DNA of 64,000 nt from Eledone cirrhosa (Eukaryota), in NCBI GenBank assembly GCA_964016885.1, contig OZ024742.1, positions 306,280,001 through 306,344,000 on the forward strand, given 5' to 3'. The notes beneath the pieces were generated by a model, which was given only the letters and a program-made list of their open reading frames with translations, had not been told where the DNA came from and ran no database searches. Made by a program: the position numbers and the translations under genes. The first letter of the stretch is position 1, and each line of letters opens with the position of its first letter. Positions 1 to 64,000 of the stretch are shown one piece after another.

Positions 1-108
1 CCAATGAATTACAGCACCAATAAATTGTTGTTTTGCACCGCTGAGTATGCTCCCCTGAGACGATCTAAAAATGTTGAAACGTCCGTTGCTTCCACGTGTG
101 TGTTTCCC

Positions 109-141
<33 letters not shown>

Positions 142-877
142 CAAAATCTAAATAACTCCGGGAAATGTGTTTTAATTTACATTTTTCAAATGTGTTTTGT
201 TGAGATAAGTCAAACAAACAAAAAAAGAATATCAATTTATATATAACGAATTCAAGTCATATTTCGATAATTTCAATTGAAAGTACATGTCACCTCACAT
301 ACGTACACATACATACATAAGTATGTATATATAAATGTATTTATGTACGTAAGCCTGCATGTATGTGTGAAATTATATACGCATATATATATGTATGTGT
401 ATATGTATGAGTGTAAGCATGTATGTGTGTATGTATGTAAATATAATATATATATATGTATGTGTGTGTGCGCGTGTGTGTGTGTGGAAGTGATCAAGTG
501 TGTGTGCTACGGATAGACATTTCTAACCGTTACATAATCTTGTTTGTTTACTATTATATATTGTATTAGTTCACTTTTTCTTTTCGTTTTTTTACTTTAC
601 ACATTCCTTTTTATACTTTTTTGATTTGAAAGATAATTGTAAGTTATAAAAATAATAATAAAATAAAACGTTGGATATTCTTTTAGATACGTGTTTCGTT
701 ATTTATTTGAAATAAAAGTAAATCTACTTAAAATATCATCGCACACGTAAGTATTTTCGTTTAAAATTTACTGAAATAACGCAACCAATAAAATTCAGTT
801 TAATGTCAACTAGTCATCAATTTGGACATGAAGACAACATACATAAACTTCTGCTGTCGAAGGTTCCCTGTACATAC

Positions 878-916
<39 letters not shown>

Positions 917-1045
917 CGTTATTGTGTGCATAGTATGAATATATATATATATTTATATACAAACACACACACATATATATATATACAATGTGTGTGTGTG
1001 TGTGTGTGTTTGTATATAAATATATATATATATATTTATATACAA

Positions 1046-1085
<40 letters not shown>

Positions 1086-1125
1086 GTGTGTGTGCGTATT
1101 TGTATATAAATATGTATATATATAT

Positions 1126-1255
<130 letters not shown>

Positions 1256-1726
1256 TAATATGTGTAGAAGTAAACACAGTAAACCCGTGTCTAAAATTAC
1301 GAGGGTAGATTACACCACAAATGTTATATATCATTCAACCTGAATCATATGGGATGTTAGAAGATTTCTTACAAGATGTCTCATACATACCATATCAATA
1401 ACCATTTCATCTCCCGGACAGACTAGAGATTTAATCTGTTTCGCCCTGAATGAATCCTGTTTGTAACAAGTAATCCGTAGGCATTTTGTCAGCAGGAGAT
1501 GAGACTAAATGTTACATAACACCTATAACGATAAACTCAATAAAGTTTACACCTCGTGCGTTGAAAGTCATATGCGGTGCGAGTGGTTAGGCTAGAAATA
1601 ATAGCCTATTTACACTCATTTTTATAAGCTCAACAGATAAGGAGCCGAAATACAAATAAAATATAGAGTTATTAACAAGCAATTAACAAGCTCAAAGTAT
1701 AAATACTGAGCATTATATTTATAATG

Positions 1727-1920
1727 AGGGCGGTGGATTGGCAGTATCGGTAGAGGGTCGGAGGCCATGCTTTGACGCATAGAGTTACGGCTCTTGCCAT
1801 TCTGAGTTCAAATCCCCCCGAGGTTAACTTTGCCTTTCATCCTTACGGGGTCGATAAATTAAAGTATCAGTAATGTACTGGGTAATTGCTGACCTTGTGC
1901 CAAAAAGTAGAAACAATTAT
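1727..1920 (+). mobile_element. tRNA-derived SINE (family A)
   Basis: gggcggtggattggcagtatcggtagag head, B-box-like gagttcaaatccc, core gcctttcatccttacggggtcgataaa, tail ccttgtgccaaaaagtagaaacaattat; >10 copies in window. Confidence 0.9.
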
Positions 1921-1953
1921 AATTATGTTATAGGTGTTATGTAACATTTAGTC

Positions 1954-2049
1954 TCATCTCCTGCTGACAAAATGCCTACGGATTACTTGTTAAAAACACG
2001 ATTAATTCAGGGCGAAACAGATTAAATCTCTAGTCTGTCCGGGAGATGA
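1954..2049 (+). ncRNA. Type I hammerhead-like motif with variant core CUGACAA (mirror copy 1407-1502, - strand)
   Basis: Stem I tcatctcctg/cgggagatga; CTGACAA 1964-1970; stem II closed by gcc/ggc; GAAA 2014-2017; stem III acagat/gtctgt; GUC triplet 2037-2039. Confidence 0.6.
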
Positions 2050-2326
2050 AATGGTTATTGATATGGTATGTATGAGACATCTTGTAAGAAATCTTCTAAC
2101 ATCCCATATGATTCAGGTTGAATGATATATAACATTTGTGGTGTAATCTACCCTCGTAATTTTAGACACGGGTTTACTGTGTTTACTTCTACACATATTA
2201 ATATTATAATGCTCAGTATTTATACTTTGAGCTTGTTAATTGCAGGGTATCTATATGAGTTAATAACTCTATATTTTATTTGTATATATATATATATATA
2301 TGTATATATATGTATATATATATATG

Positions 2327-2425
<99 letters not shown>

Positions 2426-2510
2426 AACATATATATATTTACACACACACACATATAACGAAGGACTATGCATTTGAATTAGCCGATATATATATATATA
2501 AGTGGGAAGG

Positions 2511-2554
2511 ACCGTCCTTAGGAAGGCCAGGTAAGCCTGAAATGCATAGATGGT
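2511..2554 (+). ncRNA. Degenerate minimal hammerhead (core CUUAGGA, G5U)
   Basis: accgtc-CTTAGGA-aggc/gcct-GAAA-tgca-TA-gatggt; palindromic stem III ATGCAT; next to (TA)n. Confidence 0.6.
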
Positions 2555-2748
2555 TGTCCCCCTTGGTTCGGCTGGACATCCCCAGAGGGCGTAAGCTCCT
2601 GTGTATGCATAGCTACGGCTTCCTAAAACCGTGTTTCTTTAGAAATACGAAATTTCGATACATATTTGTATAAAGCTATGCTTGAAACAAAATCTTATTT
2701 TTATGTATAGATATATATATCAGATATATTTGAAACTTCAAATGTATA

Positions 2749-2797
<49 letters not shown>

Positions 2798-3758
2798 CAT
2801 ATATATCATACATATCTTTTAATTTAAATGCATAGTCCTTGTTTTTATTTTTTGCTATGAATAATTTTGTTTTGTTTAATCTTAGTTCTACTTCCTCGTA
2901 TTTTAAATTATTATGTTGATTGAATTAATTTAGGTCGGGAGTAAATATGATAGCTGTACTCTTCTTGACATGGTATATAGTAATTAATTATACAGCACAC
3001 TACGAGAATATGATATTTTATCTGTTAACGGCAAAGTTTAATACAGTTTAATACAGAAACCAAGAATTGAAGGTGGCTGCGAATTGGCAAAGCTCGACCT
3101 GAATGCGTTTTGGTTTAAATTTAATTTTAATTAGTTAATTTATTATTGTTCGAGAGATTTTCTGCATCTGGATTTTCATTTCAGTTTAGTGATTAACTCT
3201 CGGCTACGTGTGTTATTGATTGACAGTCAAGGACTATTTATTTTAATGGATGTTCGTTTTATGTGTAGAAGGTTGTTTCTTTAATTGGTTGATATATTTA
3301 AGTGTGGCTTGCTTTAGATTAGTGAATCTTGTGCTGATAATGTTAACTATTATTTCAAGGGGGTTTCTTGATCAGATATTAACAGTCTAATAGAGTGTGT
3401 TGGCATAATAGAAGATATTTCTATGTATGCTCTGTTATGTGCTTATACTGGGGTGTTGTGTTATGCTTCACGGGTCTATGGTTCTTCTCATGTTCCTGAG
3501 AGATTCGTGAGGGCAGAATCCTCAAACACTCCTTCCAGCGGGCCCTGTGAAAAGAAACCGTCTCCAACTTATCCGGCTGGATCACGGAGCCAGACCTTCT
3601 GAACTTACGGATGTCATCAAACCATCTTGCTCAAGGTCTACCTCTGGGTCTCCACAACGTTTTTCAGCCGGGTACATACTTTTCGGTTCGTATGTATCGA
3701 ATCGCTGCGTAAGGCATACTGACAAATCACTAAGATCAATCATCGAAACATATCCCGT

Positions 3759-3803
<45 letters not shown>

Positions 3804-4437
3804 ACACCAGACTTTGTGCAGTTTACTTTCAGCATGTTTTGCACACATCGTAATGATCAGCCCGATGCTATAGTAAAAAATATTCGGCCGGGGTACTGCG
3901 CAATAAGTTCGAACACGGTATGTATTTGTTGTGAGGGAACATGTTTAAGAACTCGGCTACATTCGCTCTATAAATATGAGTGTATACATTCACCTACAGA
4001 TATACTTATATGTTCTTTTTTTGGGGATATATTCTTATATGTTTGTATGTATATCTGATATGTTTTCAAGAATACAAAAAGATAGAGGGAGAGTAACAAT
4101 AGAAACTATCTGTCCGCCAGAGATCAAAATTTCAAACAGAACTATATAGGGAGAGAAACAGAAAGACGAGTGAGATAGAAGAAAGATAGATAGATAAAAA
4201 TAAGTAAAAAACAAAAGGCAAGAAACAAAGATGTACCTGAATTTATCTGATATGGACAGAATTATATACACTCACGCATATTTATATACAACTATTTTTA
4301 TCCGCGTCATATTATGAATCATATTTCTATCATGTGTTTCTATACATCTCAATAATCTTCTTTTAGTAAGTCCTATTTTCTTTTTATGTTCAGTTACTTC
4401 GAATACAAAAAGCAAATAAAAATCTTTTTGAATCCCT

Positions 4438-6140
<1,703 letters not shown>

Positions 6141-6692
6141 TGAATGTGTATATGTATGTATGTGTGTTTTAATGCTAATTATTCTACTATTCTTCACTCA
6201 CCGTTTACCGGATCTATTTTCTTCATTATTCTCTATTCTTTCTTACTTTGTTCATTCTCTCAGTTTCAATATTTAAACATTATTATTTTTTTTTTTACAT
6301 TTCAAAATCTACCTCACAATTGTTGTCTTTTTTCTTATTTGCTTTTTATATCTATTCATTTCCCCCTCGATGCTGTGTTTTATTTTCTAGCCTAATTCTT
6401 CATTTTTGGCATTCGCAACTTTTGAAATAATTGCAGCATTTTCTTTCTTTTCTTTTGTTATATTCTATGTTTTTAAACTATATTACTGGTTTCGTCTTAC
6501 GAGAATTTACTTTCTTTTTAAATACAAATAAGATTAATTTGGAATATTATATGTATAGTATTACACACACACCCACACCACACACACACACACACACACA
6601 CACATATAGATAGATAGATAGATAGATAGATATAGATATATATATATACCTATATGCTTATATATATATATATATAAATATAACTTGTTATC

Positions 6693-6763
<71 letters not shown>

Positions 6764-7364
6764 TACATATGCTCATATATACACGTATTTTTATGTACAT
6801 CACTCGCTTCCTCTCTCTGTCTCTTTCTCTATGTATATATCTGTGTATGTGTGTGTGTGTGTTTGTGTGTCTTTGTATGCCTGTATGTATAAATCTCATT
6901 CAAATATAATTTTTAAAGGTCAGTGATTTGAAATACGAAAAAAAAATCGTTGATGCTGTCAAGGAATTGAATACGTACATATAATATTGAAAAATATGCC
7001 GTTGTGGCGGTCTTATTAGGAATACGACTGGAGTGAGTTCTCCAGTTTGAATCTCACTAAAGATGTATTGCTGGTGCTGTTGTATGCATTCTTATTTTTG
7101 TATTATCCCATTCAACTGTACGATGCTATATTTGTGTATTTTTCTATTCCAATATTTCACTGATACTTTACTCCATGGAGCTCCGAAGGATTAACTGCAA
7201 AGTTAACAGTGCCATTTGAACCCATATCCTCTTATGCTACATATATACCGCATGTTGCCTGATGATCTAAGGATGCTGTCAATCTATCCATCAAGTCCTT
7301 CGATATATTGTAATGAATAAAGCAATGATTAGTTTCATCGAAAGAGTGACTATTCTCTTTACAG

Positions 7365-7494
7365 TTTAAATGACCCATGGAAACCAGGACCTGTGTGCGA
7401 AAAAGGGTTATTTACGTGGTTACAAGAAAAGGTTGATATTGTTAGATCCTTGTCAAACCTTATGGAGCAAACTGGTTTTCACCATTGCGTATTT
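7365..7494 (+). CDS. Putative internal exon of unidentified host gene (LNDPWKPGPVCEKGLFTWLQEKVDIVRSLSNLMEQTGFHHCVF)
   Basis: Acceptor ttctctttacag, 130 nt open frame, donor gtaaga, ends in phase 0; complex sequence in non-repetitive context. Confidence 0.6.
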
Positions 7495-10400
7495 GTAAGA
7501 GCATCTATGACTTAATTATCAAAAAAGAGAAAAAAAGAGAGCGGGATTTCTTCGTTTTATTTCTTCCTTTTAAGGGAAGATGAGAAGATTATTGATTTTG
7601 TTTGTTTGTTTGTTTTTAAGTCTGGTAACGACAAAAAAAAAACATCCTCGCTGGTTTGTATTCGAAAAACTGTGTTATACAATTGTATGCTTTATAAGTC
7701 ATCGTGCAAACCATGCCCGAAAGCATTATTAATTTCAAGTAAAACAAATATTTTTTCTCCGAATTTGTAAACTTTTATGTAAGATGATAGAGGAGCTATG
7801 CTGTGAATCTCAATATTGATGAGTTTTTGCCCTTTATAATTGGTTTTATAATTACAAATGTTGTAATCTTACATTCCTTTAGATATTAATGTTTCACGAA
7901 ATGGTCGCAAAATTGGCTTTACATAATCCCGATATTGATTCATAGCATTGTTCTCTAAATACTGTCTAAGGTAAACATATCTCTTATCTTTAGAACAATC
8001 CAAGGTCTCTGTAATGAGTTACTGGCATCTTTGATGGCCCCCTGAAATTTCCACCGTCCCTGAATAAGCCGTGTTTCTTTTTACTGGTTTAATAACATTA
8101 CGTTTAGTAACAATTCCTCAGATAAAATTCTCGTTGTTATCTTTGCCTTTCCTGTCCTTGAAAATATGTATCAACATACAAGTCTTCTATTTGGTTTCAT
8201 GACAGTTGAGGCAGGTGTGCTACGAGTGGGGGAATTCTGTTTAACAAAACAGACTTAAATCAATTTACTCATATTTAGATGACATTATAGTATAATGAAT
8301 TAAAGATAATGACGGGAATCTGATCACATTTCTCTCAAATCAATATGTTCTCCAGTAAACAAAAGAGTTTTTGGTTAAATGAATATCGCATTCTTTGGTT
8401 TTTGTATGCAACATCACAGAATAAAACCCAACCCTAGAAGTACCCTCCTTTAAAATGCTTTAAAGTTCCTACATCTTAAAGGAAAATGAAACTAACATTG
8501 CATTGCTCATTTGTTAAAAACATTTACTGAAATGTATGACCGTTCAAATTCCCAGAAGAATTGTGATCTCGTTTGGAAAACTGAAAATGAACACAGAGTG
8601 CATTTGGCCCCACGTGTTTATTTATCTAATCGATTGACGTTTGAGATTGACGCCTCAGACTCCAGACACTGTTTCAAAGACAGTGACCTGCTGTGTTTTA
8701 TCCATTGTCACCATTCTAAAAATAAATTGTTTCATCCTTCTAATAAGAATGAAGTTGCCGCTGTTCTAAAGTAAACAGCAACAATAACTGTTAAGGAGAA
8801 ATGTTAGTCCCTGTATAACGCGAGAAAACATTTGATTTACATTTGATTTACATTTGATAAATATCGCAATTGTGAAATGGAGAATATTAAGGATTGAACT
8901 CAGGATTGAACAAGATTGAAGATTTTCTTGAAGTATTCGCCTTGAAATGTCTTCATTTTGTTGTAATAGGCAAACGATCTTCCTTCTTGTCGAAAGAATT
9001 CGGCAATCCTCTGGGTCAAGACATGGTAAAGGCTACTCAGATTATGAAAAATCTTTGTTAGATCTAGTTATTTTATATTTTGAAACAAATATATTTTAGT
9101 AGCAAGATAGTAGGTATGTATTCACGTTGCCGTTTTTGTTCTCTTCGTTTTAATATCACTTTCCAAATTGATGTTCAATATCTGAAACAGCTGCTCTCAC
9201 GATGTAAAAACCCTGTGTCTATCCATTGTGATAACTAACTATTCTTCTAAACTTGTGCAACGCACAACCACCTTTAACCAATCAGGGCGAAGCAGGCAAT
9301 GGTTGATAAACAATTAGTCAATTAGCCATATCAGAACCTCGTTGACAATATGTTCATTTTATAAACCTTCGTTTATTTCGATGCTTTTTCTCAACCGCTA
9401 CCAGTAAGTACACTCACAGTTTTTCTCTCCTTTTAGACGCCAGTTCTGTTGTTGGCATTTCTCTACCTTCTTCGATATATTTGTTTTCTGTCCTTTTTAG
9501 TAAAAAAATATTAGCTCATGAATTGGTGACACTTTAGAAGCAGAAATATTAAAACTAAATGTAAAATGTGCCTATGTTTAGAAAGATAATGGAATTTAGA
9601 CACGGCCTTTAGTTAAGATGCCCAGTGTTTCCCAGTGAAATACTTTATATTAGAATAATATTGCTGCTTGCTGACTTAACGTGATAAGCCATCCGGTTCT
9701 CGTTTCTTGTTCATCCAAAAATACTATTTCTTGAGAGGGTGAACGTTTTTGTAGCAAATATAGTGAGATTATGTTCATAGAAACCTGCCAGGATTGTCTA
9801 TTGATGAATTCGTCTTTCACGAGAAATTTTAAATCAACTGTAATATTTTAATCTGACTTTATTATTGTGTTAAGTTTTACAAACATAAAATCCTATTGTA
9901 ATAATCTTTTATCAATAATACAAACTCATTGTTCATTGTTTTCCGAAAGGAGGGGGAATGTAGAGCTTTTGTGTTCCTTCAATTAATACATCTTACATAA
10001 CCATTCCCATTCTTAAAAGTCCCAGTTGAATTTTATTATATTTCGTTGGTACACATATCTATTAGCAGGACTTGTTGGGGTGGTATACATGATAAATTGT
10101 AGAAATGCAGTTATCATATAAAAGACTTAGTTCAAGATATATTCGTTTTTCAAGTTTGGCGTATTCCATACTTGGAATCGAATATGTTTTCTAGAAAAGC
10201 CAACAAAGAAAAACCATCATAATGATATATATTAGTTAAACGCTTGATAAATTAGGAAAAGAGGCTTAACGTTTAGGACGTTAATCATTCATCGGAAGAT
10301 AGAATAAGAGAGGGTAGAATAAAGTAGAAGATAAATGAGGATAAAAATACAAAGAAAACATCAAAAACATACACCGAAAAGACCGCGTGTTTGTGTTTAG

Positions 10401-11582
10401 TCATTTAATTTGAAATGTTATTTTATTCCCCTGGCGACTATAAAAAAAAAGAAAGAAAATGAAGGGCAAATATCAGTTTATAACTCAACGTTGAACTTGG
10501 CAAAATATTTTAATAAATTAAATTTAACACTAAATAATCTCAGCATTCTGTATCATTTTTATATTTTCCACGACCAAACAGATATATCTCCGATCGTTAT
10601 AGCACATCGTTCTACAAAGTCCGTACTATATCTCAATTTCCCGTCATGATGAATTTATATATCATGGTTTTACTATATTGTGGTTTTCTATTAATGTAGA
10701 TCGTAACAGGATAACTAAATTTAAAACACAATCTAAAGCACTGCAACACTTAGCATCAAGTTTGTCTGTCGAATATTGCCTAACTCGAATTACATATTCC
10801 TTTATTTATAAGATTATAGGACGTGCTTTACGGGAGAGTTTTCAGAAAATTCTACCAGTTTAAACAACCACATACAGGATTCTTCATTGGACTGATATTA
10901 TAAAGGTTTTCCTCAAAGGCTTCTTGACACCTTATTCATTTATATGTGAAATTAAGCATGCAGAATTAAGTGTACTTTCTAAAGACAATGAAATGTCTGA
11001 AAAATAATTTGAACTCAACTCAACTTTCCTGCTATCAATTTCCAGTTAGATTGCGTCAGATGCAGTTGAGCGCCTTGCCAAAGGACACAGCCAATCTTCA
11101 GTAGTTATGTGTGTTATGTGAACTTGTGACCTGTGAGTCAAATGCTTGACACTTTATGCTATCGGCTTTTGTATTTCTACAAAAACCAATTTAAATCATC
11201 TAAAACGTACCTAAATATTTATCATTTCTTGCACATCTAGGAAATTGTTTCGGTCATTAGTGAGTGTCGTGTTTATACTTTGGTATCAATTTTAGCATCA
11301 TTTAAAGTGTTTCACGGCAGACAACCTAAATTAATTGATTGTCAGACGCAAATCTGCATCGGGCGATATGCAGAGAAAACACGGATCTCGATAAAATGAT
11401 CGAGTTAGTACAGATTGTAACTCTAACCGGATTTACATTTATAAGACCATATATATATTAACACGGGCAGCAATACATATGGACGTGCTCACAAAGTGTG
11501 CATGAATGTAGGGTTTTATACACTCATACATATGTGTGTATATGTATATATATATATATTGAGAGAGAGAGAGAAAGAGAGA

Positions 11583-11990
11583 TTTCTTTATTTGTCACAA
11601 GGGCATTACAGGATGTACGGCGGGGTTTTACATTTAAACGTGTAAACAGTTTTAGCAATTATAAAATAAATAATAAACAATCGAAATCCCCAATAGAGTG
11701 GAATGTTACAAGTGGGTTGTTTTACACCCCTTAGATACAACAGTTCTCAACACCAGGAGCAAGTTTTGCAAGAGCTCCTGTCCTCTCTTTATTGTCCTCC
11801 TCAACCTACAGGTTTATGTACAGATTAGGCCCATTCACTCGTGCCATTTTCGCAACATTCACCCATCTTTCAGCAACAGGACTGCTGGCCTAGGATAATT
11901 CCCTTGTCCGGAATATGTTGGTTATGGATTTATTATTAATCTATGACCAACTAATTCTCCACGGATTTGAGACAGCACTGCACTTGCTTA
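11583..11990 (-). mobile_element. Old 3' fragment of the L1/Tx1-like LINE family
   Basis: Minus strand reads VAERWVNVAKMARVNGPNLYINL*, matching FVERWVREARMARVNRPTLSMCL* at the end of ORF2 at 37816; ends cccttgtgacaaataaagaaa like the LINE tail at 38045-38066. Confidence 0.7.
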
Positions 11991-12227
11991 GAAATGGATT
12001 TTGGTGGTGTGCTAAACTAGGAGGTTACAGGCTGTTTCAATTGTAGAAATTGCGAGTATTTTAACGTTTTCATATCTTAAAGAGTCGATACAATAATTAC
12101 ACCACTTTCATAGCTTTTGCTTCTAGCTGGAACGTTGCATAAAATTAATACTATGCGAGTGATCCAAAGGAATTTGTTGAGCATATTGATAAGAACGAGA
12201 TCGAAATCCCTGGGTATCGATCTAAAC

Positions 12228-12297
<70 letters not shown>

Positions 12298-13199
12298 GTT
12301 TTTGTTGTTGTTGTTGTTGTTATATATATATATATGAGGATTAATAATAATAATGGTGATGTTTTTATTGGCCGCTAGGGTCTACATATGACAATGACAC
12401 ACAACATATTAATAAGAAGATGAGGATGATGATGATGATGATGATTATGATGATGATGATGATGAGGAGGAGGGTTATTTTAAAGGCGATGATGATTATG
12501 ATGATGATGATGATGAAGATGATGATGATTACTGTAACTGGTTTTGTGGCATATGATATCAATATCCTTACATTATATTTCCAAAGTTTTCCCTGTTACC
12601 CACCATTACACTTTGGAAACCATATACATTATCCCTGCTATCAATACTTCATGTTGATCAGTTTTATAATCCTTTACAATAATGATCAGCAGTCACATTC
12701 GGACACACCCATACACCAAAATACACAAATTCTCACACACGCACACACACAGACACACAAATACATAGACACAGAAACAAACAAAAATACAAATACACAT
12801 ACATATGTACACGCATTCTCACAGACATGTACACACGTACACGTACGCACGTACGCGCATACACCCACATACACTCCAAGCAAGCAGTGAAAAAATATAT
12901 AATTATCCCCATCAAAACAAAATATTCATGAAACATCAAATGGTGATTCAAAACAACTGCGTTTTACCAAACACACTGTCATATAATCGTTATTTACGTA
13001 TTCGTAGAATGGCTGCATGTATGTCTACTGTATTAGTTTAATATTATTTCATTTGTCTTACAAATAATAAAACCTTATACTATTCGTTGTTCGGAATTAC
13101 AATCATAGTAGGGTAAACTCTCCAAATATTCGACGATCTCCGATAGATTTGCGGCTGAGCCAATAGCAGGAGAGACTTCTTCTGTACTTGGTCCTAGGG

Positions 13200-13899
13200 C
13201 CAAACCCCTACTCATCACAATTGGCCCCCTTCAACAACAATGCACACACCAGCTGTAATATATGAAGCTGTGTTCACTTCCAACCGACCAAACTAACCAC
13301 AGGAGGTCAAATCCTATGTGGGCATGGCGGAGGGCCGATTCAAGGAGCGTTTCCTGAACCACCAGTCTACCTTCAGATACCCGGACAGACGTTCATCCAC
13401 GAAACTCGCGAGGCACGTATGTTCCCTCAAGGACTCAAGTATAGGGTACTCCATTCAATGGAAAGCCATCACTAAGTCCAAGCCATACGCAAGGGGAAAT
13501 CCGACGTGTGGCTTATGTATTGACGAACGAATAACTATCCTAAAGAGATTACGCAATAGTGATTGCCTAAACACGAGAAGTGAATTTTTCACACGTTGTC
13601 CACATGTCACCGAACATCTATTGCATAACTACAAGGCTCCGGACTGATTCTTTGTAATTTTATTTTTTAATTTTTTTTTATTTTATTTTCAACCAAAAAC
13701 CTTTCCGGACTTTCGCAGTTATACCCTTACACCGCCCGCACGCAGTCTAGTATTGCTTGTGTGAAGTGACCGAGTTTCTGCGCATGCGCGTTCATGAGGT
13801 TTGTCCTTCCTGTTCCTATAACCATACACATCTCGAGCTGAAGATCCGCGAAGGTGAAACAATTGTTCTCGGTATGGTGAACTAACTGTTGTGAAACCA

Positions 13900-13902
<3 letters not shown>
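13200..13902 (+). mobile_element. 5'-truncated Penelope-like element: GIY-YIG endonuclease fragment (13318-13647), 3' UTR and pLTR ending in (TA)n
   Basis: VIY..SYVGMAEGRFKERFLNHQSTF..CGLCIDE..LNTRSEFFTRCPH, homologous to the EN of the element at 14656-16509. Confidence 0.85.
13833..13872 (+). ncRNA. Minimal type I hammerhead ribozyme in PLE pLTR
   Basis: tcgag-CTGAAGA-tccgcgaaggt-GAAA-caattg-TT-ctcgg; palindromic stem III ACAATTGT. Confidence 0.75.
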
Positions 13903-13980
<78 letters not shown>

Positions 13981-14011
13981 CAATAATCAAAGTTCAGTTT
14001 AAGTCATTTAT

Positions 14012-14060
14012 TTGCTTACAATTGTTTCCTCCAAACCGAGGTTTGGTTTCTTCGGAGCAA
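14012..14060 (-). ncRNA. Hammerhead ribozyme in inverted 5' pLTR (CCGAAGA core)
   Basis: Reverse complement of the 18531-18579 motif, one difference in stem II. Confidence 0.75.
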
Positions 14061-14116
14061 CTATTTACTGATCCATAACATACTCGACCTCCTTTTCAAC
14101 CCAAGAGACACATAAA

Positions 14117-16509
14117 CTCCTTTATCAATAGAGTGAGATGGAGGACATTCCATTATGATAGAAACAAATCTGGCAAGGATAATAACACCAACAAATTTGA
14201 CTCCTTCGGCTTTAAAACATTTAGAAGCCCCCCTCATAACACACTACTAAACCACTTCGAAAACGACCTAATTAAACTAGTTAAAAACATTAAATACAAA
14301 AAACACCATAATAAAAACAACACCTTCTTAAACAAACTTAGCACCTCTATTAATGACTTCAAAACTAGTAGTAACATTTTTGTACATGCCGACAAAACTA
14401 ATAACATATACAGCCTAGATTATAATACGTATAGAAAGTTTATATATGATGAACTACATAAAAGCTACAAGAAAACCACTATGAAAAACTTAGAAGATAT
14501 TAATATGGAAGGCTATAATATAGTATCCAAACTAGGGCTCCAGAGACATACACAACCTTACACCCCCAAACCCCCTAGATTCTCTCTGAAGGACCATAAG
14601 GTAGACTTCATTAGCAACCCCTCGATTAGACTAATCTGCCCCTCCAGGTCTGACATTGGCATTATCAGTAAAAAAAATCCTAGACAAAATCATCCCACAG
14701 ATTAAACACAAGATTTACCTTAAACAATGGGGAAATACGGGTGAGGTGATTGAATGGTTCAAAAATATCATAGATAGCAAGGATAAAAAATGTATTCAAT
14801 TTGATATCAACTCTTACTACACCTCTATTTCCCCTATCCTACTAAATAAGGCACTTATAATGGCCATGGACAATAGTGACTTGACTAGACCCCAGATTGA
14901 TGTCATACTTGCGGCCCGTATAACATTAATCACCTTTGAAGACCAATTATGGACCCGCAAGGATACGCAAAACAACTTCGACATTAATATGGGGTCTAGT
15001 GACTCGGCGCAGGTCACTGATTTAGTTGGCCTATACTTACTTAACCTAATCCACAGGGAACTTCCGTACCTCAGCGGTGGTTTGTATCGTGACGACGCAC
15101 TTCTACTTATAGACTATAAAAAATTCAATATAGAAAGGACTAGAAAACTATTGCGCAAAACATTCAAAAACTTTAACCTTAGTATTACCATGGACAAAAA
15201 CACCAAAAACGTCAACTTCCTAGACGCCACACTCTACTTAGACTCAATGATATATGCACCTTTCCACAAACCTAATGAAAAACTCATCTACGTAGATACC
15301 AAGTCTAACCACCCTAAATCTATATTGAACTCTATCTCTAAGGGAGTATCTAATAGAATCTCTAATCTATCCTATGACATAAACACATTTAACAATAACT
15401 CGCAGTATTATAATCAGGCATTAGCTAGATCAGGCCATAATACAGGGATAGAGTTCCTACCTACAAAAACACATAGCTACAACATCATTTCACACAACAT
15501 GTCCATGGGAAAATTTAATAATAGGAATAGCAATTGCACACACACTAATAGGGATTGTAACAACAAAAGTAACCCGCACCACAGAAATGACCATAGGGAC
15601 ATTAAAGGAAACAAATCACCAGACATAAAAAACAGAAATAGAAGAAGAAATAATACATTTTTCAACCCTCGTTTCAATTTAAACGTCTCTACCAACCTTC
15701 CTAGGGCTTTCTTCTCACTACTAGATAAACACTTCCCATCCGGCCACAGGTACCACGGCCTTTTAAACAAAAACACTATTAATATCTCATACTCTACTAC
15801 GCCTAACTTAGCATACCACATAGCTAGTACAAATAAAAGAAAAATTAATTCTTACTTCCAACAAACTAAATCACAACGGTCGATAAACCTTCAAAATAAC
15901 ATTCAAAATAACAGTCAAAGTAACATTATAACAAATAACCGTAATATCTATGGAATTAATAGTAATAACACTAGTGTAAACATTAACGCTGCGTACCACA
16001 ACCCACATAACCATAACCCTATAGCTAACATCCAAACTTCTACACAGCATAGTAACCGGCAGACTAGCACCCAGAGTAATTGTAACTGTAGATCAAGTAG
16101 AACCTGCCCTTTAGATAAAAAATGCTTAACCAAGGATATCATATACTCATGTACAGTCACAACTAACAGCTCTTCTGAAACCTATATAGGCTCCACTTCT
16201 AACTGCTTCAAAACTAGATACAATTCGCACCTCAACTCTTTCAAAAAACACAGTCTAGCCAACTCCACTTCACTATCTAGCTACATACACCATCTAAAAA
16301 CTAAAAATAAAATATATACACTTAAATGGGAAGTGGTAGGTAGTGCAACATCGTACAAACCACCTAATAAATTTTGTAACCTCTGTCTACTAGAGACCCA
16401 TACTATCATCTTCTCTAAACATAATCTCCTTAATAAAAAATCAGAAGTGTTCGCAACTTGCCAACACCGCTTCCGACACTCGTTCCAAAACTTTAAACCC
16501 TATATATAA
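14117..16509 (+). CDS. PLE reverse transcriptase + C-terminal GIY-YIG endonuclease, one frameshift in an A9 run (14670-14678)
   Basis: N-term RVRWR, ADKTNN; RT motifs FDINSYYTSI, MGSSDSAQVTDLVG, YRDD, VNFLD, KSNHP; linker CxCx5Cx5C (CNCRSSRTCPLDKKC); IIY...YIGST..FKTRYNSH; CNLC..E..LNKKSE...CQH. Confidence 0.92.
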
Positions 16510-16614
16510 TTGTTTCTACTTTAGGCACAAGGCCAGCAAATACCCAGTACATTACTGGTACTTTATTTTATCGACCCCGTAAGGATGAAAGGTAAAGTTA
16601 ACCTCGGCGGGATT
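16507..16614 (-). mobile_element. 5'-truncated SINE family A at the PLE ORF stop
   Basis: Reverse complement of SINE core and tail. Confidence 0.85.
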
Positions 16615-18530
16615 GTCAGACTTGAACCGGCACCACCCCTAGCAATTAACATCAGTAACACACCTTACACCTCACATCCACACCCACCTCTATACTCTAA
16701 AGATAATACTGACAGCATTTTAGTACCACCTACCCTGGGAATACCCCCTTGTACCTCTAATTCTGATATCTCGACCCTGGTCTACTTATTCTGCATTGCA
16801 CAAATATAAGATTAGTATAAACTGGGGACACGGTACTGGTTGCGATAACATAATCCTGTGCATGGATTCCCACCAAGAGATAGATTGTTGATTAGACAGA
16901 TAATCGTATTGTTATGTGAATATATACTGTAAACGATCAGTTCAATGAATTATGCACGGGAGATGCATGAGTTAGGAGCATATATGTTGCCTGCAGACCT
17001 GACCGGCACCTTTTGACGAAAGAACCGGCCACCGGACCACCCAGGTGAACTTACCGGCGATGCAGTCATACTACGACCTGAATCTCGCCGAGAGTCATGT
17101 ATGATAATAAGACCATTACTGATAGTGAGACCCATGTAGTTAATTATGTAGTCTGACTCTTCTTATGGATTGGCCGGGTGTGGCACCCCATGTTGGATTG
17201 TAGTCATCATGATACGAACTACTTTAGTGCTTGTTACTGGACTCCACTCTAACTTGTGGATGGGATACCTGATCTATATGTGGGACGTGGGTTTATGTGT
17301 TGCTTGGTGGCCAGACAGGCGCCCTGGTATGAGAGATTTAATCTCCAGATTGTAATCATCTTGATGTGAACTCCTTTAGTACCTATTAATAGACTCCACT
17401 CTGGCTTGTAGATGTGATACTTAATTGATTTATATATGAGACGGGGGTTGTCTATTGCTTGATGACCAGACTAGTGCCTTTATATGAGAAATTGGATCTC
17501 CGGACCATACCGAAGATTTACTGGAGATTCAGACATGCAATGACCCGGAGCCTACCGGGTGGCATATATAATAGCGGGACCATACCAGGTCCTACTGTTG
17601 TATTACATTTGCATGGAACAGTGACTTGAGAGTCTGACTCCTCTTATAGAACGTTCAGATATGACACCCCTTAATGGATGGTAATCATCCTAATATATAC
17701 ACCCTTGTACTTCTTAATGGACAACTCTCTAACCTATAAATGGGTAACATACTCTAGAAATTAGTTATAACTTCATATGATAGGCACGTATTTGAATCAC
17801 CATTAATGTAGTTTAGGATAGTAATTTAACTAAGATAACTAGCTAGTTACCTCCCCTTACGCATTAATTCCCCTTAGTCATTCAGACACTTCCGGAATCT
17901 GGACAGCATGACCTATTAATTAAGAACCGACTGGATACGGTTTATAGCTTGATTATATGCTGAACCACCGCGAATTATACGATAGACAAGTGTTCTCTAT
18001 ATATATTGCGTCTCATGGATTATGTGAGTGGTGGTGTGAGCGAAGACAGTGGTACGGCTTTGCCTACGATACAATAAGGTTTATAGTATGTGGAAAGTTT
18101 TTGATATTTTGGTGTTTCCCTGCATCCGTGACTATATATCATACAGATGTATGAGAATAAATGACTTAATAATCCAGCCCACGTAATAAGATCGATTGCC
18201 TGCTTCAACTGCCTGACCCTGCAAATATCATTCTGACGCACTCTAATCATGTATAAATAAGACACGCGTGCATGCTACACGTGAGACTGTTTCATACACT
18301 GACTACTCTAAACTTTCCTCTTGCTTTATCTTCATAGACTGCCAACGCTTCATGTTTATCTTTATTTTCATTCTTGTTTTTATTTTATTTTTATCCTGTA
18401 ACATTTATTTGTAAATTGCCATGCTATACCATTTGATGAATGTCACCCCACTGTTGATCAACATGCGCATATGTTTTATGTGTCTCTTGGGTTGAAAAGG
18501 AGGTCGAGTATGTTATAGATCAGTAAATAG

Positions 18531-18579
18531 TTGCTCCGAAGAATCCAAACCTCGGTTTGGAGGAAACAATTGTAAGCAA
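18531..18579 (+). ncRNA. Hammerhead ribozyme in 3' pLTR (U4C variant CCGAAGA)
   Basis: ttgct-CCGAAGA-a-tccaaac ctcg gtttgga-g-GAAA-caattg-TA-agcaa. Confidence 0.8.
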
Positions 18580-18902
18580 ATAAATGACTTAAACTGAACT
18601 TTGATTATTGTAATCTCTATATAACTGCTCTGTAAAACAACTGATGTTATTACATTGAGCTATTTATCTTACTGGTAATAGGATAGTAATTAATGACTAT
18701 CTTTCACTATTTAGGGTTTGTGTATATATAATATATTACCATTAAAGGTTTTATTGCATACATAACCATAAATAGTACCCTTAATACTATATATATATAT
18801 ATATTGCTCAAGGAAACAGCACATCACCCGGTCCGAGAATAGAACTCAGAAACTTTCGATTGCAAGCCCAATGCTCTAGCCACTAAGCCATGCGCCTTAA
18901 CA

Positions 18903-19048
<146 letters not shown>

Positions 19049-19270
19049 AAGGCGCATGGCTTAGTGGTTAGAGCATTGGGCTTGCAATCGAAAGTTTCTG
19101 AGTTCTATTCTCGGACCGGGTGATGTGCTGTTTCCTTGAGCAAGACACTTTATTTCACGTTGCTCCAGTTTACTCAACTGTAGAAATGAGTACCGGACTG
19201 CCCGCCCACCCAGTGGGATGGCATTATCTTATGGCTAAAACAGCACGACGTGCTGTAACCAGCGGCGCTG
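19049..19270 (+). mobile_element. tRNA-derived SINE (family B); its first ~100 bp are duplicated inverted at 18804-18900
   Basis: ggcgcatggcttagtggttagagc A-box, B-box-like gagttctattctc, ccttgagcaagacacttt..tgctccagtttactcaactg core; 3' end uncertain. Confidence 0.75.
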
Positions 19271-19397
19271 ATTGGCGCCCGACAGACTGGTCGGTCATGG
19301 TGGTCAAGGTGATATATATAATTTCAGCAATGGTCGAAAACAAAGCGAAACGCAATATACCAGTTATATATATATATACATACATATATGTACATAC

Positions 19398-19440
<43 letters not shown>

Positions 19441-19520
19441 AGTATATGTGCATCTAAATGTATAAATACATACATACATTATTTTATATACGGAAGCGGC
19501 GATTATTATTACCTACACAC

Positions 19521-19621
19521 AGGTTAACTTTGCCTTTCATCCTTACGCGGTCGATAAAATAAAGTACCAGTAATGTACTGGGTAATTTGCTGGCCTTGTG
19601 CCAAAAGTAGAAACAATTATT
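19521..19621 (+). mobile_element. 5'-truncated SINE family A
   Basis: Core and tail match 1823-1920. Confidence 0.85.
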
Positions 19622-20158
19622 ACCTATACACCAGGTGACGTAGATGGTTCAAAATAAGGAGACTCACTGGCACCACCTTTATGTCCACTGATTCATTCCC
19701 TGTGATTCTAAAGTCAAACGTACTCGCTTTAATGTTCCTACCAATCAAGAGAATACTGATCGATAAACAATGGTGAGTAGCTGTTATTTGCTATATAATT
19801 CTTCTTCATCTTAACCACTTATACAACCACCACCATCACCACCACTATAATCATGAACACTACCGACATACTATCGTAACCGTTCCATCCAATATAACCA
19901 ATTGTTGCACCACAATTAATTCTACCACTTTCCTACGTATACATACGCCAATATATATATACATACATGAACATCATTTTCTTTTTTCGTTACTTCTTTT
20001 TTCTGTCGTCAGTTATTGGAGAACGGAAATAGGGAGAGAAAAAAAAAAACTTATTCAAAGTATAATGCACACACAAGCACATTTCCCTCCCTTTCTTTCT
20101 CTCACTCTCTCTCTCTCTCTCGCTCTCTCGCTCTCCCTCTCTCTTTCTCTCTCTCCCC

Positions 20159-20229
<71 letters not shown>

Positions 20230-21360
20230 TAAATTTAGTCCTTCATCAATGATCTTCCAGCCTTCATTGGTATTTCATCCCTTTAAAGACCATATCCCTC
20301 CGGTTGGTGCGAGCAACGGCTAAAGAAAGTCGTTGGGACACGTAAATAATGGGAACGAGCGAGACTGTAAACAATCAAAGATGGTAATGCAACGAAAAGT
20401 GAGGAAGAAGGAGTCAAGTCCAAGAAATCGATGAATATAAGTTCTGTGAAATCGTGGACGAGAGAGAATAAAGTCCATACATATATATATATATGAAAAA
20501 ATGGGGAGAAGATAACTGCAGGTTGCACATGGATAACATGTTATAAAATGAGTCCCTCATCAGTGATTTGCCAACGATCATAGATATTTCATTGCATAAA
20601 AATCATATACCTTACGTTGGTGCAATAATAACTAAATTAAGTTATTAGCACAATTAAAACGCGTAAAGTGAGTGAGACAAGTAAACAACAAAGAGGAAAG
20701 CTAACGGTAGATAGGAAGGGCACAAGCTACATAGTTATTCTGTCAGCATAAGCTGGGTGAATATATGAGCGCGTAAACAAAAAGACCTTTCGAGATGAAT
20801 CCAAATGTAAGAAAGAAGGAAATTGTTTTCGTCGCGAACGGGGTGAAGTGAGAAGGGGAGAAACAGTGAGTGAGTGAGTGGAAGTGTGAGGAAGAGGTCA
20901 GTAGAGAGAAAGTGTTAACTGACATGACAGAGGGGCGAAAGAAAGTAAGAGAAACAGAGAGAACGAGGGAGCAGTAAGAGAGAGAGAGAGAAAAACAGAA
21001 TCGCAGTTAAGGTAAATATATGTGAAAAAATGGGGAGAAGATAACTGCAGGTTGCACATGGATAACATGTTATAAAATGAGTCCCTCATCAGTGATTTGC
21101 CAACGATCATAGATATTTCATTGCATTAAATATCATATACCTCACGTTGGTGCAATAATAACTAAATTAAGTTATTAGGACAATTAAAACGCGTAAAGCG
21201 AGTGAGACAAGTAAACAACAAAGAGGAAAGCTAACCGTAGATAGGAAGGGCACAAGCTACATAGTTATTCTGTCAGCATAAGCTGGGTGAATATATGAGC
21301 GCGTAAAAAAAAGACCTTTCGAGATGAATCCAAATGTAAGAAAGAAGGAAATTGTTTTCG

Positions 21361-21362
<2 letters not shown>
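20230..21362. repeat. ~529-bp tandem repeat family (20495-21023 plus partial 21024-21362, diverged partial 20230-20480), between (TA)n tracts
   Basis: gaaaaaatggggagaagataactgcagg recurs at 20495 and 21024; homologous to 44182-44817. Confidence 0.85.
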
Positions 21363-21448
<86 letters not shown>

Positions 21449-21579
21449 AAGAGTAGGACCCCGACGGCTGAGCTCAAGCCGTTTCGACGGCTAATTCTGG
21501 ACTAAAATCATATATGATATATAAAATCATATATATATATATTTATATATATATAAGAAATACATTCTACAGTCTAGAA

Positions 21580-22067
21580 TAGGCATAGGCAACTTTTTTC
21601 GAGAAGCGGGCCGCATGCGATATGGCTCATCATCCAGGCGAGCCGCAAGCGCTCATTTACATTCGTGTCCACATTAAAAAAAAGGGACGTAACTTAGGTT
21701 GTTTTGATTTGTTTCTTCAGTATTCGTACACGTTAATTTCCTCGATCGTAAACATGATAGAAAGATAAATTATGACTGAAGAGTCGGGGTAAACAAGTCA
21801 GAAAGATTTCCCTTTCATTTAATCGTAGATATTCTGATATGTGAATTAGCGCCAAAAAATCTTTCCCCAGAGAAAAGAATTATTATGAACGTTTGTTTTT
21901 GAAACAAAACATGTCAATATTTCGACTGATGTAGATCGACTCTGAGGCACGTTGAAAAGTATACGGATGTCTGACGATGGAGAATATTTTTCTTTTCTGA
22001 CTTATGCGGGCTATTCAGAAAGCTTCGGGGCGCATGCGGCCCGCTGGCCTTAGGTTGCCCATGCTAG
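21580..22067. mobile_element. Non-autonomous hAT (Charlie/Buster-like) DNA transposon
   Basis: 8-bp TSD GTCTAGAA at 21572-21579 and 22068-22075; imperfect TIRs gcataggcaac/gttgcccatgc; subterminal gcgggccgcatgcg/cgcatgcggcccgc. Confidence 0.85.
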
Positions 22068-22325
22068 GTCTAGAACTTTCATTCGTAAAAAAAAAGTACC
22101 AGGAAGAATACACAAGAGACACTGCAACTTTCAAGTTTCGAATTCCAGTTTCCTCCTCAATCCGCACTTGCTGTCATGTTATCAGGTGTTTACGTAAGAT
22201 GGGTATGTATAAAAGATAATTAGTAAACGTAATTCATAGTGTTGGTTTATATTGGTTTTGTATGGAAAAATATATAGACAGAGAACGAAGGAGATGGAAT
22301 TATAAAGGATGGGTGAGGATTTATT

Positions 22326-22434
22326 CTTATGATTGGCTTACATGAGGGTTGATTGGTTTCTTCATATCTTAATAAATTTCGAAATTTATTAAGATATGAA
22401 GAAACCAATCAACACTCATGTAAGCCAATGATAA

Positions 22435-22435
<1 letters not shown>
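22326..22435. repeat. 110-bp near-perfect palindrome centred on TTTC|GAAA, next to (TA)n
   Basis: Arms match except 2 positions; no spacer. Confidence 0.9.
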
Positions 22436-22470
<35 letters not shown>

Positions 22471-22472
<2 letters not shown>

Positions 22473-22662
22473 CGAAGGAGTTGAGGTAAGGAACTAGATG
22501 GACCATAACGCACCAGAGTATTCAATACTTAGGGTAGTAGAGTGTGTAATAGGAAAATATATGACCCTGACGGCAGAGCTCAATCCGTTTCGACGGCTAT
22601 TTCTGGAGGCCAGAAATAGCCGTCGAAACGGCTTGAGCTCTGCCGTCGGGATCATACATTTT

Positions 22663-22666
<4 letters not shown>
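22471..22666. mobile_element. PLE-like terminus folded back on itself (palindrome 22549-22666) carrying the 3' half of a hammerhead
   Basis: gccgtc-GAAA-cggc ttgagctct gccg-TC-gggat; other copies at 21455-21500, 29957-30092, 59340-59447; (TA)n on both sides. Confidence 0.65.
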
Positions 22667-22735
<69 letters not shown>

Positions 22736-23982
22736 GAATAGTAGAAAGGAAAAAGATTCTTTCAGTAGAAAATGTTGAAGATATTTTTTTATGAGAGATA
22801 TGTAAACATTAATTTATTTACAATACCGGTTTCAGCATTAAATGCATTAAATACGTTTAGTGCATTGTCAATTGCGATACGCAGAATGTTGTTAAGTTGC
22901 ATATTTGTACAAATAGGGATAATAGTAATAATAATGATGAAGGCAATGAAAATAAAAAGGGGCAGAAAAAAAATGAATTAATTTTCACATGCATGTTCTT
23001 TCAGAGAAGTCATTTCTCTGTGTCTGTCCTACTATATAGGACAGACCAAAACAGCTTCCGACAACGTATGACGGTCGATAGATTCCAAATCAAAATACGG
23101 GAATACAGAAAGATAGCCCTGAGTGAAAACATCGCGACCTGCGCATCTAATGAACAACACAATTTTAGAATTTTTCCCATCTACAAATTTAAAGACAACG
23201 CTTCCTACATCCAGCGCATTAGCAAGGAATCACAATTTATCGCCAAATACAAACCCCTTCTAAATGCTTCCACTTCGGACGAAACTAAAGCTGGCACACT
23301 TTAAAGTTAACACCCTAGACAAATTAACACTATAGCAATGTATCCTCCTCCAACTATATAATGCAGACCAATCAACCACATAGAAACACCCAAATCAGCT
23401 AACCCTGGAGAACTTCCACGAAGAAAATCGGATAAATGGAAGCATTCAGTTGTCAAACTAAATGCTTTACATCCCCCTGAATCTGGAAGTATCTGCTGAA
23501 GATAGAATGGGCATTCCAATGGCTCTGAACCCCCTTTTGTGACAACATTTTCTCCATTCCCCTAAATCTGTAATTCCTACTAGGGATAGAATTAGTACCT
23601 CAATAACTCTTAATCTTCTTTGTTGCAAATAAACAAGGTCAATGTTGATGATTTCTTCTAAGAAAAAATGCCAAGATAGATATTTTTAGAAGCAATCAAC
23701 CCCTAAAGCCAATCAACTCTAAGGTCACCCGGCCTTTCAAACCAATCCCAGCTGTAACTTGTATCCACTACTCAAAGGGCTACACTCAGAAGCCCGCCAA
23801 CACCCGCTTCCCTCCTCTCTCGCCCCCTTCTACCCTCTCCATCTACCTGTCACAACCAAGCTAGAAGCAGGGTAAGACAGACACAGAGAAATGACTTCTC
23901 TGAAAGAACATGTATGTGAAAATTAATTAATTTGTCCTCCTTTTTATTTTATTTTCATTGCCTTCATCATTATTATTACTAT

Positions 23983-24178
23983 TAAGGGCGGTGGATTGGC
24001 AGTATCGGTAGAGGGTCGGACGCCATGCTTTCAGCATAGTTACGTCCCTTTACGATCTGAGTTCAAATCCCGCCGAGGTTGACTTTGCCTTTCATCCTTA
24101 CGGGGTCGATAAAATAAAGTACCAGTAATGCACTGGGTAATTGCTGGCCTTGTGCCTAAAGTAGAAACAATTATTATT
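23983..24178 (+). mobile_element. Full-length SINE family A with TSD
   Basis: TSD ttattattactatta on both sides; absent from the mirror pLTR arm. Confidence 0.9.
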
Positions 24179-24229
24179 ACTATTATCCCTATTTGTACAA
24201 ATATGCAACTTAATAATATTCTGCGTATC

Positions 24230-24278
24230 TGCAATTGACAATGCACTAAACGTATTTAATGCTGAAACCGGTATTGTA
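24230..24278 (+). ncRNA. Hammerhead ribozyme with U3-A8 compensatory core (UUGACAA); mirror at ~22819-22875 (-)
   Basis: tgcaa-TTGACAA-tgca..tgct-GAAA-ccgg-TA-ttgta; palindromic stem III ACCGGT. Confidence 0.75.
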
Positions 24279-24287
24279 AATAAATTA

Positions 24288-24476
24288 ATTGTTTCTACTT
24301 TAGGCACAAGGCCAGCAATTACCCAGTGTATTACTGGTACTTTATTTTATCGACCCCGTAAGGATGAAATGCAAAGTCAACCTCGGCGGGATTTGAACTC
24401 AGATCGTAAAGGGACGTAACTATGCTAGAAAGCATGGCGTCCGACACTCTACCGATACTGCCAATCCACCGCCCTT
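24288..24476 (-). mobile_element. Full-length SINE family A with TSD
   Basis: TSD ttgtaaataaattaat at 24274-24289 and 24475-24490. Confidence 0.9.
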
Positions 24477-24604
24477 GTAAATAAATTAATGTTTTCATAT
24501 CTCTCTGAAAAAAATCTCTTCAACACTTTCTACTGAAAAAATATTTTTCCTTTCCACTATTTCTTTATATATATATCAACTTGTGTGTTACTTTTCTACA
24601 TTCG

Positions 24605-24686
<82 letters not shown>

Positions 24687-25402
24687 TGTAATATTTGCCT
24701 TAAATTATTTCAATGTTTACCTTATGGTCTTTGATTAAATTCACAAATCATATGGTTGTTTATTTACTTCTTGATCGTATTTAGCTCTTACTAAAATTTA
24801 AAGGGATAGGTTATAAATAGGGATTAAAGTGTTTACGTACCAGGCTGCTTGCAAAACCAATAATGAAATAACTAATACAATTTATACGTAAATATAGAGC
24901 TGAAGGAATTTCGTTCGTTTGTATTCAGTCACGTGGAATTCATACTACGCCTACTTTACAGGATCATGCATATAAACAATTGCTTGCTACATTTTTTCCT
25001 CCATTGGTGTATTTTACCTGATTTTCGAAGCTATTATTTATAGCAATCAACTGTGGTTACAGCTAGTTTCTCTGTTTAGGATTGATTCCTACTGGCCCTA
25101 AAATAGAATTCGATAATTTGTATAGAATTTTTTTTTCTTTTAATAAATTTCTTCATCATAACAAGCTAATTCAAACTGAAGTTGTCAGAGGTCCCTTAAC
25201 TTAATTGTTAGAGCATGAAGTCGGAATTTGAAGGATGCGGGTTTCGATTCTCCACAGCGGCTGCTAGCTCACTTTTTTCCGTCTGTTTATTTACCCGATT
25301 ACCTATGTTAGGATTCGAATGTTTACAGCAATTTTCTACGTTTAGAATTCTGATATTTTCTATAACAGAACTTCATAATTTACACGGCGCCTTCAATTGT
25401 TT

Positions 25403-25444
<42 letters not shown>

Positions 25445-27563
25445 GTGAAGACAAACATAGAATATTCGAAAATATTCTGTATGTTTATAATAAACATTTT
25501 GAAGACCTAATCGCTATAGAATAGAATACGTCACGTATTACAATTTGAGATTCTCGATAAAAGCAAGGGAAGTAACCTACGCGTTTCATTCTTATTAGAA
25601 ATCATCAGGATTACATATCCAATGCTTTTATCGAGAATGACACAGCTAGAGACTTATAGAATACTTAGCTGTGTACAGGAACTGGTTTGAAAGAGCGGTA
25701 GCCGGTCCGGCAGAAATTAGAATTTGGATTTAATGCTCTGAAATAGCGATATATATGTGAAGACAAACATAGAATATTCGAAAATATTCTGTATGTTTAT
25801 AATAAACATTTTGAAGACCTAATCGCTATAGAATAGAATACGTCACGTATTACAATTTGAGATTCTCGATAAAAGCAAGGGAAGTAACCTACGCGTTTCA
25901 TTCTTATTAGAAATCATCAGGATTACATATCCAATGCTTTTATCGAGAATGACACAGCTAGAGAATTATAGAATACTTAGCTGTGTACAGGAACTGGTTT
26001 GAAAGAGCGGTAGCCGGTCCGGCAGAAATTAGAATTTGGATTTAATGCTCTGAAATAGCGATATATATGTGAATTAGAATTTGGATTTAATGCTCTGAAA
26101 TAGCGATATATATGTGAAGACAAACATAGAATATTCGAAAATATTCTGTATGTTTATAATAAACATTTTGAAGACCTAATCGCTATAGAATAGAATACGT
26201 CACGTATTACAATTTGAGATTCTCGATAAAAGCAAGTGAAGTAACCTACGCGTATTTTCGAATATTCTATGTTTGTCTTCACATATATATCGCTATTTCA
26301 GAGCATTAAATCCAAATTCTAATTTCTGCCGGACCGGCTACCGCTCTTTCAAACCAGTTCCTGTACACAGCTAAGTATTCTATAAGTCTCTAGCTGTGTC
26401 ATTCTCGATAAAAGCATTGGATATGTAATGCTGATGATTTCTAATAAGAATGAAACGCGTAGGTTACTTCCCTTGCTTTTATCGAGAATCTCAAATTGTA
26501 ATACGTGACGTATTCTATTCTATAGCGATTAGGTCTTCAAAATGTTTATTATAAACATATAGAATATTTTCGAATATTCTATGTTTGTCTTCACATATAT
26601 ATCGCTATTTCAGAGCATTAAATCCAAATTCTAATTTCTGCCGGACCGGCTACCGCTCTTTCAAACCAGTTCCTGTACACAGCTAAGTATTCTATAAGTC
26701 TCTAGCTGTGTCATTCTCGATAAAAGCATTGGATATGTAATCCTGATGATTTCTAATAAGAATGAAACGCGTAGGTTACTTCCCTTGCTTTTATCGAGAA
26801 TCTCAAATTGTAATACGTGACGTATTCTATTCTATAGCGATTAGGTCTTCAAAATGTTTTTTATAAACATACAGAATATTTTCGAATATTCTATGTTTGT
26901 CTTCACATATATATCGCTATTTCAGAGCATTAAATCCAAATTCTAATTTCTGCCGGACCGGCTACCGCTCTTTCAAACCAGTTCCTGTACACAGCTAAGT
27001 ATTCTATAAGTCTCTAGCTGTGTCATTCTCGATAAAAGCATTGGATATGTAATCCTGATGATTTCTAATAAGAATGAAACGCGTAGGTTACTTCCCTTGC
27101 TTTTATCGAGAATCTCAAATTGTAATACGTGACGTATTCTATTCTATAGCGATTAGGTCTTCAAAATGTTTTTTATAAACATACAGAATATTTTCGAATA
27201 TTCTATGTTTGTCTTCACATATATATCGCTATTTCAGAGCATTAAATCCAAATTCTAATTTCTGCCGGACCGGCTACCGCTCTTTCAAACCAGTTCCTGT
27301 ACACAGCTAAGTATTCTATAAGTCTCTAGCTGTGTCATTCTCGATAAAAGCATTGGATATGTAATCCTGATGATTTCTAATAAGAATGAAACGCGTAGGT
27401 TACTTCCCTTGCTTTTATCGAGAATCTCAAATTGTAATACGTGACGTATTCTATTCTATAGCGATTAGGTCTTCAAAATGTTTATTATAAACATACAGAA
27501 TATTTTCGAATATTCTATGTTTGTCTTCACATATATATCGCTATTTCAGAGCATTAAATCCAA
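25445..27563. repeat. Palindromic tandem array of a 312-bp hammerhead-containing unit (retrozyme / non-autonomous PLE-like): ~2.6 units on - (25445-26253), ~4.2 units on + (26254-27563)
   Basis: CTGATGA at 26431, 26743, 27055, 27367 (period 312); TCATCAG at 25602 and 25914; units nearly identical; (TA)n on both flanks. Confidence 0.92.
26737..26779 (+). ncRNA. Canonical minimal type I hammerhead (representative of 6 copies in the array)
   Basis: gtaatc-CTGATGA-t ttct aata agaa t-GAAA-cgcg-TA-ggttac; stem I extended by ttctcgataaaagca/tgcttttatcgagaa. Confidence 0.88.
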
Positions 27564-28008
27564 ATATATATATATATATATAAGTATTTGTACAGGTGTG
27601 TCAGTTTAAGTACCACTTTGTGCCAGTATGTAGTTCTAGGTAGATGGGAGAGACAGAGAATGAGGGGAGTCTGGTGAAGGACTAGATACATTGAGACAAA
27701 GAGGGTGAGAGAAACAAGAAAGAGGAAGAGTAGAGCATATGCTATATGTTCTACAAAACTGAGTCTCCAAATATAAGTACATAGTTTTGTCTTCCTGTGT
27801 TGTATATAATCCCTTTCGTTCATATCTAGTGACCACTTAATTCAGTCGGAAAAGATTTCTTTTCCCACAGATATCAAACTCTACTCTGTCTTAAGGTAAA
27901 CACAGTGAAGTACTACAAGAAGTAATAAGTTATGCAAGACAATGTGTGTGAGATAAATTGAGTAAAAGAAAGATATGAGAAGAGTCAGATAGGGAGATAT
28001 ACCTATCC

Positions 28009-28083
<75 letters not shown>

Positions 28084-28881
28084 GGACTGTGGATTGGGAG
28101 AGAGAAAGGGAGATGGGCAGAGATTGTAAGAAAGGAATTTAGGAAGCAAAAAGATTAGAGTAGATATGAAGATATAGAAGAATGTGAAGGTATGGGAGAA
28201 AGTTGGAGAACGAGCGAACGTGAAAGCACAATTCGGTATAATAAACATAGAGGGAGCGGTGGTTGTGAATTAGAACGAGAGAATTTTAAAGTAATATGAA
28301 GAATGTATTAAAGAACAAATATTCGTGGAGAGGATAAAAGAGTGATATGTGAAATTTAAGTAGAGAAAGAGCGGAATAATAACAATTTAGATTGAGAGAG
28401 GGACAAATAAAATTGAGAGCGAAATAGAATGGATAGGAGAGTGGGATATCAAATGTGAAGAATGTAAGAAGTGATGGCTTAAACAAAATTGGGAAACAAA
28501 TATTTGAGAAAGGGAGAGAATAAGAGAGATAAAAGAAAGACAAAAGAGAAGTTGAAATAAATATTCACACATTTTTTAAATGTAATTTCTGCTCTAATTG
28601 ATGTTGGTGTTGCTGTTGATTTTTTGTTGTTGTTGGTGGTGGACTTGATGATGATTTTGGTTGTTTTGGGCCATACATCAGACATAATGAAGGGTTTTAA
28701 CGTGTGATAATTCGCCTATATTTTCAAGAAAAAATATTTACCAGTATAACTTCCGCTTCGTTTCAAAGATGGCAGAGAGGTGATTAAGGGAGACTTATTT
28801 GTTATTTCTGTCAGGCAGGCATGTCCGTGTAGAGGCTCCTTTTATGATTGTGGATGTGTTCGTGTTCTTATATATATATAT

Positions 28882-29920
28882 AAATGTAATTTCAGCGAGA
28901 TCGAATTTCGGATGTGGTCGAAAACAAAGCGAAGCGCAATATCCGAGTTATGCTGGCAAGCGATCCATGGACCAAATAAAGACCAGAGCAATAAACATAG
29001 GTTATACAGGCCAAACAAACTGAGATGGCGGTCAAGAAGCCATCAACCAGCAAAGCCAAACAGACGAGGCAAACCAAACAGGTCAAACACAATAATTGAA
29101 TATTTACCCAGCCCCCTTGGTAAATATAGTATAATCCAGTAAAGGGTTTCTGCGACACCTAAAACGATTATACTGCCTGCTTAAATAATAAGTTTTTGAT
29201 ATAATTATCGAACAAAGCTGTCAATTCGTCAAGAGGCATTTTGTTCTACGCCAGCATGCAGGATTACGCAGAAGTATGTAGTAGTAAAACCACGTGTGTA
29301 ACTCTGCAAGGGAGAAAACCCCAGATTTTGGCAGATGAATTCAGTAAGTGTAAAATTAATGCAATAATTGCAAAAACTCTCGACCGGGCAGTTTTTAAAA
29401 TAAACTTAAGCGATTAATCAGTCAATAGTATTATCTAATAAAATTAACTGGTTAATTGCTAGACTCGGGGAGATTAATACAAATATAATTTCAGCGAGAT
29501 AGAATTTCGGATGTGGTCGAAAACAAAGCGAAACGCAATATCGGAGTCATGCTGGCAAGCGCTCCATGGACCAAATAAAGACCAGAGCAATAAACATAGG
29601 TTATAAAGGCCAAACAAACTGAGATGGCGGTCAAAACACCATCAACCACCAAAGCCAAAAAGACGAGGCAATCTGAACAGGTCAAACAAAATAATTGAAT
29701 ATTTACCCGGCCCCTTGGAAAAGATGGTATAATCCAGTAAAGGGTTTCTGCGACACCTAAATCAATTATACTGCCTGCTTAAATAATAAGCTTTTGGTAT
29801 AATGATCTAACAAGGCTGTCACTTCGTCAACAGACATTTTGCTCTACGCCAGCATGCAGCATTACGCAGAAGTATGTAGTAGTAAAACCAGGTGTGTAAC
29901 TCTGCTAGGGAGAAAATCCC
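28882..29920. repeat. Two ~440-bp diverged direct repeats (28882-29321, 29481-29920), period ~599
   Basis: taatttcagcgagat..ggtcgaaaacaaagcgaa..ggagaaaa repeated; fragment also at 19319-19362. Confidence 0.85.
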
Positions 29921-29956
29921 TTACCCACTCTACTACCCTAAGTATAATATATATAA

Positions 29957-30152
29957 AACGAAGGAAGTGTGGTAATGAACCAGATGGACCATAACGAACC
30001 AGAGTACTCAATACTTAGGGTAGTAGAGTGGGTAATAGGAAAATGTTAGACCCCGACGGCAGAGCCCAAGCCGTTTCGACGGCTATTTCTGGACAGAAGC
30101 TAAGGTGAAACAACTCTTCTCGGTATGGTGAACTAACTGTTGTGTAACCACT
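29957..30152. mobile_element. Head-to-head chimera of two different PLE-like 3' termini
   Basis: 29957-30092 matches 22471-22606; 30102-30152 matches 13851-13902; (TA)n on both sides. Confidence 0.75.
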
Positions 30153-30159
30153 TATATAT

Positions 30160-30242
<83 letters not shown>

Positions 30243-30247
30243 TGGTT

Positions 30248-30295
<48 letters not shown>

Positions 30296-31340
30296 CGGAC
30301 ATCCCTTATTAGTCGAATTGTGTTTTAACATTTCTTGATCGAGAAATGAATTACTAGAATTATGGTCGAATCTTTACTCACTGTCTCACTTGCTCAGACT
30401 CTCTTGCTCTCCACCTTATACTTGTAATTCAAATGACCGGCTGCCTCTTACTGCATGACACTGAGTCATCCTAAGAATTGCGTTAATGGTAGACTTATAT
30501 ATCTGTGTATCATACAGACATCAATTCAGGATACCGCGTAGAAGCACCCGCATTTGGCGAGTGTGTATACAAAACCTAAGTTTGTTCCTGTTTGGGGCAT
30601 TTTGTGTCTACAGGCATTGTGTTGAAGTGCATAACTCTAGAACTTCTTAACATTGGTAATTTGTAATTTTATATAGACGTACATCGTATGGAGAAATTGC
30701 GATAGTGTATACCTAAACTTTGAGTTTGCTTCTGTACGCGTCCTTTTGCATTTATAAGTCGAATTATATGTGTGCCTTTGTGTAACTGCATTGATATGTA
30801 ACGTTGATAGATTTATAAATTAATTTTGATTTACACTGCATGTGGATAGAATTCGTTTTGTTTATATATATATGTGTGTGGCTAGGTAAACGTAAGCGTT
30901 TCGAGGTGTGTGTTTCTACGTGTGTACCAGGCGTCTCAAATGTGGGAATGATTGAGTGTGTTTGGGTCAGATGGTTTGGAATATTAAGTGTACAAATTGA
31001 AAAACAATAAAGAGTAAAACAATTCTGAAGAGACCAGTTACGAAACATGAGTATGCGTTATTAAGATCAACGAAACCATCATCATCAATATGATTTACAA
31101 CACTATCACAATCACCATGATCATGAGGACCACTCGACGACGAGCACCACCACCAGCATCACCCCCACTACCGCCAACAGTACCAGCACAATCGTCTTCA
31201 CCATCCTCCTGCTGTGACTGTCAAAAATACCCCCCAGCACAACCCTCATCAATAACAATATCAGCAATAGCACCGGTGCCACGAACATCATTATCATCTC
31301 CATTCTAATGAAGAAGTATTACACCATTAATATAAAGGAA

Positions 31341-31484
31341 AGGTCGGACGCCATGCTTTGACGCATAGAGTTTCGGCCCTTGTTAACTTTGGTTAACTTT
31401 GCCTTTCATCCTTAAGGGATCGATAAAATAAAGTACCAGTAATACACTGGATAATTGCTGGCCTTGTGCCAAAAGTAGAAACAA
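31341..31484 (+). mobile_element. Partial SINE family A
   Basis: ggtcggacgccatgctttgacgcatagag plus core and tail; flanking attaatataaaggaaa duplicated. Confidence 0.85.
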
Positions 31485-31633
31485 TTAATATAAAGGAAAA
31501 ATTATTCCCAAAATACAACCCAAAACCGCCTGGCGCCGCGGTCGGGATTTTACATATCTCAATACCCACACTGTATTTCCCCATGCATTGAGTACTCCCA
31601 TGATTAGTTCTCTCCTCGGTCTTAGCACTGCAG

Positions 31634-31700
<67 letters not shown>

Positions 31701-31704
31701 TCAC

Positions 31705-31735
<31 letters not shown>

Positions 31736-31848
31736 TAATTTAATATATCTACTAACATAAGCGCACAGATGTACGCTAATGCCAGCAAATACACAGGTTA
31801 TGTCATAGTACCTAGGTGGTTCAATGCAGGAGGATGCAGAACAATAAT

Positions 31849-32404
31849 ATAAAAGACGTAAAATAAGAAAATTTTAAAAATTTTTTTTAAAAATTAACTT
31901 ACTTACTTAAATTTTCACTCCAACTAATTAGTTTCTGCAATGGGATAAAGACAGTTACGTAATGAACTGTTGAGAATTTCATTGCATCATCAGGGAGGTC
32001 TATTCTCAGCCAAGTCTCCAGGCAATGCGCGGACACTGGGGACTCATATAAAAATAATAATAATTCGGTAAATGGAACAGCTATCGGGGACTGGATTCCA
32101 GGCACTGAAAATTCTCGCTGCCGCTGGTCAAATGGCCGATTCTAAAGAATCAATCACGTGACACTGAGGCTAGTCGGTAGGAATGGGATGGTAAGATGAC
32201 AGACGCCTACTGACACCCCCAAAAAAATTTTTAGTAGTGGTTTTGGCAGGTTTGCTCGACAAATCAGTGATGACGTAATGAAATTCTCAACAGTTCATTA
32301 CGTAACTGTCTTTATCCCATTGCAGAAACTAATTAGTTGGAGTGAAAATTTAAGTAAGTAAGTTAATTTAAAAAAAATTTTTTTTAAATGTTCTTATTTT
32401 ACGT

Positions 32405-32410
<6 letters not shown>
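31849..32410. mobile_element. Inverted-repeat element (~140 bp arms 31849-31992 / 32268-32410), probable PLE pLTR fold-back
   Basis: Near-perfect inverted arms; left arm holds a complete HHR; right end abuts (TA)n. Confidence 0.75.
31918..31997 (-). ncRNA. Type I hammerhead with long stem II
   Basis: Minus strand: ctcc-CTGATGA-tgcaatg[..acagtt..aactgt..]cattgca-GAAA-ctaattag-TT-ggag. Confidence 0.82.
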
Positions 32411-32492
<82 letters not shown>

Positions 32493-32626
32493 AAGGAGTG
32501 TAATGCGAAGATCAATACAGTTCGAACCTTGAGCTGATCAGTAGCGAAACGCGCGTCACCAACCAATAAACGTAATGAAGGAGTAACCATCCGTATTATT
32601 ATTATTATTATTATTAATATGCCTTC

Positions 32627-32766
32627 CAGCATAGTTACGTCCCTTTACGATCTGAGTTCAAATCCCGCCGAGGTTGACTTTGCCTTTCATCTTTACGGGG
32701 TCGATAAAATAAAGTACCAGTAATGCACTGGTGATTGCTGGCCTTGTGCCTAAAGTAGAAACAATT
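32627..32766 (+). mobile_element. 5'-truncated SINE family A ending in (TTA)n
   Basis: Matches 24033-24175. Confidence 0.85.
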
Positions 32767-32998
32767 ATTATTATTATTATTATTGGCGACCTACGTAGGA
32801 AATCGTATCATCGTGAGCTCCGCAACGGTTTGTTGTTTTCGTTTGTTTAAAATTGCCATTTATGAAAAATGTTTGTTCTTAACTATTTATAAGGTCACAA
32901 AATTTGCTTCCGGAAAATGACACTCAAAACGATTGGGGCCTTGAGCCCAAAATTTAAACTTTTATAATTATCAAACAAAGAAATTTCTTTGAAAAATC

Positions 32999-34859
32999 AT
33001 GGACCACTCACAGCCACACCTTCCTCACAAACTAACACCTCACACCGACACCGCCATTGTAAATATAACTACGTTTGCCAACACTAAAAATATAAGCAGT
33101 AGCAATAATTTTAATTTGTCTCATGCAGACATTCATTTCCCGCCATTACCAATGACTGCAGGTGTTGAAGCCGCCACCCTACCACCACCACAGCGACAAC
33201 AGAAACAAAAGAAAAAAAAAAATTATCTCATGACATCGAAATGGATTCACCCAGAATGGACTCTTCCACACCGAACACCACTGACGCCACCACTACCACA
33301 ACTGAAACTAAAAATAACAATAACAAAAATAACGATAACAACAATAGCAACAACAACAATGAGAATAAGAAAACCACCCTGTCTTTTGCCAGAGCAGCAA
33401 AAAAGTGCGAAGCAATCCAGGTAACTCAAGAGGAATTAGATGAAGCCAAGAGAATGGTAAAGAAAGATGGGTACAGGGTCACCTAATAAAATGGAGCATC
33501 GGCGCCTATGCATCGTGTCTTATCGGACGATTAACATAAAATCGCGCCGAGTGGAACGGGCATCCGAGTCCCAAATCCAAAAAACATTGGGACATGTGTG
33601 GGCAAAAAACCACATCAGACGTGGGAAGAAATATGGAACCGTGGACGTGTTCTTTGGAACACCACAGGAGGCCAGAGAACACTTCATGGCCCCATGAAGA
33701 AGTGACGACTTCACACTTGTCCCAAGCTATTGTGGCCAGGGACTCGTGAAGATTAGGGTGACCCACGTTCCACCGGCCATTAAGATTCCCTGGCTAATGG
33801 CTGCCGCCCTCGCCGGCATCGAGGCCAACACCAACATAATCGAAATAGCGAAAGAAAAGCAGGAGAACTGTTCCGGATCTGGGATGGAGCTCCTGATCCA
33901 AGCGGACCAAAAAAGCATTGATGAGATCCCAGAAGTAATAGACCTCACTGACAGCAGCCACCTCACCGTAATCGTCGAGGGCAGAAGGCCTAGATGTGTC
34001 ATTTGTGGTGAAGGAACCCACCTAAAGGCTTTCTGCCCTCAGGCTAAAAAGTTGAAGCCACCTCTCTTACCCACCCCAGTGACTCAACCATCAATACCAC
34101 CAGCAACAACTGTAGCAGCAACAACAGAAGCAACTGTAACAGCAAAAACCCCAGCAACAGTAGCAAAACCAACACCCCCACCACCCAACGCGCCTTAAAT
34201 AGCACCAGCGCCTACACCATCCACCACGCCACAATCAAAACCAACGCCTGTGGAGGATTTACCACTCCCCGACCTATCGCATCTGGAGACAGATTGTGAC
34301 GACGAGGAGTGGGAAACGGCATCAGAAAAAGAGAAAAAGAAGCCAAAAAAGAAAAAATTCTCTTCCATTCCCCCTCCAAAAACAAAATACAGAGAGAAAC
34401 AAATAAACTATCAAACAAAAAAGTTAGGACAGCTATGCCACCATCCACACCAGGATCACCAACCCCATCACCACAAACACCAACACCATCATTAACCCCA
34501 ACACCACCATCACCTACACCACAAAAGTCACCAAAATGCGAAACAGAAACAATCCCACAACAAACACAAACAAAACAAAACAACCAAAACGATACACACT
34601 ACACAGCATTAAATTTGAACATCAACCAATTATTACACTAAATCCAACACAACACCAGCATCACAGAAAAAGACTACACAACAGCCCAAAAGTTCACACC
34701 ACCTCCGCACATACAAAAAAATCGCATCACACAGAAAACGTATACGACACTAAAACAAAAATTCCCCAAAGACATCGAAGACTTCCGACACGCACTCTCC
34801 AGGTGGATTTACAAGCAGTGAAAACCATGGAGAAACCATCCTTCCTCTACGAGAAGTAA
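32999..34859 (+). pseudogene. LINE ORF1 (gag-like, CCHC zinc knuckle), frameshifted
   Basis: SFARAAK, RVTHVPP, VIVEGRRPRCVICGEGTHLKAFC, Pro/Thr-rich tail, EEWET..KKK. Confidence 0.8.
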
Positions 34860-34898
34860 GGCAAGTGCTCTTTCCCATCTTTTCCACTCCATTTCAAC

Positions 34899-37816
34899 AT
34901 GACCTCACTCAGAATAGGCAGCATAAATGCGCGTGGCTTGGGATCGTTATGAAAGCAGGGTCATCTGCTCATCGACCTCAGGTCACTAAACATAGATGTA
35001 GTGGCCATCAGCGAGACCAGAATCTCCGAAGCACGGGCCTTCGCACCGATCTTCGGCGGCTACGATGTGTACGCATCTCCCAGCCGTTTTCGGAGAGGTT
35101 TGGATCTCGCTATACGGGCCATCCTCCTGGACCCAGAAGGTAAGTTGGTGGTGCTGGGCGTGACCAGCGGAGACGGGCAAGCTTTCAGGTTAGTGGCCGT
35201 CTATGCCCCGACAGGAGCAGGGCGGCCTGATTTCTTCCGGCGTCTGGAGACCTTTCTTGGAACGTCCCGCTCTTTAGTGTTAGTGGGCGACTGGAACGGG
35301 ATCTTAGATGCACGCTGGGACTGTGTGGGATTTGCGGATAGGGGAGGAGGGTGCAAGAGCCTCACCAACCTGCTCAGGCGTTTTGAACTGACAGGTACCG
35401 ATTGGATTTCCAATGATGTCTTGGACAAACCGCATAGGGTCATCCAGATCATATCTAGATAGAGTATTTTGTAGCGAAATAGATAGGTCTAGCATAGGCT
35501 GTCCACAATTCAAGATAGTCAGCTACACGGACCACAAATTCGTGATCTGTGTGCTTGACTTAGATGGCTTCATAGACGAGGACCCGGCTACTGGAAGCTA
35601 AACGCGTCCTTACCAGGCGCAAGGTTTACAGAGACCGGATTAGCGAACTAGTTAAGCGGGCGTTGACGGGGACCATCGTCAACAACGAATGGTGGTTTCC
35701 TCTGAAAAGAGCGATTAGAATAGAGTCCATTAGGTTTAGTAAAGCTTTAGCATTGAGAAAAGTAGAGCAGAGGGAGAACTATTTAGAAAATTAGACGCGG
35801 CGCTTAGTAAAGGCATCGCGACCGACGTGCTTGCGGCGAAATTGGCTCTTCACCAATTCTTCAATGCAAAGCATGAAGGCTGCGTTGTCAGAGCTAGGGT
35901 GCGTGCTCTCCGACACGAGGGGACGAAAGCCGTTCAGTGGGGCCGAGTGGCGGAGGCGCGTCGTGGCAACAAGGCAACGATCCGGTCTTTGGTGGACCAC
36001 GATGAGCGCATGCTACTCAATCCCGGGCAAATGTGTGAAGCTTTTCCGCGACACTTCGCTCAACTGTTCGGGGGGAGCAGCGGGCCGGTCCGAGGGATGG
36101 ACTTTACTGTCTACCTCGACGGACTGCCGCAGCTCTCGGCCACTGAGGCGGAGTGTTGCGAACAGCCGATAACCTCCACCTCATGCGATACATCGTAGAG
36201 AGGGTAGCTAGGGAACAGGGCACGAGTGGGTCCTTGATCAATTTAGATCAGTCGAAAGCTTTCGATAGGGTCGACCATCGTTACCTAGCAGCAGTCTTGA
36301 GGGTGGCTGGCTTTGGGCCCGTCTTCAGAAGCTGGATCGCTGCCATGCATAGCGACATATGCTCTGTGGGAGAGTGAACGGTCACCTTTCGGAACCCTTC
36401 AAGATCATGCGCTCGGTCCGCCAAGGATGTCCCCTCTCGTCCCTCTTGTACGTATTGACTCTCGAGCCATTACTGCACAAACTGGAGACGTTGAGGGGGA
36501 CCTGCGCGAATTAGGATGCGGAAGATCCGTGTCAGCATATGCGGACGATGTCACCGTAGTGGTGTCGAACGCCAAACACATCGAGGCGATCGGCACTACA
36601 CTAAGAGAATACGAAGCGGTGACAGCAGCAATGATCAACCAGGAAAAGTCAGTGGGCCTGCAGCGCGGCACCTGGAGAGGCAGGTCCATGCCGTCCAACA
36701 GGGTCGTCGGGCGCTGGACGGACGGACCGGTTACATTGCTAGGGGTCTGGTTCGGTCTGGACCTCCAGACGGACAAACACTGGGACGAGGTGACGAGCAG
36801 AGTGGCTTCTCTCACCCAGAAATGGGCGGAGAGGAGCTATCGCTGAACCGTCGTACCTTGTCCTAAGCCCCGCCAGACTGCGCTGGAGCGTTTGTCTTTC
36901 GCTTTTTGTGGAAGGGACGCGCTCCGATGGTCAGGCGCTCCATCAGCTGTCAACACCCGCTACATGGAGGGCTGGGAATGCCGTGGCTGATGATGCGCAG
37001 ACACGCGCTCAGACTACGACATCTCCACCTCTTCCTCGACGGTGATCAGGTGAGGTCGCCGTTTGCTAGACACGTATTTCCCCAGCTCGTCTCCTTGACG
37101 GAGCTGCAGTCCTGGGTCAAACGAAGACCGAGAGGGAGCGCTTGGCGTCTGGAATGTCTTCAGGCGCTCACAGCCCTCGACCAATCGGGCAATGTGATCG
37201 GTGGAAACTCCACCTCGGCGTTCTATAGAGGATTAGTGGATGGGAAGAGCCACGACGTACTTGGGGAAACTCTAGGCGTCGACAAAAATCAACTAGCCAA
37301 TCTCTTCGGAAGAACTTTCGGGCCGAGGCCTATGGACAACTTTCAGAAATCCCTGGCCTGGCAGTGATACCGAGGAGCTTTGCCAGTTCGGGATAAACTC
37401 TACAGGCATGGATGTGCCTTCAGCCGTGCATGTCCGAGATGCGCGCAGGGCGACGAAACCGTCCTGCACGCACTCGTCCAGTGTCCGAGCATTGCTGACT
37501 TGTGGGTTTATGTCGAACACCTGCTGTCGTGTGTAGGACGGATCCAGCTATCAGCTGAGTCCATCGGGAAGGGCAGGCAGTTTTTATCTGTCTGGTGGCC
37601 ATGTCGAAAGAGATAGTAAGGTGGACACGTTTGAAAGGGCTGAAGACGAGCACTTGCCTCTTCGGTGATGCCCTGATTAACTTTTTCAAATTTCATTTGA
37701 AAAGGAAAATCAGGGTAGAGAGGGAAGTGCTCTCTTCCCAGCATTTTGTTGAAAGATGGGTGAGAGAGGCAAGAATGGCCCGAGTCAATCGGCCTACTCT
37801 GAGTATGTGTCTGTAA
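34899..37816 (+). pseudogene. LINE ORF2 (APE endonuclease, RT, Zn finger) with frameshifts and an internal deletion near 36170
   Basis: SINARGL, ISET, VYAP, VGDWN, SYLDR, TDH; [30 protein letters not shown]; CPRC..ETVLHALVQC. Confidence 0.9.
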
Positions 37817-38077
37817 ATTAAAGGTGGAAAACTGGGAGAGGGCACTTTCCCCGGTGGTCAGGGTCATTGTGGCTTTTTAATGGGCTTTCTCCACAAATGT
37901 CCCTCGGAAGTCTTCCCCGTTATGGGAAATTTTTCATTGTTATTCTTTTGTTACATCCTCTGTTTTTGTGTTTTACACGCAGAAATGCCCCTTTGTACCG
38001 TCCTGTATTGTCCTGTACTGTCCTTAATGTCTACTTTATGTAAACCCTTGTGGATAATAAAGAAAGTATTATTATTA

Positions 38078-38152
38078 TACGGGGTCGATAAAATAAAGTA
38101 CCAGTAATGTACTGGGTAATTGCTGGCCTTGTGCCAAAAATAGAAACAATTA
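38078..38152 (+). mobile_element. 3' fragment of SINE family A directly after the LINE tail
   Basis: ggggtcgataaaataaagtaccag..tagaaacaatta. Confidence 0.85.
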
Positions 38153-39618
38153 TTTAAGTCCCGTAACTTCACGATACACAAAAAATTAGATATTGATAAC
38201 ATAAATCAGACAAAAATCAATAAATAGTGAGGTCAATATGATCGGCTAAACATCTTCGTGTCTGTGTGTACCAGCATGGCTGCATACTATGATATAACAC
38301 TGTAAAAGAATAAAAGAAAAACATGTATGATATAAAATATTGAAGGTAGAAAATTATATACACACAAAAATACAGAGATAGTGGGATGAATTAGAAGAAT
38401 AGACATATTACTGCTGCTACTTCGTATTTTACCGCTGTGATTAATATGGAAGGTCTCGCTTATGATGATAGTGAAGATAGAAGACATATGCACCGGAATA
38501 AAAGGAGTGGGGATAAGTAGAGTCTGAGAGAGAGAGAGGAAGGTGTTGGAGGAAGAAGAACGAAAATGCTGGGATGAGGGAGAAGGGGTAGGATTGATAA
38601 AGAAGGCACGGGGTTTGATATTGTTGATGTTATGCGATTATTGTGAGTGGATGAGGAAGGTAGTCGTGGAGAGTTTATCTGGCCGGCTTTTCGCTCTAGG
38701 ATGTCATTGATCTTTTAGAAGCTACAGGGTGAGTCAAGTTCAACCAGTCGAGCGGAGTGCATGGATTGCAACGGGAGATGTGAAGGGAGGGGAAAATATC
38801 ATACAGTCAATACATAGATTAATAGAGCAACACAATACAAAAAACAAACAATCAGATAATGTGAATTAGTAAGAAATAAAATCCACTCCCTGATTGATCA
38901 AAGAAAACAGATTCAATGGTCATAAGTTCAAACCCGTTAGCAATATTGATATTAACAAACCACCAATGTTATTGCCTATGCCTACTATGAACTGGTAGTA
39001 AAATTATACTAGCAATCACTTCATACAGAAGATAAGACCGTGAAGTTCTATGGTGGATATGGGGAATTCACTGTAATAGCAACATTAACGTATAATATCA
39101 TTTTACCACACGAAACAGTAAGACATTCGTGTTTTTTTTTTTTAGATATTAACGGTTATTCTGAGTTAAGCAACCTATTGTTCATATTCCCCAACTACAC
39201 CGCAAGAAATAGAAGTTTTTACGGGGAGGTTTGTAGTCAGTTGATATTTTATCTGATAAAACATAATCACCAAACAATACATATTTACGAAAATTCACAT
39301 TTATTCATTCAAATAATTAAATATATTACAGTTCATCCCATCTACGTTTAGTTAATAAGTTAATATCATTTATATTATCTGAAGCATATGCATGCAAATA
39401 TGACTTTTATAGCAAACTGAAACATTACAATACACCTAGAAATACCGACTTTACCCATAATTTTAGTAGAGACTCACACACTGGAGCCCCCAACACACAC
39501 AAAGACCCCCCTCATATATATACATATATGTGTGTACGTAAAGACACACACATGCACGCACGCACACAAAGACCCCCTCTCATATATATACATATATGTG
39601 TGTACGTAAAGACACAGC

Positions 39619-39662
<44 letters not shown>

Positions 39663-39768
39663 TATATATCTATAAGGAAAAGAAATTGAAAATACGAGTT
39701 TTTTTAAGATATATTTCCTTTACTGGTTTCACAGTAGAATTGAGATGGAGGGTTTGTGGCTTTTCTAT

Positions 39769-39802
<34 letters not shown>

Positions 39803-39806
39803 ATAC

Positions 39807-39884
<78 letters not shown>

Positions 39885-40072
39885 GTATATGTATAATACT
39901 AGCCAGTAATGCCCGCACTATATGCAAACGAGTATCTCCAAAACTGTACTGCGTAAGCCTCACAGTGGATGACCAAAAATGCTTAGTCATTCAACTACAA
40001 ACTGGCCACTGATTATCCTTCCTTTTCAACATCATCACCATCAACATAATCACACACGTGAATATTAAATTT

Positions 40073-40182
40073 TCTTCTTCTTCTTCTTCTTCTTCTTCTT
40101 CTTCTTCTTCTTCTTCTTCTTCTTCTTCTTCTTCTTCTTCTTCTTCTTCTTCTTCTTCTTCTTCTTCTTCTTCTTCTTCTTC
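40073..40182. repeat. (TTC)n microsatellite
   Basis: ~36 perfect units. Confidence 0.95.
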
Positions 40183-40633
40183 ACATCATTGTCGTCTCGC
40201 CATCGTCTTCTTCATATCTGTTGTTGTTTTTTATTATTATTTTTAATATTATTATTATTGTTATTATTGTCAATCGTAGTATAGTTTGTCATAATTCTCT
40301 ACCTCAACATATGCATAATCATCATCATCATCATCATTATCATCATCGTCATTATCTTCATCATTATCATCATCAGCTTAAGTATCATCATGTTTGGAAC
40401 TTATTCATTTTTATTCTACGTAATTTCTCTCCTACAGTTTGTCATGCTGCTCAGCTCCTTAAACTAAAATTTATTTATTTATTTATCTGTTCATGTATTT
40501 ATATATATTTAGTTCTCAACCACTAATGACCAATAGCAAGGGAACATGCTTGGGAATCTGAAGTAGCATCGAAAAACGGTCGAGATGCACGTCTCCTGCA
40601 TATGATGATGACTGCCATGCTATAAATGGTATG

Positions 40634-40732
<99 letters not shown>

Positions 40733-40787
40733 CACATATATATATATATATATATAAATATATATATATACATACATATATACATAC

Positions 40788-40868
<81 letters not shown>

Positions 40869-40943
40869 TATATATATATATGTATGTATATATACACACA
40901 TATATATGTGAGTATGTGAGTGTGTGCATCTATTTTTATATGC

Positions 40944-40989
<46 letters not shown>

Positions 40990-41072
40990 ATATATAAATA
41001 TATATGTATGTATATATATATATATATATATATACATATATGCATATATATGTATATTTATATATATTTATA

Positions 41073-41156
<84 letters not shown>

Positions 41157-42069
41157 GTATGCATGAGTGTCATATGTGGAGCGTGTGCATGTGTCTGTAT
41201 TTGCTACAATACCCACAACCACCACTGCATTTCTCAACTTCTGAAAACCAGAACATCAATAACTAATATACTATGAACATGAATTTGAATAATATGAATC
41301 TGAGAAAGTTAAGTCGTCTTATCAGCCTTCCACCCACACACCACCAAATGTAAGAATAACATAAATAAACAAACAAAGATAAGAAAATAACAATGGCAGT
41401 AAAAATAAAAGAACGATGAGGAGGAGGAGGAGGAGGAAGAAAACTAACTCTATGACAGAAAAAATATTCGAAGAATTGGAGAATTTAGAAATAACTTTGC
41501 GAAAGAAAGTTAGCTTGCATGAGAGAAGAAGGAAATGATATGTCAAATATTTGTGTTTGACTCATAATTCATTTGATAACCTCTTAACACACAAGTTGCT
41601 TTCTCCCGAAGAAAGTTTAGAGAAGCTATTTCATGCAATGGATTGAAGAGGTGAACGATAAAATGGTGAAAAGATGAAACAATCACCACAATAGTATACA
41701 CCTATTTGCTTATTTTAATTTATCTTTGTTTGACCCAAGCTTGATTTGATTTTAAATTGAGTTTCTTTCTAGTTTTGATTTTCGTTTTGATTTTCTCTAT
41801 GAGGTTTGGTTTGCTTCTGCTCACGTTCCATATATCTACATAGATACGTTTATATACAAATACACACGCAGCACGTAAAAACTTACTCGCTCACACATGG
41901 AGTGACTCGCGCATACACATACACATTGAACGATTACAACCAGACTTAATTAAACAGACAACTATTTTAAGGTTTACCAATTTTATCTGAAACGAATAAA
42001 ACGTATTAAGCGAATGAATATCACTTTTCAAATATTTAAATAGCATATACAAGTGAAAAACCTATTATA

Positions 42070-42583
42070 TAATTGTTTCTACTTGTTACACAGGGCCAGC
42101 AATTACCCCAACGATGCTTTATTTTATCGACCCCGTAATGATGAAAGGGAAAGCTAACTTCGGCGGGATTTGAACTCAGGGCGTAACTCTATGCTACAAA
42201 GCATGATAATTGACGCTCTACCCATACTGGCATTCACTACCAATATATAATGTGGTTTAGACAAAAGTATTCAGTCAAAAACTTCATCAATCGAACACAA
42301 ACACATATAAAATATGACCTCAACAAAGTTTTTGAAACGGCCAAGTGAAATCTAAGCATAGAAATTGCATCTTGCATGAGAGATCTGCAAAATATTAAAG
42401 GATCAAAACAAAAATGTTCTATCAAAATCCATATTGGTTTCTGAATTAGACACAAGGCAAACAATTTTGAGGGAAGGTAAAGTCGATTGAATCGAACCCA
42501 ATGCATTACTGTTACTTTATTCTATCGACTCCATTTTATCGATCCCGTAAGGATGAAAGGCAAAGCTAACCTCAGCAGGATTT
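42070..42583 (-). mobile_element. Two diverged SINE family A copies (42070-42240, 42435-42583)
   Basis: ttttatcgaccccgtaa..gatgaaagg..ggatttgaactcag. Confidence 0.75.
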
Positions 42584-44142
42584 GGGGGCAAAATACTAAA
42601 GATAATAGATCGGAATCAATTCGCAAATACAAAATATGATTATCTACAAAATGGATAAGTTTATAATATACCTAATATGATTATGTACTGAATATTCTAC
42701 CTGAATATCACAATAAACACTTCTTACAACAAACATGAATTGGAAATTTAAAACATTCTAGAAAAAACGCATGCGTTGTTCAACTACTAAATGAATATTA
42801 AATTTTAAATATTGCAAATATTGCTTCTTATTTTCATTCATGAGTGATAAGTGTGACGTCCCAACGAGTATCCTCTACATCCAACTAGCTTACCCTCCGT
42901 CTCCTGGTTCCGGCTTACGTAGAACGGCGAGGGAGGCGCGCCGGAAAAACTCTCTATCTCGAGGGCCTCGCATCTGCAAGAATCCAACTTGATTCCTATA
43001 ACAGTGAGCAGGGATGTAGTCCGGGGTAACAAGCAAAAACGTCTCCATCCCTAGGTAAAGGTAATAAATTCCCTAATCCTAAACGGAAAAATACATATAT
43101 AAATTTCAACTACTCCTATGAAATTATAAAATATTACACATATAGAGATTAGAAAGCGGTGAAATTCAATAAATTGACATTATTTGCTATGTAAGTAAAT
43201 AAAAAAAAATTGAAGCAAATCGAACAACCAACGAAAAAGTGCATTCAAGAACAAAGTCTTACATATTTTCCCATGTGTCATACGCGTATGTAAAAAGATA
43301 ACTATTCCCATCCTATGACTGATAAGGTCACACTTCCTTGTTGTACATAATCATTATCAGATGTTTAATAGAAAAAAAAAGAAAAATGATCAGCAGATGA
43401 TTTCATATAGGCTCACAAATCTATTACAATAATTAAAGACCTTGAACATTCCCCAGCTCAACAGCCGCACCACTCACATCCTCCTTCTTATCAAATCCAC
43501 TCTCATTTAGATGCCTTCATCTAATGTACAACACAAATTATTTTACTACGTTCCTCACCCTGACCAAAGCATGAAGATTGAGTACGTTGGTTGTCACTGA
43601 AAGTGGACGTCTTAAACGTTAGTAGCGAATTCATTTATTTTTTTACTTAAGAAAATTCATAAGAGACACAATATATATCCTACCATGGATATTGTAGCAC
43701 TTATGCTACAAGCACAGGCGTAATAAATATACACGTTTCTATGTATGCAAAAATATATTTCACTTGGAATTGAATGGTTGCATATGGTTTTATATACACC
43801 TCTTTATGAACCACGCTATGTTATCCATTCAAACTAGCACTATATACAAATGAGCATTTCCGGCATGTTTTATACACACAAAGTATTTTATACATTAGCC
43901 CATTCTTATGTTAGTAAGAGTACGTATACATCAATGATGATGTATATAAATCCTGAAACGCTAGTGCCTGGAGTTTTCAAACGGCTACTGAAACAGCTGT
44001 GACATGATCACAAAATTAAATAATCAGACTTATTTGTGTTACTTATTGATAGACCACGCATATTCCTTCACACACTCACACTTACATAAAATACTTACAC
44101 ACACATACACACAGACACACACACACACGCACACACACATAC

Positions 44143-44181
<39 letters not shown>

Positions 44182-44187
<6 letters not shown>

Positions 44188-44817
44188 GAGAAGAAAGAAG
44201 AATACTGCGTAGTTTTCACATGGGTTACATATGATAAAAATAGCCCTTCGTCAGTGATTTTCCAACCATCATTGGTTTTTCATCGCATTAAAAATCAGAT
44301 ACCTCAGGTTGGTGCGAGCAATAACTAAAAAAAAGTTATTGGGACCAGAATTCGCGTAAGGCGAGGGGGACAAGTAAACAACATAGAAGGATAAAAGCAA
44401 ACCGAAGATAGGAAAATAAACAACCAACATGGTTGTCCGGTCAGCATAAACTGCGTGGATTTCATGAGCGAGAGAGGTACAGACCGTGTTGATGTGTGTG
44501 AGATGTGAACAAGAAGAGACCCACACAAGCCAAACGGGAGGAAGTGAGAAGGGGAGAAACAGAGAGTGAGTGAGTGGAAATGTGTGGACGAGGTCAGTCG
44601 AGAGAAAGTGTAACTGACAGAGGGGGCGAAAGAAGGTGAGAGAAACAGAGAGAGCGGGGAAGCAGTAAGAGAGAAACAGACAAACGCAGCCGAGGTAAAT
44701 ATATATAAAAAACATGAGAAGAAAGAAGAATACTGCGTGCTTTGCACATGGGTTACATATGATAAAAATAGTCCTTCGTCAGTGATTTTCCAACCATCAT
44801 TGGTATTTCATCGCATT
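44182..44817. repeat. ~528-bp unit plus partial second unit, homologous to 20495-21362
   Basis: aacatgagaagaaagaagaatactgcgt at 44183 and 44711; shared gtgagaaggggagaaacag..gtgagtgagtggaa; preceded by (TA)n. Confidence 0.8.
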
Positions 44818-45910
44818 GGTGGCTGCCAACTCGTTTTCGAGTAGGGTCACTACTTTATATCCATGTAGGAGAACCCCTACCGATGCGCTGAACGAGTGTG
44901 ACTTTTTAGTCCAGCCAGCGACTTGAAAACTCTGGTACAAACACTACACTTGTGACAATTATTGACACATAGTGCTGGGCCCATGGTACCATGTGACGAC
45001 AAGTGCAGAGAGATCTCCAGATATAAAGCAATGCCTGTGCCGTGAAGCTTTTATAGTGAGCAAAGGCACTGCACAAAGCCAGTCCCACTCTCTTAACCAA
45101 GATGATATTTACCAAAAAGAAGAACAAGTCAACATCATTGGATACCATCAGAGTTGCAGGTGTTATATCAGAGTTTTCCTTCACATATATATATACATAC
45201 ATACATACATGCAACAATACATTCATACATACATATACACATATATATATATATATATGTACATATATATATATGTGTGTGTGTGTGTGTGTCTGTGAGC
45301 GTGTGTATATGTGTAAGTATGTAGGTATGTGCGCGTAAGTACGTATGTATGTATGCATATATATATATTCATTACACAATGATACGTGCACTACCAATAA
45401 TACGAACATTTTTCAGGAATAGGTATTGCATCTTACCTAGCTATATTGTATTGGTACAACTCGTGTCAAACAAGAGGCTATAGCTCCTTATCTTTGTTCC
45501 ACATTATGACATTCCCATGGAAAGGTCAGAATATAACTTTTACCTTATGCCTTATATACTACAATTAAAATGCTGCGAAGAACATTGTTTCTGTTAATCA
45601 ACAAAGGATCTTTGACAACAACCTAAATGGTGTATAAAAGTTCATAGAGACGGTTGGGTGATTTGCAGAACTATTGCATTTCATGGCAGCATTTTCAGGA
45701 AGTGTGTAGAAAATTTGTTTATTTCAGAAGCAATGAACCAGATATAATGTACACAGGAAAGAAGAATCAACGTGCTTTCTGCATGGATAATAGTTGAATT
45801 GTTTCATTTATTTGACATACTACATTCAGGGAGAAAACGTTATCTACATCCATACACACAACATGCACACAAGAAATATGTGTATGTGTGTGTGTATATG
45901 TTTGCGTATT

Positions 45911-45994
<84 letters not shown>

Positions 45995-46099
45995 GTATAT
46001 ACATACACATATTATATGTATACACACACACCTATATACATAATATAACTGTATTTTTGCATTCTTGTGTTTGTTTCGTTTTGTTTCATTTATTAACTA

Positions 46100-47467
46100 T
46101 ATATCTATCTAGGAAGGTTATATTTCCCGAGATCCCTGGACGTGTTTTCTCCAGCGGTCTCTGTCCTTCATCATCGCCGCCATGTACTGCGTCTCCCAGA
46201 CAACAATGTCTGTCCTTAGGACATCAATATATGTCAACCCAGGTCTCCCCTTCTAGTGTGTCCGTGTAGGCTCTCCCACAGGAAGACTGAGTGCTGTGTC
46301 AAATCTGAATGTATTTGAGCATGCCCAGCTAACCTCAATCTCCTCTGTTATTTTGGAGCTGACTTTTGGGAAGCTCCCGTACAGATCTAAGTTCCGCAGC
46401 ATTCTCGTGTAGAACCCATCCACCATCTATGTGAGTTTCGTGGTCAGTGTCCAAGTCTCAGACCCGTACAGTAGCACAGACTCTACTGCAGCAACGAAGT
46501 AACGGATCTTCAGGTCTTTACGAAGGTCCGACTTCCACATCGATTTCAAACTCTGGCCCGCTGTCCAGGCATTGCTCTTCCTCTCAACCACATCATCCTC
46601 TGTGTTCCTAATCTATGCTCCCAGATACAGGAAGTCCTCAAGCAAATCTAGTGGCTTCCCACCTACACTCATACATTTTCTGGATTCTTAATGCTCTCTA
46701 CCAGATACTTCGTCTTAATATCATTCATTCTCAGCCCCATACTCGTCGACATTCTCCACTTCCTGCATCAATTCCTCTGCCTCCTTCACTGTCTTTGTCA
46801 CCAGAAATATGTTGTCAGAAAATTCAGCATCTGATATATTTTTAGCCTTAACTCTCCTGCTCTGAGCCAGTGCTACAGTAAAGCCCATATCCCGGTGCTT
46901 CTCCAACGCAAGGCTCATACAATAGTCCACTGCGGTGATAAAAAGGGAGCCAATGTATCTCCCTAGAGCACTCCAGACAGTATATCAAAGAGCTCCATCA
47001 TCCCGTCAGGCGTAATGACTTGGGCTCTGGTGTGGCTGTAGAGCAGTGATATCAGGTTCACTATCTTTCTGGGGATTCCATAAGCCTGTAAGCTTTTCAT
47101 AATGCAGTGACGGACCGCAGAATCAAAGGCCTTCATAAAGTCAATGAAAACCATGACAGCAGGGATGCTCTTTGCTCTAGCTCCCTCTAATATCCTCCTC
47201 AGCATCAGGATGTGACTGGTGGCTGGTCTTCCCTCTCTGAAGCCATTCTGGTTGTTCCTCAGCTTCTCGATCTCGGGCTTGATGCTGTTAAGAATCATCC
47301 CGTTGAGGGACTTTGCCACGAGTGACGTCAGTGAGATCCTCCTATAGTTGCTGGTGTTAGAGAGATCTCTCTGGAACTATGTTACTGAACCTCCACTGAT
47401 TCAGGACAACTCTTTTCTCCACTGCCTGGTTACAAAACTCCATGATTATATCATCAAAATCACACCA
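46100..47467 (-). mobile_element. 5'-truncated RTE-clade LINE, RT pseudogene
   Basis: NYRRISLTS, QNGFREGR, FIDFMKAFDS, GVL*GDTLAPFLF, LLYGSETWTL, C-terminal MKDRDRWR. Confidence 0.88.
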
Positions 47468-47479
47468 CTTAAACAACAT

Positions 47480-48450
47480 GCTAGTTGTCAGGTAGTAGAC
47501 TATTTTCCTCTAGGAATGTGATCAGTCTCTTTCAGATGACAAATTCCATGATTCTACTGTTATGTGATGTCAAAGACAATTCTGCATTTTATACCATCTG
47601 TTCTGATTTCCCCTATATGTATAGGACATACTATGTTTTCCTTTTGCTTTCCGCGTAATTTACCACATGCGAGAGATCTTTGGAAGTGGATCTTTAATAG
47701 TTTTACTAGGGTCCGTTTGCATGTTTTTAGGAGACTTGTTTCGAATCCAGTAGGGACGGCAGCTGTATTTGATCTGTATTGGGGTGTTTGAGAACAGTTT
47801 CAATTTCAAACATTTGTTGCTTCAAATGGGATACTTTATTGCTACTTAAGTGCATGTTTAAACGATTTAGGATAATGGTCATTGACTTTTGAACTTTCTT
47901 TCTGGGGCATATTTAAAGCATATAGTTTATATTGTTGTCATGAAATTTTCAAGTTTCATGTTGATATATTGCATAGAGAGGCTCCTGGACAATTTTTACT
48001 TTCGAAAATGTTGGGAATCCTTTTCCAGTTTGTTTGTGATGTTTAGGCTAGATAGAATTCGTGGGCTTTCAGTATTTTTCGTATTAATTGGCTTCCTTGA
48101 AGAATATGTTGTCAATTCTACTGTATTATGGTCCTAGAAAATCTTTGGTGTCAACTTGACATTTGTTTGAGTTTAGTGTTATTTGTGAAGCAGAGATTTA
48201 GGACATTATTGCTCTTTATTGGATGTAGTGCTACTTTTTACTATGAACAGTCTGTTTTTAGGTAAATCGGGTATTCAGTCCGTCTTTGTTCCTGTGCTTT
48301 CGTTCTTAAGAGAAAGTAGCTTTCCGATTATTTGATTTTGTGGACTTTGATGTCTTTCAACATATGTATGTTAAGAATCTGATCTAGATTTGATAAAACC
48401 TTTTTCAATTCATGATTTTGGATATCTGATGAGCGATAAGTAGTACATGT
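47480..48450 (-). mobile_element. Highly degraded CR1/L2-like LINE ORF2 fragment
   Basis: Minus strand 47500-47790 reads TAAVPTGFETSLLKTCKRTLVKLLKIHFQRSLACGKL..ENIVCPIHIG, similar to RT domain 0/1 of CR1-type LINEs; right boundary approximate. Confidence 0.55.
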
Positions 48451-48605
48451 TGGCATTTTCAGTTGCTATATGTGTACTATTGATGTGCCAAAGACTCAAA
48501 TAGAATATGCCAACAGTATATCCAAGGTCACATGCTGTGGTATCTGTGTGTGAACTTCAGATATACAATAAAAACATTTAAAAGTGAAACTTAATTATCG
48601 CATAC

Positions 48606-48639
<34 letters not shown>

Positions 48640-48998
48640 GGTCAAGACAATGTTTTGCTACTCTGGAGTAGCAAAACTTGTCATCTGACAAGAATAAACT
48701 TTTAGAATTTACAGAAAATTCCGTGTGAAGAGACTCAGAATAGCAGAAGCCAAAATAAGCAGCAGAAAAACAGAGGAAAGAAAGAAGATGGGAGGTAGAA
48801 AACAGGGTAAAAACATAAAGAAAAGAGAATAAGGATATACAGGAAAGGCGAAATATTAATAGTTACCGTGAAATCGGGGCAGCGATAAAGATATATGCCA
48901 GGAAATAGGAATAGACAAGGAAATATTAAGTTCTAAATAGCTATGTCACTTGGAGTAAATACGTTCCGTTATATCATGTTTGTTCCTATTTCTTTCAG

Positions 48999-49036
48999 AT
49001 GAATGTTCCATATGTTACTATGACAGCAACAAACGG
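48999..49036 (+). CDS. Putative 38-nt host exon (MNVPYVTMTATNG in phase 0; alternative frame ECSICYYDSNKR)
   Basis: Strong acceptor cctatttctttcag, donor gtatgt; phase-compatible with 7365-7494 and 53389. Confidence 0.45.
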
Positions 49037-49947
49037 GTATGTATAGCGAATGTCTATTTCGTCAATCAAAAACTTATCAATGTCAGTGTATGAAGCATTT
49101 TCAATGAAGAGTATTCAATAATTAAATGAGTAAACATATAAGGAAATAGATTGAATTTGTTAAGTTGATAAAGTTTCTCTGGACATGAAGCCACTACAAT
49201 ATATCTAATTCAGAACATTATTGAACTTGTTATAATCAACACAATATATTGAGATCTACCAAAGACGATGTGAAGACTAACAACAAGTGCAGCAGCAACA
49301 ACAACAACAACAACAATAGTAGCATCAGCAGCAACAACAACATCAACAACAGCCACAACAACGGCAAGAAGAGAAATAGGAATTATAACAAGAGCAATAA
49401 TAAAAGAGGAACAACAACAACAACACCAGCGGCAAGAAGGGCAATAAGGACGAGAAGAAATACTAGGACAATAAGAAGAACAAGAACAAGGGTAACAACA
49501 CCAGCAAGCATAACAACAACAATAAGAGCAATAAAAACACAAACAACAATACCAATTAGAAGAACTACAACGAACAACAATGGCAATTCCAGGAATACCA
49601 ACAAGAGAAAAACAATATACTTGAGGCAAACTACAAAATAAACGGATTACTTTTCACGATAAAGTTCTGAGTAATTGATTAATTGATTTTGTAAGAGACA
49701 TTTAATTCATGGCAGACATTACTGTATGATTCTTCATCTATATACAACGGTGTTGGATTATATGAGTGTTTGTTTGTTGTGTTGTTTTTGTTTTTGTGTC
49801 TTTCATTTGTCATTTCCTGTATGTGGTAAAAAGTGTGGGTCTGTATGTGAAGGCATATATATATGTGTGTGTTTGTGTGTGTGTTTGTGTCTCTCTGTGT
49901 GTGTATGCGTATGTATATATGTATATGTATATATGTATATATATATA

Positions 49948-50006
<59 letters not shown>

Positions 50007-50158
50007 ATATATATATAATTTATATTTATATATACATATACATATGTATATACATACTCATACACACACACGCATACATATATATAAATATGTATGTATA
50101 TATGTATACATGTATGTATATATGTATATATGTATATATATATATATGTATATATGTA

Positions 50159-50280
<122 letters not shown>

Positions 50281-51244
50281 CTTGTGTGTGCGCGTGTGTG
50301 TGCTTATTTGACATTTAAATATCACTGACCACAGGCTTGCTCATTTTCTATATTTCCACTACTGTTTTAATTAACCTTTTATATTGGACCATTTGAAAGA
50401 TGGGAGTAAGGGGGATATGGTCGGATTAAATACCTACGAATGTGTATATATGTGCTATATATATAGTATGCGTCTGTGTGTCTGGTGGGGGTGGGGGGTA
50501 TCTTTTTCTCTATGTCCGGTATCGTTCTCGTAAATCGGGTTACTAAATTGAATGATTCGAGATGAATATAGAGCATTACCTTAGCCCCCTTTTACCGATT
50601 TCGCTAGTCAAAACACAGCATAATAATAAAAGCGCTACATATATCACCTTTTTCTTCATTGATTGCTTAACATGGCAATATTAATTACATTGCATAATAT
50701 AATTAAATGAGGAACAACATTTTCTGAAAGCTCTACATTAATTTATAGTCTTTATATAGTCAAGAAATCGATGTTTTTTTAAAAATCGTAAACATTTCCT
50801 CTGTGGAAAACTTTCATGAAATTTCGAGAAGATATACGAAAATAATTAAATTGATATTCTCTAGAAATCGTCGAGTTATTTATATTTCCGTCCAAAGCTA
50901 ATATAAATATAGAACAGCCAATATAAATTACTTAAGGTAATTCAAAAACCATTTTTATATAACATTTCTTGCTGTCGAGGACTTTTACAATTATCTATCT
51001 TCACCATTCCTAACACCATCCCATTAATTGTCTATAAATTCACCAAACCAAACTACATTTCTTTAATTACCTACAGTGCTATCAGTCATAAATCTCTCTC
51101 TTTTGCCAACCTTTTTATCCTATTGCCACGGCTTTCCCAACACTCTCTTTATTAGTTTTTTTTTTACATATCTCGCGATGTTTCATCTAAACTATCCCAT
51201 GTTGTACCATCTCGTTAATTGTTCACATGCATTATATTTTCTTC

Positions 51245-51437
51245 AAGGGCGGTGGATTGGCAGTATTCGTAGAGGGTCGGACGCCATGCTTTGACGCATA
51301 GAGTTACGGGCCTTGCCATTCTGAGTTCAAATCCCGCCGAGGTTAACTTTGCCTTTCATCCTTACGGGGTCGATAAAATAAAGTACCAGTAAGACACTGG
51401 GAAATTGCTGGCCTTGTGCCTAACGTAGAAACAATTA
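51245..51437 (+). mobile_element. Full-length SINE family A
   Basis: Full head, core and tail; imperfect flanking duplication attatatt. Confidence 0.9.
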
Positions 51438-52207
51438 TATTGTCTACAAGGATGTATTAGAATCCATGGAAATACTTGAAGCATTGTCTTACACCCTGGC
51501 GGTAAGATTGCTCACCCTCTACTAAATTCTGCTCATTTAATGTAACATTTACATGTCACCTATAAGAGTAGAATCCGGACCAAAATATGTTGCTAAATAT
51601 CAGAGGCCACTGATATAATTCCCATAATCTCAAACTGGTATCAAATACTTCAGATGTAAACGCTATATTATTGCCCTTGCTACATGCTATGGATTTAATG
51701 AGAAATGTATTGCTAACAATATCGCATATCTATTGGTTATGTATTTCAGCCGAGAATTCTTACTGATGCACTGTGGAGTATAGAGATGTTTCTATATAAT
51801 GTACAGATATATGCATACAATATTACAATATCATTACGTCGTGCTCACCATCGTGATGACATCATAACAGTGCCACTACATTATGCCGAGGCTCAACACT
51901 GAATTCGCAAGTGTCTATTGATCTCTACTTAAAAACGAACAACGGATTAAATAGCCCGGAATTAACCTAACATAACACATACACAAACACTCACACTCAC
52001 ACACAAACATGTATATATATATATGGAGGAAGTTTTAGTTCACTTGAAGCATTGTGTAATGAGGTATAAACGTTTGTATACGTATAATTATTTAAATAAA
52101 TCTAAGGTAAAAGACTAATTGTCAACAATATCTTTTGCATTTGCATTCTTTAGTCTATGTCCATACCTGCATTGTTTTGCTTTATTATACATATACAAAC
52201 GTTTATA

Positions 52208-52282
<75 letters not shown>

Positions 52283-53388
52283 GCGATAGAGAGGTTTGCA
52301 TTGATACTCATTGATTTAACACCAAGGTCTTATCAAATATAAATATATGAACTTTTTTATTGGAACGGAAAAATATCCAGAACAATGAACAACTAGAATA
52401 AGACATAAAAAGGAAGAGGAGATGGAATAAAAGCAGGGAGGTGTTAAATAATATTAAATTTCAAAACAAATATCTATTCAGATAAAAGGTAATTGTTAGC
52501 AGACTGAATATAAGAATTTGTCTTATTTCTGCGCGGAAATCCCGAGTCCTATGGTGTTTGAATGATAGGAACGATGATAATACCATTAATGAAATGAATT
52601 GGCATGTTTTTTGTATGAGCTTTAGTGTATATTACTTTTCTCCTTCATTGCCTATCAAAGAATTCATACTACATCCTTAAAATATTTAACCGAAACCTAT
52701 AACTGCAACGTTTTTTCCTGTGACCCATCAGACGTCTTTTAAATGAAATAATTACCGAAATAACATTAATATCAGCAGTATCTTAGCCTCTGTTATCCCA
52801 TCAAATACTTAAAACTTGTTCGTACATCCCCGGTCGACATATGTAATGGACTTAAATTTATTATCTTAACCTTATTGATGGCTTTTCGTGTCGTGTGGTC
52901 GTTTCAGCGAAAGCCTGTTGGTTTTTCTTTCCAGTTTATTTTAACTCGTTTGGGCCAGAAAAAAAAACTGTGGCTAATGTCTTCACATGTCTTCAGAGAT
53001 CAGTGATAGCCATAAAGTAAAAAGAAAACAATATTTGCATAGAAGAAATTCCATGCACTGAACACTCTTGTTTTCAGGATTTCTATATTCACTTGTCTTC
53101 ACTTTTATATTGTAATTTGCTTTAAAGAAATGAAACATTAAATAATGCTAGTCAACAAATCCCTAAAAATACAACACGTCTAGGGCTGGAGTATACTTGA
53201 TAACATCCCCGCAGTATCAGTTTTAGTCTGAGGTTAATAAAGAAAATGTACATTGGTGTAATTAACATAATTAACGTCAGATTTACTAATTTAAATCCTT
53301 ATAACTCCAGTATAATCTTAAGTTATTCTTGTGGAAAAAACTTATGATCAAAGACATTCCACATATGACTCTCCCATTTTTATTTCAG

Positions 53389-53422
53389 ACATTGGCGTCT
53401 TTCGTGGGATTATAGTGTATAA
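53389..53422 (+). CDS. Putative terminal coding exon (HWRLSWDYSV*) followed by unique 3' UTR-like sequence
   Basis: Acceptor cccatttttatttcag; completes the GG|A codon; AATAAA at 53561, 54422, 54563. Confidence 0.4.
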
Positions 53423-55462
53423 TTTGAGTGATTGCATTTCGAGAGACTTGAGCCACAATAATTCCTAATTTTCACCCTATAATTCATGAAATCGTAATAT
53501 ATGGGAGAGTGCATCAGATGGTGCTGTAAGATCGTGTGACTCATGTTCTGCGAAGCATAGAATAAATAAATTCTGCAATAGTACATATATCTCTGAAATT
53601 CTCTCAACTCAATTGAAATAATAAAATCACGTGCAAAGGCACGCGGCAATCGATTCTACATATCTAAGAGGAAAATGCCCTATATAGATGGAATGAGGAG
53701 AAACTTTATTATCATTCAGTTCATCCGTTTTACGTATCCGGTAATTTGCATCATTTATTCAACCACTTCCATTTTCTATTCCAGCTATCTCTTAAATGAA
53801 CAATCGGTTAAGACATTTTATCATTTTTATGCAAATCTCCAATACTTTCACGTCACAAATCTATCCAACTTTACCATAAACTACATCCAGGTAATGTATC
53901 CTATTCAATTTTATTTCACCCTTTGCCCTTAATCTCTATCCGACCGTAATGATGCTTGTGTCCCCCTTCTGTTCAAACAGTGAATGCTAAGCCTCTTCTA
54001 TGGAGATTTCCCCCATATAACCTGTTTCACGCAGTTCCGCAAGTATATGCATGATATTCTTAATTCACATTGAACATAAGATTTCATTGGCTGCTGCCAA
54101 ATGTACAACAAATAGGCAGCGTTATTAGGTTTTCTGAATTGCTCATGATTCAATTTTAATGTCGCCTTTGCCGTTATCCAACACCTCAGCTGTAACATCT
54201 CTTCGAATGGCCAAGCAATGCTACGACTTCTTTATCAGTGCTGCAATTATCTTTGAAAAGTTCTTTCAATTATGCATCGCATTACAGATTCAGGACAAAA
54301 GTAGTATGCATATCTATTTGTAAGCTTTCTACATCATATCAATAACTGTATTAATTTCAATTTTTGCCAATTGAAAGAAAATATCGAGTGAATATTGTTA
54401 ACCTATTCTGAAGTGTTTGATAATAAAAAAGAATCGGAGTATTGACCTGTAATATATAACTTTATAACGGACTATATCGATATTAGTACTATATTGTTAC
54501 AGAAATCAAGCTTCTGGCATTTAAACAGCACCTACCAACAACCCTGGATTCAGAGAACCATTAATAAATGTACATATATACATACATATATATATATATA
54601 TCAGACAAGATGTTATTGTCATTTTTGAACATGGGCAATATTGTTATATTGGAGATGGTCATGTGGAAACTATCGCCAATAATCAAAAAGGCACGCACCA
54701 TAAGATTTTCCTTTTTTCAACTTATTTTCTTTTTATTACTATTTATTGATTAGTTAGTCAAAGTTCTATCGTCACACATTCTGTGACCTCCTCAATGACT
54801 ATCTGTTTTCTTTTGTGTCACCTTTTTTTCTGTTTTTAATCTGTTACTCTATCGTGTCTTTTGTTTTGAGTTCCATTTTCGTGATACTTGTCTTCAAATG
54901 TTTTGAACCTGCGCCGCCGTCGCTATTGGGAGTGTATCTTTGTGATTGCCATGTCTATGAGCTCTCTATCCTTGTCTGTGGGTTTGTATGTTTAAATATT
55001 GTATCTTTTTTCCTATTTAGTCTTCAGTCGTCGTTAGGTTACTTGATGTTACTATTCCAATCTTGTATTTTCTTCAGTCTAGATATATCTTCTACCAGTT
55101 ACGTGGTCTCCGTAAATTTACTGATTGTTGCGTCCATTCCATGTGTGGATAAAAAAATAAAGTGAAAAATTTAAAGTGAAAAAAGTGAAAATGACATGGT
55201 GCGCATGTCTGTTATTGTCAATACTAGCAACGTGATCATTAACAAATATAAGAATATTAGTTTCAACACATGATTTCACATCAGGAATCTTGCAAAATAA
55301 ATGCACACACACACACATATGTATTTATATATATATATATATATTGTGTCGTCAAGTATGAAATTTGTTGGAGTTTGTCGAAAAAAATTAAATTTCGACA
55401 AGTTTCTACAAGTTTCATACATGACGCCAGAATATTTATATATATATGTATATATTTATATA

Positions 55463-55575
<113 letters not shown>

Positions 55576-55882
55576 ATATACGTATAAAAATGCATAGATT
55601 TGCATATTTGTGTGCGTATGAAAATATATATATACGTACATGTGTGTGTGTCTGTGTAGAACTATACACATGCATATATTTACCGGTATATATATATATG
55701 TGTGTATATATAATTAAATGCTTATATATAATACTGTAGCAGGATTAAGATGAAGAAATATGACATATATTTATTTTAGCATCCAGTAGTTTCATACACA
55801 AACACGTACACACATGCATACATATATTTATTTATGTGTGGGTGGTACTGGTACGCGTGTATATTTCTATATAACTATATAA

Positions 55883-55984
<102 letters not shown>

Positions 55985-56054
55985 CACATTTCTAATTGCA
56001 TACTTCTATTCTTACCACCATTACACTCTTAGAGTCATTCCCTATTTCGTTTTC

Positions 56055-56121
<67 letters not shown>

Positions 56122-56160
56122 TATAATATATATAAATATTTATAATATATATAACATATA

Positions 56161-56278
<118 letters not shown>

Positions 56279-56442
56279 GAGAGAGAGAGAAATAAAAATG
56301 CATATATATGTGTGTGCTTGTATATAGAGAGATTTTTTTCATCAGAGTAGTGTCACTTTCGCATTGAAATCATATGCACTATTATAATCAATTCTTCCTG
56401 CATGCGTTTGTCTCTTTGCCTAATAGAAAGTGTGTATGAACA

Positions 56443-56502
<60 letters not shown>

Positions 56503-57379
56503 TCATACATAAAGTCATGCATACACATATCCCTAAACACTCATACATGCATGCATATAAACATACATACATGCATACAAACAAACAAACATTTATGCAT
56601 ACATACATACATATATTGTATATACGCACGTCTGTTCATCTCCTCTATCCATATATCCATATTTACATGTTTGATGATTGTTTGTTTGCAAACAATTAAA
56701 TATACACTATATAAATAAATAAAGCTTTAAGTAGAAATATATAAGTGCTAAGTGAATAGAGATTGAGAATGATATAACAAAGCCATATATACAGAGAAAT
56801 GAGAAGAAAAAAGAGCCCAAAACTAAAGAAATACATATAATTGTAAGAAAGTAAAATTCAATACATAATGGGAAATGCAAAGAAATATAAAGAAATCAGG
56901 GGACTGTGCGGCTGTGTCGTTTAAAATGATGTTTTAACCAGAAGAGACATTTTAAAGAATAGAAATGAAATAGAGACAATAGGATACATGAGAGAAATCT
57001 AAAAAAGCGAAAAACGAAATGGAACAAGACAATGATAACTACTAGTAAAATCTACATAAAGAATCTGAAGTAGAACAATAATAAATAAAACCAAAAAAAT
57101 ACAATTGTAAAGATAAAAATTCATAGAAATTTCAGATGAAGTGAGCTAAGAAAAAATATTAGTAAATAAAAAGACCCATGACAATGATGAAATAAGAGGA
57201 AGAAAAAAGACTTAGCATATGAAAGAGGAATGCAAGTAACTTTTTAAAAAAATAATATACGAATAATAATTCCAGATATAAATTTCGAAACTGTATATAT
57301 ATGTATTTATATATATATGTACATATATATATATATATATATATGTGCATATATATACATATATATATGTATATATGTG

Positions 57380-57411
<32 letters not shown>

Positions 57412-57756
57412 AGTGTATATATCAGTGAGTGTATATATACATATATACAATATATAAAATAGTTATATACATATATATAACTATTTATATATACATATAT
57501 ATCTCTACATATATGTATGTAAATTATATATATATATATATTATTTTTAGTCTATGTGTGTGTGTGTGTGTGTGTGTTCGAGAGATAGAGAGAGAGAGAG
57601 TTTATGGGGTGTGGGGTGTGGGTGGGGTGGGGTGGGGTGTGCGTGTATGTATGGTGCATGTGTGTGAATTCAGAAAAGCCAGCTAAAATGCATTTCAATC
57701 TATATAGAAATATCATGAAACATAGAATGGATGAGATGATACATAGATGGCACATA

Positions 57757-57812
<56 letters not shown>

Positions 57813-57832
57813 TTATATATATATATATACAG

Positions 57833-57908
<76 letters not shown>

Positions 57909-58324
57909 ACAAAAGGAAATATTCAAGAAGACAAGAAAAGATCAGTGGAATAAGATGAGAAATGATGAATGAAAATGTAAACGTAAGACAAAGCAAGGAA
58001 ATAATGGAATGTATTTTATACGAAATTCAAGAATTCACGTTGATACGTATGATCTCTATAAATATACATATACAGATATTTCTCGCTTTTTTCGCATTAG
58101 CTCTTTTTATGTTTCTTCATCTCACTCTTTCTCTGGCTCTCTCAATTTCTCTCACCCTATCTATCTTTCTTTCTTTTATTATGTCCCCCATTCCTACCCT
58201 AAGTTTTCTCTATATAAGTGTGTCCGACACATATCAATCAATCCCCCCCATCTCTCTCTATTATAAATAAACATATATATATATGTGTGTGTGTGTGTCT
58301 GTATGTCTATATATATATATTTAG

Positions 58325-58379
<55 letters not shown>

Positions 58380-58993
58380 GTGTATGTATGTACGCATACT
58401 TACATATTTCAACGCAACACGCCCAAATTTTTAGGGAGTTCGATTTGCAATCACTATATACCGGGTTCTATCCTACTCAGTGTCATGATAGGCTCGTGTC
58501 ATTTACCATGACAGCACATCGACACAAGAGTGGATGGAATCTTTTAAAAGCCGGCGGATGGACAGTAATACAGACTTGTCACATCGAGTCCGTTGAATAT
58601 CCTTAAGAAGTACGTTAAGTTTACACCTATATATGTTATGTTCAGCCACTTGCGCATTAATTTCATGAGGATGACATCCCATTGGTCGAATAGATTCAAC
58701 ACTCATCGTCGACACCGATATGATCCATTTCAAATAAATGTATGTATAGAAAAAAAGAGTGTAATACATATCATGTGCTTATCTAAATTTCTTAGAATTG
58801 TTTTATATAATTCAATGTGCGCCGATCTTATATTTATGAAAACCTGGTAAAGTAAAAGTAATGGACACATTTTCGTTTTATTAAATATTTAAAACGAGCA
58901 CATTCACTTAACAATCTCCCCTGACGTAACGGTTCTCTCTCTATATATATATATATTTATATACATAGAGAGAGAGAGAGAGGGAGAGAGAGA

Positions 58994-59061
<68 letters not shown>

Positions 59062-59182
59062 AAGGGAGAAAGGGAGAGAGAGAAAGAGAGAGTGAGAGAG
59101 AGAGAGAGAGCGAAAGGGAGAAAGGGAGAGAGAGAAAGAGAGAGTGAGAGAGATCAGAAATATATCAGTTTTAAATAATGAT

Positions 59183-59320
59183 TTCTAGTATAGGCACAAA
59201 GCGAGTAATTTGAAGGCGAGGGGAAAGTCGATTAAATCGACCCCCGTGCATTACCGGTGCTTTATTTTATCGACCTGGTAAGGATGAAAGGCAAAGTTAA
59301 CCTCGGCGGGATTTGAACTC
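59183..59320 (-). mobile_element. Partial diverged SINE family A
   Basis: tttattttatcgacc..gatgaaaggcaaagttaacctcggcgggatttgaactc. Confidence 0.8.
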
Positions 59321-59467
59321 TATCAGTTTAAAAATAATGACACCATTAAACACCAGAGTACTCGAAACTTAGTAAGTAGAATGCAAATATAGTAGAAATC
59401 CAGGGCGCAGAGACTGTCCTCTTGCCGTTTCGACAAAAGATTCCAGGTATATATATATATAAATAGG

Positions 59468-59572
<105 letters not shown>

Positions 59573-61006
59573 CTCAATGAAATAAAAGAAGGCCAATCTG
59601 GCTTCTAATATATTCGTTTAACGTTGCATAATTCGTTTCTCCATGGCCGGATTTCATCATCAGATCCTAGAGCAAGAGAGATGGTCACGTCATCAGATGT
59701 AATGAACATAACAGATTGGAGTGCCCCTCTTAATCACTTTGGAGTGCCCCTCTTAATCACATTGCCAGTAGAAAAAGAAATAGAAATAAAAAATAATTGG
59801 CTCTGCTCAAGAAAACAAATGATATAAAAAGAGATGAAAACCGCATAGGTTCAAAATCTGTATAAAAATAATGAGCAGAGATTGAAAAACTCTTGTGAGG
59901 GTGAACGAGTTTTCCGAATGATAATATTACTAGAAATCATGAACTAATTTTCTCTGGGATAATAATATTTCTCTGGGATAATAATATTTAACAGGTAACA
60001 GGAGAATCCTTAGTAATACAGTGTACCTTGATTGAGCATGAATCTACGGAGGTTGTGCCCTTCCATTTTACAGATGCGTATCATACTCCGATCACGGCAA
60101 TAATGTCATTTTCATGTCGGCATTTACAGTAAACCTGAGTAGACATTTACAAGCACATCGTTTATAAACAATATTTTGGCGATTACCCGTTCTGAAATGC
60201 CAGGTATCACTCCTAAAAGTAATATCACTCCTAAAAGTAATCAAACCAAAAGAGAGAATACAATAAATTCAACTTATATTTAACCGCTATATCCTATATT
60301 TTTACACTAGTTATACTTGCATTTCGATTCACTTTGTTCATTTTTACAGATTTAATATTAGAAAGCATGATTCATTTCTCTTCTTTAGATCTAAAGTATT
60401 GTGAAAAGCATGTTTAATACAATAATAAAAATAAATATATATGTTCAAAGAATAATAATCAAGACATATAAATCATTTTCAAATTTAGTAAAGCTGATTG
60501 TCATTTCGAAGTTTACTAAAACATATCCGAGCTCAAACAATTGGGATTTGCTTTTGTAAATCTATGACAGTGACTTCATTGTTCATGAAGGAGATCCATT
60601 ATTGTAAATATTTATGCCTTACAATGTCTGGGTAAGAAGAAAACGAAACCTTTGTTAACTCACTTCTAACAAGAATAACCTTATCAAACGTGTTCTCTTA
60701 ATAAATGACTGTTTGAAACAAACATCATTGAGAGGGATGCGAAATACAAGATGCATTTGAAATAAAAGATGACTCAGAAAAGAAGAGTTGGTGCTCAAGT
60801 GTAAAGCCGAAAAGGACGCAAGCCAGTATAATAAAATCTCTTGGGGAAATGATATTTGTCAGTATAAATGCATATATGCAGCAAGATGTCAATGTATGCT
60901 CATATAAAGATAGGGCGATATTTTTCGATATATTTGCATACATAATCATAATCGTGTAGACAAGCTCACAAAGTAACACAAACACATATTCGCTCTTACA
61001 CACACA

Positions 61007-61039
<33 letters not shown>

Positions 61040-61239
61040 ATTCATATATATATATATATAAATAATGTTATACACGATATGTTTGTATGCCCTCATATAC
61101 ATGTATGCATATATATATATATATATATACGCATGCATGTATATATATGCATGTATATATCTGGACATACAAACACATCGTGTATAACATTATTTTTGCA
61201 GGCGAATGTATATACATACATACACACACATACATATGA

Positions 61240-61333
<94 letters not shown>

Positions 61334-61889
61334 TTTAGTACAGCATTGACGAAGCTTTAGTATACGGCCAAGCTAGCGTATATGCATAATTGGTCTGTAG
61401 CTTTAGCACTCGGATGAGGTAAGACCCCAGAGTAATAACATTACGTTCAGACAGCTTAGCAAATCAGATATAGCAGTCGGCAGTCCAACCGCATTACCAG
61501 AGCAACGAAAATACATGACCCAGGAAAAGATTTTATATATATATATATAGGTATGTATGTATATATATATGTATGTATACCTGGAGTATCAGAAATAGCC
61601 ATCATCGTGAAGAAGACTTAAAGGCATGTAAAAATTGTAAATAACTGTATGAAAATTAATAAAAAAGTTATAAGAAAGAATCAAACTGTATTTTTAGATA
61701 TGTATTGTACAACTTACCACATGTTTATATCGTCATTTGGTTAAAAGAATATATCCATAAGTAAATATATATATATATTTCTATTGTTTCACTAGTTTCA
61801 GCACTCAATGCTAATATGGGACCCGTTCCGGATGTTCTATTCTACGTTTGGTATTACACAGTATCTTTACCACGCAGAGATGATATCTA

Positions 61890-62095
61890 GTATCAGCACA
61901 AGACAAGTAATTTTTGGGGGGGGATGTCGATTAAATCGACCCCAGTGCGTGACTAGTACTTTATTTTTTCGACCTCGTAAGATGAAAGGCAAAGTTAACC
62001 ACGGCGGGATTTGAACTCAGACATTAAAGAGCCGTAACTCTGTGCTGCAAAGCATGTTTTCCGACGCTCTCCCGATCCTACCAATCCACAGCCTT
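61890..62095 (-). mobile_element. Diverged full-length SINE family A
   Basis: Ends ccgatcctaccaatccacagccttg, the reverse complement of the head. Confidence 0.8.
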
Positions 62096-62584
62096 GCAGA
62101 GAGTTAATAATAGCAATAATACGGTGCAGGAAAATATTATCAATATCACATCATTATGTTTATCCGTATATGACGCGCGTTTCGCGATTATTTAGTTCAA
62201 ACAACTATTGGTATTGAGAGCATCTGACTCTGGGACCTGTAGTTCATTAAACTTGTCGATTATCAAATACGTATACATTTATATGATTTATAGATGGTAT
62301 TCCACATCCACGCGTGCTTCACGAAGAAAAATGTCTTTAACCATATGATCACATTTGTGGGACGGTTGCATTAAGACAAAAGTTTAACATTTCTTTAGTC
62401 ATACTTAGAATAACAATCAATAATGCTGTATATAAACGCACACATAAGCCTATACTATATGTATGATCATGCACTCGCGCATTATTACATATAGACGTGC
62501 ACATATGTACATTTGCACACGCATATATATACGTATGTATATATAAATATGTATACACACATACACATACAAACACATACATGC

Positions 62585-62647
<63 letters not shown>

Positions 62648-63332
62648 AGAGAGATACCTTTGTACAAACATGAATACATGTATACATGCATACACAATAA
62701 CATATTTGCATACAAACACATTTTTTTTTATATCTGCGTCTAAAAGCATATATATATATACATATATATATACATATGTGTGTGTGTCTATATGTGTGAG
62801 TGTATCTGTGTGTGTGCGCGTGTGTGTGTACATTTGTTTTGTTTCACTTTATGTGCTTTTTATCATTCTGTGAATGTGATTGTGCGTGCATCCGCCTTTA
62901 TGAATTTGACATAAGTTCACGACCAAATACAAAAGATAGCCATAAACCATCTTCTGTTTGACCTTTCTGCTTATAGTTTGGATAGAAGCAATATTTTTTC
63001 TCAACACTTGGTCCTTACTGACTTCTTCTGACATCAAGTGTGTTTTCAGCTTTTGACTAACTTCCAACTATTGATAGCACGCCAAGTCAAACATGAACCA
63101 AGAATATTTCAGCGACTGATGTATCGAGAATGTCGGATGCATTGTATATGTTACTTTCCTGTATCAAACAAATACACTTCTGTCATAATAGATATAATGC
63201 CCAGTGTTACAAGTCGGCTTTTAAATTGGAGGTGCTACGATTAAAAGTTAGCTAAGCGTTCGTACCCTGAAACAGAAAGTAATGATATACAGAACAATGC
63301 ATATAGCGTTCAATTATATATACTGATTGGTA

Positions 63333-63822
63333 CTGATTGGTACTTATCAAAGCCAAGTACTCCACCTGTCTGCTGAAAATTATGAATGTTTGATTCTTAT
63401 AGAATTCTAGTAATAATCAGGAACTGATTATACAGAGCGGTTGCCGGTCAAGCAGAAATTGAAAATTAGAATTGGCGCTCTGAAATAGCGATATATATAT
63501 ATAAATGTATATATAGTGTATTTTGCAATACACTTATGCATAATTAAAAATATTTCGAAGACCTTACGCTATTGTTTTAGAGTAGTGACAGTCTCACTTA
63601 CTTTAAATTTTCATCAAACAAGATGAGATAAAGCTGACAGAGCTCTGTTTCGTACTAATTGGTACTTATCAAAGCCAAGTACTCCACCTGTCTGCTGAAA
63701 ATCATGAATGTTTGATTCTTATAGAATTCTAGTAATAATCAGGAACTGATTATACAGAGCGGTTGCCGGTCAAGCAGAAATTGAAAATTAGAATTGGTGC
63801 TCTGATATAGCGATATATATAT
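63333..63822 (-). repeat. ~1.5 tandem copies of a 322-bp HHR unit homologous to the 312-bp array unit
   Basis: tacttatcaaagccaagtac at 63341 and 63663; shares caggaactg..agagcggt.gccggtc..gcagaaatt..gctctgaaatagcgatatat with 25677-25755. Confidence 0.85.
63632..63676 (-). ncRNA. Hammerhead ribozyme with U3-A8 core (UUGAUAA)
   Basis: Minus strand: ggct-TTGATAA-gtac caatta gtac-GAAA-cagagctctg-TC-agct. Confidence 0.78.
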
Positions 63823-63937
63823 ATATGAATACAGGTACACATATATATATGTACGTATCAAATTAGGCTGCTCAGCCGTTAATTTTCATAAGGAAAGTAT
63901 ATACTTTCGAACGTTCAACCATCTGGCAGAAGGGTAT

Positions 63938-63980
63938 ACGGTGCTGATGATAGCTAAGAAGCTTAAAACTAGTACATCGT
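63938..63980 (+). ncRNA. Degenerate minimal hammerhead (G12A)
   Basis: acggtg-CTGATGA-tagc taagaa gctt-AAAA-ctag-TA-catcgt. Confidence 0.6.
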
Positions 63981-64000
63981 TCCTGTGTCAGTGTTGAACA

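What the first reader, a model, noticed from the sequence alone, without database searches (positions are those of the whole stretch)
63333..63822. Sister 322-bp unit keeps the body but carries a different hammerhead
Seen: blocks (AT)n-cgctatttcagagc, aatttctgc..gaccggc.accgctct, cagttcctg, ttctataag and atagcg..aggtcttc are shared with the 312-bp unit. The ribozyme differs completely: UUGAUAA core (U3-A8), different stems, longer palindromic stem III ACAGAGCUCUGU, GUC site. Inference: the ribozyme was swapped or diverged under structural selection, while the conserved non-ribozyme box marks a second functional signal (promoter or RT-recognition site).
Basis: partly seen in the sequence, partly recalled or inferred. 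Interest (0 to 1): 0.75.

Follow-up and report, generated by a model that had tools for sequence, protein, structure and literature searches.

The report
Retrozyme pseudoknot at reverse-transcription start sites
This is a broken copy of an abundant non-coding jumping repeat whose predicted self-cutting RNA changed step by step rather than being swapped, and whose shared sequence blocks pair with compensating changes into a predicted RNA knot around the two fixed points where its copies end, likely the site where a borrowed Penelope-type enzyme starts copying it into DNA.

Summary
Two parts of the reading need correcting. The body is not kept: outside the blocks the units are 47% identical, the hammerheads 48%. 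The ribozyme was not swapped in: seven colinear sister families with intermediate hammerheads exist in G000, their stems covary, and the 3-8 pair flips between C-G and U-A. The U3-A8 core is already published. The shared blocks are the newer part. They form three helices and a pseudoknot, drawn from five families before a sixth was fetched; in the sixth, 7 pairs changed on both sides and all still pair. This domain frames the two fixed 3' ends of insertions (242 of 256 ends), about 34 nt apart, the Penelope 'tail'; 54 of 62 two-armed insertions use one end on each arm. The ttctataag block looks like a separate TATA remnant of a U6-type promoter that is complete only in older sisters. No partner retrotransposon was found, and cleavage, expression and protein binding are untested.

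The parts
63491..63812 (-). Full 322-bp unit of family A (non-coding, Penelope-type retrozyme unit)
   Evidence: dispersed relatives 93-96% identical in the 29 best other loci
63323..63490 (-). Partial second unit; stops in hammerhead stem II with a 10-bp duplication, an atypical end without tail
63628..63676 (-). Minimal type I hammerhead: stem I, UUGAUAA core (63,672-63,666), 4-bp stem II, palindromic stem III; predicted cut between 63,636 and 63,635
   Evidence: 41 of 43 family units keep the core and 38 of 43 keep core, GAAA and UC site; cleavage untested
63608..63701 (-). Extended helix I enclosing the hammerhead (arms 63,701-63,682 and 63,627-63,608); 3' arm mutated in this copy
   Evidence: 9 of 14 pairs change on both sides across families
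63567..63572 (-). ATAGCG, 5' strand of helix P1; pairs with CGCTAT at 63,490-63,485
   Evidence: one extra pair differs on both sides in family F (register set by hand)
63560..63563 (-). GGTC, 5' strand of the predicted pseudoknot; pairs with GACC at 63,449-63,446
   Evidence: GGTC:GACC in A, B, C, E; GGCC:GGCC in D; GGCT:AGCC in F and G
63515..63553 (-). Two terminal hairpins inside the P1 loop (first one mutated here and absent from family G)
63491..63508 (-). Region of fixed 3' end 1 (internal AT run; exact base blurred by the (TA)n target)
   Evidence: 137 of 256 terminal ends
63465..63475 (-). Region of fixed 3' end 2 (end of the ~34-nt tail), in the loop of helix P2
   Evidence: 105 of 256 terminal ends
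63434..63481 (-). Helix P2 (AGAGC 63,481-63,477 with GCTCT 63,438-63,434) and hairpin P3 (63,454-63,442) whose loop carries the pseudoknot strand
   Evidence: two pairs of P2 and two of P3 change on both sides in family F
63430..63574 (-). Whole predicted pseudoknotted domain spanning the unit junction
   Evidence: model R1 scores it 141 bits, but the model was built with this row
63718..63726 (-). TTCTATAAG, candidate TATA remnant; 30 nt on lies a C|A step near 63,693 (second copy at 63,396-63,404)
   Evidence: inference from host U6 spacing; upstream U6-type box absent in family A

Best explanation
The stretch is a decayed insertion of a non-coding hammerhead repeat with the insertion anatomy of Penelope-like elements, and its shared blocks covary as a predicted pseudoknotted RNA domain that likely docks a borrowed Penelope-type reverse transcriptase and sets its two internal start points. 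Shown: colinear sister families; compensatory change in the hammerhead and in the box helices; two fixed 3' ends inside the domain; (TA)n targets; one end type per arm. Inferred: a transcript longer than one unit, or a circle, folds the domain across the unit junction; the enzyme nicks both strands of a (TA)n tract; one nick primes at end 1 and the other at end 2, about 34 nt downstream; the two 5'-truncated cDNAs join head to head. The hammerhead would cut as a dimer through its palindromic stem III to give monomers or circles. Its letters drift faster than the docking domain because only its fold is selected. The ttctataag block is likely a TATA remnant of a U6-type promoter.
For: Anatomy: variable 5' ends, partial tandems and inverted arms in the 30 family-A loci. 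242 of 256 terminal ends downstream of the GGTC box fall in two windows, in all seven reference sets covering families A-F. 54 of 62 two-armed insertions have a tail on one arm only (p = 7e-10). PMC8557442 (passages) lists these features for PLEs. PMC11167929 (parts 1-2 of 4) shows in vitro that a PLE protein cuts and extends both strands, starts internally at two sites whose distance is the tail, and needs RNA 3' of them. Structure: P1, P2, P3 and the pseudoknot were set on families A-E (note) before family F was read. In F, 16 of 54 paired columns differ; 14 of them form 7 doubly changed pairs, all Watson-Crick (permutation p = 2e-5); 6 of the 7 lie in P2, P3 and the pseudoknot, and one of the 7 was already seen in D. 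Over 37 rows 91.7% of cells pair, against 29-43% in slid controls. Family G keeps the pseudoknot and changes one more P2 pair in the 9 junction copies found in 20 loci. In-place divergence; two changes of the 3-8 pair on the six-family tree.
Against: No autonomous partner: none of 70 GIY-YIG loci (337 kb, from 150 scored of 10,596 candidates) carries the domain as its own terminus. A young 316-bp subfamily (six near-identical tandem units in L328; L329) has two C-A mismatches in P3, so that hairpin is not strictly needed. Covariation counts rest on few lineage events, mostly the one branch to F and G. The letters I wrote down in advance were partly wrong, because both seed copies were mutated; the pairing held. 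Mean pair probabilities for P1 and P2 are about 0.5 in family A and 0.1-0.2 in old F copies. The end count covers only ends within 190 nt after the GGTC box, and this window's own copy ends elsewhere. 5' ends show no excess at the predicted cut site (4 of 305 within 4 nt, about 10 expected), so there is no genomic footprint of cleavage. In PMC11167929 hammerhead mutants did not affect insertion in vitro.
Confidence: 0.68

Rival explanations
1. The shared blocks are mainly a DNA-level internal promoter (U6-type upstream box plus TATA) that lets each unit transcribe the next.
For: Three distinct host U6 loci have an ATGC(A/T)AAT box at -77 to -79 and TATA at -30. Family F has TATGCAAATGAGG with a TATA 43-46 nt on in 14 of the 16 rows where one was located; G has the same box; D has a variant. 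TATA + 30 lands on a pyrimidine|purine step in A, C, D and F, and at 29 in B.
Against: Families A, B, C and E lack those 12 bases, and family A matches U6 upstream DNA no better than shuffles. The other blocks covary as pairs up to 120 nt apart, which a DNA promoter does not explain. Units hold T4-T6 runs that could stop Pol III, though host U6 ends in T7 or more. 5' ends are not enriched at the predicted start (12 of 305, about 10 expected). It fits ttctataag only.
Confidence: 0.12
2. The domain is a real RNA fold but serves something other than RT docking, such as circle stability, ligation or helping the hammerhead, and the ends are fixed by AT microhomology with the target.
For: End 1 lies in an internal AT run matching the (TA)n target, and end 2 follows AAT. 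Retrozyme circles are highly self-paired in general (PMC7229834, passages).
Against: Other AT-rich sites in the unit are rarely used (14 of 256 ends). The one-tail-per-insertion rule needs a geometric constraint. The boxes are conserved in letters as well as pairs, unlike the freely drifting helices elsewhere.
Confidence: 0.14
3. The 322-bp unit acquired its hammerhead by a module swap, for example a template switch between co-mobilised RNAs.
For: The hammerhead region has longer between-family branches than the body. With F included, the ribozyme-only tree rejects neither A+C (p = 0.38) nor A+B (p = 0.31). The U6-type box in D, F and G but not in B, E, C, A needs several losses or one recombination on the best tree.
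Against: The hammerheads are colinear. Intermediates exist: a C-type body with U3-A8 (L187, L204), an A-like body and long stem III with a C3-G8 core (L330), and 312-like stem I with U3-A8 (families D, E). Both partitions give A+C versus B+D+E at SH-aLRT 97-98. The hammerhead is no more diverged than the rest of the body.
Confidence: 0.06

Closest known systems
Metazoan non-LTR retrozymes (Cervera and de la Pena 2020, PMC7229834, passages; Li, Clavereau and Pollet 2026, bioRxiv 10.64898/2026.07.22.740005, parts 1-3 of 5)
   Same: About 300-bp non-coding tandem units, one type I hammerhead each, thousands of dispersed copies, proposed to be non-autonomous derivatives of Penelope-like elements.
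   Different: In what I read neither describes fixed 3' ends, two-armed insertions or a structured RT-start domain; 'pseudoknot' does not occur in the main text of PMC7229834. Circular RNA and cleavage were shown there and are untested here.
Minimal hammerheads of Penelope-like elements, including the U3-A8 variant of Schistosoma mansoni (Cervera and de la Pena 2014, PMC4209133, parts 1-2 of 4)
   Same: U3-A8 in place of C3-G8 (about 1,300 hits there), short helix I, palindromic helix III for dimer folding, high variability among families within one genome.
   Different: Family A has a 4-bp stem II opening directly on G10.1-C11.1, without the bulge and the 7-8 bp helix described there, and a long extended helix I.
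Poseidon element of Anolis carolinensis (Frangieh et al. 2024, PMC11167929, parts 1-2 of 4 and passages)
   Same: Two internal RT start sites separated by the 30-40-nt tail, AT-rich target, both strands extended, RNA 3' of the start needed.
   Different: That element is autonomous, its start lies in an AC-rich stem-loop inside the ORF, and 'pseudoknot' does not occur in its main text (supplements not opened). Here the element is non-coding and no protein partner is known.
Pseudoknotted RT template RNAs (DRT2 non-coding RNA, PMC12039810, search listing only; telomerase RNA, recalled)
   Same: A pseudoknot beside the stretch where an RT starts; PLE RTs share an ancestor with telomerase RTs (PMC8557442, abstract).
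   Different: Analogy only. No sequence or structural homology was tested, and the topology here is a long-range knot across a repeat junction.

Membership tests
Metazoan non-LTR retrozyme | Short non-coding tandem units, each with a type I hammerhead | tested here: met
   322-bp period, too short to encode an RT; tandem copies in the family; 38 of 43 units keep core, GAAA and UC
Metazoan non-LTR retrozyme | At least two consecutive complete hammerheads (Li et al. 2026 definition of an active element) | tested here: not met
   Not met at this locus, where the second copy stops in stem II; met by other family loci such as L021 and L328
Metazoan non-LTR retrozyme | Self-cleavage and circular RNA in cells | not testable with these tools
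   Needs bench assays or raw RNA reads
Non-autonomous Penelope-like element | 5' truncation, partial tandems, inverted 5'-truncated arm | tested here: met
   family level (this copy is atypical)
Non-autonomous Penelope-like element | 30-40-bp tail, usually at one end only | tested here: met
   34 nt in family C, where the start is not blurred; 54 of 62 two-armed insertions mixed
Non-autonomous Penelope-like element | Insertion into (TA)n microsatellites (Neptune/Naiad bias) | tested here: met
   Flanks printed, read by eye and not counted
Non-autonomous Penelope-like element | Similarity to the pLTR of an autonomous RT-GIY-YIG element | tested here: inconclusive
   None in 70 of 150 scored GIY-YIG loci, out of 10,596 candidates
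PLE minimal hammerhead, U3-A8 variant | U3-A8 core with G12 A13 A14, A15.1-U16.1, palindromic helix III, short helix I | tested here: met
   stem III self-duplex -20.1 kcal/mol
PLE minimal hammerhead, U3-A8 variant | Bulge between A9 and 10.1 and a long (7-8 bp) helix II | tested here: not met
   Family A stem II is 4 bp and opens directly on G-C
U6-type (type 3) RNA polymerase III promoter | Host upstream box 47-49 nt before the TATA | tested here: not met
   Absent in family A; present at 43-46 nt in F and seen in G
U6-type (type 3) RNA polymerase III promoter | TATA 30 nt before a pyrimidine|purine start | tested here: inconclusive
   Spacing fits, but no start was mapped and 5' ends are not enriched there

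The most novel reading that the evidence does not exclude
Penelope-type reverse transcriptases recognise a conserved pseudoknotted RNA domain that holds two single-stranded start segments side by side, one for each nicked DNA strand. This would explain the PLE 'tail' and two-armed insertions, make a 145-nt RNA a portable mobilisation signal for retrozymes, and give PLEs a counterpart of the template-pseudoknot layout of telomerase-like RT RNAs.
Probability: 0.4. Interest if true: 0.82.

Novelty: new variant of a known kind. Interest (0 to 1): 0.6.

Why it matters
How PLE enzymes pick their RNA and start internally, and how animal retrozymes get copied into DNA, are open questions; one in vitro system exists. 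This superfamily (over 20,000 units matching one box pattern) offers a concrete, covariation-backed RNA structure around both start sites, with natural compensatory variants that make a mutate-and-rescue test straightforward. It also shows the hammerhead 3-8 pair flipping within one lineage. The ribozyme variant and the element class are already known.

Tried and rejected
Expression: no RNA holder listed; laying contigs of X1 and X4, of unrecorded kind, said nothing on expression. Rfam: no family at gathering score over the element; only weak HH9 hammerhead hits, E 1-4, at permissive settings. Partner search: blastn, hammerhead scan, model R1 and a geometry-only descriptor over 70 GIY-YIG loci found only separate insertions (L092, L364) and 6 descriptor hits that lack the box letters and were not followed up. 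5' ends at the cut site or predicted start: no excess. The CAG/CTG hairpin at cagttcctg does not hold across families (67% paired). A weak match of families C and E to U2 upstream DNA (p 0.003-0.02, uncorrected, 30 tests) was not pursued. Box as a scrambled hammerhead, as reported for other repeats of this genome: no CUGA/GAAA core pieces seen by eye. Lunse et al. 2017 on dimer cleavage is not held, so activity of U3-A8 cores is not cited from it. Rows dropped: 6 of 169 distinct units (rearranged or short), which aligned 73; one search used 58; one search used 37 of 117 junction stretches after removing mislabelled or rearranged ones; one search used 33 rows and left out the 2 C-body U3-A8 copies. 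A structured RT-start domain in retrozymes was not found in searches or in the term look-ups; supplements were not opened and subscription journals are not covered.

Full report
Observation. The element reads on the minus strand: a full 322-bp unit at 63,491-63,812 and a partial copy at 63,323-63,490. The hammerhead is a minimal type I motif: 4-bp stem I, UUGAUAA core, 4-bp stem II, GAA, a 12-nt palindromic stem III and a GUC site, inside a long extended helix I. Only one complete hammerhead is present here. The second copy stops in stem II, and the other side abuts a different hammerhead repeat, so this copy is a remnant.

Family. G000 holds many dispersed copies: 2,195 candidates, 40 scored, the best other loci 93-96% identical. 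The 312-bp family is younger, 98-100%. A pattern from the shared block has 17,953 exact matches and a wider one 20,365, both with 0 in the control. Following divergent copies gave seven families: A (322 bp, with a 316-bp subfamily), B (310-312), C (about 315), D (about 327), E (about 316), F (about 332) and G (about 322). Each search scored only its best 40 candidates, so these are biased samples.

Was the ribozyme swapped? Divergence between the window's two units is uneven (p = 9e-7), but the contrast is boxes against everything else: 78% in the two boxes, 48% in the hammerhead, 47% in the remaining body. The boxes were chosen for being shared, but they are also among the most conserved parts between families C, D and E. 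The hammerheads are colinear and covary: 367 cells change on both sides against 134 in shuffles over the whole unit, and the 3-8 pair is U-A in 39 and C-G in 17 of 58 rows. Intermediates exist: C bodies with U3-A8, an A-like body with long stem III and a C3-G8 core (L330), and B-like stem I with U3-A8. Body and ribozyme trees both split A+C from B+D+E. With F as outgroup the whole-unit tree needs two changes of the core pair and rejects A+B (p = 0.022), but the ribozyme-only tree is too weak to reject either grouping. In-place compensatory drift is the best reading; recombination between sisters stays possible. The U3-A8 core is published (PMC4209133).

Insertion anatomy. Copies have variable 5' ends, partial tandems, inverted arms and (TA)n flanks. 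Of 256 terminal ends downstream of the GGTC box, 137 fall at end 1, just before CGCTAT, 105 at end 2, about 25 nt after it, and 14 elsewhere. The distance is 34 nt in family C. Of 62 two-armed insertions, 54 have one end of each kind (p = 7e-10). These are the PLE features listed in PMC8557442, and PMC11167929 ties the tail to two internal RT start sites. Earlier unreviewed notes of this scan report the same two-end pattern for other repeats of this genome; I take them as leads and tested the pattern here.

What the shared blocks are. In RNA order across the unit junction, ATAGCG pairs with CGCTAT (P1) and encloses GGTC, two hairpins and end 1; AGAGC pairs with GCTCT (P2) and encloses end 2 and hairpin P3; the P3 loop GACC pairs back with GGTC as a pseudoknot. 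In families A-E these helices are nearly invariant, with one compensatory change in D, which alone is weak. I noted the prediction and then read family F: 16 of 54 paired columns differ, 14 of them in 7 doubly changed pairs, all Watson-Crick (permutation p = 2e-5). Two pairs (98-151 and 130-136 of alignment A3) were added after seeing F, and both change on one side only. The tool count over 37 rows gives 91.7% paired and 64 doubly changed cells against 17 in shuffles. P1 covaries in F only after a manual register shift and was left out of that count. Family G, predicted, keeps GGCT:AGCC and changes one more P2 pair. In both predictions my exact letters came from mutated seed copies and were partly wrong. 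Limits: most events sit on one branch, a young 316-bp subfamily has two C-A mismatches in P3, and G lacks the first terminal hairpin.

The ttctataag block. It is kept in A-E even where its hairpin is not. Host U6 genes have an ATGC(A/T)AAT box at -77 to -79 and TATA at -30. F and G carry that box followed by a TATA 43-46 nt on, D carries a variant, and A, B, C and E lack those 12 bases but keep a TATA 29-30 nt before a pyrimidine|purine step (the E reference copy has a mutated TATA). I read it as a promoter remnant in family A, with low confidence: T4-T6 runs lie in the units and 5' ends show no excess at the predicted start.

Mechanism. Shown: structure-preserving divergence, two fixed ends inside a covarying domain, one end type per arm. 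Inferred: a more-than-unit transcript or circle folds the domain; a Penelope-type RT-endonuclease binds it, nicks both strands of (TA)n and primes once at each site; the truncated cDNAs join head to head. The genome has many RT-GIY-YIG elements, several with similar tails and hammerheads, but none of 70 loci examined carries this domain as its own end, so the partner is unnamed. Cleavage is untested, and 5' ends leave no footprint of it.

Verdict. A retrozyme-type, Penelope-mobilised repeat with a known hammerhead variant. The swap idea fails. The second signal is real and is best read as a pseudoknotted RT-start domain, which I did not find described in the searches listed. New variant of a known kind, interest 0.6.

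Noticed in passing
window 63,829-64,000 and L140 1-1230: A different tandem hammerhead repeat of about 500 bp (CUGAUGA core at 63,944, then 509 and 493 bp on) abuts the element; a 32-bp inverted piece of it (63,829-63,860) joins the AT run at the element's 5' side.
   Followed up: partly
window 2,540-2,700 (+): 5'-truncated, tailed copy of sister family G, found by model R1.
   Followed up: yes
window 25,437-27,565: The 312-bp array is a two-armed insertion: plus arm tailed, minus arm ending at end 1, with a 45-bp internal duplication at 26,027-26,118.
   Followed up: partly
L140 1261-2050: Fragment that reads by eye as the 3' part of a GIY-YIG Penelope-like ORF, just beyond the 500-bp array; not scanned.
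   Followed up: no
L141, L144, L115 and related loci: Autonomous RT-GIY-YIG elements with long open frames (up to 1,096 aa in L143) end in (TA)n; some have U3-A8 hammerheads (UUGAAAA, UUGAUAA) and the L144 family shows two 3' ends about 45 nt apart.
   Followed up: partly
L364 239-575 and 1942-2218: An eighth, F/G-like sister family nested with two Penelope-like termini in one AT tract.
   Followed up: no
window 18,833-19,114: Two tRNA-like stretches in inverted orientation around a microsatellite, just over the Rfam cut-off; probably tRNA-derived SINE heads.
   Followed up: no
L277, L279, L319, L320 (U2 upstream DNA): AT-rich U2 upstream DNA weakly resembles the terminal hairpin region of families C and E, and L319 shares TCTGTATAAT with families A and C; may be chance.
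   Followed up: partly
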